IMG/VR virus record: IMGVR_UViG_2703718824_000005
Reading direction: 5' to 3' (one strand)
DNA: 32,827 bases
Origin: a virus
Lineage: Duplodnaviria; Heunggongvirae; Uroviricota; Caudoviricetes
Part shown: one piece after another, positions 1 to 32,827 of the stretch
How positions within the stretch are numbered: the stretch's first letter is position 1
How the letters are laid out: each line of letters opens with the position of its first letter
Made by a program: the position numbers and the translations under genes
The notes under the pieces: model-generated
The model's input: the letters and a program-made list of their open reading frames with translations, nothing else
What the model was told of the DNA's origin: nothing
The model's database searches: none

Positions 1-97
1 TCGGTGGCGGCGGCACAGTTGGTGTGGAGGCCTCAGTCCGGAACAATTTGAAAACAAGAACCTCGCTTAGGCCTGTGTCCATATTACGTGGGTAGGA

Positions 98-232
98 TCA
101 CATTGCCGGTGGACAAAATAAATGCTGCTTAGCATAACGACGCAATGTGGACACACTTGGAGGATTACTCCTAAATTTTTCCGCAGCCCATTCCTCAAGT
201 GTCAGCATTTGAAGCATTTTTGATAACCTCAT
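98..232 (-). CDS. xis: Excisionase (lambda Xis-like), unusually short (44 aa), possibly truncated
   Basis: Own translation of the minus strand: MRLSKMLQMLTLEEWAAEKFRSNPPSVSTLRRYAKQHLFCPPAM, matching lambda Xis motifs (LTLxEW, RRW/Y, FPPP) but stopping where lambda Xis continues about 30 aa further. Below the 60-aa ORF-track cutoff. Confidence 0.5.
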   Translation of the reverse strand: MRLSKMLQMLTLEEWAAEKFRSNPPSVSTLRRYAKQHLFCPPAM

Positions 233-272
233 TTCTTTTGCTACAAAACTATTTCACTAGTTAATTTCGCTG

Positions 273-809
273 TCAGGATTGCTTATGTATCTTATGCAGC
301 TCTTTAAAACGTTCCATAAATATCTCGTAGGCATGGCCAGGAGCCAGAGGAATAACTTCGAACATCTCTGTTGCTGGGATACCTTCCAATACTGGCCAGA
401 AAGAGCCATCATCAAGCCCGAGATCGCGGCGTTCGGTTGCCAGCATGATGAGATCGGCATATTTCACGGGCGTGCTCATAGCCTGAGGTAACCCGTATTT
501 CTCACGGATTACGGCGTCTATTTTTTCTTCCATCCGTTTATAGTCAGGAAGAAGGCGTTTCAGTGGTGCGGGAATGTCCTGGCAATACGCTTCTGTTGCA
601 TCATGCATTAACGCTTCAAAAGCAAATTCCTGCGGCACCAGCTGGCTGCAAAGAACCGCATGTTGGGCGACGCTGTAGAAGTGCGAAAGATGACCGGCAA
701 AGCGACAGATATTTGAAAGGGAAACCGCGATATCGTTAATATCGATGTCGTCTTTATTTATCCTGCCATAATAAAAATGCTTCCCGGAAAAAGTTTTAAT
801 AAATGACAT
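273..809 (-). CDS. yfdR: HD-domain phosphohydrolase (YfdR-like 5'-deoxynucleotidase family)
   Basis: ORF 273..836 trimmed to the internal ATG at 809, which has a GGAG RBS; 178 aa with an HD motif (MHDATEAY); same size and neighbourhood as CPS-53 YfdR. Confidence 0.8.
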   Translation of the reverse strand: MSFIKTFSGKHFYYGRINKDDIDINDIAVSLSNICRFAGHLSHFYSVAQHAVLCSQLVPQEFAFEALMHDATEAYCQDIPAPLKRLLPDYKRMEEKIDAVIREKYGLPQAMSTPVKYADLIMLATERRDLGLDDGSFWPVLEGIPATEMFEVIPLAPGHAYEIFMERFKELHKIHKQS

Positions 810-902
810 TTTGTTCTCCACGTATATGCACTGCACCGCGCTGAATTCTGGTAAAAGGAAGCCCTCACCATCCGGCGATTATTGAGTTAATTACGTTTCC
901 AT

Positions 903-924
903 AAATGCCCCCGCAGGGGCATTT
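903..924. other. Perfect 9-bp stem, 4-nt loop hairpin (aaatgcccc-cgca-ggggcattt) between the yfdQ-like and yfdR-like genes
   Basis: Seen directly; no U-tract on either strand, so not a canonical intrinsic terminator; possible processing or attenuation site. Confidence 0.3.
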
Positions 925-936
925 GCAGTAATGAAA

Positions 937-1761
937 TCAGGCGGTGAAAGTACCAATAAAGGTTTCTACTTTGCTGTCTTTGAATTTCTCAACAAGCAGA
1001 TCACGAAATTCGTTAGCCATTTCTTCCTGCACTGCTTCCAGCTGAATAATGCGCAGAACCAGTACAGGACGATCGCCAGTGATAATGCTGAGGCGTAATT
1101 TAAACGGACGTTCTTTCAGACCTTCAAACGGAACGCATTTAAATTCAAATGCCACTGGCATAATATCTTTGGTCTTCGCTTCGACAGACTCCATCAGGGA
1201 GCGTTTGCCGCTGAAGTCATTATCTTCAAAATCAGCGGTCTGGTTTGCTTCAATCGTGATTTTACGGACAGCCGCAGCCGCTTTTGTTGCCTGAATAGCG
1301 TCACCATTAGCATCAAAGCCCACAAGGTAGTCGGCCCAGTCTTCAATCCATTCTGCCAGTGACTTCTGGGAGTTACGCTCGCCATTAACAGACAACAGAG
1401 CAGAGAACGGCGCTGCCTTTTTCAGTTTGAGAGTGGCGGTGTTATCTGCGTGACCTGGTTCATCAATAGTACCCAGGTTAAGCACACTGACGGCACGCAT
1501 ATTATCAGCATCGATAAAGCAGCGGGTGCCTTCATCTGCAAGATCTTTAGAATAACGGGTAAAGTCATCGATGCTGGCAGTGGAAAGCGCACCACGGAAA
1601 CGGAAGCGATTTAAATTAAATTTTTCCAGATCATGAATGCGGAAATTTTCAGGTAATGCCACTGCGTCGGCACCAATCTTACTGATAATTTCATTAACAC
1701 CCTGAGCAGAAATAAGGGCATGGATTTGATTAATTGCGGTTGCGTCTAAGTTCTGAGACAT
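937..1761 (-). CDS. yfdQ: YfdQ-family protein (DUF2303), prophage early-left gene
   Basis: 274-aa ORF, same length as E. coli CPS-53 YfdQ; sits between the YfdP-like and YfdR-like genes on the same strand. Confidence 0.8.
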
Positions 1762-1826
1762 AATAAGTCCTCACTATACAAAGATATTCAGTGATGAGAT
1801 AAATAATCAGTTTATTAAGAACGATA

Positions 1827-2189
1827 TTAACGACCTGCTGCGCGGAGTTTTCCGTCAGGTTCACCGGCAAGAGTCAGTAATTGTCCCTGGTCTTCCTGCA
1901 GAATAGTCAGGCGACCACCGCGATTGACATACATCGGCGTTTCGGTAGTGTCTTCTTCGGAAATTTTCCCGCGGTTAGTTGGGCGAACATATGAGAGTTT
2001 GTGTTTGATTTTCACACGGTTCTCATCAAATGGTTCAATTTCCAGGTTGAGCGAGACCTTACCTTTGGTTTTCGTGTTCATCACACCGGAAGCGACTTCA
2101 CTGAGAACTGCGCCGATTTTGGTTTCAAATACGCCGCCGTCCAGCTCCCCGATAAATGCCTGTACATCAGTACTGCGTTCGCTAGCCAT
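1827..2189 (-). CDS. yfdP: YfdP-family protein
   Basis: ORF 1827..2417 trimmed to the ATG at 2189 (MASERST...), which has a GGAG RBS 8 nt upstream; 120 aa as for CPS-53 YfdP. The 76-codon N-terminal extension in the track looks non-coding (His/Gly/Cys-rich, spans the hairpins). Confidence 0.7.
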   Translation of the reverse strand: MASERSTDVQAFIGELDGGVFETKIGAVLSEVASGVMNTKTKGKVSLNLEIEPFDENRVKIKHKLSYVRPTNRGKISEEDTTETPMYVNRGGRLTILQEDQGQLLTLAGEPDGKLRAAGR

Positions 2190-2237
2190 TTTGCTGCTCC
2201 TCATCATATCGACCCTGCAAGGCCTATTAGTTTCTCC

Positions 2238-2326
2238 ACAAAACAGAGAAGAACACCTGTGGTGGCCGCCGCCCGGATGGATTGGGTTATGAGCCCGTCG
2301 TCCGGTGATGCTCTTCTCTGTTTTGT
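2238..2326. repeat. Long inverted repeat: 15-bp perfect arms (acaaaacagagaaga / tcttctctgttttgt) around a 59-nt GC-rich loop, in the yfdP leader
   Basis: Arms at 2238-2252 and 2312-2326 are exact reverse complements; lies just downstream, on the leftward transcript, of the terminator-like hairpin at 2327-2370. Confidence 0.5.
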
Positions 2327-2370
2327 AAAAAGGACGGTACCAGCCGGAAGCAAGGGTACAAGCTGGTACC
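2327..2370 (-). terminator. Candidate intrinsic terminator on the leftward transcript (tL-like): 9-bp stem GGTACCAGC/GCTGGTACC, 17-nt loop, then GUCCUUUUU on the minus strand
   Basis: Perfect inverted repeat 2336-2344 / 2362-2370; the minus-strand RNA has a U5 run (plus 2327-2331 aaaaa) immediately 3' of the stem. Confidence 0.4.
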
Positions 2371-2468
2371 GCCAAGACTACACACAGCAATGAAACTATT
2401 GCCTGTCTTTTCACCACTTCAGGCTCGGTGGTATGCTGGAGTTCTCACACAGCCAGCAAGGAAACCTA

Positions 2469-2810
2469 ATGAACCAGTTTTATGTTCACGTTCGTCTGTT
2501 TGAAGCAACAGCCGAACAGACCAAAAAATTTGAAGAATTAATGCTTAACTTTCTGTACCAGAAAACAATCAAAGAGTCTGACGATAGCTGCTGCAGACTG
2601 ATTCCAGAGGGATATATCCTCAAAAGCACAATGAACTGCCAACAAATCCTTGATCAAACTTTTTCCATTGCTAACAGTGCTGGTGTTGACGCAAATATAT
2701 TTGTCTGCAAATTTGAACAAAGCGCATGCTTACTTCCGTCTGCTTCCTTAGTTGGCAACGATTTTGTTCATCACGATCTTACGCCTAAGCCCATCAAGCT
2801 CGATTCTTAA
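2469..2810 (+). CDS. Hypothetical protein (113 aa), AT-rich, opposite strand to the P_L operon
   Basis: ORF 2433..2810 trimmed to ATG 2469 (AAGGAAA RBS); fills a 560-bp stretch with no minus-strand ORF; its 3' end overlaps the convergent gene 2748..3056 by 63 bp. No recognisable family. Confidence 0.35.
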   Translation: MNQFYVHVRLFEATAEQTKKFEELMLNFLYQKTIKESDDSCCRLIPEGYILKSTMNCQQILDQTFSIANSAGVDANIFVCKFEQSACLLPSASLVGNDFVHHDLTPKPIKLDS

Positions 2811-3056
2811 TGCCTTAACCATTGTGTCGTGATAAACACGGCTCACCCTCTCTCCATTGCATGGCAGGGGGGTGATCGTGTTAGCCATGAAATTCATGAA
2901 CTTGGTTCGATCAGGATCTTGCGCCCCGCAAGTCTTTAATGCCTGTTTTGCTAACAAAATACGGGCCTCAGTGCCTGCATTTGGCTCTATCTGCTGCAAA
3001 CGTTTAGCGTCTTCCAGCAACAATGCGATCACATGCTTCAAATCCTGCTCATTCAT
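2748..3056 (-). CDS. Hypothetical protein, first gene of the leftward (P_L) operon, in the position lambda uses for N
   Basis: 102-aa ORF with a GGAGAG RBS 5 nt upstream of the ATG at 3056; located 100-150 bp downstream of the candidate P_L. Not arginine-rich at the N-terminus, so not an obvious N homologue. Confidence 0.55.
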   Translation of the reverse strand: MNEQDLKHVIALLLEDAKRLQQIEPNAGTEARILLAKQALKTCGAQDPDRTKFMNFMANTITPLPCNGERVSRVYHDTMVKALRIELDGLRRKIVMNKIVAN

Positions 3057-3149
3057 CTATTCTCTCCACTGAAATCATCCGCTAACGAATCATCCCGGTC
3101 TTCGTACGTACCGGGCGGGCTACTTCGTGGGTGTCCTGCCTGTTCGTTG

Positions 3150-3215
3150 TCTTAACACCTTTAAGTTGTAATTTAGTTGTGGTTTTGAATGTTGTCAACA
3201 ACTTTATGTGGTTTG
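3150..3215 (-). promoter_or_regulatory. O_L-like operator cluster with candidate leftward promoter P_L
   Basis: Minus strand reads TTGACA (3198-3193), 17-nt spacer, TAAATT (3175-3170). Motifs AACACCTTTAAGTTGT (3153-3168) and ACAACTTTATGT (about 3198-3209) recur at the cI-cro intergenic region. Confidence 0.4.
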
Positions 3216-3261
3216 AACGAGTAGCCAAGGAGTGCAAGGATTATCAAAAAAAGGAGGTTGT

Positions 3262-4152
3262 ATGGAAGACGCGCTTTACGCTTTTAATTACACACAGAAC
3301 CGGGACAAGTTATTTGCTAACTTGATTAGCATCATTGATGGAATCATTGCAGATGGAGTTGTCCGTGAAGAGGAGGTTCTTTACTTAGATACATGGTTAC
3401 TTGAAGCAAAGCAGATTATCAATAATGGAGTTATAAAAAGTCTATCTGCTCGGGTGTCGGATATTCTTGCGGATGGAATAATCACATCAGAAGAACGTGA
3501 TGACCTTAAAAATAGCCTTCTCCAAATACAGAGGGAAATTCTTGATATCCCTGAAATTGATTTTTACTCCAAGGATGTAGATGTCCATTTACTTAATGGA
3601 CTATGTAAAGGATTAATTGCTGATCGGAACTTAACTCAAGAAGAAATAAGATATCTTAATTGGTGGCTTGAGCAAAATGGAGCTTTGAAGAACAACTACC
3701 CAGGAAAAAAACTTTATGCACTTGTAAAGGAAATTCTTAAAGATGGTGTTATTACTGAAGATGAGAGTTTAACTCTACATAAGGCATTAGTAGACTTCAC
3801 AGGATGTGACTTGGAAAGTGGGGTGGTGGATGGTTTGGCGACCAGGCTGCCTATTGATGTAGGGGCTTCGATAGAGTTAGAGGGTAAAACCTATTGTCTT
3901 ACAGGCACTTTTGTTGCAGGAAAGAGAGCCGTAGTTGAAAATTTGATTAAAAATGCTGGTGGGAACATCAGTAGTGGAATTACTCAAAAGTTGGATTTTT
4001 TAGTAATTGGGACGCTTTCCTCCCGTGATTGGAAATTCTCTAGTCACGGAAGGAAGATCGAAAAGGCTATATCTTATAGGGATGATAATGGTGCAAAACT
4101 TAAAATTATTTCTGAAGAAATGCTTTTCGATGCATTACCAAGTTCGCGATGA
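3262..4152 (+). CDS. Moron protein with four TerB-like repeats and a C-terminal BRCT domain
   Basis: ORF 3232..4152 trimmed to ATG 3262 (AAGGAGG RBS, 5-nt spacer); 296 aa. Four roughly 45-aa repeats with the motif ADG-x-(V/I)-(T/R)-x-EE-x3-L; the C-terminus (LEGKTYCLTGTF...KLDFLVIG...) matches the NAD-ligase-type BRCT pattern. AT-rich relative to flanking phage genes; 3' end overlaps cI by 18 bp. Confidence 0.8.
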   Translation: MEDALYAFNYTQNRDKLFANLISIIDGIIADGVVREEEVLYLDTWLLEAKQIINNGVIKSLSARVSDILADGIITSEERDDLKNSLLQIQREILDIPEIDFYSKDVDVHLLNGLCKGLIADRNLTQEEIRYLNWWLEQNGALKNNYPGKKLYALVKEILKDGVITEDESLTLHKALVDFTGCDLESGVVDGLATRLPIDVGASIELEGKTYCLTGTFVAGKRAVVENLIKNAGGNISSGITQKLDFLVIGTLSSRDWKFSSHGRKIEKAISYRDDNGAKLKIISEEMLFDALPSSR

Positions 4153-4821
4153 CCAGAATACCCTACCTATAACATGAATTCTGGCTCGTCTATCTTCAAA
4201 GGTGAGTATTTCATCTGGGTACTCATCTTTGTTGAAGCTTCTAAGAATCAAGCCACCGTCAGGTAAGTTGATAAGTATTTTAACCCTTAGCAATACACCA
4301 TCTCGTACGGCATAAAGATCGCCATCACGAATAGGAACGGTTTGAGAAATATCAACGGCAACAAGATCTCCATTATTGAGAACCGGTAATAAACTGTTCC
4401 CCCATATTTGTACGATCTTGGCATTAGATGCACATACGCCAGATTTTCTCAAATCTGCTCTTCTTAACGGAAACCAGTCAATAGCTGATTCAACTATTTC
4501 AGCCAGACATCCGTTACCTGCCGATAACTCGACATCTAAAACAGGAATGTTTACGAAAATATCGGGGTCTAATGCGGTGCTTTCTGCTTCTTTTACAACA
4601 AGATCAGGTATGGATGCGTTGTCTTCAATACCAAGTTGTAACCACTTTTGTGATACACCTAAAACTTTTGCAATTTCTTTAATTTTGCGCGGTTGTAGAG
4701 TTTCGCCATTCTCTATTTTGGCTACAGATTGTTGTGAAAGTCCAATTTTTTCAGCTAGTTGAGCTTGGCTCATGCCAGCTTTCTCTCTACCTATCTTTAA
4801 TCGTTCTGCCAGTGTTTTCAC
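4135..4821 (-). CDS. cI: CI-type prophage repressor (XRE HTH + S24 LexA-like peptidase domain)
   Basis: 228 aa; N-terminal HTH (SQAQLAEKIGLSQQSVAKIENG) and C-terminal autocleavage-type domain; divergent from the cro-like gene across an operator-rich spacer; GTG start with GAGAGGG RBS. Confidence 0.9.
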   Translation of the reverse strand: MKTLAERLKIGREKAGMSQAQLAEKIGLSQQSVAKIENGETLQPRKIKEIAKVLGVSQKWLQLGIEDNASIPDLVVKEAESTALDPDIFVNIPVLDVELSAGNGCLAEIVESAIDWFPLRRADLRKSGVCASNAKIVQIWGNSLLPVLNNGDLVAVDISQTVPIRDGDLYAVRDGVLLRVKILINLPDGGLILRSFNKDEYPDEILTFEDRRARIHVIGRVFWSSRTW

Positions 4822-4844
4822 AACATATCCCTCTCTTTTTTGAT

Positions 4845-4940
4845 GAGGTTACAACTTTATGTTTTAGCTTTCCAACACCTAAAAGTTGTGGTGAAAGTTG
4901 TTAATGTTGTATTCTTGCAGCTCGTAACAACTTAACTACC
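4845..4940. promoter_or_regulatory. O_R-like operator cluster with divergent P_RM/P_R region between cI and cro
   Basis: Repeated half-sites ACAACTT / AAGTTGT at about 4850, 4884, 4895 and 4926, including AACACCTAAAAGTTGT (4874-4889), which is near-identical to the 3153-3168 motif. Exact -35/-10 elements not resolved. Confidence 0.4.
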
Positions 4941-4956
4941 AAAAAAGGAGAAAGCT

Positions 4957-5205
4957 ATGACACCTGAGCAATTAGCCTTATCGGAGGCAATCGCTCTGGC
5001 TGGTGGTCAATCAGAATTGGCTCGGAAGCTCACAGCCAGCAGCGGTCATTTAGTAAAGCAACAACATGTCTGGAACTGGTTGAACAGAGAAAAGCGTCCC
5101 CCTGCAAAGCTCTCGATATTCATTGAAAAGACCACTGGCATATCAAAAGAAAAATTACGTCCAGATATTTTTCAAAAGATTAAAGATTCATCAGATGAAA
5201 AGTAA
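4957..5205 (+). CDS. cro: Cro-like / YdaS-family HTH regulator
   Basis: 82 aa; AGGAG RBS 7 nt upstream; HTH segment (GGQSELARKLTASSGHLVKQ) and a C-terminal EKLRPDIF motif typical of YdaS-type Cro proteins; divergent from cI. Confidence 0.8.
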   Translation: MTPEQLALSEAIALAGGQSELARKLTASSGHLVKQQHVWNWLNREKRPPAKLSIFIEKTTGISKEKLRPDIFQKIKDSSDEK

Positions 5206-5227
5206 CCACAGTTTTAAGGAGATAGCC

Positions 5228-5785
5228 GTGGGTAAGCATCACTGGAAAATAGAAAAACAGCCTGAGTGGTACGTGAAAGCTGTCAGAAAAACTATCGCGG
5301 CGTTGCCGGGGGGTTACGCTGAAGCCGCTGACTGGCTGGATGTAACAGAGAACGCTTTATTCAACCGCCTTCGTGCAGATGGCGATCAGATTTTCCCGCT
5401 GGGATGGGCAATGGTTTTACAGCGTGCTGGTGGCACTCACTTCATTGCTGATGCTGTGGCGCAGTCTGCAAATGGCGTCTTTGTGTCTCTTCCTGACGTC
5501 GAGGATGTGGACAACGCCGATATTAACCAGCGTCTGCTGGAAGTCATTGAACAGATCGGCAGTTATTCAAAACAGATTCGTTCAGCAATCGAAGACGGCG
5601 TAGTGGAACCGCATGAGAAGACAGCAATTAACGACGAGCTGTATCTCTCAATTTCGAAGCTGCAGGAGCATGCAGCACTTGTCTACAAAATTTTTTGCAT
5701 TTCAGAAAGTAATGACGCCCGCGAGTGTGCAGCTCCGGGCGTCGTGGCGTCGATTGCTTCTGGTTGTGGAGAAACTAACGCATGA
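5228..5785 (+). CDS. Phage regulatory protein, CII / YdaT-like
   Basis: Position directly after cro; GTG start at 5228 preceded by AAGGAG (alternative in-frame ATG at 5195 overlapping the cro stop). Family assignment is from position and general sequence character only. Confidence 0.55.
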
Positions 5786-6120
5786 ACAGTTTAACAACAC
5801 ACTACCGTCGCTCGCAACTGATTGCGCTTCCTGTACCGGGTGGAAAAGCGAAGGTGGAATATTGCTATGCAGTGAATGTACCAGGTGACAGGGAAATTGT
5901 AACCCACAGCTTTGCAGAGTGGGCTGTGGGTGATTTCAACCGGCAGAAGGAGACAGTCCTTTGCGACAAGTTAACCGCTGGTTCAAAGATCACTACGGAG
6001 TGCTCGTCAGAGTCATTCGTTGGGAGCCGGAAACACAACGGGTTATCTACCTCCGCGAAGGTTATGAGCATGAATGCTTCAGTCCGCTCGAACAGTTTCG
6101 TCGTAAATTCAGGGAAATAG
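5782..6120 (+). CDS. Hypothetical protein; only the N-terminal part looks coding, possible frameshifted gene or two overlapping genes
   Basis: ATGA overlap with the upstream stop. The first 60 aa or so look protein-like; the C-terminal 50 aa are Ser-rich and low-complexity, while frame 0 (5961-6140, TTG start after AAGGAG) encodes a well-formed 59-aa peptide (see findings). Confidence 0.35.
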
Positions 6121-6129
6121 AGGTCGGTC

Positions 6130-7071
6130 ATGAGCACTAAATTAACCGGCTATGTATGGGATGGTTGCGCTGCATCAGGCATGAAGTTATCCAGCGTGGC
6201 AATTATGGCCCGCCTGGCTGATTTCAGTAATGACGAAGGTGTGTGCTGGCCATCAATTGAAACCATTGCCCGTCAGATTGGCGCGGGGATGAGTACCGTC
6301 AGAACGGCTATCGCACGGCTGGAAGCAGAAGGCTGGTTAACGCGTAAGGCGCGTCGCCAGGGTAACCGCAATGCGTCGAATGTTTATCAGCTTAACGTTG
6401 CGAAGCTTCAGGCAGCGGCATTTTCTCAACTGTCAGATTCTGACCCGTCAAAATCTGACGCATCAAAATCTGACCCGTCAAAATTTGATGCGTCGAAATC
6501 TGGCAAAAAAGCGGGTTTTCACCCGTCAGAATCTGGCGGGGATCCGTCAGTAAAATCAAAACATGATCCGTCAGATAAAAAACCTTCTCGTCCGGACGCT
6601 TCGCAACCGGACACGCAGACGGATGAACAGGATTTTTTAACTCGCCATCCTGATGCGGTTGTATTCAGCCCTAAAAAGCGCCAGTGGGGGACGCAGGATG
6701 ATTTGACCTGCGCACAGTGGCTCTGGAAAAAAATCATCGCCCTGTACGAGCATGCCGCCGAATGTGACGGCGAGGTGGTTCGTCCCAAAGAACCGAACTG
6801 GACAGCCTGGGCAAACGAAATTCGCCTGATGTGTGTGCAGGATGGTCGTACTCATAAACAAATCTGCGAGATGTACAGCCGCGTCAGTCGCGATCCGTTC
6901 TGGTGCCGTAACGTGCTCAGCCCGTCGAAGCTGCGGGAAAAATGGGATGAGCTTTCCCTGCGCTTATCGCCGTCCGTCAGCACGTACACCGAAAAACGCG
7001 AAGACCCGTACTTCAAAGCCAGTTACGACAACGTGGACTACAGCCAGATCCCAGCAGGATTCAGGGGGTGA
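6130..7071 (+). CDS. Replication initiation protein, lambda O-like (N-terminal HTH, iteron-encoded central repeats, C-terminal domain)
   Basis: 313 aa; N-terminal HTH (WPSIETIARQIGAGMSTVRTAIARLEAEGWL); central SKSD/PSKSD peptide repeats encoded by 18-bp DNA iterons; gene position after cII. Confidence 0.8.
   Translation: MSTKLTGYVWDGCAASGMKLSSVAIMARLADFSNDEGVCWPSIETIARQIGAGMSTVRTAIARLEAEGWLTRKARRQGNRNASNVYQLNVAKLQAAAFSQLSDSDPSKSDASKSDPSKFDASKSGKKAGFHPSESGGDPSVKSKHDPSDKKPSRPDASQPDTQTDEQDFLTRHPDAVVFSPKKRQWGTQDDLTCAQWLWKKIIALYEHAAECDGEVVRPKEPNWTAWANEIRLMCVQDGRTHKQICEMYSRVSRDPFWCRNVLSPSKLREKWDELSLRLSPSVSTYTEKREDPYFKASYDNVDYSQIPAGFRG
6420..6600. repeat. Candidate replication origin: about seven 18-bp iterons (core CCGTCARAATCTGA) inside the O-like gene, with an A/T-rich stretch downstream (about 6625-6645)
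   Basis: Direct repeats seen at 18-bp periodicity (gacccgtcaaaatctga, gacccgtcaaaatttga, cacccgtcagaatctgg, gatccgtcag...); lambda-like ori-within-O arrangement. Confidence 0.55.
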
Positions 7072-7073
7072 TT

Positions 7074-7562
7074 ATGAGTCTTTTGAATGATGTTCAGAAA
7101 TTCATTGAAGCCCATCCGGGGTGTACTTCCGGAGACATTGCGGATGCTTTTGCAGGTTACTCACGGCAGCGCGTTCTGCAGTCAGCAAGCAAGTTACGTC
7201 AGAGTGGGCGTGTGGCTCACCGTTGTGAAGGAGATACACGCAGACATTTCCCGCGCCTGACTGAGAGAGCGCAGGAGTCGGAACCACAACCAGTTCGTGA
7301 AACCAGACCTGTGCGCAATTTCTATGTCGGCACTAACGATCCCCGGGTGATTTTGTGCCTGACCCGCCAGGCGGAAGAACTGGAGTCCAGGGGCTTATAC
7401 CGTCGTGCTGCAACGGTGTGGATGGCGGCATTCCGTGAAAGCCACTCCCAGCCAGAACGAAACAATTTTCTGGCGCGTCGTGAGCAGTGTTTACGGAAAA
7501 GCAGCAAGCGCGCTGTATCGGGTGATGAGTGGTATCTGTCAGGGAATTACGTGGGGGCTTAA
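7074..7562 (+). CDS. Putative transcriptional regulator with PerC/ANR-like C-terminal motif
   Basis: ORF 7068..7562 trimmed to ATG 7074 (GGGGG RBS); the motif ELESRGLYRRAATVWMAAF resembles the PerC-family signature; N-terminal half looks like a winged-helix domain. Confidence 0.5.
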   Translation: MSLLNDVQKFIEAHPGCTSGDIADAFAGYSRQRVLQSASKLRQSGRVAHRCEGDTRRHFPRLTERAQESEPQPVRETRPVRNFYVGTNDPRVILCLTRQAEELESRGLYRRAATVWMAAFRESHSQPERNNFLARREQCLRKSSKRAVSGDEWYLSGNYVGA

Positions 7563-8215
7563 TGAGTAATAAATATTGCCAGGAGCTGGTGGAACTGCGG
7601 AACAAACCAGCCCATGAACTGAAGGAAGTGGGTGATCAGTGGCGCACGCCGGACAACATTTTCTGGGGAATTAACACCCTGTTTGGCCCGTTTGTTCTGG
7701 ATCTGTTCACTGACGGTGATAACGCCAAATGTGCCGCGTATTACACGGCGGAAGACAACGCGCTGGCGCATGACTGGTCAGAACGCCTTGCGGAGCTTAA
7801 AGGTGCTGCCTTTGGTAATCCTCCATACAGCCGCGCCAGTCAGCATGAGGGGCAATACATCACCGGCATGCGTTACATCATGAAACATGCCAGTGCCATG
7901 CGTGATAAGGGCGGGCGCTATGTTTTCCTGATCAAAGCTGCCACCAGCGAAGTGTGGTGGCCGGAAGATGCAGATCATATTGCTTTTATTCGCGGGCGTA
8001 TTGGTTTTGAACTGCCTGTCTGGTTTATCCCGAAAGACGAGAAGCAGATACCGACAGGAGCTTTTTTCTCTGGTGCTATTGCTGTTTTTGACAAGACCTG
8101 GAAGGGACCGGCAATCAGCTACATCGGGCGCGATGAACTTGAGGCATGTGGTGAGGCCTTTCTGGCGCAGGTTCGCCAGCAGGCGGAAAAACTGGTCAGG
8201 GAGATGGTGGCATGA
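7562..8215 (+). CDS. Phage N6-adenine DNA methyltransferase (Dam-like)
   Basis: ATG at 7562 overlaps the upstream stop (TAATG); catalytic NPPY motif (FGNPPYSR); typical nin-region orphan methyltransferase. Confidence 0.85.
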   Translation: MSNKYCQELVELRNKPAHELKEVGDQWRTPDNIFWGINTLFGPFVLDLFTDGDNAKCAAYYTAEDNALAHDWSERLAELKGAAFGNPPYSRASQHEGQYITGMRYIMKHASAMRDKGGRYVFLIKAATSEVWWPEDADHIAFIRGRIGFELPVWFIPKDEKQIPTGAFFSGAIAVFDKTWKGPAISYIGRDELEACGEAFLAQVRQQAEKLVREMVA

Positions 8216-8538
8216 CGACATTAACTCAATGCCAGCAGCAGGTGCTGGATATGCTGATTTCTTACCAGAAAGAACGAGGCTTCCCGCCAACCAATCAGGA
8301 GGTGGCAACCATGCTGGGATACCGTTCAGTGAATGCAGCGGTGGAGCATCTTCGCGCACTGGAGAAAAAAGGCGTCATCACGATAAAGCGTGGCGTGGCC
8401 CGGGGGATAACGCTTCATACCGCGGTGAAGGACGACGACAGCGAGGCTGTCTGGATTATCCGCTCACTGCTTGCCGGTGAGGAAAACGCCAGGCTGCGTG
8501 CAACCCACTGGTTACATGAGAGAGGCCTGAAAGTATGA
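8212..8538 (+). CDS. LexA N-terminal DNA-binding-domain-like protein, no peptidase domain
   Basis: 108 aa; LTQCQQQVLDMLISYQKERGFPPTNQEVATMLGYRSVNAAVEHLRALEKKGVI matches the LexA winged-HTH pattern; ATGA overlap with the upstream gene. Confidence 0.6.
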   Translation: MTTLTQCQQQVLDMLISYQKERGFPPTNQEVATMLGYRSVNAAVEHLRALEKKGVITIKRGVARGITLHTAVKDDDSEAVWIIRSLLAGEENARLRATHWLHERGLKV

Positions 8539-8924
8539 AACTGATCCTGCCTTTCCCGCCCAGCGTGAATACGTACTGGCGACACCCTAACAAAGGGGCG
8601 TTTGCTGGTAAAAGCCTGATAAGCGCGGCGGGGCGCAAATTCCAGAGCGCGGCGTGCGCAGCAATAGTTGAGCAGTTACGTCGTCTTCCGAAACCAACGT
8701 CGGCACCTGCTTCAGTGGAGATCGTGTTGTTTCCTCCGGATAACCGGATCCGCGATCTGGACAACTATAACAAGGCGCTGTTTGACGCCCTGACCCACGC
8801 GGGTGTGTGGGAAGACGACAGTCAGGTGAAAAGAATGCTGGTGGAGTGGGGACCGGTTATCCCGGAAGGGAAGGTCGAGATCACTATCAGTAAGTACGAG
8901 AAAACGGCGGGTGCAGCCGCCTGA
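8535..8924 (+). CDS. rusA: Holliday-junction resolvase RusA
   Basis: 129 aa; N-terminus MKLILPFPPSVNTYWR is the RusA signature; ATGA overlap with the upstream gene. Confidence 0.9.
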   Translation: MKLILPFPPSVNTYWRHPNKGAFAGKSLISAAGRKFQSAACAAIVEQLRRLPKPTSAPASVEIVLFPPDNRIRDLDNYNKALFDALTHAGVWEDDSQVKRMLVEWGPVIPEGKVEITISKYEKTAGAAA

Positions 8925-8943
8925 TCAAGAGGAGAAACGAAGT

Positions 8944-9753
8944 ATGAATAATCTGATGGTCATTGATGGTATTGAAGTTCGTCGTGATGCTTATGGGCGT
9001 TACAGCCTGAACGATCTGCACAGGGCAGCCGGGGGAGAACAAAAAAACCGCCCGAAATACTGGCTCTCCAATAAGCAAACCTGTGAATTGATTGAACAAC
9101 TTTTCACCGAGGGTGGAATTCCGCCTATGGAACAAAATCAACCAGTTAGCGTCATTAATGGCGGAAATAACCAGGGGACGTATGTCTGCAAAGAACTGGT
9201 GTATGCCTATGCAATGTGGATCAGCTCGTCATTCCATCTGAAGGTGATCCGTACTTTCGATATGGTAACCAGCGCACCGGAAAAATTATCTGGGCAGGCT
9301 GCTGACAAGATGCAGGCTGGTGTGATCCTGCTGGACTTTATGCGCCGGGAATTAAACCTGTCTAACTCATCAGTGCTTGGTGCCTGTCAGAAACTCCAGG
9401 AGGCTGTTGGCTTACCGAATCTGGCACCGCGCTATGCCATTGATGCTCCTGCTGACGCGCCTGATGGCTCAAGTCGCCCCACGCTGTCGCTGAGTGCACT
9501 GCTGAAACAGTATGGTATCCGCCTGACGGCTAATCAGGCATATCACCAGATGGTGAAGCTGGGAATCGTTGAACAACGCGAACGATACAGCCGTACCGCG
9601 ATTAACAACATCAAAAAATTCTGGTCGCTGACGGCGAAAGGCTGCATGTTCGGCAAGAACATCACCAGTCCCGCAAATCCGCGCGAGACGCAGCCGCATT
9701 TCTTCGAATCCCGATTCCCCGAGCTGTTAAAGTTGCTCGATACCGTTCATTGA
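8944..9753 (+). CDS. KilA-N domain protein (antirepressor-like)
   Basis: ORF 8911..9753 trimmed to ATG 8944 (AAGAGGAG RBS); N-terminal KilA-N-like segment (IDGIEVRRDAYGRYSLNDLHRAAG...YWLSNKQT). Confidence 0.7.
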   Translation: MNNLMVIDGIEVRRDAYGRYSLNDLHRAAGGEQKNRPKYWLSNKQTCELIEQLFTEGGIPPMEQNQPVSVINGGNNQGTYVCKELVYAYAMWISSSFHLKVIRTFDMVTSAPEKLSGQAADKMQAGVILLDFMRRELNLSNSSVLGACQKLQEAVGLPNLAPRYAIDAPADAPDGSSRPTLSLSALLKQYGIRLTANQAYHQMVKLGIVEQRERYSRTAINNIKKFWSLTAKGCMFGKNITSPANPRETQPHFFESRFPELLKLLDTVH

Positions 9754-9754
9754 G

Positions 9755-10750
9755 GTGACTGTGAGAGCACTACTGACCCCTGAAATTGCCCCGCGTATGG
9801 GGATCGTATTGTTCAGGCCCGGTTCAGAGCTGATGCCCCTGTTTATGCAGGGGCGTGTCCTGCTGGAGCCTGAGCCGGAACGTTATTCATCTTTCGCCAG
9901 TGGTGCCGTTCCCGCGGCATCACAACCGCTGGCGGATGATCCTGCCGTTCGGGCCGTGTTCCGCAATGAGGCAGTGATCCGTCGTGCTGGTGGGGTGGAA
10001 TGTCTTGAAAGCTGGTTACTTCGTGAAAAAGGCTGCCAGTGGCCTCATTCCGACTGGCACAGCGAGAACATGACCACAATGCGGCACGCTCCGGGCGCAA
10101 TCCGTCTCTGCTGGCACTGCGATAACCAGCTGCGCGATCAGTTCACGGAACGGCTGGAATCAATGGCAACGGATAACTGTGCCCGTTGGGTGTTGTCTGT
10201 TGTGCGTCGGGATCTCGGTTTTGATGATAGTCACGTTGTGACAATGCCGGAACTGTGCTGGTGGCTGATTCGTAATGACCTGGCGGATGCCTTACCGGAA
10301 AGTGCAGCCCGTAAGGCACTGAGATTACCGAAGCCTGTTGTGCCGTCTGTCACCCGGGAAAGTGACCTTGTGCCTTCGGTTCCTGCCACCAGCATTATCC
10401 AGGATAAAGCGAAAAAGGTGCTGGCGCTGAAAGTGGATCCGGAGTCGCCGGAGTCTTTTATGTTACGCCCAAAACGTCGCCGCTGGGTTAATGAAAAGTA
10501 CACGCGCTGGGTTAAGACACAGCCGTGTGCATGTTGTGGAAAGCTTGCTGATGATCCCCACCACCTGATAGGCCACGGTCAGGGGGGAATGGGTACAAAA
10601 GCGCATGACCTCTTTGTGTTGCCTTTGTGCAGAAAGCATCACGACGAGCTGCATGCGGATACCGTGGCATTTGAAGAGATGTATGGCTCCCAGTTGGAGC
10701 TGATATTTCGTTTTATCGATCGTGCGCTGGCAATAGGCGTACTGGCGTAA
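9755..10750 (+). CDS. DUF968-family prophage protein with C-terminal Cys/His (HNH-like) metal-binding motif
   Basis: 331 aa; C-terminal CACCG...HHLIGHGQGG...PLCRKHHDELH cluster; conserved nin-region position between rusA and Q. Start uncertain (GTG at 9755 or 9761). Confidence 0.65.
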   Translation: MTVRALLTPEIAPRMGIVLFRPGSELMPLFMQGRVLLEPEPERYSSFASGAVPAASQPLADDPAVRAVFRNEAVIRRAGGVECLESWLLREKGCQWPHSDWHSENMTTMRHAPGAIRLCWHCDNQLRDQFTERLESMATDNCARWVLSVVRRDLGFDDSHVVTMPELCWWLIRNDLADALPESAARKALRLPKPVVPSVTRESDLVPSVPATSIIQDKAKKVLALKVDPESPESFMLRPKRRRWVNEKYTRWVKTQPCACCGKLADDPHHLIGHGQGGMGTKAHDLFVLPLCRKHHDELHADTVAFEEMYGSQLELIFRFIDRALAIGVLA

Positions 10751-10763
10751 GTGGAGAACGAGC

Positions 10764-11516
10764 ATGAACCTTGAAGCCTTACCAAAATATTACTCCCCAA
10801 AATCTCCAAAATTGAGTGATGACGCACCGGCGACAGGCTCAGGTGGTTTAACGATTACGGATGTGATGGCTGCACAGGGGATGGTGCAGTCGAAAGCACC
10901 GCTTGGGTTTACCTTATTCCTGGCAAAAGTTGGCGTTCAGGATCCTCAGTTTGCGATTGAAGGTCTGCTCAATTACGCGATGGCACTGGATAACCCGACA
11001 TTGAACAAATTGAGTGAAGAAATCCGGTTACAGATCATCCCTTACCTTGTGAATTTTGCCTTTGCTGATTATTCCAGGTCTGCGGCAAGTAAGGCTCGCT
11101 GTGAGCATTGTGCTGGTACTGGATTTCATAATGTATTGCGCGAGGTGGTGAAACAATCCAGAAGCGGGGAATCTGTTATCAAGGAAGAGTGGGTAAAGGA
11201 ACTATGTCAGCATTGTCATGGTAAGGGAGAAGTCAGCACAGCGTGCAGAGGGTGTAAGGGTAAAGGTATTGTCCTGGATGAAAAAAGGACCCGGCTTCAT
11301 GGCACGCCTGTTTATAAGATTTGTGGGCGTTGCAATGGAAACCGGTTTAGCCGTTTACCAACCACACTGGCGCGGCATCATGTCCAGAAGCTGGTACCAG
11401 ACCTGACGGATTATCAGTGGTACAAAGGATATGCAGATGTCATTGATAAACTGGTTACAAAGTGCTGGCAGGAAGAAGCATATGCTGAGACACAATTGAG
11501 GAGAGTGACAAGATAA
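10764..11516 (+). CDS. Q: Late-gene antitermination protein Q
   Basis: 250 aa with CxxC...CxxC zinc-binding motifs (CEHCAGTG, CQHCHGKG, CRGCKGKG, CGRCNG); immediately upstream of the late promoter/terminator and the lysis cassette. Confidence 0.8.
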   Translation: MNLEALPKYYSPKSPKLSDDAPATGSGGLTITDVMAAQGMVQSKAPLGFTLFLAKVGVQDPQFAIEGLLNYAMALDNPTLNKLSEEIRLQIIPYLVNFAFADYSRSAASKARCEHCAGTGFHNVLREVVKQSRSGESVIKEEWVKELCQHCHGKGEVSTACRGCKGKGIVLDEKRTRLHGTPVYKICGRCNGNRFSRLPTTLARHHVQKLVPDLTDYQWYKGYADVIDKLVTKCWQEEAYAETQLRRVTR

Positions 11517-11547
11517 ATGATTTTCGCCGAAGATGGCGACATGATTC

Positions 11548-11584
11548 TTGCATTTTTCAAAAAATATGGTTAGGATTATCCTAA
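11548..11584 (+). promoter_or_regulatory. Candidate late promoter P_R' with qut-like palindrome
   Basis: TTGCAT (11548-11553), 17-nt spacer, TAGGAT (11571-11576); near-perfect palindrome ttaggattatcctaa (11570-11584) over the -10 and start region; about 30 bp downstream of the Q stop. Confidence 0.35.
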
Positions 11585-11622
11585 CGATGGGCTTTGTGTG
11601 TCTACCGTTGATAATCTTCTTG

Positions 11623-11648
11623 AACCCGCCATCGAGCGGGTTTTTTTT
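11623..11648 (+). terminator. Intrinsic terminator (tR'-like) about 65 nt downstream of the candidate late promoter
   Basis: Stem acccgc / gcgggt with 6-nt loop followed by T8 (aacccgccatcgagcgggtttttttt). Confidence 0.6.
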
Positions 11649-11719
11649 GTGCTCAAATTTCGAATAATGATTTGGTTATGCTATGTATTTATTTCCTTAC
11701 TTACTGAGGGAGTGATGCA

Positions 11720-11899
11720 ATGAGCAATACAAGATGTAGTAATGAAAGTTGCAATAAAGAGTTTATTTATTGGGAGCACAGTGGAGGCTATCCAGGAGGA
11801 AAGGATAAAGAGCCAATTATTTGCCCTTACTGTGGCCACACAAACGGTTATGAAATGACCAGTGGATTGATTTCCAGTAAAAAAATAGAAGAACAGTAG
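11720..11899 (+). CDS. Small zinc-ribbon protein (59 aa), moron between Q and the lysis cassette
   Basis: Own translation: MSNTRCSNESCNKEFIYWEHSGGYPGGKDKEPIICPYCGHTNGYEMTSGLISSKKIEEQ. GAGGGAG RBS 7 nt upstream; C-x4-C ... C-x2-C; followed by two terminator-like hairpins. Below the ORF-track cutoff. Confidence 0.4.
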   Translation: MSNTRCSNESCNKEFIYWEHSGGYPGGKDKEPIICPYCGHTNGYEMTSGLISSKKIEEQ

Positions 11900-11914
11900 T
11901 ATTCATATCTGTCT

Positions 11915-11942
11915 AGCCCTGGTATTTGCTGGGGCTTTTTGT
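11915..11942 (+). terminator. Terminator-like hairpin with T-run after the zinc-ribbon ORF
   Basis: agccc...gggct stem followed by ttttt. Confidence 0.4.
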
Positions 11943-11984
11943 TGCCTTCGCCTGATGAATTGACATTGCTTAACCCTCTGTTGT

Positions 11985-12008
11985 CAGCCATATGCTGGCT
12001 TTTTTATT
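11985..12008 (+). terminator. Second terminator-like hairpin (agcca-tatgc-tggct + T5)
   Basis: 5-bp stem, 5-nt loop, tttttatt tail; weak. Confidence 0.3.
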
Positions 12009-12122
12009 CAAGGCTTGCGGGGAGCATCAACTCCGTGCTTTGTCGTTAAATTAACCCGTGAGCCTGCATTCTGACATTTAACGTCCCGGCCTTTTGTCGG
12101 CGGCGAAACATTGGCTATTCAT

Positions 12123-12428
12123 ATGCACGAAAAAGAGAGCCTTGCCGGAGCGTTCTGGCTCGTTTTGCTGATCATTGCAGGTTGGGGCGGTCTGGTCCGC
12201 TACCTGATAGATGTGAAGCAGAGTAAAGCAACGTGGAGTTGGATAAATGCTCTGGCTCAAATAGTGGTATCAGGATTCACCGGTGTTATTGGTGGCCTGA
12301 TTAGCATCGAAAGTGGATTCAGTATTTACATGATTCTCGCGACAGCGGGGATTAGCGGTGCGATGGGGTCGGTTGCACTGACGTACTTCTGGGAACGACT
12401 GACAGGGGTGAAAAATGCAAAATCTTAA
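12123..12428 (+). CDS. Holin (multi-TM), possible dual-start holin/antiholin
   Basis: Three predicted hydrophobic helices; directly upstream of and overlapping the endolysin gene; the ORF track starts at TTG 12111 (MAIHM...), giving a two-start arrangement reminiscent of lambda S. Confidence 0.7.
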   Translation: MHEKESLAGAFWLVLLIIAGWGGLVRYLIDVKQSKATWSWINALAQIVVSGFTGVIGGLISIESGFSIYMILATAGISGAMGSVALTYFWERLTGVKNAKS

Positions 12429-12891
12429 TCCTCAGCGTAAAGCTTTCCTCGATATGGTGGCATGGTCAGAAGGAACGGATAACGGGCGACAACCGACACG
12501 TAACCACGGTTATGATGTTATTGTCGGTGGAGAACTCTTCACTGATTACTCCGATCACCCTCGCAAGCTTGTCACGCTAAACCCCAAACTCAAATCAACA
12601 GCAGCCGGACGTTATCAGCTTCTTTCACGCTGGTGGGATGCTTACCGTAAGCAGCTTGGCCTGAAAGACTTCTCCCCCAAAAGCCAGGACGCAGTGGCAT
12701 TGCAGCAGATTAAAGAACGTGGCGCTTTACCGATGATTGATCGCGGTGATATCCGTCAGGCAATCGACCGTTGCAGCAATATCTGGGCTTCACTGCCGGG
12801 GGCTGGTTATGGTCAGTTCGAGCATAAGGCTGACAACCTGATTGCAAAATTCAAAGAAGCTGGCGGAATGGTCAGAGAGATTGAGGTATGA
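12415..12891 (+). CDS. R: Endolysin, lambda R-type lytic transglycosylase
   Basis: 158 aa, near-identical over most of its length to lambda R as I recall it ([54 protein letters not shown]...). Confidence 0.95.
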
Positions 12892-13325
12892 GCAGAGTAA
12901 CCGCGATTATCTCCGCTCTGGTTATCTGCATCATCGTCTGCCTGTCATGGGCGGTTAATCATTACCGTGATAACGCCATTACCTACAAAGAGCAGCGCGA
13001 TAAGGCCACATCCACAATCGCTGACATGCAGAAGCGTCAACATGATGTAGCAGAACTCGATGCCAGATATACAAAGGAGCTTGCTGATGCTAACGCGACT
13101 ATCGAAAGTCTCCGTGATGATGTTTCTGCTGGGCGTAAGCGGCTGCAAGTCGCCGCCACCTGTGCAAAGTCAACGACCGGAGCCAGCAGCATGGGCGATG
13201 GAGAAAGCCCAAGACTTACAGCAGATGCTGAACTCAATTATTACCGCCTCCGAAGTGGAATCGACAAGATAACTGCACAGGTTAATTACCTACAGGAATA
13301 CATCAGAACTCAATGCCTGGATTAA
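12888..13325 (+). CDS. Rz: Spanin, inner-membrane subunit (Rz)
   Basis: N-terminus [34 protein letters not shown] matches lambda Rz; ATGA overlap with R. Confidence 0.9.
13090..13272 (+). CDS. Rz1: Spanin, outer-membrane lipoprotein subunit (Rz1), embedded in the +1 frame of Rz
   Basis: ORF 13060..13272 trimmed to the second Met (60 aa, as for lambda Rz1); lipobox-like LGVSGC followed by a Pro-rich segment; fully nested in Rz. Confidence 0.75.
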
Positions 13326-14077
13326 CAGGGGCGGATTGAACGATAGCTTTTTTCGAATTGTTATTCCTAGCACATTCTGTTCAATCTGCTGAGATCTACT
13401 CTGATGTGGGAGCACAATGGGTATCGAAATGATTATCTTGCTAGCTGCTGCGTTTAGCACTGCTACCGCTAGGGTATTCGGTCTAGGATATTCATACGGT
13501 ACTAGCGAAGTACAAATGAACGCTGATCAGAAGCGTTACGAATAGGAGGACTCAACATCTAGGCTATAGCAGAGCGCTGGATATAAGCAACGAAAGATAC
13601 CAACAAGGTATAGCAAACTGTTAATCATATGTCTGATAGTGGCGTTGATCACGAACTGCGCACAAGTAGGACATGCAAGGTTGAGTTAATTGACACAGGG
13701 CGGGACCGGGTGAGACCTATCTGTGCGGCTGTTGATTACTTGGATGAGCTCGATAAGTAGTCAAAGAAAAATATACAGGCATACAGCAAAGTATGGATGG
13801 CAGCTGTAGATAATTGTCTGAAAATATGGTTCTTAGTTAAGTGATAATGAACTTTTAAAAAAGTTAAGCATCCTACATATGTGATGTGGGTGATAGTTGT
13901 TTGTTAGCTGTTGGGACACAACATATAGAAAGTTGAGGAGAATAATGCCTTGTTGTGCAAAAAAAGCTTGATTTGCAAGTGAGAAATATGGCTAATGGAA
14001 GAAGAGATGTAGTAAGTGGATGTTTTATTTTGTTATTTATAGCTGTAGAATTTACCTAAAATCATAACCGCGGCTGG

Positions 14078-14464
14078 ATGATAATGGGTAAGTCAAAGGG
14101 CAAAGGTGGAAAATCAGGTAAAGGGCAACATTCAGTAAGTTTTGCTCAGGCATGGCGAGATGTGATGCTCAAAGCCATGACAACCGGTCAACTAGTGCCT
14201 ATAACTATAAGTATTGTACTGATGATTGCAGCTTGGCGCATGCCATCAGAGGAATTAGGAATACTAGCGCATCGAATTATTGACGGCTTAGCAGATCACT
14301 CTCTAATTGGGTATGGACTTTGTGTCATTGTTATCCTAGCGTGGTCTTGGCATGCAAGTATGATGCGCAGATGTTTTAGCGTGGAAGCTCGTCGTATTGG
14401 AGCAGAAAAAACTCTGCATCAACAGGCGAGAACACAAGTGCCACTGGGATCAAGCGACAATTAA
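14078..14464 (+). CDS. Hypothetical membrane protein with Lys/Gly-rich N-terminus and two predicted TM helices; low-GC moron
   Basis: 128-aa ORF in a markedly AT-rich island; hydrophobic segments ITISIVLMIAAW and LIGYGLCVIVILAWSW; weak RBS, start may be 14084. Confidence 0.5.
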   Translation: MIMGKSKGKGGKSGKGQHSVSFAQAWRDVMLKAMTTGQLVPITISIVLMIAAWRMPSEELGILAHRIIDGLADHSLIGYGLCVIVILAWSWHASMMRRCFSVEARRIGAEKTLHQQARTQVPLGSSDN

Positions 14465-14480
14465 TCCCTAAGGAGAAACT

Positions 14481-15059
14481 ATGCTGACAGTGCTTTTTTA
14501 TGTGCTGTTATGTATGGCAGCAGTGCATTTTATTTACGAAAGGATACTACTTCCATCTGTTCGTTTGCATTACCGCAATAAGCTTTTTGAACTGAGAGAT
14601 ATAGTTAGAAATCAAATAATTTCGAATAAAAGTAAAGATGATGTACAAGCGGCTGAGCTTGTACATGAGGCCTTAAACAACGCAATCAATCGTTTGCACC
14701 TTATGACTTTGCCCAACAGAGTGAGGGCTCAAAGGCGGCTCAGTGCTAATCCAGAGATACAGGCAAGGATCAAACGTGAGGTTGAACTTTTTCAGAAATG
14801 TGATAACGGGAAGTTAATAGCAACGATACGAGAATCAGCTAAAATCTTGGATAAGGTTTTGCTTTTCAATAGTTTAATGTTGATTATATATTCTCTTCCA
14901 ATTATGTTAACAATTTGGTCTGTGGCAAAAGTTCTGCAAACAGCCAACCAATTTTTAGAGTTACTCACTGAAAAACAAAGCCTAGAGCAGGCTGTTTTAC
15001 TTCTTCCTGATAGACAGGTTGCAAAGCTTGTTGCAGAAGAAAATTATGCATATGCATGA
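14481..15059 (+). CDS. Hypothetical membrane protein (N- and C-terminal TM helices flanking a charged helical region); low-GC moron
   Basis: 192 aa; strong AAGGAG RBS 7 nt upstream; 16-bp gap from the upstream gene suggests an operon; followed by two tandem intrinsic terminators. Confidence 0.55.
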   Translation: MLTVLFYVLLCMAAVHFIYERILLPSVRLHYRNKLFELRDIVRNQIISNKSKDDVQAAELVHEALNNAINRLHLMTLPNRVRAQRRLSANPEIQARIKREVELFQKCDNGKLIATIRESAKILDKVLLFNSLMLIIYSLPIMLTIWSVAKVLQTANQFLELLTEKQSLEQAVLLLPDRQVAKLVAEENYAYA

Positions 15060-15062
15060 TGT

Positions 15063-15088
15063 AAAAACCGCCTTCGGGCGGTTTTTTA
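15063..15088 (+). terminator. Intrinsic terminator (aaaaaccgcc-ttcg-ggcggttttt)
   Basis: Perfect GC-rich stem with tetraloop and T-run, A-run on the 5' side (potentially bidirectional); 4 bp after the moron cassette stop. Confidence 0.6.
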
Positions 15089-15142
15089 TTGCTTGTCCAA
15101 TGGACGGAATCGCCTCTATATTTCCCTTCATGGGATAGACTG

Positions 15143-15168
15143 AGCCTCGCTGATGCGAGGCTTTTTTA
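15143..15168 (+). terminator. Intrinsic terminator (gcctcgc-tgat-gcgaggc + T6)
   Basis: 7-bp stem, tetraloop, tttttt; second of a tandem pair upstream of the HNH gene. Confidence 0.6.
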
Positions 15169-15198
15169 TGCATTGATAAGCGTAAAGAGAGTCGATTA

Positions 15199-15549
15199 AT
15201 GCCACCACGAACCCCAAAAGCCTGCCGTGTTCGCGGCTGCCGCCATACCACAACTGACCCGTCAGGCTATTGCGAAAGCCACAAAAGTGAAGGCTGGAAG
15301 CAATACAAGCCGGGCCAGTCCAGACACCAGCGCGGTTATGGTTCGAAATGGGATGTTATCCGTGAACGTGTGCTCAAGCGTGACAAAGGACTGTGTCAGT
15401 TATGTCTGCGTGGTGGTGTGGTACGTGAGGCGAAAACCGTTGACCACATCATCCCTAAAGCGCATGGCGGCACTGATGCCGACAGCAATCTGCAGAGCCT
15501 GTGCTGGCTGTGTCATAAGGCGAAGACGGCCCGTGAACGGTTGAAGTAA
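15199..15549 (+). CDS. Phage HNH endonuclease, terminase-associated
   Basis: 116 aa; Cys-rich zinc motifs plus the H-N-H core (VDHIIPKAHGGTDADSNLQSLCWLCH); immediately upstream of the small terminase. Confidence 0.85.
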   Translation: MPPRTPKACRVRGCRHTTTDPSGYCESHKSEGWKQYKPGQSRHQRGYGSKWDVIRERVLKRDKGLCQLCLRGGVVREAKTVDHIIPKAHGGTDADSNLQSLCWLCHKAKTARERLK

Positions 15550-15569
15550 GAACCAGCTCCCACTGCCAC

Positions 15570-15636
15570 AGGGGAGGGGCGGGTCAAATCCCTGTGACCT
15601 GACGTCTTCCGGACTGCCCGCCCCATCGTTTTTTTA
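15570..15636 (+). other. GC-rich structured element with T-tract between HNH and terminase genes; candidate cos/packaging site and/or terminator
   Basis: Inverted repeat ggggcggg (15576-15583) / cccgcccc (15617-15624) around an inner ggtca/tgacc hairpin, followed by ttttttt; location typical for cos in HNH-TerS-TerL packaging modules. Confidence 0.3.
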
Positions 15637-15674
15637 TACCCGCGAAAAATGAAATTTAACCAGGAGTGCCGCAT

Positions 15675-16169
15675 ATGGCTGGAACGGCGGGGCGTTCCGG
15701 GCGTCGCCCCAAGCCAACGGCGCGCAAGGCGCTGGCCGGAAACCCCGGCAAGCGAGCCCTGAATAAAGATGAACCTGTTTTTACGCCCATCAAAGGTGTT
15801 GAGCCACCGGAGTGGTTCGCTGAAGAAGATCTCCCTCTCGCTACGATCATGTGGCAACTGACAACTAAAGAACTCTGCGGTCAGGGCCTGCTGTGCGTGA
15901 CTGACCTCGCGGTGCTTGAGCGGTGGTGCGTGGCCTACGAGTTCTGGCGACGTGCCGTGAAAAATATTGCCAGACAGGGCAACACCATCACCGGTGCAAT
16001 GGGCGGTATGGTCAAAAATCCGGAGCTGACCGCCAAAAAAGAACAGGAGTCCGAGATGAGCAGTACGGGGGCAATGCTCGGACTCGACCCCAGCAGCCGC
16101 CAGCGTCTGATTGGCCTGGCGGGGCAGAAGAAAGCCACTAACCCGTTTCTGAAAATCATCGAATCATGA
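15675..16169 (+). CDS. Terminase small subunit (P27 family)
   Basis: ORF 15666..16169 trimmed to ATG 15675 (AGGAG RBS, 8-nt spacer); basic N-terminus [22 protein letters not shown] typical of P27-type TerS; ATGA overlap with TerL. Confidence 0.85.
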
Positions 16170-17899
16170 GCCGGAAATCTTACCCCAACGTAAATGCTGC
16201 CAATCAGTATGCCCGTGATGTCGTGCGCGGAAATATTGTGGCCTGCCAGTTTGTGATTCAGGCCTGCCAGCGCCATCTTGATGACCTGATGGCGGAAAAA
16301 AGTAAGTCGTTTCGTTACCGCTTCGACAAGGACCTGGCTGAACGGGCCGCCAAATTTATTCAGCTGTTGCCACACACCAAGGGGGAGTGGGCATTCAAGA
16401 GGATGCCCATCACGCTGGAGCCGTGGCAGCTCTTTGTGATCTGCTGTGCGTTTGGCTGGGTCAATAAAGGTACCCGGCTGCGCCGCTTCCGGGAGGTGTA
16501 TACCGAAATCCCCCGTAAGAACGGCAAATCGGCAATCTCTGCCGGTGTCGCCCTGTATTGTTTTGCCTGTGATAACGAGTTTGGCGCGGAAGTGTATTCC
16601 GGTGCCACGACAGAGAAACAGGCGTGGGAAGTCTTTCGCCCGGCGCGACTGATGTGTAAACGCACACCCATGCTGACGGAAGCGTTCGGGATTGAGGTTA
16701 ACGCCTCAAACATGAACCGTCCGGAGGATGGCGCGCGGTTTGAACCGCTGATCGGTAACCCCGGTGATGGTTCATCACCCCACTGTGCGGTGGTGGATGA
16801 ATATCACGAGCACGCCACCGATGCGCTTTACACCACGATGCTTACCGGGATGGGGGCGCGACGTCAGCCACTGATGTGGGCCATTACTACTGCAGGGTAC
16901 AACATTGAGGGGCCGTGCTACGACAAGCGACGGGAAGTTATCGAGATGCTCAACGGGTCGGTACCCAACGATGAACTGTTCGGGATCATCTATACCGTTG
17001 ACGAAGGCGATGACTGGACCGACCCGCAGGTGCTGGAAAAAGCCAACCCGAATATTGGCGTGTCGGTTTATCGCGAATTTTTGTTAAGTCAGCAGCAGCG
17101 TGCGAAAAATAACGCCCGTCTGGCAAACGTCTTTAAAACAAAACACCTCAATATCTGGGTGTCGGCGCGTTCGGCGTATTTCAACCTGGTGAGCTGGCAG
17201 AGCTGCGAGGATAAATCACTGACCCTTGAGCAGTTCGAGGGGCAGCCGTGCATTCTGGCCTTTGACCTGGCGCGTAAGCTGGATATGAACAGTATGGCGC
17301 GACTTTATACCCGCGAGATTGATGGTAAAACGCATTACTACAGTGTGGCTCCGCGCTTCTGGGTACCGTATGACACGGTGTACAGCGTCGAGAAAAATGA
17401 AGATCGCCGGACAGCCGAACGCTTTCAGAAATGGGTGGAAATGGGCGTTCTGACCGTTACCGCTGGTGCGGAGGTGGATTATCGCTACATCCTCGAGGAG
17501 GCCAAAGCGGCGAACAAAATCAGCCCGGTCAGCGAGTCACCCATCGACCCCTTCGGGGCGACCGGGCTCTCACATGACCTTGCTGATGAAGACCTGAACC
17601 CCATCACTATCATTCAGAACTACACCAACATGTCCGACCCGATGAAAGAGCTGGAAGCGGCAATTGAATCGGGGCGCTTTCATCATGATGGCAATCCCAT
17701 CATGACCTGGTGTATCGGCAACGTGGTCGGCAAAACCATTCCGGGTAACGATGATGTGGTGAAGCCCGTCAAAGAGCAGGCGGAAAACAAAATCGATGGT
17801 GCAGTTGCGCTGATTATGGCGGTTGGCAGAGCCATGCTGTACGAGAAAGAAGACACGTTGTCTGACCACATTGAGTCCTACGGGATCCGCTCGCTTTAA
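16166..17899 (+). CDS. Terminase large subunit
   Basis: 577 aa; Walker-A-like RKNGKS; size and position between TerS and portal. Confidence 0.9.
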
Positions 17900-17910
17900 C
17901 TGAGGTAATT

Positions 17911-18093
17911 ATGAACATGCTGATTCTCGCGCCTCTGGTGGGCGTGCTGGGGGCGCTTTTGCTGGCGTATGGTGCCTGGCTGATTTATCCCCCGGCGGGG
18001 TTTGTTGTTGCCGGGGCGTTGTGCCTGTTCTGGTCGTGGCTGGTGGCGCGATATCTTGACCGTACACAGTCGTCTGTCGGCGGAGGTAAATAG
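17911..18093 (+). CDS. Small hydrophobic protein (60 aa, two predicted TM helices) between terminase and portal
   Basis: GAGG RBS 6 nt upstream of the ATG; unusual location, so modest confidence. Confidence 0.4.
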
Positions 18094-19334
18094 TGTTCTT
18101 TTCGGGATTATTTCAACGAAAAAGTGACGCACCGATGACCACGCCAGCAGAGCTGGCGGATGCTATCGGGTTGTCCTACGACACCTATACCGGAAAGCAG
18201 ATCAGCAGCCAGCGGGCCATGCGACTGACGGCGGTTTTTTCCTGTGTCAGGGTGCTGGCGGAGTCGGTCGGGATGTTGCCCTGCAACCTGTATCACCTGA
18301 ACGGCAGCCTGAAGCTGAGAGCCACTGGCGAACGTCTGCATAAGCTGATCTCCACGCATCCCAATGGCTATATGACGCCGCAGGAGTTCTGGGAGCTGGT
18401 GGTCACCTGTCTGTGCCTGCGGGGAAACTTTTACGCCTACAAAGTGAAAGCATTTGGCGAAGTGGCTGAACTGCTGCCCGTCGATCCCGGCTGTGTGGTA
18501 CCGAAGCTTAACAGTAGCTGGGAGCCGATCTATCAGGTCACATTCCCGGATGGCTCCACGGATGTACTGAGCCAGGAGGATATCTGGCATGTGCGCACGC
18601 TGACGCTGGACGGACTGGTGGGGCTGAATCCCATCGCCTATGCCCGCGAGGCAATATCGCTGGCAGCTGCGACCGAAGAGCACGGGGCCAGACTGTTCAG
18701 CAATGGCGCGGTGACGTCGGGTGTGTTGCGTACAGAGCAGACGCTGTCAGATCAGGCTTATGAGCGCCTGAAGAAAGATTTTGAGGAGCGTCACACCGGG
18801 CTTGGTAATGCTCACCGCCCGATGATCCTTGAGATGGGGCTGGACTGGAAGTCGATGGCGCTGAACGCCGAGGACAGCCAGTTCCTGGAAACCCGCAAGT
18901 TTCAGCTTGAAGAAATCTGTCGTCTGTTCCGGGTGCCGTTGCACATGGTGCAGAACACCGATCGCGCCACCTTCAACAATATTGAAGAGCTGGGGCTGGG
19001 ATTTATCAACTATTCACTGGTGCCGTATCTGACCCGCATCGAACAGCGGATCAACACCGGACTGGTACGAAAAAGTAAGCAGGGCGTTTATTACGCCAAA
19101 TTTAACGCCGGGGCGTTACTGCGCGGGGATATGAAGTCCCGTTTTGAAGCCTACGCCACCGGGATCAACTGGGGAATTTACTCTCCCAATGACTGCCGCG
19201 ACCTGGAAGATATGAATCCGCGTCCCGGTGGTGATGTCTATCTCACACCGATGAACATGACCACGAAACCCTCCGATGGCAGTAAGGCCGGTAAGCAGAA
19301 GGATAACGCCAATGCAGACGAAACAACGTCTTGA
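18093..19334 (+). CDS. Portal protein (HK97 family)
   Basis: 413 aa directly after TerL; start uncertain (GTG 18093 with GGAGG RBS, or ATG 18135). Confidence 0.9.
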   Translation: MFFSGLFQRKSDAPMTTPAELADAIGLSYDTYTGKQISSQRAMRLTAVFSCVRVLAESVGMLPCNLYHLNGSLKLRATGERLHKLISTHPNGYMTPQEFWELVVTCLCLRGNFYAYKVKAFGEVAELLPVDPGCVVPKLNSSWEPIYQVTFPDGSTDVLSQEDIWHVRTLTLDGLVGLNPIAYAREAISLAAATEEHGARLFSNGAVTSGVLRTEQTLSDQAYERLKKDFEERHTGLGNAHRPMILEMGLDWKSMALNAEDSQFLETRKFQLEEICRLFRVPLHMVQNTDRATFNNIEELGLGFINYSLVPYLTRIEQRINTGLVRKSKQGVYYAKFNAGALLRGDMKSRFEAYATGINWGIYSPNDCRDLEDMNPRPGGDVYLTPMNMTTKPSDGSKAGKQKDNANADETTS

Positions 19335-19962
19335 TGTACCGCTGAGTCTGAAATCTGTCAGTGACTCCGGTGAGTTTGAAGGGTATGGCTCCGTCTTTGG
19401 TGTAAAGGACAGCCACGATGATGTGGTGATGTCCGGGGCATTTGCTGCTTCCCTGCGGGCGTGGAGTGACAGAAAAGCGTTACCTGCGCTGCTCTGGCAG
19501 CACCGCATGGATGAACCCATCGGTGTTTACACCGAAATGAAGGAAGACGATGTCGGGCTTTACGTCAGGGGACGGTTGCTTATTGATGATGATCCCCTCG
19601 CAAAACGCGCATATGCACACATGAAGGCCGGTTCGTTAACCGGCCTTTCTATTGGGTACGTCCTGAAAGACTGGGAATACGACCGGAGCAAAGAAGCCTT
19701 TCTGCTGAAAGAAATCGACCTCTGGGAAGTCAGCTTGGTGACGTTCCCGTCTAACGACGAGGCGCGGATCAGCGACGTCAAGAACGCACTGGCCCGCGGG
19801 GAAATCCCCGAACAGAAAAAAATCGAAAGAGTCCTGCGTGATGTCGGACTCTCCCGTACCCAGGCCAAAGCATTCATGGCCGGGGGCTATGGCGCACTGT
19901 CCCTGCGCGACGCTGAGGATGTGGGCTCTGCACTGAATGCACTGAAAAATCTGAACTTCTAA
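19312..19962 (+). CDS. Prohead protease (HK97 family)
   Basis: ORF 19276..19962 trimmed to ATG 19312; between portal and major capsid genes. Confidence 0.85.
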   Translation: MQTKQRLDVPLSLKSVSDSGEFEGYGSVFGVKDSHDDVVMSGAFAASLRAWSDRKALPALLWQHRMDEPIGVYTEMKEDDVGLYVRGRLLIDDDPLAKRAYAHMKAGSLTGLSIGYVLKDWEYDRSKEAFLLKEIDLWEVSLVTFPSNDEARISDVKNALARGEIPEQKKIERVLRDVGLSRTQAKAFMAGGYGALSLRDAEDVGSALNALKNLNF

Positions 19963-19976
19963 TCAGGAGAAATACG

Positions 19977-21182
19977 ATGGCGGTTGATATTAAAGATGTC
20001 GAACAGGTCGCGCAGGAGCTGCAGCAGAAGTTTGACGACTTCAAAGCAAAGAACGACAAGCGCGTGGATGCGATTGAGCAGGAAAAAGGCAAGCTTGCCG
20101 GGCAGGTGGAAACCCTGAACGGGAAACTCAGCGAGCTGGAAAATCTCAAAAGCGACCTTGAAAAAGAGCTGCTTGAGCTGAAACGTCCGGCAGGTGGAGC
20201 GCAAAATAAACTGGCCACCGAGCATAAAGAGGCGTTTGTGGGCTTCCTGCGTAAAGGCCGTGAAGACGGTCTGCGCGATCTGGAGCGTAAGGCATTGCAG
20301 GTGGGTACCGATGAAGACGGTGGCTACGCCGTGCCGGAAGAACTGGATCGCAACATTCTTAACCTGCTGAAAGATGAAGTGGTGATGCGTCAGGAAGCCA
20401 CGGTGATCACCGTTGGCGGTTCCGACTACAAAAAACTGGTGAATCTGGGCGGTACGGCTTCCGGATGGGTGGGGGAAACGGATACGCGATCCCAGACTGC
20501 CACCTCCAGACTGGAGCTGATTGAACCTCTCATGGGGGAAATCTACGGCAACCCGCAGGCTACCCAGAAAATGCTGGACGATGCCTTCTTCAACGTGGAG
20601 GCCTGGATCAACAGCGAGCTGGCAACCGAATTTGCCGAACAGGAAGAAATTGCCTTTACCTCAGGCGATGGCACCAAGAAGCCGAAAGGGTTCCTGGCGT
20701 ATGAATCCACTGATGAAACCGACAAGGTCCGGGCGTTCGGCAAACTTCAGCATATTGTATCCGGCGAAGCGACCGCGGTGACCGCAGACGCCATTATCAA
20801 ACTGATTTACACGCTGCGTAAGGCACACCGCACTGGCGCGAAGTTCATGATGAACAACAACAGCCTGTTTGCCATCCGTCTGCTGAAAGACACCGAGGGT
20901 AACTATCTGTGGCGTCCGGGGCTGGAACTGGGGCAGCCGTCCTCTCTGGCGGGTTACGGTATCGCTGAAAACGAACAGATGCCGGATATCGCCGCTGATG
21001 CGAAAGCCATTGCATTTGGTAACTTCAAACGGGGTTACACCATCGTTGACCGTATCGGCACCCGCATTCTGCGTGACCCGTACACCAATAAACCGTTTGT
21101 CGGTTTTTATACCACCAAGCGCACCGGCGGGATGCTGGTCGATTCGCAGGCCATCAAACTGCTGAAGATTGCAGCGGCGTAA
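19977..21182 (+). CDS. Major capsid protein (HK97 fold) with N-terminal coiled-coil delta/scaffold domain
   Basis: 401 aa; N-terminal 100 aa or so is coiled-coil-like (KLAGQVETLNGKLSELENLKSDLEKELLELK); follows the protease gene. Confidence 0.9.
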   Translation: MAVDIKDVEQVAQELQQKFDDFKAKNDKRVDAIEQEKGKLAGQVETLNGKLSELENLKSDLEKELLELKRPAGGAQNKLATEHKEAFVGFLRKGREDGLRDLERKALQVGTDEDGGYAVPEELDRNILNLLKDEVVMRQEATVITVGGSDYKKLVNLGGTASGWVGETDTRSQTATSRLELIEPLMGEIYGNPQATQKMLDDAFFNVEAWINSELATEFAEQEEIAFTSGDGTKKPKGFLAYESTDETDKVRAFGKLQHIVSGEATAVTADAIIKLIYTLRKAHRTGAKFMMNNNSLFAIRLLKDTEGNYLWRPGLELGQPSSLAGYGIAENEQMPDIAADAKAIAFGNFKRGYTIVDRIGTRILRDPYTNKPFVGFYTTKRTGGMLVDSQAIKLLKIAAA

Positions 21183-21188
21183 TCACTC

Positions 21189-21210
21189 AGGGGCGCGGAA
21201 CCGCGCCCCT
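21189..21210 (+). other. Strong GC hairpin (aggggcgcg-gaac-cgcgcccct) just after the capsid gene; attenuator/mRNA-stabilising stem
   Basis: Perfect 9-bp stem; no T-tract, so probably not a full terminator. Confidence 0.4.
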
Positions 21211-21230
21211 GTTCTGACGAGTGAAGAATC

Positions 21231-21431
21231 ATGATCCTGAAACAAGATCTGAAATGGTCACCGGACGGTATGCGTGTTGAGGTCATTCAGGCCGGTGAGT
21301 ATGACGACGGGGCGCTTCCTGCCCGGGTGCAGGAGATTGCACTTCAGGCCGGGTTAGCAGAGCGCGGAATCAGTGCAAAAAGCAGTAAAGCGGCAAAAGA
21401 GAAAAAAGCCACGACCAGTAAAGAGGGCTGA
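21231..21431 (+). CDS. Small hypothetical head-region protein (66 aa)
   Basis: ORF with a moderate RBS between capsid and head-tail connector genes; Lys/Ala-rich C-terminus. Confidence 0.4.
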   Translation: MILKQDLKWSPDGMRVEVIQAGEYDDGALPARVQEIALQAGLAERGISAKSSKAAKEKKATTSKEG

Positions 21432-21433
21432 GT

Positions 21434-21757
21434 ATGCTTCTGACAATGGAAGAGATTAAAGCCCAACTCCGGCTGGATGAGGATTTCGATACTGATGACC
21501 GCCATCTGCAACTGCTGGCATGTGCGGCACAAAAGCGGACGGAAACGTATCTGAACCGGAAGCTCTATGCACCAGATGAAACCATTCCGGACAGCGATCC
21601 GGACGGGCTGCACCTGCCGGATGATATTCGTCTGGGGATGCTGATGCTTATCAGCCATTTTTACGAAAACCGCTCGTCGGTTACGGAAGTGGAGAAACTC
21701 GACATGCCGCAGAGTTTTGGCTGGCTTGTCAGCCCGTACAGGTACTTTCCGCAATGA
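21434..21757 (+). CDS. Head-tail connector (gp6-like DNA-packaging/adaptor protein)
   Basis: 107 aa, typical size and position; overlaps the next gene (ATGA). Confidence 0.7.
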   Translation: MLLTMEEIKAQLRLDEDFDTDDRHLQLLACAAQKRTETYLNRKLYAPDETIPDSDPDGLHLPDDIRLGMLMLISHFYENRSSVTEVEKLDMPQSFGWLVSPYRYFPQ

Positions 21758-22164
21758 AAATTCGTCAGGCGCAGACCAGCGCAACCTACATTCTGCCGGA
21801 CCCCGGTGAACTGAATAAACGCGTCCTGATCCGCCTGCGGGTGGATATGCCCGCGGATAACTTTGGCGTGGAGCCTCAATACCCGGTTACGTTCCGGACA
21901 TGGGCGAAGGTTATCCAGACCAGTGCCACCACCTGGCAGGAAACCGCGCAGACCGGGGACGCCATCACCCATTACATCACCATTCGTTACCGCCGGGGGA
22001 TCACCGCTGATTATGAGGTGGTCTGCGGTGACAGTGTGTACCGGGTGAAACGTCAGCGCGATCTGAACGGGGCGCGGCGCTTTCTGCTGCTGGAGTGTAC
22101 GGAGCTGGGCGAATGTAGGCAGAGTCACGGAGGCAACAATGACGACTTCCTTTTTGCACGTTGA
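21754..22164 (+). CDS. Head closure / head-tail joining protein
   Basis: 136 aa, position and size. Confidence 0.6.
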   Translation: MKIRQAQTSATYILPDPGELNKRVLIRLRVDMPADNFGVEPQYPVTFRTWAKVIQTSATTWQETAQTGDAITHYITIRYRRGITADYEVVCGDSVYRVKRQRDLNGARRFLLLECTELGECRQSHGGNNDDFLFAR

Positions 22165-22645
22165 TTTTCAGCAGCCCGCGGAGATGCGCTTTAACCGCGC
22201 CCGTGTCCGGCGGGCGTTTGTCACGATTGGTCAGCGTCATATGCGTGATGCCCGTCGGCTGGTGATGCGCCGTGCGCGGTCGGCACCGGGTGAAAACCCC
22301 GGTTATCAGACCGGACGCCTGGCTCGTTCGATTGGTTACATGGTACCCAGAGCCAGTAAACATCGCCCTGGTTTTATGGCACGTATAGCCCCTAACCAGC
22401 GTAATGGAGAGGGAAACCGCCGTATCACCGGTGATTTTTATCCGGCTTTTTTGTTCTATGGCGTGAGGCGAGGGGCAAAGCGTCGTCGCAGCCATCATCG
22501 TGGTGCATCCGGTGGCAGCGGCTGGCGACTGGCTCCACGTAATAACTTCATGGTGGAAACGCTTGAAAAGAACCGCAGTTGGACACGCTATTTTCTGGCG
22601 CGGGAATTGCGTAAATCACTGAAGCCGGAGCGACGACACAGATGA
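22139..22645 (+). CDS. HK97 gp10-like tail-component protein
   Basis: 168 aa, GGAGG RBS; basic and Arg-rich; position in the connector cluster. Confidence 0.55.
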   Translation: MTTSFLHVDFQQPAEMRFNRARVRRAFVTIGQRHMRDARRLVMRRARSAPGENPGYQTGRLARSIGYMVPRASKHRPGFMARIAPNQRNGEGNRRITGDFYPAFLFYGVRRGAKRRRSHHRGASGGSGWRLAPRNNFMVETLEKNRSWTRYFLARELRKSLKPERRHR

Positions 22646-23202
22646 AACTGACGCCTGTTATTGCTGCACTGCGTGCCCGCTGTCCGTATTTTGAAAACCG
22701 GGTGGCAGGCGCGGCCCAGTTCAAAAATCTGCCGGAGGTCGGAAAGCTGAGACTCCCGGCGGCGTATGTGGTACCGGGTGATGACTCTCCGGGAGAAAAC
22801 AAAAGCCAGACCGACTACTGGCAGGAGCTGAAAGAGGGCTTCTCCGTGGTTGTCATACTGAGTAACGGGCGTGATGAGCGCGGTCAGTTTGCCTCGTATG
22901 ATGTGGTGGACGATGTCCGGCAGATGCTCTTTAAGGCTCTGCTGGGCTGGAACCCGGAGGCGTGCGGTAACCCGATTACCTATGACGGCGGCACGCTGCT
23001 GGATCTGAATCGTCATGAGCTGATTTATCAGTTCGATTTTTCGGTCATCAGCGAGCTGACTGAAGACGATACCCGCCAGCAGGATGATCTGAACAGTCTG
23101 GATGAACTGCAAACGCTGGCGATTGATGTTGATTATCTCGAGCCCGGTAACGGGCCTGACGGCGATATCGAACATCACACCGAAATAACCCTTCCTTCCT
23201 GA
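22642..23202 (+). CDS. Tail completion / sheath-terminator-like protein
   Basis: 186 aa; position immediately upstream of the sheath gene in a Mu-type tail cluster. Confidence 0.5.
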   Translation: MKLTPVIAALRARCPYFENRVAGAAQFKNLPEVGKLRLPAAYVVPGDDSPGENKSQTDYWQELKEGFSVVVILSNGRDERGQFASYDVVDDVRQMLFKALLGWNPEACGNPITYDGGTLLDLNRHELIYQFDFSVISELTEDDTRQQDDLNSLDELQTLAIDVDYLEPGNGPDGDIEHHTEITLPS

Positions 23203-23210
23203 GGATCCTC

Positions 23211-23381
23211 ATGTTTGTCAAACCTGTTAAAGGGCGGTCAGTTCCTGATCCTGCCCGCGGCGACCTTTTGCCCGCCGAAGGGCGAAATGTTGACGAGAAC
23301 AACTACTGGCTGCGCCGTGAAGCAGCGGGTGATATCCGGCGCGTGAATAAAAAGGTGAATACCGATGACGATAAGCTTTAA
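23211..23381 (+). CDS. Small protein (56 aa) preceding the sheath gene
   Basis: Own translation: MFVKPVKGRSVPDPARGDLLPAEGRNVDENNYWLRREAAGDIRRVNKKVNTDDDKL. GAGGA RBS 5 nt upstream; 3' end overlaps the sheath start. Below the ORF-track cutoff. Confidence 0.4.
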   Translation: MFVKPVKGRSVPDPARGDLLPAEGRNVDENNYWLRREAAGDIRRVNKKVNTDDDKL

Positions 23382-24861
23382 CACCATTCCGTCGAATACG
23401 CTGGTTCCGTTGTTTTATGCGGAAATGGATAACCAGGCGGCGAATACTGCACAGGACAGCGGAGCATCGCTGCTGATTGGTCATGCCAATAACGGTGCAG
23501 AGATTGTTGCCAACAGTCTGGTACTGATGCCGTCGGCAGACTATGCACGCCAGATTTGTGGTGCGGGAAGTCAGCTGGCGCGTATGGTCGAGGCTTATCG
23601 CCAGACTGACCCGTTTGGCGAGCTGTATGTGATTGCCGTTCCTGAATCCACAGGCGCGGCGGCAACGGTTACGCTGACGGTGACCGGGGCGGCAACCGAA
23701 ACCGGCACGGTGAATGTGTATGTGGGACGTACCCGCGTGCAGGCACCGGTGACTAACGGCGATAACGTCACGATGATTGCCAGCAGTATCCAGGATGCCA
23801 TCAATGCCGTTCCGACCCTGCCGTTTACGGCTTCATCTTCGGCAGGCGTGGTCACACTGACCGCGCGTCATAAGGGGCTTTGCGGGAATGAAATTCCTGT
23901 CAGCCTCAATTACTACGGCTTTGGTGGGGGCGAAGTGCTGCCAGCGGGCGTACAGATTGCCGTGGCGACGGGTACCGCCGGAACGGGTGCTCCGGTTCTC
24001 ACCGGCGCGGTGGCTGCAATGGCGGATGAGCCGTTTGATTATATCGGCCTGCCGTTCAACGACACGGCCTCCGTTAACACGCTGGTGACCGAGATGAACG
24101 ATACCAGCGGTCGCTGGAGCTATGCGCGTCAGCTGTATGGTCATGTGTATACGGCAAAGATCGGCACGCTGTCAGAACTGGTGACCGCAGGTGACCAGTT
24201 TAACCAGCAGCACATTACCCTGGCGGGGTACGAAAAAGACACCCAGACGCCTGCCGACGAGCTGGCGGCAAGCCGTACCGCCCGCGCAGCGGTGTTTATC
24301 CGCAACGATCCGGCACGTCCCACGCAGACCGGTGAGCTGGTGGGTATGCAGCCTGCGCCGAAGGGGAAACGGTTCACGATGACCGAACAACAGACCTTGC
24401 TGTCTCATGGCGTGGCAACGGCGTATGTCGAAAGCGGGGTACTGCGCATTCAGCGTGATGTCACCACGTACAGGAAAAACGCTTACGGGGTTGCGGATAA
24501 CAGCTACCTCGACAGCGAGACGCTGCATACCAGTGCGTATGTACTGCGCAAACTGAAATCCGTCATTACCAGTAAGTACGGGCGTCACAAGCTTGCCAGC
24601 GACGGTACCCGCTTTGGTCCCGGTCAGGCGATTGTCACCCCGGCGGTGATCAAAGGGGAACTGCTGGCAACCTACCGTCAGCTTGAGCGTGCGGGGATCG
24701 TGGAAAACTACGAACTTTTTAAGCAGTACCTGGTTGTGGAGCGTGATGCCAGCGATCCGAACCGCCTGAACACGCTGTTCCCGCCTGACTATGTTAACCA
24801 GTTGCGTGTCTTTGCCGTGGTTAACCAGTTCCGTCTTCAGTATTCAGAGGAGTCCGCATAA
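23365..24861 (+). CDS. Tail sheath protein (Mu L-like)
   Basis: 498 aa; followed by the tube gene with ATGA-type overlap. Confidence 0.9.
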   Translation: MTISFNTIPSNTLVPLFYAEMDNQAANTAQDSGASLLIGHANNGAEIVANSLVLMPSADYARQICGAGSQLARMVEAYRQTDPFGELYVIAVPESTGAAATVTLTVTGAATETGTVNVYVGRTRVQAPVTNGDNVTMIASSIQDAINAVPTLPFTASSSAGVVTLTARHKGLCGNEIPVSLNYYGFGGGEVLPAGVQIAVATGTAGTGAPVLTGAVAAMADEPFDYIGLPFNDTASVNTLVTEMNDTSGRWSYARQLYGHVYTAKIGTLSELVTAGDQFNQQHITLAGYEKDTQTPADELAASRTARAAVFIRNDPARPTQTGELVGMQPAPKGKRFTMTEQQTLLSHGVATAYVESGVLRIQRDVTTYRKNAYGVADNSYLDSETLHTSAYVLRKLKSVITSKYGRHKLASDGTRFGPGQAIVTPAVIKGELLATYRQLERAGIVENYELFKQYLVVERDASDPNRLNTLFPPDYVNQLRVFAVVNQFRLQYSEESA

Positions 24862-25217
24862 TGGCCCGTATCGGGGGAACCTGTTATTTCAAAATTGACG
24901 GTCAGCAGCTATCGCTGACCGGCGGCATTGAGGTGCCCATGAACAGGACGGTCAATGATGACATCATCGGCCTGGACGGTTCAGTGGACCGCAAGGAAAC
25001 TCACCGTGCGCCTTATGTTAAAGGGACCTTCAAGGTGCCGAAGAATTTTCCGGTGAGCAAAATCACCTCGTCTGATGAGATGACCATCACTGCCGAGCTG
25101 GCGAACGGTCAGGTCTATGTACTGTCGTCTGCCTGGCTGCACGGCGAAGCGAACCATAATGCCGAAGAAGGGACGGTTGATCTTGAGTTCCACGGTGAAG
25201 AAGGGGATTACCAGTAA
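24861..25217 (+). CDS. Tail tube protein (Mu M-like)
   Basis: 118 aa directly after sheath. Confidence 0.85.
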   Translation: MARIGGTCYFKIDGQQLSLTGGIEVPMNRTVNDDIIGLDGSVDRKETHRAPYVKGTFKVPKNFPVSKITSSDEMTITAELANGQVYVLSSAWLHGEANHNAEEGTVDLEFHGEEGDYQ

Positions 25218-25492
25218 TGAAAGAGCTTGAGTTAAAGAAACCGATTACCGCTCATGGCGAGACACTCTCCGTACTGGAGTTTGATGAGCCCACCGGGAAA
25301 GATGTCCGCGAGCTGGGGTATCCCTACCAGATGAATCAGGATGAGTCCGTCAGACTTCTGGCGCATGTGGTATCGAAATACATTGTGCGGCTGGCGAAAG
25401 TGCCGCAAAACTCTGTCGACCAGATGTCTCCGGCAGACCTGAATGCAGCGGCGTGGCTTGTGGCTGGTTTTCCCTCCAAGCCTGACGGCTGA
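25217..25492 (+). CDS. Tail assembly chaperone (G-like)
   Basis: 91 aa between tube and tape measure. Confidence 0.6.
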   Translation: MKELELKKPITAHGETLSVLEFDEPTGKDVRELGYPYQMNQDESVRLLAHVVSKYIVRLAKVPQNSVDQMSPADLNAAAWLVAGFPSKPDG

Positions 25493-25634
25493 ATACCTCA
25501 CTGATCGCTTCTTTGACTGCGCCAGCTACTGGCGCATTAATCCCTTCGAATTGCTGAATATGCCGATCAGTGAAATTCCCTTGCTGGTCAGTCAGGCAAA
25601 CAGGATAGAGCAGGAGAAACGCACACATGGCTGA
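25443..25634 (+). CDS. Putative frameshift extension of the tail assembly chaperone (GT-like), +1 frame relative to the upstream ORF
   Basis: ORF overlaps the chaperone 3' end by 50 nt, has no RBS of its own, and ends 8 nt into the tape measure gene. Confidence 0.4.
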   Translation: MQRRGLWLVFPPSLTAEYLTDRFFDCASYWRINPFELLNMPISEIPLLVSQANRIEQEKRTHG

Positions 25635-27462
25635 ATTTGAGCTTAAGGCGTTGATCACCGGTGTCGACAGGCTTTCTCCCGCGCTGTCGAAAATGCAAAA
25701 GAAAATCCGGGGATTTAAACGCCAGGCGGAAGAAGCGTCACAGGGTGGGCTGGCGCTTGGTGGCGGACTGGCAGCGGGTCTGACGCTTTCCCTGAAATCT
25801 TATGCCGATCAGGAAAACGCCGCCACCGGGCTGAAAGTCGCCATGATGGATGCGAACGGCGAGGTTGGAAAGCGCTTTCAGGACATCAATAAACTGGCTA
25901 TTGGCCTGGGTAACCAGCTACCCGGTACAACAGCTGATTTTCAGAACATGATGCAGATGCTGGTGCGTCAGGGGATCCCGGCAGAAAACATTCTTGGCGG
26001 TGTGGGTAAAGCGACAGCTTATCTTGCGGTACAACTGAAAAAAACACCGGAAGCGGCTGCCGAGTTTGCCGCAAAGATGCAGGATGCTACCGGAACGGTC
26101 TCAGAAGACATGATGGGGCTGTTCGACACAATTCAGAAGGCGTTTTATCTGGGCGTTGACGACACCAACATGCTGTCATTCTTCACTAAAACCAGCTCTG
26201 TTCTGAAGATGGTGAACAAGGACGGTCTTCAGGCTGCACAGAGTCTTGCCCCCATCAGTGTCATGATGGATCAGATGGGGATGAACGGGGAGTCGGCAGG
26301 TAATGCCCTGCGAAAAGTTATCCAGTCCGGATTAAGCGTTAAGAAAATCAGGGACGTCAATAAAGTCATGGCCCGCCAGAAACTCGGGGTACAGCTCGAT
26401 TTTACTGACGGCAAAGGAAGTTTTGGCGGTCTTGATAACATGTTCAGGCAACTGGCAAAGCTGCGAAAACTGACCGACGTTAAGCGAACAGGTGTACTTA
26501 AGGCAATATTTGGTGATGATGCCGAAACCCTTCAGGTGGTCAATGCACTGATCGATAAAGGAAAGGATGGCTACGATCAGATCCAGCAGAAGATGAATAA
26601 ACAGGCCAGCCTGAATAAACGTGTTCAGGCCCAGCTTGGTACGCTGTCCAACCTGTGGGAGGCAATGACGGGGACCGCAACTAACGGCCTTGCGGCTATT
26701 GGCGGCGCATTTTCTGGTGACGCCAAAAATATCACGCAATGGCTGGGGGAGTTGGGGGAAAAATTCACGAAGTTTGCGGATGAAAATCCCCGGGTTATTC
26801 GCGGCGTCGTCGGGCTTGCTGCCGGTCTTGCGATTCTGAAACTGGGATTGATGGGCGTTGGCGGTGCCATCAGTATTGTCAGCAGGATCATGTCGATGAC
26901 GCCGATTGGAATGATTGCGACGGCGATAGCCCTGGCTGCGGGATTAATTATCACTAACTGGGATGTTGTAGGACCTTATTTCAAGAAGCTCTGGGAAACC
27001 ATTGGTCCTTATTTTGAGGCTGGCCGGGAACTTCTGAAGAAGGTTTTTGCCTGGTCGCCGCTGGGGATGGTAATCAATAACTGGGGACCGGTTGTTAAGT
27101 GGTTTCAGGATATGTGGGACAAGCTGAAGCCAATTATTGAGTGGTTTACCGACAGTTCCGGTGACACGGTCGATGCCATTAACTCTGCGCAGTGGGGCGC
27201 GGGTGCTTATGATGCTTATGGGACGGGAATACCGGCGCGGGGATACACACCTTATCCGGTGGTGGATCCGGCTCAGTCAAACAACGCCTCCGGTGCCACA
27301 GGCCCGAATCCCTTCATGATTAACAAAGCTTCTGCGCCAAAAGTTGATGGTGAGATCAAGGTCTCTTTTGTGAATTCGCCTCCGGGTATGCGGGTTATGG
27401 AAACGCGATCCAGCGGTTTTGATGTCAGCCATGATGTTGGCTATACGCGCTTTGGCAGGTAA
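25627..27462 (+). CDS. Tail tape measure protein
   Basis: 611 aa, Ala/Gly-rich with hydrophobic segments; position after the chaperone. Confidence 0.9.
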   Translation: MAEFELKALITGVDRLSPALSKMQKKIRGFKRQAEEASQGGLALGGGLAAGLTLSLKSYADQENAATGLKVAMMDANGEVGKRFQDINKLAIGLGNQLPGTTADFQNMMQMLVRQGIPAENILGGVGKATAYLAVQLKKTPEAAAEFAAKMQDATGTVSEDMMGLFDTIQKAFYLGVDDTNMLSFFTKTSSVLKMVNKDGLQAAQSLAPISVMMDQMGMNGESAGNALRKVIQSGLSVKKIRDVNKVMARQKLGVQLDFTDGKGSFGGLDNMFRQLAKLRKLTDVKRTGVLKAIFGDDAETLQVVNALIDKGKDGYDQIQQKMNKQASLNKRVQAQLGTLSNLWEAMTGTATNGLAAIGGAFSGDAKNITQWLGELGEKFTKFADENPRVIRGVVGLAAGLAILKLGLMGVGGAISIVSRIMSMTPIGMIATAIALAAGLIITNWDVVGPYFKKLWETIGPYFEAGRELLKKVFAWSPLGMVINNWGPVVKWFQDMWDKLKPIIEWFTDSSGDTVDAINSAQWGAGAYDAYGTGIPARGYTPYPVVDPAQSNNASGATGPNPFMINKASAPKVDGEIKVSFVNSPPGMRVMETRSSGFDVSHDVGYTRFGR

Positions 27463-27486
27463 TGAAAAATTAATCTGTTAATGAGT

Positions 27487-27507
27487 CCCACTCCGGTGGG
27501 ATTTTTT
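27487..27507 (+). terminator. Terminator-like hairpin (cccac-tccg-gtggg + T6) after the tape measure gene
   Basis: 5-bp stem, tetraloop, attttttat tail; likely a partial attenuator. Confidence 0.35.
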
Positions 27508-27522
27508 ATGTACGGAGTTTAT

Positions 27523-28851
27523 ATGACGTGGAAAGACAGACTTCAGGACGCGTCATTTCGCGGTGTGCCGTTTAAGGTTGAAGAAGAAAGTGCGGGAACC
27601 GGTCGTCGTGTGGAAACGCACGAATACCCGAACCGCGACAAACCCTATACCGAAGACCTGGGGAAAATCACTTTCCGCCCGTCCATCACAGCTTATGTGG
27701 TGGGAGATGACTGCTTTGACCAGCGCGATCGCCTGATTGACGCGCTGAATAAACCCGGTCCCGGCACGCTTGTCCATCCGACTTACGGTGAGCTGAAAGT
27801 CTGTGTTGATGGGGAAGTTCGGGTCAGCACATCGAAGAGTGAAGGGCGTATTGTCCGCTTTGACCTGAAGTTTGTCGAAGCGGGAGAACTCTCTTACCCC
27901 ACTTCAGGTGCGGCGACGGCGCAGACGCTGATGTCATCCTGTTCTGCACTGGATGACTGCATCAGTGACAGCTTCAGTGGTTTCAGTATCGATGGCGTGG
28001 CAGATTTTGTGCAGAACGACGTCGTCGGTAATGCCAGCACAATGCTTGGGTATGTTTCTGATGCGATGAAAGTGGTGGATTCTGCCGTATCGGATGCCGC
28101 CAGGCTGTTGCAGGGGGATATCTCGGTACTTCTGCCGCCGCCATCGTCAGGCAAAAATTTCGTTGAGCAGGTGCAGAAAATGTGGCGTACCGGGAAACGC
28201 CTTTATGGTAACGCCAGCGACCTGGTCACCATGATCAAAACGCTTTCCGGTGTCAGCCTCGGCAGCGATCTGCAACCGCGCGGCGTCTGGAAAACGGACA
28301 GTAAAACCACCGCTACGGCGACGCAGCAGCGTAACGTGGTTGCCAGCACCCTTCGTACGACCGCAATCAGCGAAGCGGCGTATGCCGTCACCCGATTGCC
28401 TGCGCCAACAACTTCCGCGGTGATGCAGAATGCCACAGTGGGGCAGGCAACAACACCTGCGCAGAGCACTGGCTGGCCTTCCGTCACGCATCCGGCACTG
28501 AACAATGCACCGGCGGTGAAAAACACGGTTGACCTGCCGACGTGGGAAGAACTGACTGACATTCGCGACACACTGAATACGGCAATTGATAAGGAGTTGT
28601 CCCGAACAACCAGTGATGCGCTGTTTCTGGCGCTGCGCCGGGTGAAAGCGGATCTGAATGCGGATATCAACACGCGCCTTGAACAGTCTGCACGGATTAT
28701 TCAGCGCACACCGGATGAGGTTTTACCCGCGCTGGTGCTGGCGGCGACCTGGTTTGATAACGCGGCGCGTGACGCGGACATTATCCGGCGTAATGCCATT
28801 ACGCATCCCGGATTTGTGCCGGTGATCCCTCTGAAGGTGCCAGTGCAATGA
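27523..28851 (+). CDS. DNA circularisation protein (Mu N-like)
   Basis: ORF 27481..28851 trimmed to ATG 27523 (GGAG RBS); position after the tape measure gene. Confidence 0.85.
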   Translation: MTWKDRLQDASFRGVPFKVEEESAGTGRRVETHEYPNRDKPYTEDLGKITFRPSITAYVVGDDCFDQRDRLIDALNKPGPGTLVHPTYGELKVCVDGEVRVSTSKSEGRIVRFDLKFVEAGELSYPTSGAATAQTLMSSCSALDDCISDSFSGFSIDGVADFVQNDVVGNASTMLGYVSDAMKVVDSAVSDAARLLQGDISVLLPPPSSGKNFVEQVQKMWRTGKRLYGNASDLVTMIKTLSGVSLGSDLQPRGVWKTDSKTTATATQQRNVVASTLRTTAISEAAYAVTRLPAPTTSAVMQNATVGQATTPAQSTGWPSVTHPALNNAPAVKNTVDLPTWEELTDIRDTLNTAIDKELSRTTSDALFLALRRVKADLNADINTRLEQSARIIQRTPDEVLPALVLAATWFDNAARDADIIRRNAITHPGFVPVIPLKVPVQ

Positions 28852-29927
28852 ACGACAATGTCACGCTACGGGTAAATGGCCGGGAGTGGAATGGCTGGAC
28901 ATCGGTGCGCATCGGTGCCGGTATTGAACGGCTGGCGCGGGATTTCAGTGTGGAGATCACCCGCCAGTGGCCGGGAGATGAGGGTATCACCACGCTTCAG
29001 CCGCGCATTAAAAACGGTTCAAAAGTGGAGGTGCTGATTGGTGATGAGCTGGTGATCACCGGCTGGGTGGAGGCGACGCCCGTTCGTTACGATGCCCGTT
29101 CGGTCAGCACCGGTATTGCCGGACGCAGTCTGACCGCTGACCTGATTGACTGTGCAGCCAAACCGACACAGTTTAACGGACGATCGCTGGTACAGATTGC
29201 GCAGGCGCTTGCTGCGCCTTTCGGCATTGAGGTGGTGAACAACGGTGCGCCGTCGGGTGTTATTCCTGACGTCCAGCCTGATCACGGTGAAACGGTGATT
29301 GAGGTAATCAACAAAATACTCGGTCAGCAGCAGGCACTGGCTTACGACGACCCGCACGGCAGGCTGGTGATTGGCGGTATTGGCTCAACGCGGGCACATA
29401 CTGCGCTGGTACTTGGGGAAAACATCCTTTCCTGCGATACGGAGAAGAGTATCCGGGAGCGGTTTTCTGTTTACCAGGTGGCGGGGCAGCGTGCCGGAAA
29501 CGACGATGATTTCGGTGAGGCCACCACCACCGCGCTGCGGGCCCGCACAGAGGACGCATTTATTTCCCGTTACCGTCCGATGTATATCAGGCAGACAGGG
29601 CAGGCCACGGGGGCAGGCTGTATTGCCCGTGCTGACTTTGAAGCCCGACAACGGGCGGCGCGGACGGATGAAACCACCTATGTGGTGCAGGGCTGGCGAC
29701 AGGGTAACGGTACGCTGTGGCAGCCCAACCAGCGGGTGATTGTCTTTGATCCGGTCTGTGGTTTCGACAATACCGAACTGCTTGTCTCGGAAGTCACGTT
29801 TACTCAGGACCAGAACGGCACCCTGACGGAAATCCGTGTCGGCCCACCTGATGCTTATCTGCCTGAACCCGAAGCCCCCGGCGCGCGGAAAAAGAAAAAA
29901 GCCAGAGTACAGGAGGACCCGTTCTGA
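28848..29927 (+). CDS. Baseplate hub / tail protein (Mu P-like)
   Basis: 359 aa; ATGA overlap with the upstream gene. Confidence 0.8.
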   Translation: MNDNVTLRVNGREWNGWTSVRIGAGIERLARDFSVEITRQWPGDEGITTLQPRIKNGSKVEVLIGDELVITGWVEATPVRYDARSVSTGIAGRSLTADLIDCAAKPTQFNGRSLVQIAQALAAPFGIEVVNNGAPSGVIPDVQPDHGETVIEVINKILGQQQALAYDDPHGRLVIGGIGSTRAHTALVLGENILSCDTEKSIRERFSVYQVAGQRAGNDDDFGEATTTALRARTEDAFISRYRPMYIRQTGQATGAGCIARADFEARQRAARTDETTYVVQGWRQGNGTLWQPNQRVIVFDPVCGFDNTELLVSEVTFTQDQNGTLTEIRVGPPDAYLPEPEAPGARKKKKARVQEDPF

Positions 29928-30475
29928 TGAGGACGATTGAAGCCATGCAGCGACAACTCCTCGGCCTGATTGGGCGGGCCGTGGTGAAAAGCATCAGTGC
30001 CGCCACGAAATGTCAGACCGTGGATGTGTCCCTGATTGCCGGTGAACCCAAAGCCGGGGTTGAACATCTTGAACCCTACGGTTTTACCGCAAGGGCAAAC
30101 AGCGGTGCGGAAGCGGTGGTGTTGTTTCCGGATGGTGACCGTTCTCATGCGGTAGTTGTTACGGTGTCGGACCGGCGCTACCGCCTGAAAGGGCTGCAGA
30201 CGGGTGAGGTGGCGGTCTATGACGATCAGGGGCAGTCCGTGACGCTGACCCGGGAGGGGATCGTGGTGGATGGTGCAGGTAAAACGATCACGTTTCGCAA
30301 TGCACCTGAAGCACGTTTTGAAATGGACCTGGAAGTGACAGGACAGGTGAAAGACCTGTGCGACTCCGGCGGCACCACCATGTCAGCGATGCGGCTTGCC
30401 TATAACGGGCATCGTCACAGAGAGAACGGTCAGGGCAGTAACACCGACAAACCTGATAAAGCGATGGAGGCATGA
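29927..30475 (+). CDS. Baseplate spike / assembly protein V-like
   Basis: 182 aa, size and position. Confidence 0.7.
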   Translation: MRTIEAMQRQLLGLIGRAVVKSISAATKCQTVDVSLIAGEPKAGVEHLEPYGFTARANSGAEAVVLFPDGDRSHAVVVTVSDRRYRLKGLQTGEVAVYDDQGQSVTLTREGIVVDGAGKTITFRNAPEARFEMDLEVTGQVKDLCDSGGTTMSAMRLAYNGHRHRENGQGSNTDKPDKAMEA

Positions 30476-30900
30476 TGGAACTGTGGCTGACGGTGAACGG
30501 TAAACGCACCTGCGCCAGCGCACCGCTGGATCCGCTGACCCGCGCCGTGGTGATTTCCCTGTTTACCTGGCGGCGGGCGGAGCCTGATGACAACGCCGAC
30601 GTCCCGATGGGATGGTGGGGGGATACCTGGCCTGCGGTACAGAATGACCGTTACGGCTCCCGACTGTGGCTGCTTCAGCGCAGCAAACTGACCAATCAGC
30701 TGGTGCAGACGGTAAGGGGTTATATCCGCGAATGCCTGCAATGGATGATTGATGACGGCGTGGTGTCCCGTATTGATCTGGATATCCGTCGCACCGGGAT
30801 TAATGAACTGGGTAACAGTATCACTCTCTGGCGTCGTGACGGACCGGTAATGATTTCTTTTGATGATCTGTGGAGTGCGATAACGCATGGCGGACAGTGA
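30472..30900 (+). CDS. Baseplate protein (Mu gp46-like)
   Basis: 142 aa, size and position. Confidence 0.75.
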   Translation: MMELWLTVNGKRTCASAPLDPLTRAVVISLFTWRRAEPDDNADVPMGWWGDTWPAVQNDRYGSRLWLLQRSKLTNQLVQTVRGYIRECLQWMIDDGVVSRIDLDIRRTGINELGNSITLWRRDGPVMISFDDLWSAITHGGQ

Positions 30901-31945
30901 ATTTCAGCGCCCGACGCTGGCAGAAAATATCAGTATGCTCCGTAACGATTTATTCGCCAGGCTGGACGTCAGCGACACGCTCCGGCGCATGGATGAAGAC
31001 GTGCGGGCAAAGGTGTATGCGGCGGCGCTGCATACGGTCTACGGTTACATCGATTATCTGGCAATGAATATGCTGCCTGACCTGTGCGATGAGTCCTGGC
31101 TGGCGCGACATGCTGCGATGAAACGGTGTCCGCGCAAGGGAGCCACGGTTGCCAGCGGGTATATGCGCTGGGAAGGTGTCAGCGATGGCCTGAAGGTGAC
31201 TGCCGGGAGTGTTATTCAGCGCGATGACCTGGTGCAGTACACGACAACTGACGATGCAATCAGCTCCGGTGGTGTCCTGCGCGTGCCGATCGCCTGCTCA
31301 AGTGCAGGTGCGGTCGGTAACGCTGACGACGGTACGGCATTAATCCTGGTCACGCCGGTGAATGGTCTGCCGTCTTCCGGTGTGGCTGACACCCTGACAG
31401 GCGGATTTGATACTGAAGAGCTGGAAACGTGGCGCGCCCGCGTCATTGAGCGGTATTACTGGACGCCGCAGGGCGGGGCTGACGGGGACTATGTCGTCTG
31501 GGCTAAAGAAGTGCCTGGCATTACCCGCGCATGGACATACCGACACTGGATGGGAACGGGGACTGTCGGTGTGATGATTGCCAGCAGTGACCTGATTAAT
31601 CCCATTCCGGAAGAATCAACGGAAACGGCGGCAAGACAACATATCGGGCCACTGGCCCCGGTGGCAGGCTCTGATTTGTATGTGTTCAGGCCGGTGGCAC
31701 ATACGGTGGATTTTCATATCCGTGTGACGCCGGACACACCGGAAATACGGGCTGCCATCACCGCGGAGTTGCGTTCGTTCCTGCTGCGTGATGGTTATCC
31801 GCAGGGAGAACTGAAGGTGTCACGTATTAGTGAAGCGATTTCCGGTGCGAACGGGGAATACAGCCATCAGTTGCTTGCACCGGCGGACAATATCACCATT
31901 GCGAAAAATGAACTGGCGGTTCTGGGGGCGATTTCATGGACGTGA
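30887..31945 (+). CDS. Baseplate J-like protein (Mu gp47-like)
   Basis: 352 aa, size and position. Confidence 0.85.
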
Positions 31946-32520
31946 CAAACGATGATTACATCCGTCTGTTGTCAGCACTGTTGCCGCCCGGTCCGGCGTG
32001 GTCAGCCAGCGATCCGGCGATTGCCGGTGCGGCACCGTCATTAACCCGCGTTCATCAGCGTGCGGATGCCCTGATGCGGGAGCTGGATCCGCGCACCACC
32101 ACTGAACTGATAAATCGCTGGGAGCGTCTGTGCGGCCTGCCGGATGAATGTATTCCTACAGGGACACAGACCCTTCGCCAGCGTCAGCAACGGCTGGATG
32201 CGAAGGTTAACCTGGCGGGCGGCATCAACGAGAATTTTTATCTTGCACAGCTTGCTGCCCTGGGCAGACCGGATGCCAACATCACGCGATACGACAAAAG
32301 CACATTCACCTGCTCATCGGCCTGTACTGACGCGGTGAATGCGCCTGAATGGCGGTATTACTGGCAGGTCAACATGCCAGCCGCCACCAACACCACCTGG
32401 ATGACATGTGGCGATCCCTGTGATTCCGCGCTGCGTATATGGGGCGACACCGTTGTCGAGTGTGTGCTTAACAAACTCTGCCCGTCGCATACCTATGTGA
32501 TTTTTAAATATCCGGAGTAA
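31936..32520 (+). CDS. Tail protein (Mu gp48 / YmfQ-like)
   Basis: 194 aa; directly upstream of the tail fibre gene. Confidence 0.75.
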
Positions 32521-32523
32521 TCC

Positions 32524-32827
32524 ATGCATCGTATAGACACGAAAACCGCGCAGAAGGATAAGTTCGGCGCGGGTAAGAACGGTTTTACCCGTGGTAACCC
32601 CCAGACCGGCACGCCTGCCACCGATCTGGATGATGACTACTTTGACATGTTGCAGGAGGAGCTTTGCAGCGTTGTGGAGGCATCCGGTGCCAGCCTGGAG
32701 AAGGGGCGGCATGACCAGCTGCTTACCGCGCTTCGTGCGCTGCTGTTAAGCCGCAAGAATCCGTTTGGCGATATCAAATCGGATGGCACGGTGAAAACAG
32801 CTCTCGAAAACCTTGGTTTGGGAGAAG
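32524..32827 (+). CDS. Tail fibre protein, N-terminal part (runs off the window)
   Basis: Starts [40 protein letters not shown], the conserved N-terminal anchor of side tail fibres in Mu/e14-type tails; GGAG RBS. Confidence 0.75.

Follow-up and report, generated by a model that had tools for sequence, protein, structure and literature searches.

In phage lambda, one repressor acts on two operator clusters, of which O_L consists of three adjacent sites over P_L, and the activating operator at the other cluster is centred about -42 from P_RM. Accessory cargo, rexAB, occupies the interval from cI to P_L; it is transcribed together with cI from P_RM and is expressed in the lysogen. Phage 434 has clusters of three 14-bp sites (ACAA-N6-TTGT) on both sides of cI, with an operator placed against the -35 of P_RM and overlapping that of P_R; in both lambda and 434, Cro and CI share operators. 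The e14/Rac-type switches (cohE/croE, racR/ydaS/ydaT) combine a YdaS-family Cro with a CP76/186-CII-type regulator. Finally, the P2-like Vibrio phage K139 carries next to cI a gene, orf2, in an operon annotated as lysogenic (cI-orf2-glo-int). To our knowledge, a repressor-activated cargo promoter at O_L has not been described for lambda, 434, P22, HK022 or 933W.

The locus analysed here belongs to a 32,827-nucleotide Caudoviricetes sequence (IMG/VR record IMGVR_UViG_2703718824_000005), which is referred to below as the window. Judging from its sequence, an e14/SfV-like lambdoid E. coli prophage with a 434-type CI has its immunity module here, in the segment from 3081 to about 5300. The genes in and beside it are as follows.

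2748..3056, minus strand: unnamed gene from the list of open reading frames, 102 aa, phrog_12693, no known function; first gene 3' of P_L
3262..4152, plus strand: BRCT-domain gene, 296 aa, Pfam BRCT at residues 206-290, full-length match to phrog_3989
4135..4821, minus strand: cI repressor gene, 228 aa, GTG start, 434-type HTH N-terminal domain and S24 autocleavage domain
4957..5205, plus strand: cro-like gene, 82 aa, YdaS-family HTH (Pfam YdaS_toxin)
5228-5785, after cro: ymfL, a 186-CII-like gene (Pfam Phage_CP76), named after the annotation in identical E. coli prophages

We place gene 2748..3056, which gave a PHROG match and no Pfam match, outside the module and set the left edge of the latter at 3081, because other genes lie to the left of this module in the E. 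coli prophages that share it, and similarity between these and the window begins at 3081. The neighbours intE, xisE, ymfI and ymfL, the YdaS-family Cro and the CP76/186-CII-type regulator are shared with the e14/Rac-type switches, from which the locus differs in its CI and its operator specificity.

The repressor has the HTH and S24 (LexA-like) autocleavage domains of a lambdoid CI (Pfam HTH_3, E=1.4e-15; Peptidase_S24, E=1.1e-14; phrog_4, transcriptional repressor). The 434 repressor is the closest solved homologue of its N-terminal domain (best PDB match, E=3.3e-14, no gaps): Q30, Q31 and S32 correspond to Q28, Q29 and S30 of the 434 Q-Q-S recognition helix, are conserved in 21/21 aligned homologues and belong to a recognition helix that is identical in every related locus compared. 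E24 of this CI holds the position equivalent to lambda D38. The 434 operators read ACAA..TTGT, with half-site ACAA (PMC1636474), and the half-site found here, ACAACTT, opens with the same four bases, so that the outer operator bases are those of 434. As in 434, cI is flanked by operator clusters, with one operator abutting the P_RM -35 and overlapping the P_R -35. Unlike 434, the locus has operators of 15 bp (ACAA-N7-TTGT), two full sites per cluster, a Cro of the YdaS family and, between cI and O_L, a convergent BRCT gene for which a separate promoter is predicted. The specificity is thus not that of imm434, which combines 14-bp ACAA-N6-TTGT sites with a 434-type Cro: the sites are 15 bp long in 17 loci.

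This immunity type is so far uncharacterised, its specificity being new and its general kind known. Among 5,426 complete E. coli genomes 47 carry it, and many other Enterobacterales have it as well. The region is absent from every sequenced phage in a 50,697-record collection, where a DNA search matched the cro-cII junction only and the best phage CI match reached 44.5% identity (whole-protein tblastn). We compared 16 related loci from Citrobacter, Serratia, Providencia, Proteus, Tatumella, Rosenbergiella and Pantoea-type prophages, in which CI is 47-80% and the BRCT protein 55-77% identical to those of the window; the tabulated values cover 17 loci. An Rfam scan of 2700-5300 returned nothing at E≤1, and the fold of the P_L leader was no better than that of shuffled sequences (z=-0.8).

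The initial annotation had taken near-identical motifs at the two ends of the cI-containing block for O_L and O_R, bound by the same repressor. The left motif, AACACCTTTAAGTTGT, is present, at 3154-3169 rather than 3153-3168 (a shift of 1 nt), and the right one, AACACCTAAAAGTTGT, lies at 4874-4889 as reported. Likewise, the whole window contains ACAACTTTATGT just twice, once per end (at 3198 and 4851), and GTTGT half-sites occur at each end (3165, 3176 and 3191 on the left; 4885, 4897 and 4906 on the right). Compared directly with each other, the two regions are alike to a degree that is only moderately unusual: of 500 dinucleotide shuffles, 5 reached a 12/12 match and 12 reached a 14/16 match. 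In a de novo k-mer test, AAGTTGT/ACAACTT was the top enriched 7-mer common to both intergenic regions, with 6 of its 9 copies in the window falling within 340 bp (hypergeometric p=7.8e-11, Bonferroni threshold 6.8e-6). The 15-bp pseudo-palindrome ACAACTT-N-AAGTTGT occurs four times at ≤2 mismatches in the 32.8-kb window. The motif search with shuffled control that had been suggested gave a result above background: ACAACTTNAAGTTGT at ≤2 mismatches had four matches, all inside the two intergenic regions, for 0.13 expected from shuffles, and 0/100 shuffles reached four. The sites form two pairs, 3155-3169 with 3198-3212 (O_L) and 4851-4865 with 4875-4889 (O_R), which flank the cI–BRCT block. Relaxing the search to ≤3 mismatches left exactly two sites per cluster, the other elements being solitary half-sites; each cluster thus holds two full operators, not the three tandem ones of lambdoid switches. 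Gaps of 0 or 2-5 between the 7-mer halves revealed no new sites, a gap of 0 giving none at all.

The strongest support for the operators comes from the sequence comparison, in that the same sites are kept in both clusters of the 16 diverged loci. All four operators were retained, as were the promoter hexamers, while the intervening spacers had diverged, with 1.25-1.9 bits per position in operators and hexamers versus 0.3-0.7 in flanks and spacers. In the 17 loci the sites are 15 bp long and of the type ACAn-N7-nTGT (operator B of L042-L044: ACCAC..GTGGT), and even in the Pantoea-type loci, whose CI is just 47-50% identical, both the CI N-terminal domain and the operators are unchanged. In addition, the imperfect half of operator A switches side, from ACACC..GTTGT in the window to ACAAC..GGTGT in L003-L006 and L013, and operator B of L042-L044 is a symmetric variant, ACCACTTTAAGTGGT; such paired substitutions fit recognition by a symmetric dimer. 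The shared 15-mers, their retention in 16 loci and the 434-like CI N-terminal domain together support the initial view that O_L and O_R are of one operator type, for which CI dimers are the proposed ligand. Throughout, start sites were predicted from the hexamers, and we infer operator function from these comparisons.

The left cluster comprises the following elements.

3155..3169, unstranded: O_L operator A, ACACCTTTAAGTTGT, one mismatch to ACAACTT-N-AAGTTGT, spanning about -6 to +9 of P_L
3170..3175, minus strand: P_L -10, TAAATT, promoter scan 10/12, 1.69 bits per position
3174..3180, unstranded: solitary half-site TAGTTGT inside the P_L spacer
3193..3198, minus strand: P_L -35, TTGACA, 1.76 bits per position
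3198..3212, unstranded: O_L operator B, ACAACTTTATGTGGT, two mismatches, 1.86 bits per position

The sigma70 promoter noticed earlier on the minus strand, P_L (TTGACA at 3198-3193, 17 nt, TAAATT at 3175-3170), held up as a near-consensus sequence: it scored 10/12, was the sole site at ≥10/12 in 2700-5300 and is conserved in the 17 loci, the -35 being TTGACA, TTGACT, TTGACG or TTGGCA in 17/17 and the -10 TAAATT, TAGATT or TAATTT in 16/17 (exception L010). As in lambdoid phages, operators of one consensus thus recur in a second cluster at a leftward promoter, and as in lambda the two clusters would serve one repressor. In contrast to the three adjacent sites of lambda O_L, operators A and B bracket the P_L core, with centres 43 bp (about four helical turns) apart and a spacing that is fixed across loci. 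Operator A (1.69 bits per position, 14 loci) lies on the start site, predicted near 3163, where CI would shut P_L; operator B, whose centre (3205) is at about -42 relative to this start, would probably aid the repression through cooperative binding. The half-site at 3174..3180 is kept in most loci and missing in L011 and L042-L044. A third O_L operator was considered at 3182-3195, where GTTTTGAATGTTGT resembles GTTGTTAATGTTGT of the right cluster (4897-4910), and rejected because it shows only 0.40 bits per position across loci and is not conserved at O_L.

The right cluster is arranged over back-to-back promoters.

4846..4851, minus strand: predicted P_RM -10, TAACCT, predicted start near 4839, 1.59 bits per position
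4851..4865, unstranded: O_R operator D, ACAACTTTATGTTTT, in the P_RM spacer and -10, OR3-like, 1.89 bits per position
4870..4875, minus strand: predicted P_RM -35, TTGGAA, TTGGA[AT] being invariant in 17 loci, 1.92 bits per position
4875..4889, unstranded: O_R operator C, ACACCTAAAAGTTGT, overlapping the P_R -35 and abutting the P_RM -35, OR2-like, 1.83 bits per position
4886..4891, plus strand: predicted P_R -35, TTGTGG (TTGTnn in all loci, TTGTCA in Providencia), 1.71 bits per position
4895..4910, unstranded: two direct half-sites in the P_R spacer, AAGTTGT (4895-4901) and ATGTTGT (4904-4910), 1.45 and 1.43 bits
4910..4915, plus strand: predicted P_R -10, TATTCT, predicted start near 4922
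4927..4933, unstranded: solitary half-site ACAACTT at about +5 to +12 of P_R

Divergent cro and operators over back-to-back P_R and P_RM, another hallmark of lambdoid switches, are thus present, operators C and D and the hexamers of the two predicted promoters lying in 4846-4915. The P_RM -10 conforms to TAnnnT in the 17 loci (TAACCT, TAATGT, TAAAAT, TAGTCT or TAATCT), and the P_R -10, which is TATAAT in L003 and L004, does so in nearly all loci, 17-18 nt from the -35. Operator C sits at about -43 from the predicted P_RM start. By the logic of lambda and 434, CI would repress P_R, stimulate P_RM and, at high concentration, close P_RM. The half-sites at 4895-4901 and 4904-4910 have no symmetric partner. 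Near the P_R start, an ACAAC-type half-site occurs in most loci (exact ACAACTT in 12/16 relatives; missing in L005 and L006) at a varying offset from operator C.

The BRCT gene is convergent with cI, which it overlaps by 18 bp, and no terminator was detected, so that simultaneous transcription of the two genes would lead to collision. The genes are separated, without overlap, by about 35 nt in L041 and about 28 nt in L042-L044. The BRCT gene occupies the same position in 16/17 loci, the exception being L011. The structure model of its product matches the BRCT domains of LigA, RFC1 and XRCC1, and K139 orf2 encodes a full-length homologue (33% identity over 95%). In PADLOC, only part of the protein was matched, residues 119-251 aligning with positions 239-377 of the 411-position profile of PDC-S48, a candidate family (E=2.4e-7), and the protein is possibly a defence or exclusion factor; no relevant paper turned up in a literature search on BRCT together with defence or TerB. 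As in lambda, accessory cargo thus lies between cI and P_L, and we propose that here too it is expressed in the lysogen. Unlike rexAB, it is on the strand opposite to cI and appears to own a P_RM-like promoter fed by an O_L operator; K139 orf2 also differs in being co-directional with and downstream of cI, with no promoter of its own annotated. The elements of the predicted promoter (P_BRCT) are:

3213..3218, plus strand: predicted -35, TTGAAC (TTGATT in most relatives), 1.84 bits per position
3233..3241, plus strand: predicted extended -10, TGc-AAGGAT, hexamer 3236-3241, 1.38 bits, predicted start near 3248

The position of this promoter is supported by sequence conservation. TTGA of the -35 is invariant in 16/16 BRCT-bearing loci, AAnnAT lies exactly 17 nt past TTGAnn in 15 of these 16, and the 17-nt spacer shows 0.67 bits per position versus 1.4-1.8 for the hexamers. 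The whole element, -35 included, is missing in L011, which has no BRCT gene but retains operator A, P_L and operator B. Like P_R and P_RM, P_BRCT matches the sigma-70 consensus at about 7/12 positions, below the threshold of the promoter scan. The initial placing of a BRCT promoter at O_L is thus supported; the predicted promoter adjoins operator B instead of overlapping the operators, and the gene, which does begin beside the cluster, has its start codon 50 bp from operator B and not about 60 bp away.

P_BRCT further resembles P_RM in its layout. The two regions are collinear (for the part 3' of the operator, 2/2000 shuffles scored equally well), and the BRCT -10 aligns without gaps to the P_RM -10, TAACCT. 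The centre of operator B lies 33.5 bp from that of the BRCT -10, a distance identical to that between operator C and the predicted P_RM -10, and therefore CI on operator B would stimulate BRCT transcription. Indeed, with its centre about -43 from the predicted BRCT start, operator B abuts the -35 of a weak promoter in the P_RM manner. Neither an operator nor a half-site was found in 3219-3247, where the spacer is unconserved, so that P_BRCT has no OR3-like operator, P_RM having operator D at this place. We infer CI activation of P_BRCT from this resemblance. A CI dimer on operator B would stimulate the BRCT gene in the lysogen, and the accessory gene would then be expressed together with cI, like its co-transcribed K139 homologue.

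Other promoter signals were considered for the BRCT gene. The rightward pair TTGTCT (3147-3152)-16 nt-TAATTT (3169-3174) has its -35 in the unconserved left flank (0.27 bits); the rightward -35 TTGTCA (3192-3197) has no -10-like hexamer 16-19 nt downstream; GATTAT (3239-3244) lies 20 nt from TTGAAC, and a start set by it would hit the Shine-Dalgarno sequence. Half-sites of the 186-CII type (ATGTTTG), examined near the promoter given the CP76-type CII, had no conserved inverted partner in the alignment.

Since the position of operator B relative to P_L is likewise about -42, geometry alone cannot tell on which promoter, or in which direction, it acts. The operators and P_L might work as described while P_BRCT, a weak constitutive promoter of the extended -10 type, is independent of CI and lies beside operator B through the shortness of the intergenic space. 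Extended -10 promoters need little help, and the TGn element is found in the window and in several relatives; the predicted -35 is one base farther from B than the P_RM -35 is from C, and the retention of operator B in L011 would mean that B exists for P_L, not for the BRCT gene. We nevertheless find this explanation unlikely: in each of the 16 loci with a BRCT gene the -35 directly adjoins operator B, the distance from B to the -10 is that seen for C at P_RM, and the -10 AAGGAT is poor, which is typical of activator-dependent promoters. Conversely, CI at operator B could repress P_BRCT, steric interference being conceivable as B touches the -35. In that case the BRCT gene would belong to the early lytic genes, and its convergent transcript, antisense to cI, would aid commitment to lysis, as the tail-to-tail 18-bp overlap and the lack of a detected terminator might suggest. 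Yet this overlap is missing in L041 and L042-L044, no operator covers the -10, spacer or start of P_BRCT, the K139 homologue sits in a lysogenic operon and the similarity to a PADLOC defence candidate fits a lysogen-expressed gene, all of which make repression improbable.

That the repeat should be something other than a CI operator, bound mainly by the YdaS-type Cro or by some host protein, or else a functionless relic of duplication, is very improbable. Sites placed exactly on P_L, P_R and P_RM, conserved amid diverged spacers, with symmetric substitutions and half-sites opening with the ACAA that is read by the homologous Q-Q-S helix of 434, argue against it, even if the pairwise comparison of the two regions yields, by itself, no more than p≈0.01-0.02 and the conserved solitary or directly repeated half-sites, which misfit a symmetric CI dimer, could be Cro sites. 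Moreover, Cro binding would not exclude CI binding, as the two proteins share operators in lambda and 434. Returning to activation by CI, we tentatively propose that a single dimer on operator B has two roles: together with operator A it would clamp the strong P_L, and it would recruit RNA polymerase to the P_RM-like BRCT promoter, whose expression would collapse on induction. Taken as one account, the immunity module with its operators, P_L, P_R, P_RM and a CI-stimulated BRCT promoter is in our view probably correct.

These results define operators and promoters for an uncharacterised immunity type, which, apart from the possible coupling of the BRCT gene, appears to be a well-behaved and unsurprising lambdoid switch. 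Compared to known switches it would show one modest twist, namely a weak, conserved promoter of the BRCT gene set against the left site in the fashion of P_RM. If CI does activate this promoter, a prophage cargo gene would be tied to lysogeny without joining the cI operon, and the conserved BRCT protein would be a lysogen-expressed function and a candidate for phage exclusion.

The window represents a lambdoid E. coli prophage of the e14/SfV-like type. Its region 2700-5300 is matched at 100% identity by chromosomal prophages that have intE, xisE, ymfI and ymfL on their flanks, and the genes in and around it are as follows:

3056..2748, minus strand: ORF of 102 aa, function unknown
3262-4152, plus strand: BRCT-domain gene (domain match)
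4821..4135, minus strand: cI (HTH_3 and Peptidase_S24)
4957-5205, plus strand: YdaS-family cro (family match)
5228-5785: 186-CII-like ymfL (family match)

The immunity module is carried by 47 of 5,426 complete E. coli genomes and is absent from all 50,697 phage genome records searched, where the closest CI is 44.5% identical. Many of the E. coli matches start at window position 3081, with another left neighbour, which places the left edge of the module at a distance of about 75 bp from the first operator. In L002, the locus of E. coli 2018-166, positions 3303-4180 replace window positions 2433-3080, exchanging the 102-aa gene, a substitution seen in many E. coli prophages with an identical immunity module. 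The replacement is a gene of the ECs1072 family in the other orientation, after which about 440 bp carry no annotation; PL would first transcribe antisense across this gene.

The initial annotation had proposed that the cI-BRCT block is flanked by OL and OR, bound by a common repressor. In an unbiased k-mer test covering both intergenic stretches, 3057-3261 and 4822-4956, AAGTTGT/ACAACTT ranked top, six of its nine copies in the window lying inside these 340 bp (p=7.8e-11). The half-sites join as a 15-bp pseudo-palindrome, ACAACTT-N-AAGTTGT, which at two mismatches or fewer has exactly four matches in the whole window, compared to 0.13 expected from shuffles:

3155-3169: operator A (OL)
3198-3212: operator B (OL)
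4851-4865: operator D (OR)
4875-4889: operator C (OR)

Each cluster holds only two full operators. Allowing three mismatches adds one match, and the other half-site spacings tried gave no new sites. As for the motifs originally listed, AACACCTAAAAGTTGT was found at 4874-4889 and ACAACTTTATGT is present at both ends, at 3198 and 4851 only; AACACCTTTAAGTTGT is present, at 3154-3169 rather than 3153-3168, one nucleotide off. Compared directly with each other, the two regions are similar to a degree that is only moderately unusual (5/500 and 12/500 shuffles), and the case for shared operators rests on motif statistics and on the comparison of loci.

CI homologues form a graded series reaching down to about 57% identity, with helix 3 (S-Q-Q-S-[VI]-x-K-I-E) kept throughout. 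Sixteen usable loci, collected by a scan of genomes and two look-ups of contigs, represent Citrobacter, Serratia, Providencia, Proteus, Tatumella, Rosenbergiella and Pantoea-type prophages and a contig labelled Pseudomonas lundensis. In all but one of the 16, a BRCT homologue (55-77% identity) converges on cI, the arrangement also seen in the window; the exception, L011 (Serratia sp. PL17), has no BRCT gene. The palindrome occurs in two clusters in every locus, upstream of cI and beyond the BRCT gene or, in L011, directly beyond cI. Operator substitutions obey twofold symmetry: five loci have ACAAC..GGTGT where operator A of the window has ACACC..GTTGT, and operator B is ACCAC..GTGGT in Pantoea-type loci. 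Information content, computed across OL in gapless register, was as listed below, and OR displays the same kind of footprint.

Information content of OL across loci (bits per position)
Left flank: 0.27
Operator A: 1.69
PL -10: 1.69
PL spacer, remainder: 0.40
PL -35: 1.76
Operator B: 1.86
TTGAnn: 1.84
17 nt after TTGAnn: 0.67
AAGGAT: 1.38

The module on the contig labelled P. lundensis (L004, JAWQUI010000002.1; CI 71%, BRCT 77% identity) has an enterobacterial-type PL leader, which suggests that the assembly is mislabelled or contaminated, or that the module was transferred recently.

That CI is the binding protein is supported independently of the motif search. Its N-terminal domain aligns without gaps with 434 repressor (E=3.3e-14), Q28, Q29 and S30 of 434 corresponding to Q30, Q31 and S32. 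The 434 operators, found in OR and OL, are 14 bp long with conserved outer bases ACAA..TTGT (PMC1636474); the window half-site likewise begins with ACAA, but its spacing is N7 instead of N6, pointing to a specificity related to, yet distinct from, that of 434.

The predicted promoters are arranged around these operators:

3198-3193 (-35 TTGACA), 17 nt, 3175-3170 (-10 TAAATT), minus strand: PL (promoter scan, 10/12)
4886-4891 (-35 TTGTGG), 18 nt, 4910-4915 (-10 TATTCT), plus strand: PR
4875-4870 (-35 TTGGAA), 18 nt, 4851-4846 (-10 TAACCT), minus strand: PRM
3213-3218 (-35 TTGAAC), 17 non-conserved nt, 3233-3241 (TGc-AAGGAT), plus strand: BRCT promoter

PL, already recognized in the initial annotation, is kept in 16 of the 17 loci (window included), L010 deviating in its -10. 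Operator A spans about -6 to +9 of its predicted start and operator B abuts its -35, the A-to-B centre distance being 43 bp in every locus. The other three promoters, none of which attains the 9/12 threshold of the scan, were assigned by conservation. The PR -35 is overlapped by operator C and reads TTGTCA in Providencia; its -10 is TATAAT in L003 and L004. The PRM hexamers are conserved as TTGGA[AT] and TAnnnT, with operator D filling the spacer and operator C centred at about -43. Palindrome statistics, the 16 loci and a 434-type CI argue for OL and OR of one operator type serving the same repressor, which supports the reading of the initial annotation; we consider this assignment, together with PL, very probable.

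The BRCT promoter, whose -35 directly follows operator B, is likely to be correctly placed. TTGAnn-N17-AAnnAT is found in 15 of the 16 BRCT-bearing loci (the -10 position of L006 is TATCGA) and is missing from L011, which retains operator A, PL and operator B. Operator B therefore belongs to OL in its own right, the BRCT hexamers travelling with the BRCT gene. The BRCT promoter and PRM regions are collinear (operator, -35, -10, ATCAAAAAA, Shine-Dalgarno sequence), an alignment equalled downstream of the operator by 2/2000 shuffles, and the distance from operator centre to -10 centre is 33.5 bp both for B and the BRCT promoter and for C and PRM. By analogy with the known behaviour of the lambda and 434 repressors at OR2, CI bound at operator B would stimulate the BRCT promoter, for which we see nearly even chances; B is equally well placed for PL, at about -42. 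No operator site lies inside this promoter, so an OR3-like shut-off would not be expected.

The cI and BRCT genes overlap tail-to-tail by 18 bp (4135-4152). The scan found no terminator-like site for this junction on the minus strand, and past the BRCT stop codon the plus strand offers a single weak candidate, at 4184-4207, within the coding sequence of cI. In Pantoea-type loci about 28-35 nt separate the genes, and in L011 a clear hairpin terminator follows cI. Convergent transcription could matter.

Conserved half-sites with no symmetric partner, of the form (A/T)(A/G)GTTGT or ACAACTT, were also found:

3174-3180: solitary half-site
4820-4826: solitary half-site
4895-4901: solitary half-site
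4904-4910: solitary half-site
4927-4933: solitary half-site

Some are direct repeats with a period of 9-12 bp. The GTG start codon of cI is overlapped by one half-site (exactly ACAACTT in L003, L004 and L044). Binding by a symmetric CI dimer would not account for these elements, and the YdaS-type Cro may be what recognizes them. In the PL leader (3081-3150, minus-strand RNA), a segment of about 65 nt is common to the window, L004 and L013, although their downstream genes differ. RNAalifold predicts hairpins with two compensatory pairs, from three sequences only; the single-sequence fold is not significant and Rfam gave no match. The segment may be a nut/put-like leader element.

The BRCT protein was modelled with moderate confidence (pLDDT 72). 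Its C-terminal domain, as modelled, resembles the BRCT domains of LigA, RFC1 and XRCC1; its N-terminus comprises about four helical repeats (D-G-[VI]-[VI]-T-x-E-E), for which the PDB gave no match. PADLOC returned only a weak, partial match to the candidate family PDC-S48. Members of the family occur widely among prophages of Enterobacterales (354 matches at E<=1e-10). Databases often label the protein 'NAD-dependent DNA ligase'; only the C-terminal BRCT region matched ligases here. In K139, the homologue orf2 sits in the annotated lysogenic operon cI-orf2-glo-int, with which expression in lysogens would fit.

The module is a 434-related lambdoid immunity region of new specificity. It has one architectural novelty, conserved across Enterobacterales: the convergent BRCT cargo gene has a predicted PRM-like promoter that is docked onto an OL operator.

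Follow-up and report, generated by a model that had tools for sequence, protein, structure and literature searches.

BRCT domains are central to DNA-damage signaling in eukaryotes; among bacteria their main known occurrence is as an appendage to LigA. In phage lambda the slot between O_L and cI is occupied by rexAB, and lambda cI bound at OR2 (-50 to -34) activates pRM. A full-length homolog of the protein considered here is encoded by orf2 of Vibrio phage K139, where the gene order cI-orf2-glo-int is given as a lysogenic operon with its promoter on the basis of the GenBank annotation. The family is already catalogued, as PHROG 3989 (unknown function), as K139 orf2 and under a RefSeq name, and the gene described below is a candidate, not a demonstrated new system. 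Additionally, PADLOC lists a candidate defense system, PDC-S48, in which a DEDDh exonuclease is joined through a helical linker to a BRCT domain. BRCT genes are listed among the alternative lysis-lysogeny modules of Roseobacter prophages in a 2026 preprint (PMC13345283). The phosphate pocket of BRCT domains consists of S/T-G after strand β1 and a Lys at the start of helix α2 (PMC10386641), and BRCT domains of the LigA/RFC1 class bind DNA and not phosphopeptides (PMC10386641). A full-text search of the literature found no functional study of the PHROG 3989/K139 orf2 family, the Roseobacter preprint being the one related mention, in line with the first-pass annotation, which had not recognized the architecture as that of a characterized protein. 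One apparent "BRCT" match in that search was dropped, as it concerned unrelated integron "BRiC" cassettes.

In the window, by which we mean the whole stretch of 32,827 nucleotides that was analyzed, the gene is intact at 3262..4152 (+) and encodes 296 amino acids from an ATG at 3262; the full open reading frame spans 3232..4152 (+). A GTG start at 3232 was discarded because the conserved -10 element (3236-3241) falls downstream of it and because the ribosome-binding site fits the ATG. This site is a strong Shine-Dalgarno sequence, AGGAGG, read at 3252..3257 (+), 4 nt 5' of the ATG and conserved in relatives. The start at 3262 matches that of RefSeq WP_000389078.1, a "BRCT domain-containing protein". 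The ribosome-binding site, the RefSeq start and the operator repeats described below bear out both the coordinates and the placement between O_L-like operators and cI that had been assigned to this reading frame. The protein matches PHROG 3989 over its full length (E 1.5e-128, residues 2-295 against profile positions 2-295 of 296), and K139 orf2, which has the same architecture and adjoins the repressor in the lysogeny module, is 33% identical over 95% of the protein. A whole-protein AlphaFold2 model built from 87 diverse homologs reached a pLDDT of 92.3 and a pTM of 0.89. We conclude that the product is a soluble two-domain protein with no recognizable catalytic domain. Charge is split between the two parts, with an N-domain of pI 4.46 and charge -15 (family median -17) and a basic BRCT domain of pI 9.2.

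The BRCT domain occupies residues 206-290 (3877..4131, +) and is matched by Pfam PF00533 with 29 bits against a cut-off of 21.3 (E 1.3e-6). The BRCT alpha/beta fold is present in this C-terminal domain, and the top sequence match in the PDB is the BRCT region of RFC1 p140. Residues T214, G215, R222 and K265 are kept in 95-99% of 87 family sequences and align to the TG...R...SK residues of RFC1; T214-G215 and K265, together with R222, fit the S/T-G ... K pattern of the phosphate pocket. The NCBIfam LigA models match a BRCT stretch of about 50 residues only, with 20-28 bits against cut-offs of 369-1051, and Pfam and NCBIfam models found none of the adenylation, OB, Zn-finger or HhH domains of LigA in the window protein. 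Judged from these sequence features, the C-terminal part consists of one BRCT domain and belongs to the LigA/RFC1 class, a DNA-binding class, with its phosphate-binding residues kept, which upholds the earlier proposal of an NAD-ligase-type BRCT domain. LigA and RFC1 p140 provide the closest matches in sequence and fold and share the T-G, R and K residues. In contrast to both, the window protein is without the ligase or clamp-loader catalytic part and carries, before helix α2, an insertion of 8 residues (SSRDWKFS) whose Trp is invariant. The labels "NAD-dependent DNA ligase" and "DNA polymerase III epsilon" were discarded because the match behind them is confined to the BRCT part. Some databases mislabel homologs as "NAD-dependent DNA ligase".

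The N-terminal part had been described by the first-pass annotation as four repeats resembling TerB/DjlA, and here the repetition is real while kinship with TerB holds at the level of the motif only. The four repeat motifs are IADGVVREEEVLYL (R1), LADGIITSEERDDL (R2), IADRNLTQEEIRYL (R3) and LKDGVITEDESLTL (R4). Profile-profile alignment with hhalign matched residues 10-98 to residues 99-186 with a probability of 99.7% and an E value of 1.8e-26, an internal repetition far beyond chance. At the level of single hairpins, R1 matched R3 (E 2.5e-19) and R2 matched R4 (E 2.3e-13), with cross pairs near 1e-5. Therefore, the N-domain consists of two times two hairpins and arose by tandem duplication of a double hairpin of about 88 amino acids. 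The AlphaFold model places nine helices in the N-terminal 186 residues. Unit 1 (residues 10-98; 3289..3555, +), delimited by hhalign against unit 2, comprises hairpins R1 and R2 with ADG-x-[VI]-x3-E loops and helices at residues 10-28, 36-50, 56-69 and 76-93. Unit 2 (residues 99-186; 3556..3819, +) comprises hairpins R3 and R4, and is the sole helical unit in a short class of relatives of about 205 amino acids.

What the N-domain has in common with the TerB/DjlA N-terminal domain (PF05099) is the helix-loop-helix motif ADG-x-[ILV]-x3-E-x3-L. A Pfam search of the window protein gave no match to PF05099 at E <= 1, and sub-threshold TerB matches occurred in 13 of 34 homologous N-domains, the best with an E value of 1.6e-4. 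An hhalign comparison of the family profile with DjlA of E. coli, which truly belongs to PF05099, paired 25 columns around ADG-x-[ILV]-x3-E-R-x2-L with a probability of 1.4%; the test is weak, its template being a single sequence. An equally weak match to the motif is given by the unrelated YmfL of the same window, and a few family members match EF-hand models. Structure searches gave no clear support for TerB kinship of the N-domain. Since the Pfam search gave no match and the alignment to DjlA is restricted to the motif, we rejected TerB membership as a claim about the domain, and the protein is therefore not filed under TerB.

The close relatives form 354 clusters at 90% identity; at 50% identity, 2857 representative clusters match at E <= 1e-3, with 137 below 1e-30. 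For the search of related loci, a closer alignment of 17 sequences was used and not the diverse one of 87. Relatives fall into two size classes, one of about 295 amino acids (two helical units and BRCT) and one of about 205 (one unit and BRCT), and many of the short class are stand-alone chromosomal genes among housekeeping neighbors. The module also occurs in fusions. In one type it follows an N-terminal DEDDh exonuclease, and such proteins match PDC-S48 over most of its profile; in another it is joined to a LigA-type HhH2 and a second BRCT; in a third it lies at the C-terminus of a 2042-amino-acid SF1 helicase with an MTES_1575 nuclease. Residues 119-251 of the window protein match profile positions 239-377 of 411 in PDC-S48 (E 2.4e-7). 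Unlike PDC-S48, the window protein is without an exonuclease (no RNase_T match), and the match covers the non-catalytic part only. In four loci and in the P0131 cluster, an Ion_trans/Ion_trans_2 channel gene follows the homolog, the two being -4 to 45 nt apart.

In phage genomes, the homologs are found in lysogeny modules. In P2-like enterobacterial prophages the order is an HTH_3 repressor, a 207-amino-acid membrane-anchored protein, the BRCT gene and the integrase, with gaps of 0-98 nt. The BRCT homolog lies 30 nt after the repressor in the Pseudomonas D3-like phage phi1, follows an S24 repressor in a metagenomic element (P0121), and comes after int and a BamE-like gene in phage Lodos. A lambdoid of the P22-Cro type (P0133) carries it in the O_L-cI slot along with two further small genes. 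One further homolog ends a satellite-like island, where it adjoins an EcoO109I-type restriction enzyme and JetC/JetD. Placement of BRCT homologs in the lysogeny modules of unrelated temperate phages has been repeated and independent. Repressors or integrases are the recurrent neighbors of the homologs in P2-like, K139, D3-like and other lambdoid phages.

In the window, the BRCT gene is placed between the O_L operators and a gene at 4135..4821 (-) whose product carries the Pfam domains HTH_3 and Peptidase_S24 and is therefore a cI/LexA-type repressor. The two genes converge, and their 3' ends overlap by 18 bp according to the reading-frame coordinates (4135..4152), as had been reported earlier. 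A 3' overlap of 9-15 bp is kept in five related loci assigned to Pseudomonas lundensis, Citrobacter, Serratia, Tatumella and Rosenbergiella. A convergent cI is found in 80 of 80 viral contigs of IMG/VR with a BRCT homolog of at least 69% identity, and the two proteins diverge in parallel: the identities of the BRCT protein (69-100%) and cI (50-100%) co-vary with r = 0.94, a value inflated by near-duplicate contigs. The GC content is 38% for the BRCT gene, 40% for cI and 39% for the cassette 3081-5205, against 51.7% for the window and 53% to the right of the cassette. Window positions 3081-5000 are common to other E. coli prophages as one block with differing left flanks, homology to e14 of K-12 ends near window position 3150 at the left edge of the cassette, and SfV has no gene in the O_L-cI slot.

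Together these observations lead to the conclusion that O_L, the BRCT gene, cI, O_R and cro form one mobile AT-rich immunity cassette whose parts diverge together. Because the BRCT gene is co-inherited with cI and equally AT-rich, it is part of one immunity type and not a separate insert. The earlier description of the gene as an inserted AT-rich moron is thereby weakened. In one E. coli prophage an internal deletion has removed all of the BRCT gene but ~25 nt at its start and ~140 nt at its end; the operators and ribosome-binding site remain, and cI is intact. As this deletion derivative shows, cI can be kept without the BRCT gene.

Repeats that resemble operators, with the pattern ACAAC-N5-GTTGT/GTGGT, occur at 3154-3169 and 3197-3212, and O_R has copies at 4850-4889 between cI and cro. 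The repeat AACACCTTTAAGTTGT (3154..3169) belongs to direct-repeat family D1, whose other copies are at 3197-3212 and 4874-4889, and is conserved in loci of other genera. It covers the -10 and start region of a strong leftward pL-like promoter, TTGACA-17-TAAATT (3170..3198, -), which has 10 of 12 consensus matches in a scan and is conserved in alignment A5. The second operator, AACAACTTTATGTGGT (3197..3212), directly abuts the -35 element of the predicted BRCT-gene promoter (3213..3241, +). This promoter comprises a -35 element TTGAAC (3213-3218), a 17-nt spacer ending in TGC (extended -10) and a -10 element AAGGAT (3236-3241), and TTGAAC-17-AAGGAT with its TG extension was the top-ranked plus-strand candidate of the region in a consensus scan. 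Across 54 distinct upstream sequences the footprint reads as the operator AACAACTTTATGTGG, TTGA(T/A)(T/C), a variable 17-nt spacer ending in TG(C/T), AAGGAT, about 4 variable nt, AAAAAAGGAGG and ATG. In this set the two hexamers and the length of the spacer are conserved, its sequence being variable, and the operator at 3197-3212 is near-invariant, with G/A at one position in two sequences and a divergent operator in one locus (L161).

No operator lies inside the core BRCT-gene promoter, and O_L-bound cI should therefore not occlude it. The arrangement resembles that at the predicted pRM (4846..4889, -; found by scan and conserved across loci), in which TTGGAA (4875..4870) and TAACCT (4851..4846) are separated by 18 nt and the operator at 4889..4875 abuts the -35 element. 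The operator there ends near -36 relative to the predicted start; the O_L operator occupies the same register at the BRCT-gene promoter, and the two layouts agree with respect to the -10 element. By analogy with lambda pRM, cI may stimulate transcription from the BRCT-gene promoter. The pR promoter was not located by a simple promoter scan. The conserved promoter suggests that the BRCT gene is expressed in the lysogen on its own account. The earlier proposal of lysogen-compatible expression is plausible, given a conserved promoter free of operators and the place of the K139 homolog in an annotated lysogenic cI-orf2-glo-int operon. In contrast to K139, where orf2 is co-directional with cI in the operon, the window gene converges on cI and has its own predicted promoter. 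We found no convincing intrinsic terminator for either convergent gene, the sole nearby candidate (4184-4207, +) being weak and inside cI, which makes it likely that the BRCT-gene and cI transcripts overlap in antisense.

The reading that we prefer, with a probability of roughly 40%, is that the protein is a lysogen-expressed binder of 5'-phosphate DNA ends or nicks with a role in exclusion or defense, its acidic domain being regulatory or partner-binding. An extended -10 promoter that abuts an O_L operator in a pRM-like register would allow the protein to be made in the repressed prophage, possibly under stimulation by cI. The BRCT domain would then bind the 5'-phosphate of a DNA end, a nick or a recessed junction, and the acidic N-domain would mask the BRCT domain, signal or engage a partner. 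The benefit to the lysogen would be exclusion of, or defense against, incoming or replicating foreign DNA; in relatives, a fused exonuclease or helicase-nuclease or a paired ion channel would be the effector. We consider the protein a good candidate for a sensor of DNA ends, or a factor in exclusion, made by the lysogen; the exclusion or defense role is what we infer. Against this role, the window protein is without an effector domain and no channel gene is adjacent, PDC-S48 is itself only a candidate, and stand-alone chromosomal homologs lie among housekeeping genes. Furthermore, homologs directly 3' of ligA in four loci point to general DNA metabolism; in a fifth locus ligA is three genes downstream. 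A nick or end binder could also be toxic to the uninfected lysogen unless regulated.

The proposal can be sharpened into an effector-less, lysogen-specific sensor of DNA ends and nicks, switched on by the prophage repressor, that would cap 5'-phosphate ends or nicks in phage DNA as it enters or replicates, or pass them to a host nuclease or channel. In this specific form we regard it as speculative and somewhat unlikely. If it is true, the protein is the free-standing version of a module that elsewhere is fused to exonucleases or helicase-nucleases or paired with channels. More generally, lambdoid, P2-like and D3-like phages carry the BRCT protein within their immunity regions, and their lysogens probably produce it. 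Should such a stand-alone protein act in exclusion or in the control of induction, recognition of DNA 5'-phosphate ends would be a new sensing principle in prophage immunity, and this would also explain why the module recurs in candidate defense nucleases. The candidate is readily testable by deletion, cloning and point mutation.

An alternative is that the protein regulates the lysis-lysogeny decision: it would sense DNA damage (gaps, 5' junctions) and tune induction, for example via RecA loading or cI cleavage, and convergent transcription could modulate the level of repressor. The tight linkage to cI described above favors a regulator, including the convergent cI of all 80 contigs, the correlated identities and the 3' overlap in five genera. 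Repressors adjoin the gene in five or more phage lineages, the convergent genes have no terminator-like site between them, and the Roseobacter modules (PMC13345283) also hold BRCT genes. However, the prophage with the internally deleted BRCT gene keeps an intact cI, and the partner repressors include non-S24 types, such as a 128-amino-acid HTH_3 protein in P2-like prophages. Many homologs are without a nearby repressor, and the correlation of identities owes part of its height to near-identical contigs. A regulator of induction thus appears unlikely to us.

The ligA neighborhoods and the HhH2 fusions raise another alternative, in which the protein is an accessory to DNA repair or ligation that acts at nicks as a helper or competitor of LigA, for instance when DNA is integrated or excised or when cos ends are sealed, and so serves phage or host DNA metabolism and not defense. 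The phage copies, however, are found in the lysogeny module and not among replication or recombination genes, the protein has no adenylation or OB domain, and the gene is dispensable in the deletion derivative. We hold a ligation accessory to be quite improbable.

Comparison with rexAB had been drawn from the position of the gene, and the position is indeed the same, with expression in the lysogen probable; unlike rexAB, the window gene lies on the strand opposite to cI and is not co-transcribed with it, and it is a single gene with no membrane component. Pfam and PADLOC searches of the window protein found no similarity to RexA or RexB. A further possibility is a Rex-like abortive-infection pair in which the protein is the sensor and the effector (an ion channel or other killer) is encoded elsewhere in host or prophage. 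This is highly unlikely, for although the gene occupies the rexAB slot and channel genes follow some homologs, those pairs sit in ordinary chromosomal neighborhoods, no channel gene lies beside the window gene or its counterparts in the 80 viral contigs that were examined for cI and integrase, and neither Rex protein is similar in sequence.

The prophage that carries this cassette has a near-identical counterpart in RefSeq, in E. coli FHI_NMBU_10, which is e14/SfV-like, is integrated at icd and encodes intE, xisE, ymfI, ymfL, a contractile tail and an HK97-type head. An IS3 insertion present in the prophage of that strain is absent from the window, which begins inside intE/xisE and stops short of icd. 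About 1% of complete E. coli genomes (47/5426) carry the BRCT gene, as do many Enterobacterales prophages.

BRCT-protein homologues in marine gammaproteobacteria and one metagenomic cluster have as their same-strand downstream neighbour a gene for an Ion_trans/Ion_trans_2 channel of about 232-251 aa. The distance from homologue to channel gene is -4 to 45 nt at the five loci that carry the pair (L040:1326-2683, L053:4998-6409, L071:4998-6329, L073:4998-6326 and L177:2120-3756). This arrangement is reminiscent of RexA/RexB, and the two genes possibly form a sensor-plus-channel operon.

Homologues were also identified in other phage and island settings. The lysogenic operon of P2-like enterobacterial prophages (locus L007:3934-6905, with the same order in L009 and L014) encodes an HTH_3 repressor of 128 aa, followed by a protein of 200-207 aa with a membrane anchor at its C-terminus, the BRCT protein and the integrase. 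No Pfam family was found for the membrane-anchored protein. A satellite-like island with a D5_N primase and a small terminase (L174:3501-7900) carries a 40%-identical BRCT homologue at its end, after which come genes for an EcoO109I-type restriction enzyme and Wadjet JetD/JetC. Furthermore, the end of a Pseudomonas lundensis contig (JAWQUI010000002.1, locus L004) bears the same enterobacterial-type lambdoid immunity cassette as the window, in which the operators are identical and the BRCT protein shows 77% identity; its presence on a contig assigned to Pseudomonas could reflect either horizontal transfer or assembly contamination.

In one E. coli prophage, whose cI is related and intact (L084:2868-3105), the BRCT gene has an internal deletion: the O_L operators and the ribosome-binding site remain, as do ~25 nt at the start of the gene and ~140 nt at its end. 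In the giant protein P0236 (2042 aa), which also contains an SF1 helicase, an MTES_1575 nuclease and DUF3320, the C-terminal residues 1852-2042 are a one-unit-plus-BRCT module.

Full-length homologues are named 'NAD-dependent DNA ligase' in several database entries (P0012, P0042, P0059 and P0103-P0107) and likewise in the records of phages Kappa kp3 and phi1. We reject this label, since LigA has only the BRCT domain in common with these proteins.

Within the window, the CII-like regulator YmfL (5228-5785) shares a hairpin motif (18 protein letters, not shown) with the BRCT-protein repeats, at an hhalign E-value of 0.012 over 25 columns. The repeats also match NCBIfam YmfL and Pfam Phage_CP76, each weakly. 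In the early rightward operon, positions 8212-8538 encode a 108-aa protein that RefSeq labels a LexA-family regulator; it appears to consist of a DNA-binding domain like that of LexA and to lack the S24 peptidase part. Finally, ymfI (2433-2810, plus strand) and a ymfJ-like gene (2748-3056, minus strand) converge, sharing 63 bp, and each matches a PHROG family of unknown function.

Follow-up and report, generated by a model that had tools for sequence, protein, structure and literature searches.

The closest described relatives of the locus considered here are the lysis cassettes of phages mEp390, HK639 and SaltyDalty, in which two holins and an endolysin are followed by a 91-aa i-spanin and an overlapping o-spanin. 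Phage lambda, whose Rz/Rz1 pair belongs to the same function class, carries bor after Rz. Promoter-gene-terminator cassettes called morons, first described for HK97 and HK022, are found inside the lambdoid late operon, while type I toxins such as Hok, Ldr, Ibs and TisB are encoded by short hydrophobic ORFs. The embedded and overlapped architectures of spanin pairs are named throughout as in PMC6139136. Finally, Rst_2TM_1TM_TIR of the P2-like phage AC1 is a three-gene system that protects against lambda, LF82_P8 and P2 (Rousset et al. 2022, PMC9122126).

The locus lies in a lambdoid E. coli prophage (IMGVR_UViG_2703718824_000005), of which the whole stretch analysed, 32,827 nt, is referred to as the window. 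Between Rz and the genes of two membrane proteins (2TM and 1TM), an initial annotation had pointed out an AT-rich gap of about 750 bp in which no ORF reaches 60 aa. The length proved exact: in a six-frame scan of the 32.8 kb, no other part of the window that is free of such ORFs on both strands is as long as 13326-14077 (752 nt), the runner-up being the Q-holin interval with 561 nt. The composition also stands (GC 0.404 against 0.517 for the window), with the reservation that it is uneven, since strong AT-richness is limited to the final third (252 nt, 13826-14077, GC 0.337) while the first 500 nt (13326-13825, 0.438) are mildly low in GC. The gap sequence is 99.9-100% identical in 6 of the 5,426 complete E. 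coli genomes, and the RefSeq (PGAP) annotation places no feature in it in any of these six. Our analyses indicate that the gap is very probably a recombination scar in a mosaic lambdoid prophage, made up of a decayed spanin pair, a piece of orphan DNA, and the putative promoter and leader of the downstream cassette. The features of the region are as follows.

10764-11516: Q antiterminator (Pfam Antiterm, 3.4e-53)
12111-12428: holin (Pfam Phage_holin_3_3)
12415-12891: lysozyme (GH24 in the RefSeq annotation)
12888-13325, plus strand: intact Rz (i-spanin) of lambda/HK022 type (Pfam Phage_lysis, 3.7e-37)
about 13117-13272: Rz1 (o-spanin), embedded in Rz (Pfam Rz1, 1.3e-19)
13326-13369: junction filler of 44 nt without detectable relative
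13370-13416, plus strand: endolysin 3' relic, spacer and Shine-Dalgarno (HK639 homology, nucleotide alignment)
13417-13693, plus strand: i-spanin pseudogene, phrog_1026 (blastn, tblastn, PHROG, codon map)
13606-13822, plus strand: overlapped o-spanin pseudogene, phrog_1275 (tblastn, PHROG, codon map)
13826-14022: orphan AT-rich DNA, no homologues outside copies of the same element
14023-14051, plus strand: promoter-like footprint of the 2TM-1TM cassette (alignment of eight cassettes, PWM scan)
14052-14083, plus strand: putative 5' leader (alignment of eight cassettes)
14084-14464, plus strand: 2TM protein gene (PADLOC)
14481-15059, plus strand: 1TM protein gene (PADLOC)
15063-15086 and 15142-15163, plus strand: two intrinsic-terminator-like hairpins (terminator scan)
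15199-15549: HNH endonuclease
15666-16169: P27-type small terminase
16166-17899: large terminase

It is of side interest that the Q-holin interval (11517-12077), presumably the late promoter and terminator region, holds a 59-aa ORF (11720-11899) that PGAP calls hypothetical and that has sub-threshold Pfam zinc-ribbon matches (E ~0.005-0.09), and that weak Rfam matches fall at 11565-11649 of the same interval.

The identity of the first part of the gap emerges from its alignment with phages. A distant-mode blastn of the gap aligned 13417-13791 with the spanin genes of mEp390, HK639 and SaltyDalty at 68-78% nucleotide identity, and a sensitive blastn stretched the homology to the spanin cassette over 13370-13801. 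The homology with HK639 begins at 13370, within the last ~47 nt of the HK639 endolysin gene, and the stop codon of this endolysin relic has mutated from TGA to TGG. The initial annotation had singled out a 42-aa ORF at 13417-13545 (plus strand), which reads exactly as it was given there, with a GGGAG 4 nt upstream of the ATG, present at 13408-13412. In the nucleotide alignment the ribosome-binding region upstream of this ORF is homologous too (CTGATGTGGGAGCACAATGGG versus CTGGTGTGAGGTCACTATGGG), so that the GGGAG is the old Shine-Dalgarno sequence of the i-spanin gene. At the protein level (tblastn), the 42-aa ORF matches residues 1-42 of mEp390 gp51 end to end with 50% identity (gp51 match, 1.8e-15); i-spanin residues 50-82 resume at 13563-13661, in a different frame that contains two stops; YSKLLIICLIVALITNCAQ, the signal peptide of the o-spanin, is found at 13609-13683; and the mature o-spanin follows in yet another frame, 13677-13823, with a stop (SaltyDalty o-spanin match, 6e-12). 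Among PHROG families, phrog_1026 ("Rz-like spanin") was hit at 9.5e-17 by the reconstructed protein and at 5.7e-5 by the 42 residues alone, and phrog_1275 at 4.7e-5 by the o-spanin. A six-frame scan of 13300-14100 with Pfam and PHROG found phrog_1026, split over two frames, as the sole family, together with one sub-threshold Pfam match that we take as chance.

The layout of the relic is that of loci L007-L026, mEp390 and SaltyDalty, where the o-spanin overlaps the 3' part of the i-spanin in another frame and an endolysin, here a remnant, comes before. The spanins of mEp390 (gp51/gp52), HK639 (gp70/gp71) and SaltyDalty resemble the relic in both genes, in the ribosome-binding site, in the start and in the register of the overlap, and their position, after the endolysin and before HNH-terminase, is also that of the relic. 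They are set apart in that the relic adjoins a lambda-type Rz whereas those pairs adjoin their own endolysin, and it carries eight disabling lesions where they are intact. Judged by these alignments, 13370-13825 is the end of a lysis cassette of mEp390/HK639 type that was displaced, and we are highly confident in reading the 42-aa ORF as a truncated i-spanin reduced to its N-terminal transmembrane part. A tblastn search for the small mEp390 gp53-like ORF that follows the spanins found no trace of it in the gap. The SaltyDalty record itself (PP925825) leaves an intact 89-aa i-spanin at 2349-2618 unannotated and carries a wrong-frame 46-aa ORF in its place.

A codon-by-codon map located the eight disabling lesions across the two spanin genes, four in each.

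13543-13545, i-spanin: TAG replacing the Glu-43 codon, which creates the 42-aa ORF
after 13561, i-spanin: deletion of 1 nt
13584-13586, i-spanin: TAA
13611-13613, i-spanin: TAG
13606-13608, o-spanin: start codon changed from ATG to AGG
after 13682, o-spanin: deletion of 1 nt
13758-13760, o-spanin: TAG
after 13803, o-spanin: deletion of 1 nt

With these lesions, no uninterrupted frame runs through the transmembrane and periplasmic parts of the i-spanin, of which the first 42 codons alone are open, and the o-spanin has neither start codon, nor proper lipobox, nor open frame. The lipobox of the relic reads ITNC, against IASC in the relatives and a consensus of [LVI][ASTVI][GAS]C (PMC6139136), and two conserved residues of the o-spanin have been replaced (Cys33 to Arg, Trp35 to Arg).

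The extent of this decay can be appreciated against the intact genes. A scan of GTDB genome contigs, taking one genome per species, provided 20 intact relatives in Enterobacter, Citrobacter, Kluyvera, Leclercia, Pseudocitrobacter, Klebsiella and others. The i-spanin is 89-92 aa long in 23 of 23 intact relatives; 18 of the 20 relatives from the scan, and at least 20 of the 23 overall, also showed an overlapped lipoprotein o-spanin. The median i-spanin identity among the 23 intact copies is 76%, while the window copy reaches 37-49% against them and retains only 28 of the 52 columns with 90% conservation or more. Between intact genes, differences at codon positions 1, 2 and 3 amount to 0.08-0.15, 0.11-0.15 and 0.36-0.43, a pattern which speaks for purifying selection on intact i-spanin genes; between the window and the intact genes, the corresponding values over the whole gene are 0.34-0.38, 0.24-0.27 and 0.45-0.49, and over codons 1-42 against mEp390 they are 0.36, 0.24 and 0.50. 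By the same measure, the lineage of the window i-spanin is under relaxed constraint, and its 42 open codons are preserved no better than the dead part. Closer or partly decayed relatives of the relic were found neither in E. coli genomes (distant mode) nor in GTDB contigs, IMG/VR or JGI metagenomes, where every match was either a nearly identical copy or an intact relative with no more than 54% identity, with nothing between, so that the relic's age and source are inferred.

Gene order shows where such a pair belongs. In L010 (Citrobacter) and L016 (Kluyvera), an intact spanin pair is followed by HNH-terS-terL, collinear with 15199-17999 of the window at 77-78% nucleotide identity, and the relic thus stands where the native spanins of the head-gene lineage belong. 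The initial annotation had reasoned that an intact gene in related phages, disrupted in this sequence, would reduce the gap to simple decay, and the alignment with related prophages found precisely this. On the other side, the lambda-type holin, lysozyme, Rz and Rz1 set directly upstream of the gap is complete, its holin, Rz and Rz1 matching Pfam families. When 12700-13600 was compared by megablast with 50,697 phage records, 320 of them matched; in the best-matching of these 320 that were listed, the lambda-type R-Rz homology stops at 13318-13319, a few bases short of the Rz stop codon, which places a mosaic junction at the end of Rz. The 44 nt that separate Rz from the endolysin relic (13326-13369) had no match in a sensitive blastn against the fetched loci. 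It is worth stressing that the relic does not derive from its neighbour: Rz/Rz1 of lambda type, intact and immediately upstream (12888-13325), is an embedded pair from another sequence family, whereas the relic is overlapped. This intact, functional pair makes the old one redundant.

The homology, the lesions, the gene order and the positions of the junctions are direct observations. The most economical history, in an order of events that we infer, is a swap of lysis cassettes followed by decay. The head-gene end (HNH, P27-type small terminase, large terminase) belongs to a lineage with a lysis cassette of mEp390/HK639 type. A cassette of lambda/HK022 type, made of holin, GH24 lysozyme and Rz with Rz1 embedded in it, would then have been brought in upstream by recombination, at the expense of all of the old cassette that precedes the last ~47 nt of its endolysin gene. 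Made redundant in this way, the old spanins would have decayed, the i-spanin through three nonsense codons and one frameshift, the o-spanin through loss of its start, damage to its lipobox, a nonsense codon and two frameshifts. What is left in frame is the 42-aa peptide, namely the transmembrane segment of the i-spanin up to the first nonsense codon, behind the old ribosome-binding site. A low-GC 2TM-1TM cassette would have been inserted between the old spanins and the terminator that precedes HNH; its promoter-like footprint and leader make up the last ~60 nt of the gap, with ~200 nt of orphan DNA between.

Could the 42-aa ORF nevertheless be functional? The initial annotation had likened it to type I toxins or small membrane regulators, and taken by itself it does look the part: it is intact with its GGGAG 4 nt upstream, it is a short hydrophobic ORF like those of Hok, Ldr, Ibs and TisB, fitting the description of a small hydrophobic toxin by its 42 aa and a Kyte-Doolittle value of 1.79, its length is constant on at least 939 contigs, and its place in the late operon means that it would be transcribed at induction, even if such expression of the relic probably serves no purpose. 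The exact sequence is called "hypothetical protein" by other gene callers on at least 909 E. coli contigs, and the variants are E42K on 29 contigs and A11D with E42K on one. Against this stands the fact that the whole ORF aligns with i-spanin residues 1-42, that its stop, in place of Glu-43, is one of several nonsense codons, and that its GGGAG is the i-spanin ribosome-binding site. Its best 19-residue segment, the one at 1.79, includes an Arg within the membrane segment and lies below the 2.2-2.8 of intact relatives; residues conserved in the family are gone; the first and second codon positions have changed as often as in the dead part; and the sole polymorphisms seen are non-synonymous, one of them putting an Asp into the helix (A11D). 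Unlike type I systems, the ORF shows no antisense RNA signal, Rfam match or independent conservation and originates from a truncated i-spanin: no toxin-antitoxin RNA of Rfam is found in the gap, and no promoter-like site was called on its minus strand, the nearest being at 14305-14276. We therefore regard as very unlikely the idea that a type I toxin or regulator of the inner membrane was exapted from the i-spanin transmembrane segment, and there is only a slender chance that the 42-aa transmembrane fragment, translated from late mRNA, has found a new use, be it in tuning lysis or in concert with the 2TM-1TM pair that it always accompanies. A truncated i-spanin remains the reading that we retain. 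A 527-aa protein placed in the same cluster as the 42-aa ORF reads as unrelated and looks like a clustering artefact.

The other end of the gap belongs to the downstream cassette. The genes at 14084-14464 and 14481-15059 match the PADLOC families 2TM-TIR (5.8e-57) and 1TM-TIR (7e-79), and their products are 62% (2TM) and 53% (1TM) identical to those of the P2-like phage AC1. The window shares with Rst_2TM_1TM_TIR of AC1 the first two genes without the TIR gene, of which a tblastn with the AC1 TIR protein found no trace in the window, the 1TM gene being followed by the terminators and HNH; moreover, the cassette sits in a lambdoid late region whereas that of AC1 occupies a P2 hotspot. The pair without TIR also occurs in five distinct P2-like hotspot loci (L028/L029 and L030-L033), the portal gene following within ~350 nt, and among loci L028-L036 the TIR gene is present only in AC1-like L034 and L035. 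The 2TM-1TM pair may be a self-contained module to which TIR is an add-on.

The initial annotation had also suggested that the gap might carry the promoter and leader of this membrane cassette, and this is supported for its last ~60 nt on the plus strand (14023-14083), by virtue of a shared footprint, but not for the remainder. We aligned ~110 nt upstream of eight homologous cassette genes, which share the pattern TTTTGAC(T/G), 17-18 nt, TGTA(C/G/A)(T/A)(A/C)T, GCGGCTGG, ATGGG. In the window, the -10 element TAGAAT (14046-14051) falls inside the invariant TGTAnnnT motif, the conserved GCGGCTGG lies at 14070-14077 in the putative leader, and the -35 region is degenerate (TTTTAT/TTTATT at 14023-14029, against TTGAC(T/G) in the homologues). 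Promoter and terminator prediction, proposed as a check, gave a divided answer: a consensus scan called neither promoter nor terminator on the plus strand of the gap, and a PWM scan, in which the site ranks in the top ~0.1% of the window, agreed with the alignment on the footprint at 14023-14051. The conserved start is the ATG at 14084 (MGK...), supported by the eight homologues and PGAP, as against the mechanical ORF start at 14078 (MIMGK...). We have moderate confidence that 14023-14083 is the promoter and leader of the 2TM-1TM cassette.

One may extend this proposal to the whole 750 bp, which would then be the regulatory region (promoter, operator, leader) that arrived together with the cassette. 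Low-GC DNA is indeed common to the upstream of all homologous cassettes (0.36-0.42 in 250 nt), 13268-15389 moves as a single block with hardly any variation, and the footprint at the 3' end of the gap fits such a role. Yet homologous IMG/VR cassettes share window DNA from 14055 to 15090 only (in L028/L029 the homology begins at 14055), so that, footprint included, homology to other loci starts no earlier than ~14023-14055; 13370-13825 is occupied by the spanin/endolysin relic; and no consensus promoter is found elsewhere on the plus strand of the gap. A regulatory region spanning the entire gap is accordingly unlikely, and we keep to a composite in which the cassette contributes only the end.

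The cassette itself is reminiscent of morons by its GC content (0.40 against 0.52), by a promoter-like footprint upstream and two strong intrinsic terminators downstream, and by its absence from the syntenic relatives L010 and L016; it departs from them in that its promoter is putative, with a degenerate -35 in the window copy. The first of the two hairpins (AAAAACCGCCTTCGGGCGGTTTTT) is also found upstream of HNH in L016 (Kluyvera) and L011 (Leclercia), hence it belongs to the ancestral backbone and not to the cassette. Weak sub-threshold Rfam sRNA matches overlap this first terminator (15063-15086).

Between the relic and the footprint, 13826-14022 has no relatives in phages, E. coli, plasmids or IMG/VR beyond copies of the same element, and no protein-family signal in six-frame Pfam and PHROG scans. 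A search for repeats gave short two-copy matches only, which we take as chance. The initial annotation had envisaged an sRNA in the part of the gap outside the 42-aa ORF, and a long non-coding stretch in a gene-dense phage, with a weak terminator-like hairpin on the minus strand (13537-13519), would suit a small or otherwise structured regulatory RNA. The scans gave no substance to this proposal: Rfam, searched over 11000-16000 at E<=1, returned nothing inside the gap, the folding energy of 13826-14077 is no better than that of shuffled sequences on either strand (z +0.81 and -0.20), no plus-strand terminator lies in the gap, conservation is confined to near-identical copies, and over half of the gap is a relic of coding sequence. 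A regulatory RNA is in our opinion extremely unlikely.

The suggestion of a decayed gene such as a bor-like remnant was right as to the decay and wrong as to the gene. The position after Rz is the one that bor occupies in lambda, and a remnant of bor or of another moron could have been expected there; six-frame scans of the gap with Pfam (E<=0.05) and PHROG found neither Bor nor any non-spanin family, and what has decayed is the i-spanin/o-spanin pair. At the sensitivity of profile HMMs the bor-like remnant is refuted, and we grant this reading next to no probability.

Copies of the element inform us on how the scar spreads. From 13268 to 15389, a block that spans the end of Rz, the spanin relic, the orphan DNA, the 2TM-1TM cassette and the first half of HNH, two SNPs only (13540 and 13800) separate copies that differ by 3-6% in their flanks. 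Relic and cassette are thus passed on together, within a block that resembles a recombination module of recent spread; owing to its near-invariance, polymorphism is uninformative about constraint on the 42-aa ORF. Locus L042, also compared over this block, differs in its holin region, and its Rz is 153 aa long.

The explanation of the gap is an ordinary one and is mainly of housekeeping value. It accounts for a 750-bp hole that recurs without annotation in E. coli prophages, and a spurious "small hydrophobic protein" present on more than 900 contigs need not be read as a toxin. Beyond annotation, it offers a clean and datable case of module exchange among lambdoid phages, in which the lysis cassette would have been swapped in front of a spanin pair thereby orphaned; the relic shows which lysis type the head-gene lineage had ancestrally, and it fixes the left edge, with a likely promoter, of a 2TM-1TM cassette related to an anti-phage system.

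A last observation concerns the gene that closes the block. In E. coli FHI_NMBU_10 (5874-7485), the HNH gene equivalent to 15199-15549 of the window, next to the terminase, is itself split by an IS3 insertion, and this prophage copy is probably defective for packaging.

Follow-up and report, generated by a model that had tools for sequence, protein, structure and literature searches.

A TIR-less pair of membrane-protein genes between the lysis and HNH genes of an e14/SfI-like prophage is a candidate two-gene phage-exclusion cassette

The window, meaning the whole 32,827-nt stretch of viral DNA that we analyzed (IMG/VR record IMGVR_UViG_2703718824_000005), carries two neighboring genes on its plus strand: one at 14084-14464, hereafter the 2TM gene, and one at 14481-15059, hereafter the 1TM gene (192 aa), which starts after a 16-nt gap and has a Shine-Dalgarno motif (AAGGAG, 14470-14475, plus strand, from direct reading of the sequence) located 5 nt ahead of its ATG at 14481. 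The first-pass annotation of this DNA had described two ORFs with such a gap and a ribosome binding site on the second, which holds, but it had started the first ORF at the first ATG (14078), giving 128 aa with two extra residues (MI). An alignment showed that the start ATGGGnAA, found at 14084 here, is common to all enterobacterial relatives of the 2TM gene, and the RefSeq annotation also places the start at 14084, giving a protein of 126 aa that begins with MGK. The pair had also been described as more AT-rich than the flanking phage genes, and this was borne out: its GC content is 0.405 (0.449 for ORF1 and 0.375 for ORF2), compared to 0.517 for the whole window, 0.498 for the lysis genes and 0.555 for HNH-TerL (flanks 0.50-0.56), and its GC3 is also lower (0.33, versus 0.47-0.66 for the neighbors). 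Both genes are conserved and under purifying selection (dN/dS 0.08); these two AT-rich genes are thus real genes.

Transmembrane helices had been predicted in each protein, and Kyte-Doolittle analyses agree, with two hydrophobic segments apiece. In the 2TM protein, these lie at residues ~35-53 and ~70-90, between a Lys/Gly-rich N-terminal tail and a conserved C-terminal cytoplasmic helix, and hydropathy combined with positive-inside analysis gave a charge bias of +6/-3/+3 and a predicted N-in/C-in topology. The 1TM protein has two such segments and not one (1-22 and ~125-150): its N-terminal transmembrane helix leads into ~100 aa of basic helical domain, after which come the second hydrophobic helix and a C-terminal tail that is acidic. 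Its AlphaFold2 model is all helical (pLDDT 82.5), while the 2TM protein was modeled with low confidence (pLDDT 59.6).

Contrary to the earlier statement that neither protein was recognizable, PADLOC models exist for both and are matched over their full length: PDLC02978 ("2TM-TIR") matches the 2TM protein with E 5.8e-57 (residues 4-128 on positions 2-124 of 124) and PDLC02977 ("1TM-TIR") matches the 1TM protein with E 7e-79 (residues 1-187 on positions 1-185 of 186). The proteins are 62% and 53% identical to gp04 and gp03 of phage P2_AC1, respectively. Both also match PHROG families of "unknown function" (33772 for the 2TM protein and 24550 for the 1TM protein), while profile searches against Pfam, NCBIfam and PDB sequences gave no family for either one, BFVD gave no match and Rfam gave none across the whole window. 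Among 42 homologues of the 2TM protein, R25, D26, G35, Q36, P54, W87, H90, R95, E101, R104, E108 and Q113 are at least 90% conserved, with L61 and A91 added at a threshold of at least 80%. Among 65 distant homologues of the 1TM protein, H16, Y19, P25, R28, R32, F36, R39, D40, R43, N130 and P140 are at least 90% conserved, with F17, I22, L35, N66 and L72 added at the lower threshold. At every signature position (those at least 90% conserved), both window proteins match the majority residue, and charged faces are conserved on the juxtamembrane helices of both. Altogether, the predicted helices, the charge bias, the all-helical model and these charged faces fit with the two proteins forming a membrane complex.

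The pair is part of a cassette of ~1.2 kb (~13890-15090) that includes an upstream region, the two genes and one terminator. Conserved blocks shared with P2-like cassettes extend, in alignments, through a 5' region with promoter-like elements (13890-14083, plus strand) back to ~13890, while homology with the Klebsiella aerogenes cassette begins at 13918. This region contains a promoter-like pair (TTGATT at 13970-13975, then GCTAAT 17 nt downstream, plus strand), a conserved -10-like TGTAGAAT (14044-14051, plus strand) and a conserved GCGGCTGG (14070-14077, plus strand) directly before the start codon. Since a consensus promoter scan called no plus-strand promoter upstream of ORF1, we infer its promoter function from these elements; since, in addition, the window has a degenerate version of the proximal -35 that P2-type cassettes conserve, expression of the pair in the lysogen is presumed, and it may be confined to the late stage, when the Q-dependent transcript is made. 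A 750-nt stretch of low GC content lies further upstream; it is a spanin relic, and we rejected the idea that it could be a TIR pseudogene, as it shows no similarity to TIR.

Downstream of the pair, two intrinsic terminators precede the HNH gene. The first (15063-15088, plus strand; hairpin to 15086) has a 10-bp stem and a T run (dG -15.6 kcal/mol), and the second (15142-15168, plus strand; hairpin to 15163) has a 9-bp stem (dG -17.2 kcal/mol); eight terminator-like sites were found in 13300-15300, compared to 1.9 expected from shuffles. The Klebsiella and P2-like cassettes remain homologous through the first terminator and up to 15090-15092, while 15122-15250, including the second terminator, shows an 84-86% match to over 550 additional E. 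coli genomes that lack the cassette. The two tandem hairpins reported by the first-pass annotation are thus present, but the insulation attributed to them jointly is an effect of the junction: the first belongs to the cassette and the second to the prophage backbone. The proposal that the locus is a moron fared well, as it is a foreign, AT-rich and self-contained accessory cassette inserted between the lysis genes and the HNH/terminase genes of an e14/SfI-like prophage.

The two genes were found to travel as a unit. In 53 of the 55 loci examined (26 enterobacterial or viral loci and 29 distant metagenomic ones), the 2TM gene lies directly upstream of the 1TM gene in the same order, down to ~25% identity: this was the case in 26/26 of the former and in 27/29 of the latter (25-40% identity), some of which even have the 1TM start codon overlapping the 2TM stop codon. 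The layout that defines the family, also seen here, consists of two co-oriented genes, the first for a hairpin membrane protein of ~120-130 aa and the second, directly following it, for a protein of ~170-195 aa. Conservation of the gene pair in other genomes had been put forward as a check, as had purifying selection, and both were observed: between the E. coli and Klebsiella copies, which both lack a TIR gene, dN/dS is 0.084 for the 2TM gene and 0.080 for the 1TM gene (dS 0.67-0.96), and the values for AC1 against a P2-like copy that lacks TIR are 0.045 and 0.068. The cassette is present in 6 of 5426 complete E. coli genomes, with both ORFs intact in all six (99.4-100% identity).

This unit occupies three phage accessory slots: the P2-like gpA-portal hotspot, where seven distinct hotspots hold a TIR-less pair, the lysis-HNH slot, as in E. 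coli, Klebsiella and L008, and the antiterminator Q-holin slot. Profile searches with the 1TM protein gave an unnamed family of ~1000 clusters at 50% identity, and a scan of GTDB species representatives returned one locus. Distant homologues are found in chromosomal, non-prophage settings of diverse environmental bacteria, surrounded by housekeeping genes such as ligA, glyQS, gltB or kup, and no Pfam family recurs among their neighbors. When 60 neighboring ORFs around 12 distant homologues were compared with the PADLOC models, only ~3 matched any of them and Pfam matches were mostly to housekeeping families, indicating that the wider family has no visible association with defense islands. As for other potential partners in the P2 hotspots, we considered a WapI-like immunity protein, an ASCH/DUF3850 protein, a DNA methylase and other Pfam-less proteins, and none of them recurs.

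Homologues of both proteins are encoded by the "2TM + 1TM + TIR" locus of phage P2_AC1, which was assayed only as a complete set of three genes, on plasmid pFD240 (Rousset 2022, Cell Host Microbe; PMC9122126). With its native upstream region, this three-gene fragment protected against lambda, LF82_P8 and P2, and the authors proposed that the TIR protein makes a signal and that the TM proteins execute the response (PMC9122126). The P2-like gpA-portal hotspot in which such genes reside is a reservoir of anti-phage systems (PMC9122126). In the bacterial genomes of one survey, the three-gene system was not detected at all. The link to superinfection exclusion suggested by the first-pass annotation was thus strengthened in one respect, as both proteins are homologous to those of a protective locus, but the third gene of the catalogued system is missing. 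The system is defined in PADLOC as Rst_2TM_1TM_TIR by PDLC02978, PDLC02977 and PDLC03016, and the window has the 2TM gene and an adjacent, co-oriented 1TM gene but no adjoining TIR gene. Searching the window and the 38-kb prophage locus with the AC1 TIR (tblastn) and with an HMM of 120 homologues, we found no TIR gene; the control, AC1 gp02, matches PDLC03016 (E 3e-118) and Pfam TIR_2. Likewise, we found no ThsB-like TIR signal generator in the window, in the prophage or near the distant pairs. As a separate matter, the phenotype of the AC1 locus could stem wholly from its TIR gene.

A TIR gene accompanies the pair in only 3 of the 55 loci, which are all AC1 itself or near-identical copies, and none of the 60 neighbors of distant pairs matched TIR models. 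Among the 5426 complete E. coli genomes, 14 contain the AC1 TIR gene, and these include none of the six with the cassette. The TIR family is also much larger than that of the pair (at least 1510 clusters). The closest relatives of the AC1 TIR (78% and 74% identity) stand alone in the same P2 hotspot, including in one phage whose gpA (97.6% identity) and portal (99.7%) closely match the AC1-type backbone, and a relative with 60% identity stands alone in a Serratia chromosome. In AC1 itself, a terminator directly follows the 1TM gene, and this terminator and a gap of 240 nt separate the pair from the TIR gene. That the pair and the TIR gene are each found alone in the P2 hotspot points to the AC1 arrangement as the exceptional one. 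Since TIR is missing here and next to nearly all relatives of the pair, these results suggest that the catalogued system consists of two independent cassettes and that the pair works alone.

From these observations, we propose that the cassette may be a horizontally acquired and self-contained two-gene operon, whose TIR-less membrane pair would exclude competing phages, a reading to which we give about an even chance. It would apparently represent the ancestral and autonomous form of the Rst_2TM_1TM_TIR membrane pair, and its most likely function would be that of a TIR-independent phage-exclusion module of the inner membrane. The data behind this proposal are homology to the AC1 proteins, the absence of TIR, the conservation of the pair, purifying selection, the limits of the cassette, its mobility between slots and its independence from TIR. 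Since the AC1 genes were assayed only together, that the pair has anti-phage activity by itself is what we infer. In such a module, the lysogen would transcribe the pair from its own promoter, with probable readthrough from the late operon as well, and the hairpin protein (126 aa) and its partner (192 aa) would use their conserved charged juxtamembrane helices to join in the inner membrane. The cytoplasmic helical bundle of ~100 aa in the 192-aa protein could be the sensing or gating part. Upon infection by another phage, the complex would either compromise the membrane, causing abortive infection by depolarization, which we see as possible if rather doubtful, or stop genome entry, which we consider unlikely; competing phages would then be excluded without any TIR-derived signal. 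More tentatively, and a little short of an even bet, Rst_2TM_1TM_TIR itself could be the product of two independent cassettes that happened to stack in a single lineage of P2-like phages, in which case the pair, with its ~1000 clusters across bacteria, could by itself be a complete membrane immune (or membrane-guard) module of ancient origin, with two proteins, a built-in sensor and no need for a nucleotide signal.

Nucleotide-activated TM effectors are known in CBASS, Pycsar and Thoeris. The pair could similarly be the membrane effector of a TIR signaling system, either inert here or relying on a TIR or another cyclase encoded elsewhere in the genome, as follows from the hypothesis published for AC1; the conserved basic cytoplasmic face of the 1TM protein (R28, R32, R39 and R43) could bind a nucleotide, and a different and divergent signal generator may act in trans. 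We nevertheless judge this improbable, since 52 of the 55 pair loci have no TIR gene, TIR-less copies are under strong purifying selection, TIR models matched none of the 60 neighbors of distant pairs, AC1-type TIR DNA is absent from all six cassette-bearing E. coli genomes and TIR homologues are found alone elsewhere. Another idea is that the cassette is a decaying remnant of a three-gene system that lost its TIR gene and is heading to pseudogenes. That the catalogued system has three genes and that the spanin relic beside the cassette points to recombination scars in the region would be consistent with it, and yet the present data already largely refute it, leaving it highly improbable: neither ORF is disrupted in any of the six E. 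coli genomes (99.4-100% identity), dN/dS is 0.08 across dS ~0.7-1.0, no TIR relic was found and TIR-less pairs are the rule across ~1000 family clusters.

The pair could also form an inner-membrane complex that blocks the translocation of incoming phage DNA without killing the host, as in superinfection exclusion; the small, prophage-encoded and predicted inner-membrane proteins would suit this function, as would the narrow spectrum of the AC1 locus (lambda, LF82_P8 and P2 among the panel assayed) and the location of the cassettes in prophage accessory slots. Still, neither protein resembles known Sie proteins in sequence or fold (PHROG "unknown function", no BFVD match) and the family reaches chromosomal non-prophage settings, which is unusual for receptor-specific blockers, making this explanation unlikely. 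A function outside of defense is a somewhat slimmer prospect: the pair could be a membrane-physiology module (stress, envelope homeostasis or transport) acting as a lysogenic conversion factor, or a modulator of lysis timing in lambdoid phages, where it adjoins the holin-endolysin-spanin block, before or after it. The distant homologues do lie amid housekeeping genes, with no recurrent neighbor and few defense genes nearby. Yet the P2-like pair sits in the gpA-portal anti-phage hotspot, far from lysis genes, the sole experimental link is the defense phenotype of the AC1 locus, and the cassette is rare and patchy (6/5426 E. coli genomes), AT-rich, mobile and equipped with its own terminator in phage copies, as expected for an accessory element; Pfam and PHROG also gave no similarity to holin or antiholin families. 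We rejected a holin, antiholin or spanin identity for the two proteins, as they have no Pfam or PHROG lysis match and as P2-like phages and non-phage chromosomes carry the pair far away from lysis genes.

If the pair works alone, as the phage-exclusion reading supposes, one entry of the defense catalogue is mis-defined. The two-gene core, now annotated as "hypothetical protein", is far more widespread than the three-gene system. If the two-cassette reading is true, current defense-finding tools miss the pair because they require the TIR gene. A pair that works alone would be a minimal phage-exclusion module made up of two membrane proteins and devoid of enzymatic domains, which could serve as a model for infection sensing by membrane proteins, and its autonomy would bear on the published model in which TIR signals to TM effectors. 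For prophage biology, it provides a case of a single cassette hopping among three accessory slots (P2 hotspot, Q-holin and lysis-terminase).

Among known systems, RexA/RexB of lambda is a two-gene prophage abortive-infection module with a polytopic inner-membrane protein, in which RexA is a soluble sensor. The cassette is also a two-gene prophage module with a membrane protein, and the proposed loss of membrane potential would be analogous, as a functional analogy only; by contrast, both of its proteins are membrane-bound, with no soluble sensor, and neither has similarity to Rex proteins in PADLOC, Pfam or PHROG. HK97 gp15, P22 SieA and T4 Imm are small inner-membrane superinfection-exclusion proteins from temperate-phage accessory slots with a narrow set of targets. 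The pair resembles them, by analogy, as small inner-membrane proteins in accessory slots, but it shows no detectable homology to them, its family is widespread outside prophages and it forms an obligate two-protein unit. With type II Thoeris, CBASS and Pycsar, the likeness is in the TIR-signal-to-TM-effector logic that Rousset et al. proposed for AC1, whereas 52/55 pair loci have no linked enzyme that would generate a signal; PADLOC TM-effector models gave no similarity except for the two that derive from AC1. The closest system is Rst_2TM_1TM_TIR: although the window and the prophage have no TIR gene and the cassette sits in a lambdoid/e14-like lysis-HNH slot instead of the P2 gpA-portal hotspot of AC1, the two share full-length homologues, gene order, a short spacer, upstream blocks, a terminator after the 1TM gene and their nature as prophage accessory cargo.

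Two co-oriented, AT-rich membrane-protein genes with a ribosome-binding site in the 16-nt gap between them had been described in the first-pass annotation, and the ORF scan, base composition (GC and GC3) and hydropathy all agree with this description. ORF1 (14078-14464, plus strand) encodes the 2TM protein and ORF2 (14481-15059, plus strand) the 1TM protein, with AAGGAG at 14470-14475 (plus strand) inside the gap. ORF1 as called is a real gene, except that its start had to be moved from 14078 to 14084: the ATGGGnAA start at this second position, giving a protein of 126 aa that begins MGK, is kept in all enterobacterial relatives and is also used in the RefSeq annotation. The GC content of the pair is 0.405, compared with 0.517 for the window overall, 0.498 for the lysis genes and 0.555 for the HNH-TerL stretch, and its GC3 is 0.33 versus 0.47-0.66 in the neighbours.

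A Kyte-Doolittle scan detected two hydrophobic helices in each protein (~35-53 and ~70-90 in ORF1; 1-22 and ~125-150 in ORF2), so that the name "1TM" probably undercounts the helices of the ORF2 protein. The AlphaFold2 model of the 1TM protein is confident and all-helical (pLDDT 82.5; helices 2-48, 52-70, 77-89, 91-105, 110-173 and 177-190), with both hydrophobic helices running on into a ~100-aa helical bundle that is predicted from charge bias (net +8) to be cytoplasmic. The structure model of the 2TM protein is poor, and its predicted topology is N-in/C-in (charge bias +6, -3, +3). The N-terminus of this protein (window 14084-14130) is a Lys/Gly-rich tail, MGKSKGKGGKSGKGQ, which is probably disordered and of which the composition, not the sequence, is kept among enterobacterial relatives.

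The window at 13300-15250 is 100% identical to a prophage of E. coli FHI_NMBU_10 that is inserted beside icd, carries intE/xisE (e14-type) and comprises a lambdoid early region, a holin-lysozyme-spanin block, HNH, a P27-type small terminase, an HK97-type head and a contractile tail, the cassette (the pair with its flanks) being located between the spanin gene and HNH. The cassette is therefore rare accessory cargo: only 6 of the 5426 complete E. coli genomes have it, and in more than 550 others the HNH flank (15122 onward) occurs with no cassette. The stretch from the spanin gene to the cassette (13326-13889; GC 0.42, longest ORF at most 43 aa) is present in the same six genomes and is 68-78% similar in DNA sequence to the Rz-like spanin region of the lambdoid phages mEp390, HK639 and SaltyDalty; it resembles the decayed remains of a second lysis module, a recombination scar. 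In FHI_NMBU_10, an IS3 element splits HNH 3' of the cassette (19900-21511 of L001, its 38-kb prophage locus); the HNH gene of the window (15199-15549) is intact, so the window stems from another carrier. Elsewhere in the prophage, a gene for a "BRCT domain-containing protein" (window ~3262-4152; L001 7963-8853) lies in a low-GC patch (0.35-0.40), convergent with the XRE repressor gene and overlapping its 3' end; possibly it is a second moron or a candidate defence gene. Beyond the window, the segment next to intE that separates icd from the integrase gene (L001 1751-3462) encodes a hypothetical protein and a protein with a DUF262 domain; since GmrSD-type restriction enzymes contain DUF262, this gene pair may be further defence cargo at the prophage end.

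Terminator-like sites are frequent in the region (8 observed versus 1.9 expected from shuffles), and two hairpins do follow the pair, at 15063-15086 (plus strand, dG -15.6 kcal/mol) and 15142-15163 (plus strand, dG -17.2 kcal/mol), but the tandem insulation proposed in the first-pass annotation turned out to have two origins. DNA homology spans 13918-15092 with the Klebsiella copy and 14055-15090 with a P2-like copy, and an alignment of upstream regions revealed conserved blocks reaching ~13890 (TTGATT, a -10-like TGTAnnAT, and GCGGCTGG ahead of the start codon). From these limits and blocks, the cassette brings along its own upstream region and the first terminator. The HNH upstream region (15122-15198), second terminator included, has an 84-86% match in more than 550 E. 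coli genomes without the cassette; of the "tandem terminators", therefore, one comes from the cassette and the other from the HNH-flanking backbone.

Neither protein matched Pfam, NCBIfam or PDB sequences, and both matched PHROGs families (two in all) annotated as of unknown function. End-to-end matches were found in PADLOC, with ORF1 corresponding to PDLC02978 "2TM-TIR" (E 5.8e-57) and ORF2 to PDLC02977 "1TM-TIR" (E 7e-79), models derived from the P2-like phage AC1 (Rousset et al. 2022, PMC9122126). The AC1 genome (NC_070903) encodes, in order, a 2TM protein (126 aa) and a 1TM protein (185 aa), 62% and 53% identical to those of the window, then a strong terminator (dG -17.8 kcal/mol), a 240-nt gap and a TIR gene (315 aa; PDLC03016, E 3e-118; Pfam TIR_2). 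A fourth hotspot gene downstream of it, gp01 (5999-6916 of the AC1 locus; 305 aa, N-terminal hydrophobic segment), has no match in PADLOC or Pfam and is not among the three PADLOC components of Rst_2TM_1TM_TIR.

Neither tblastn with the AC1 TIR protein nor an HMM of 120 of its homologues detected a TIR gene in the window or in L001, and thus a feature that defines the catalogued system is absent here. The AC1 TIR gene is found in 14 complete E. coli genomes, every copy at 99.7% identity or more, and in none of the six that carry the cassette. Its family is far larger than that of the pair (at least 1510 clusters, many genera). In P2-like prophages, the closest relatives (78% in E. coli, 74% in Klebsiella) occupy the gpA-portal hotspot used by AC1 as its only cargo (L056 5001-5960; L057/L058 5001-5960), the L056 backbone being nearly identical to the AC1 type (gpA 97.6%, portal 99.7% identical), and a 60% relative is solitary between housekeeping genes in Serratia; the pair HMMs had no match in any of these lone-TIR loci. 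Because TIR relatives stand alone and a terminator and 240-nt gap lie inside the AC1 locus, the simplest reading is that AC1 is a stack of two separate cassettes, the pair and the TIR gene.

A word-index search retrieved 44 clusters for 1TM and 29 for 2TM, all from Enterobacterales, and the genes are adjacent in unchanged order in 26/26 loci retrieved from IMG/VR, NCBI and Logan, down to 40% identity. They occupy the P2 gpA-portal hotspot (seven distinct sequence variants without TIR), the slot between the lysis genes and HNH-terminase (used in this window, in Klebsiella aerogenes prophages at 86-89% identity and in locus L008) and that from antiterminator Q to holin (loci L016-L023). In one P2-like hotspot (L010 5649-6768), the pair follows genes for a 226-aa protein that has no match in Pfam and for an immunity protein of WapI-like type (PF24716, E 1e-6), so that a toxin-immunity pair may be stacked there with the membrane genes.

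When a 1TM-alignment profile was run against 1.84 billion cluster representatives, 976 proteins were found at E <= 1e-3 and 729 at E <= 1e-10, all of ~170-195 aa and none with a Pfam match. A 2TM HMM placed a 2TM homologue directly upstream in 27 of 29 metagenomic loci of distant 1TM relatives (25-40% identity). In some of these (L027, 4636-5004 and 5001-5531; L050; L054), the 1TM start and 2TM stop codons overlap by 4 nt, suggesting translational coupling; the 2TM ORF of L027 had been missed by the automatic gene caller. Signature residues kept at this depth (1TM: H16 Y19 P25 R28 R32 F36 R39 D40 R43 N130 P140; 2TM: R25 D26 G35 Q36 P54 W87 H90 R95 E101 R104 E108 Q113) sit at TM-helix ends and on one face of juxtamembrane cytoplasmic helices. 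The 60 neighbouring ORFs of 12 distant pairs include ligA, glyQS, gltB, kup and some mobile or phage genes, with no recurrent Pfam family, no match to the TIR model and only ~3 proteins matching any PADLOC model; the pair is therefore self-contained and its wider family not obviously embedded in defence islands.

The cassette is thus a two-gene membrane module of foreign origin, autonomous and under selection, that moves between accessory slots of phages; its proteins are homologues of the two membrane components in a validated anti-phage locus, and the TIR gene is lacking. A cassette in decay is largely refuted; dN/dS is 0.084 and 0.080 for the two genes between two TIR-less copies (dS 0.67-0.96), and 0.045 and 0.068 between AC1 and a TIR-less P2-like copy. 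Homology yields no readable mechanism, and we infer that the pair acts alone at the inner membrane, excluding competing phages. We favour a model in which infection by a competitor would trigger depolarisation and abortive infection, with the cytoplasmic 1TM bundle as the putative gate; the main alternative is that the pair blocks genome entry at the inner membrane.

For AC1, whose genes were assayed only together, the authors' proposal was that a nucleotide messenger produced by the TIR protein switches on the membrane proteins (PMC9122126), and a rival explanation is that the pair depends on a signal produced in trans. Another rival is a non-defence membrane function. Against phage exclusion, promoter evidence for the cassette within the window is weak and the distant relatives lack a defence-island context.

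In a 2024 survey, only two systems went undetected in the bacterial genomes covered, and Rst_2TM_1TM_TIR was among them, as expected if the three-gene definition covers one lineage only. Compared with this AC1 system, both membrane proteins have homologues here, whereas the TIR gene has no counterpart: the cassette is a TIR-less form of the catalogued AC1 pair, the three-gene system is apparently composite, and its two-gene core defines a large family without a name.
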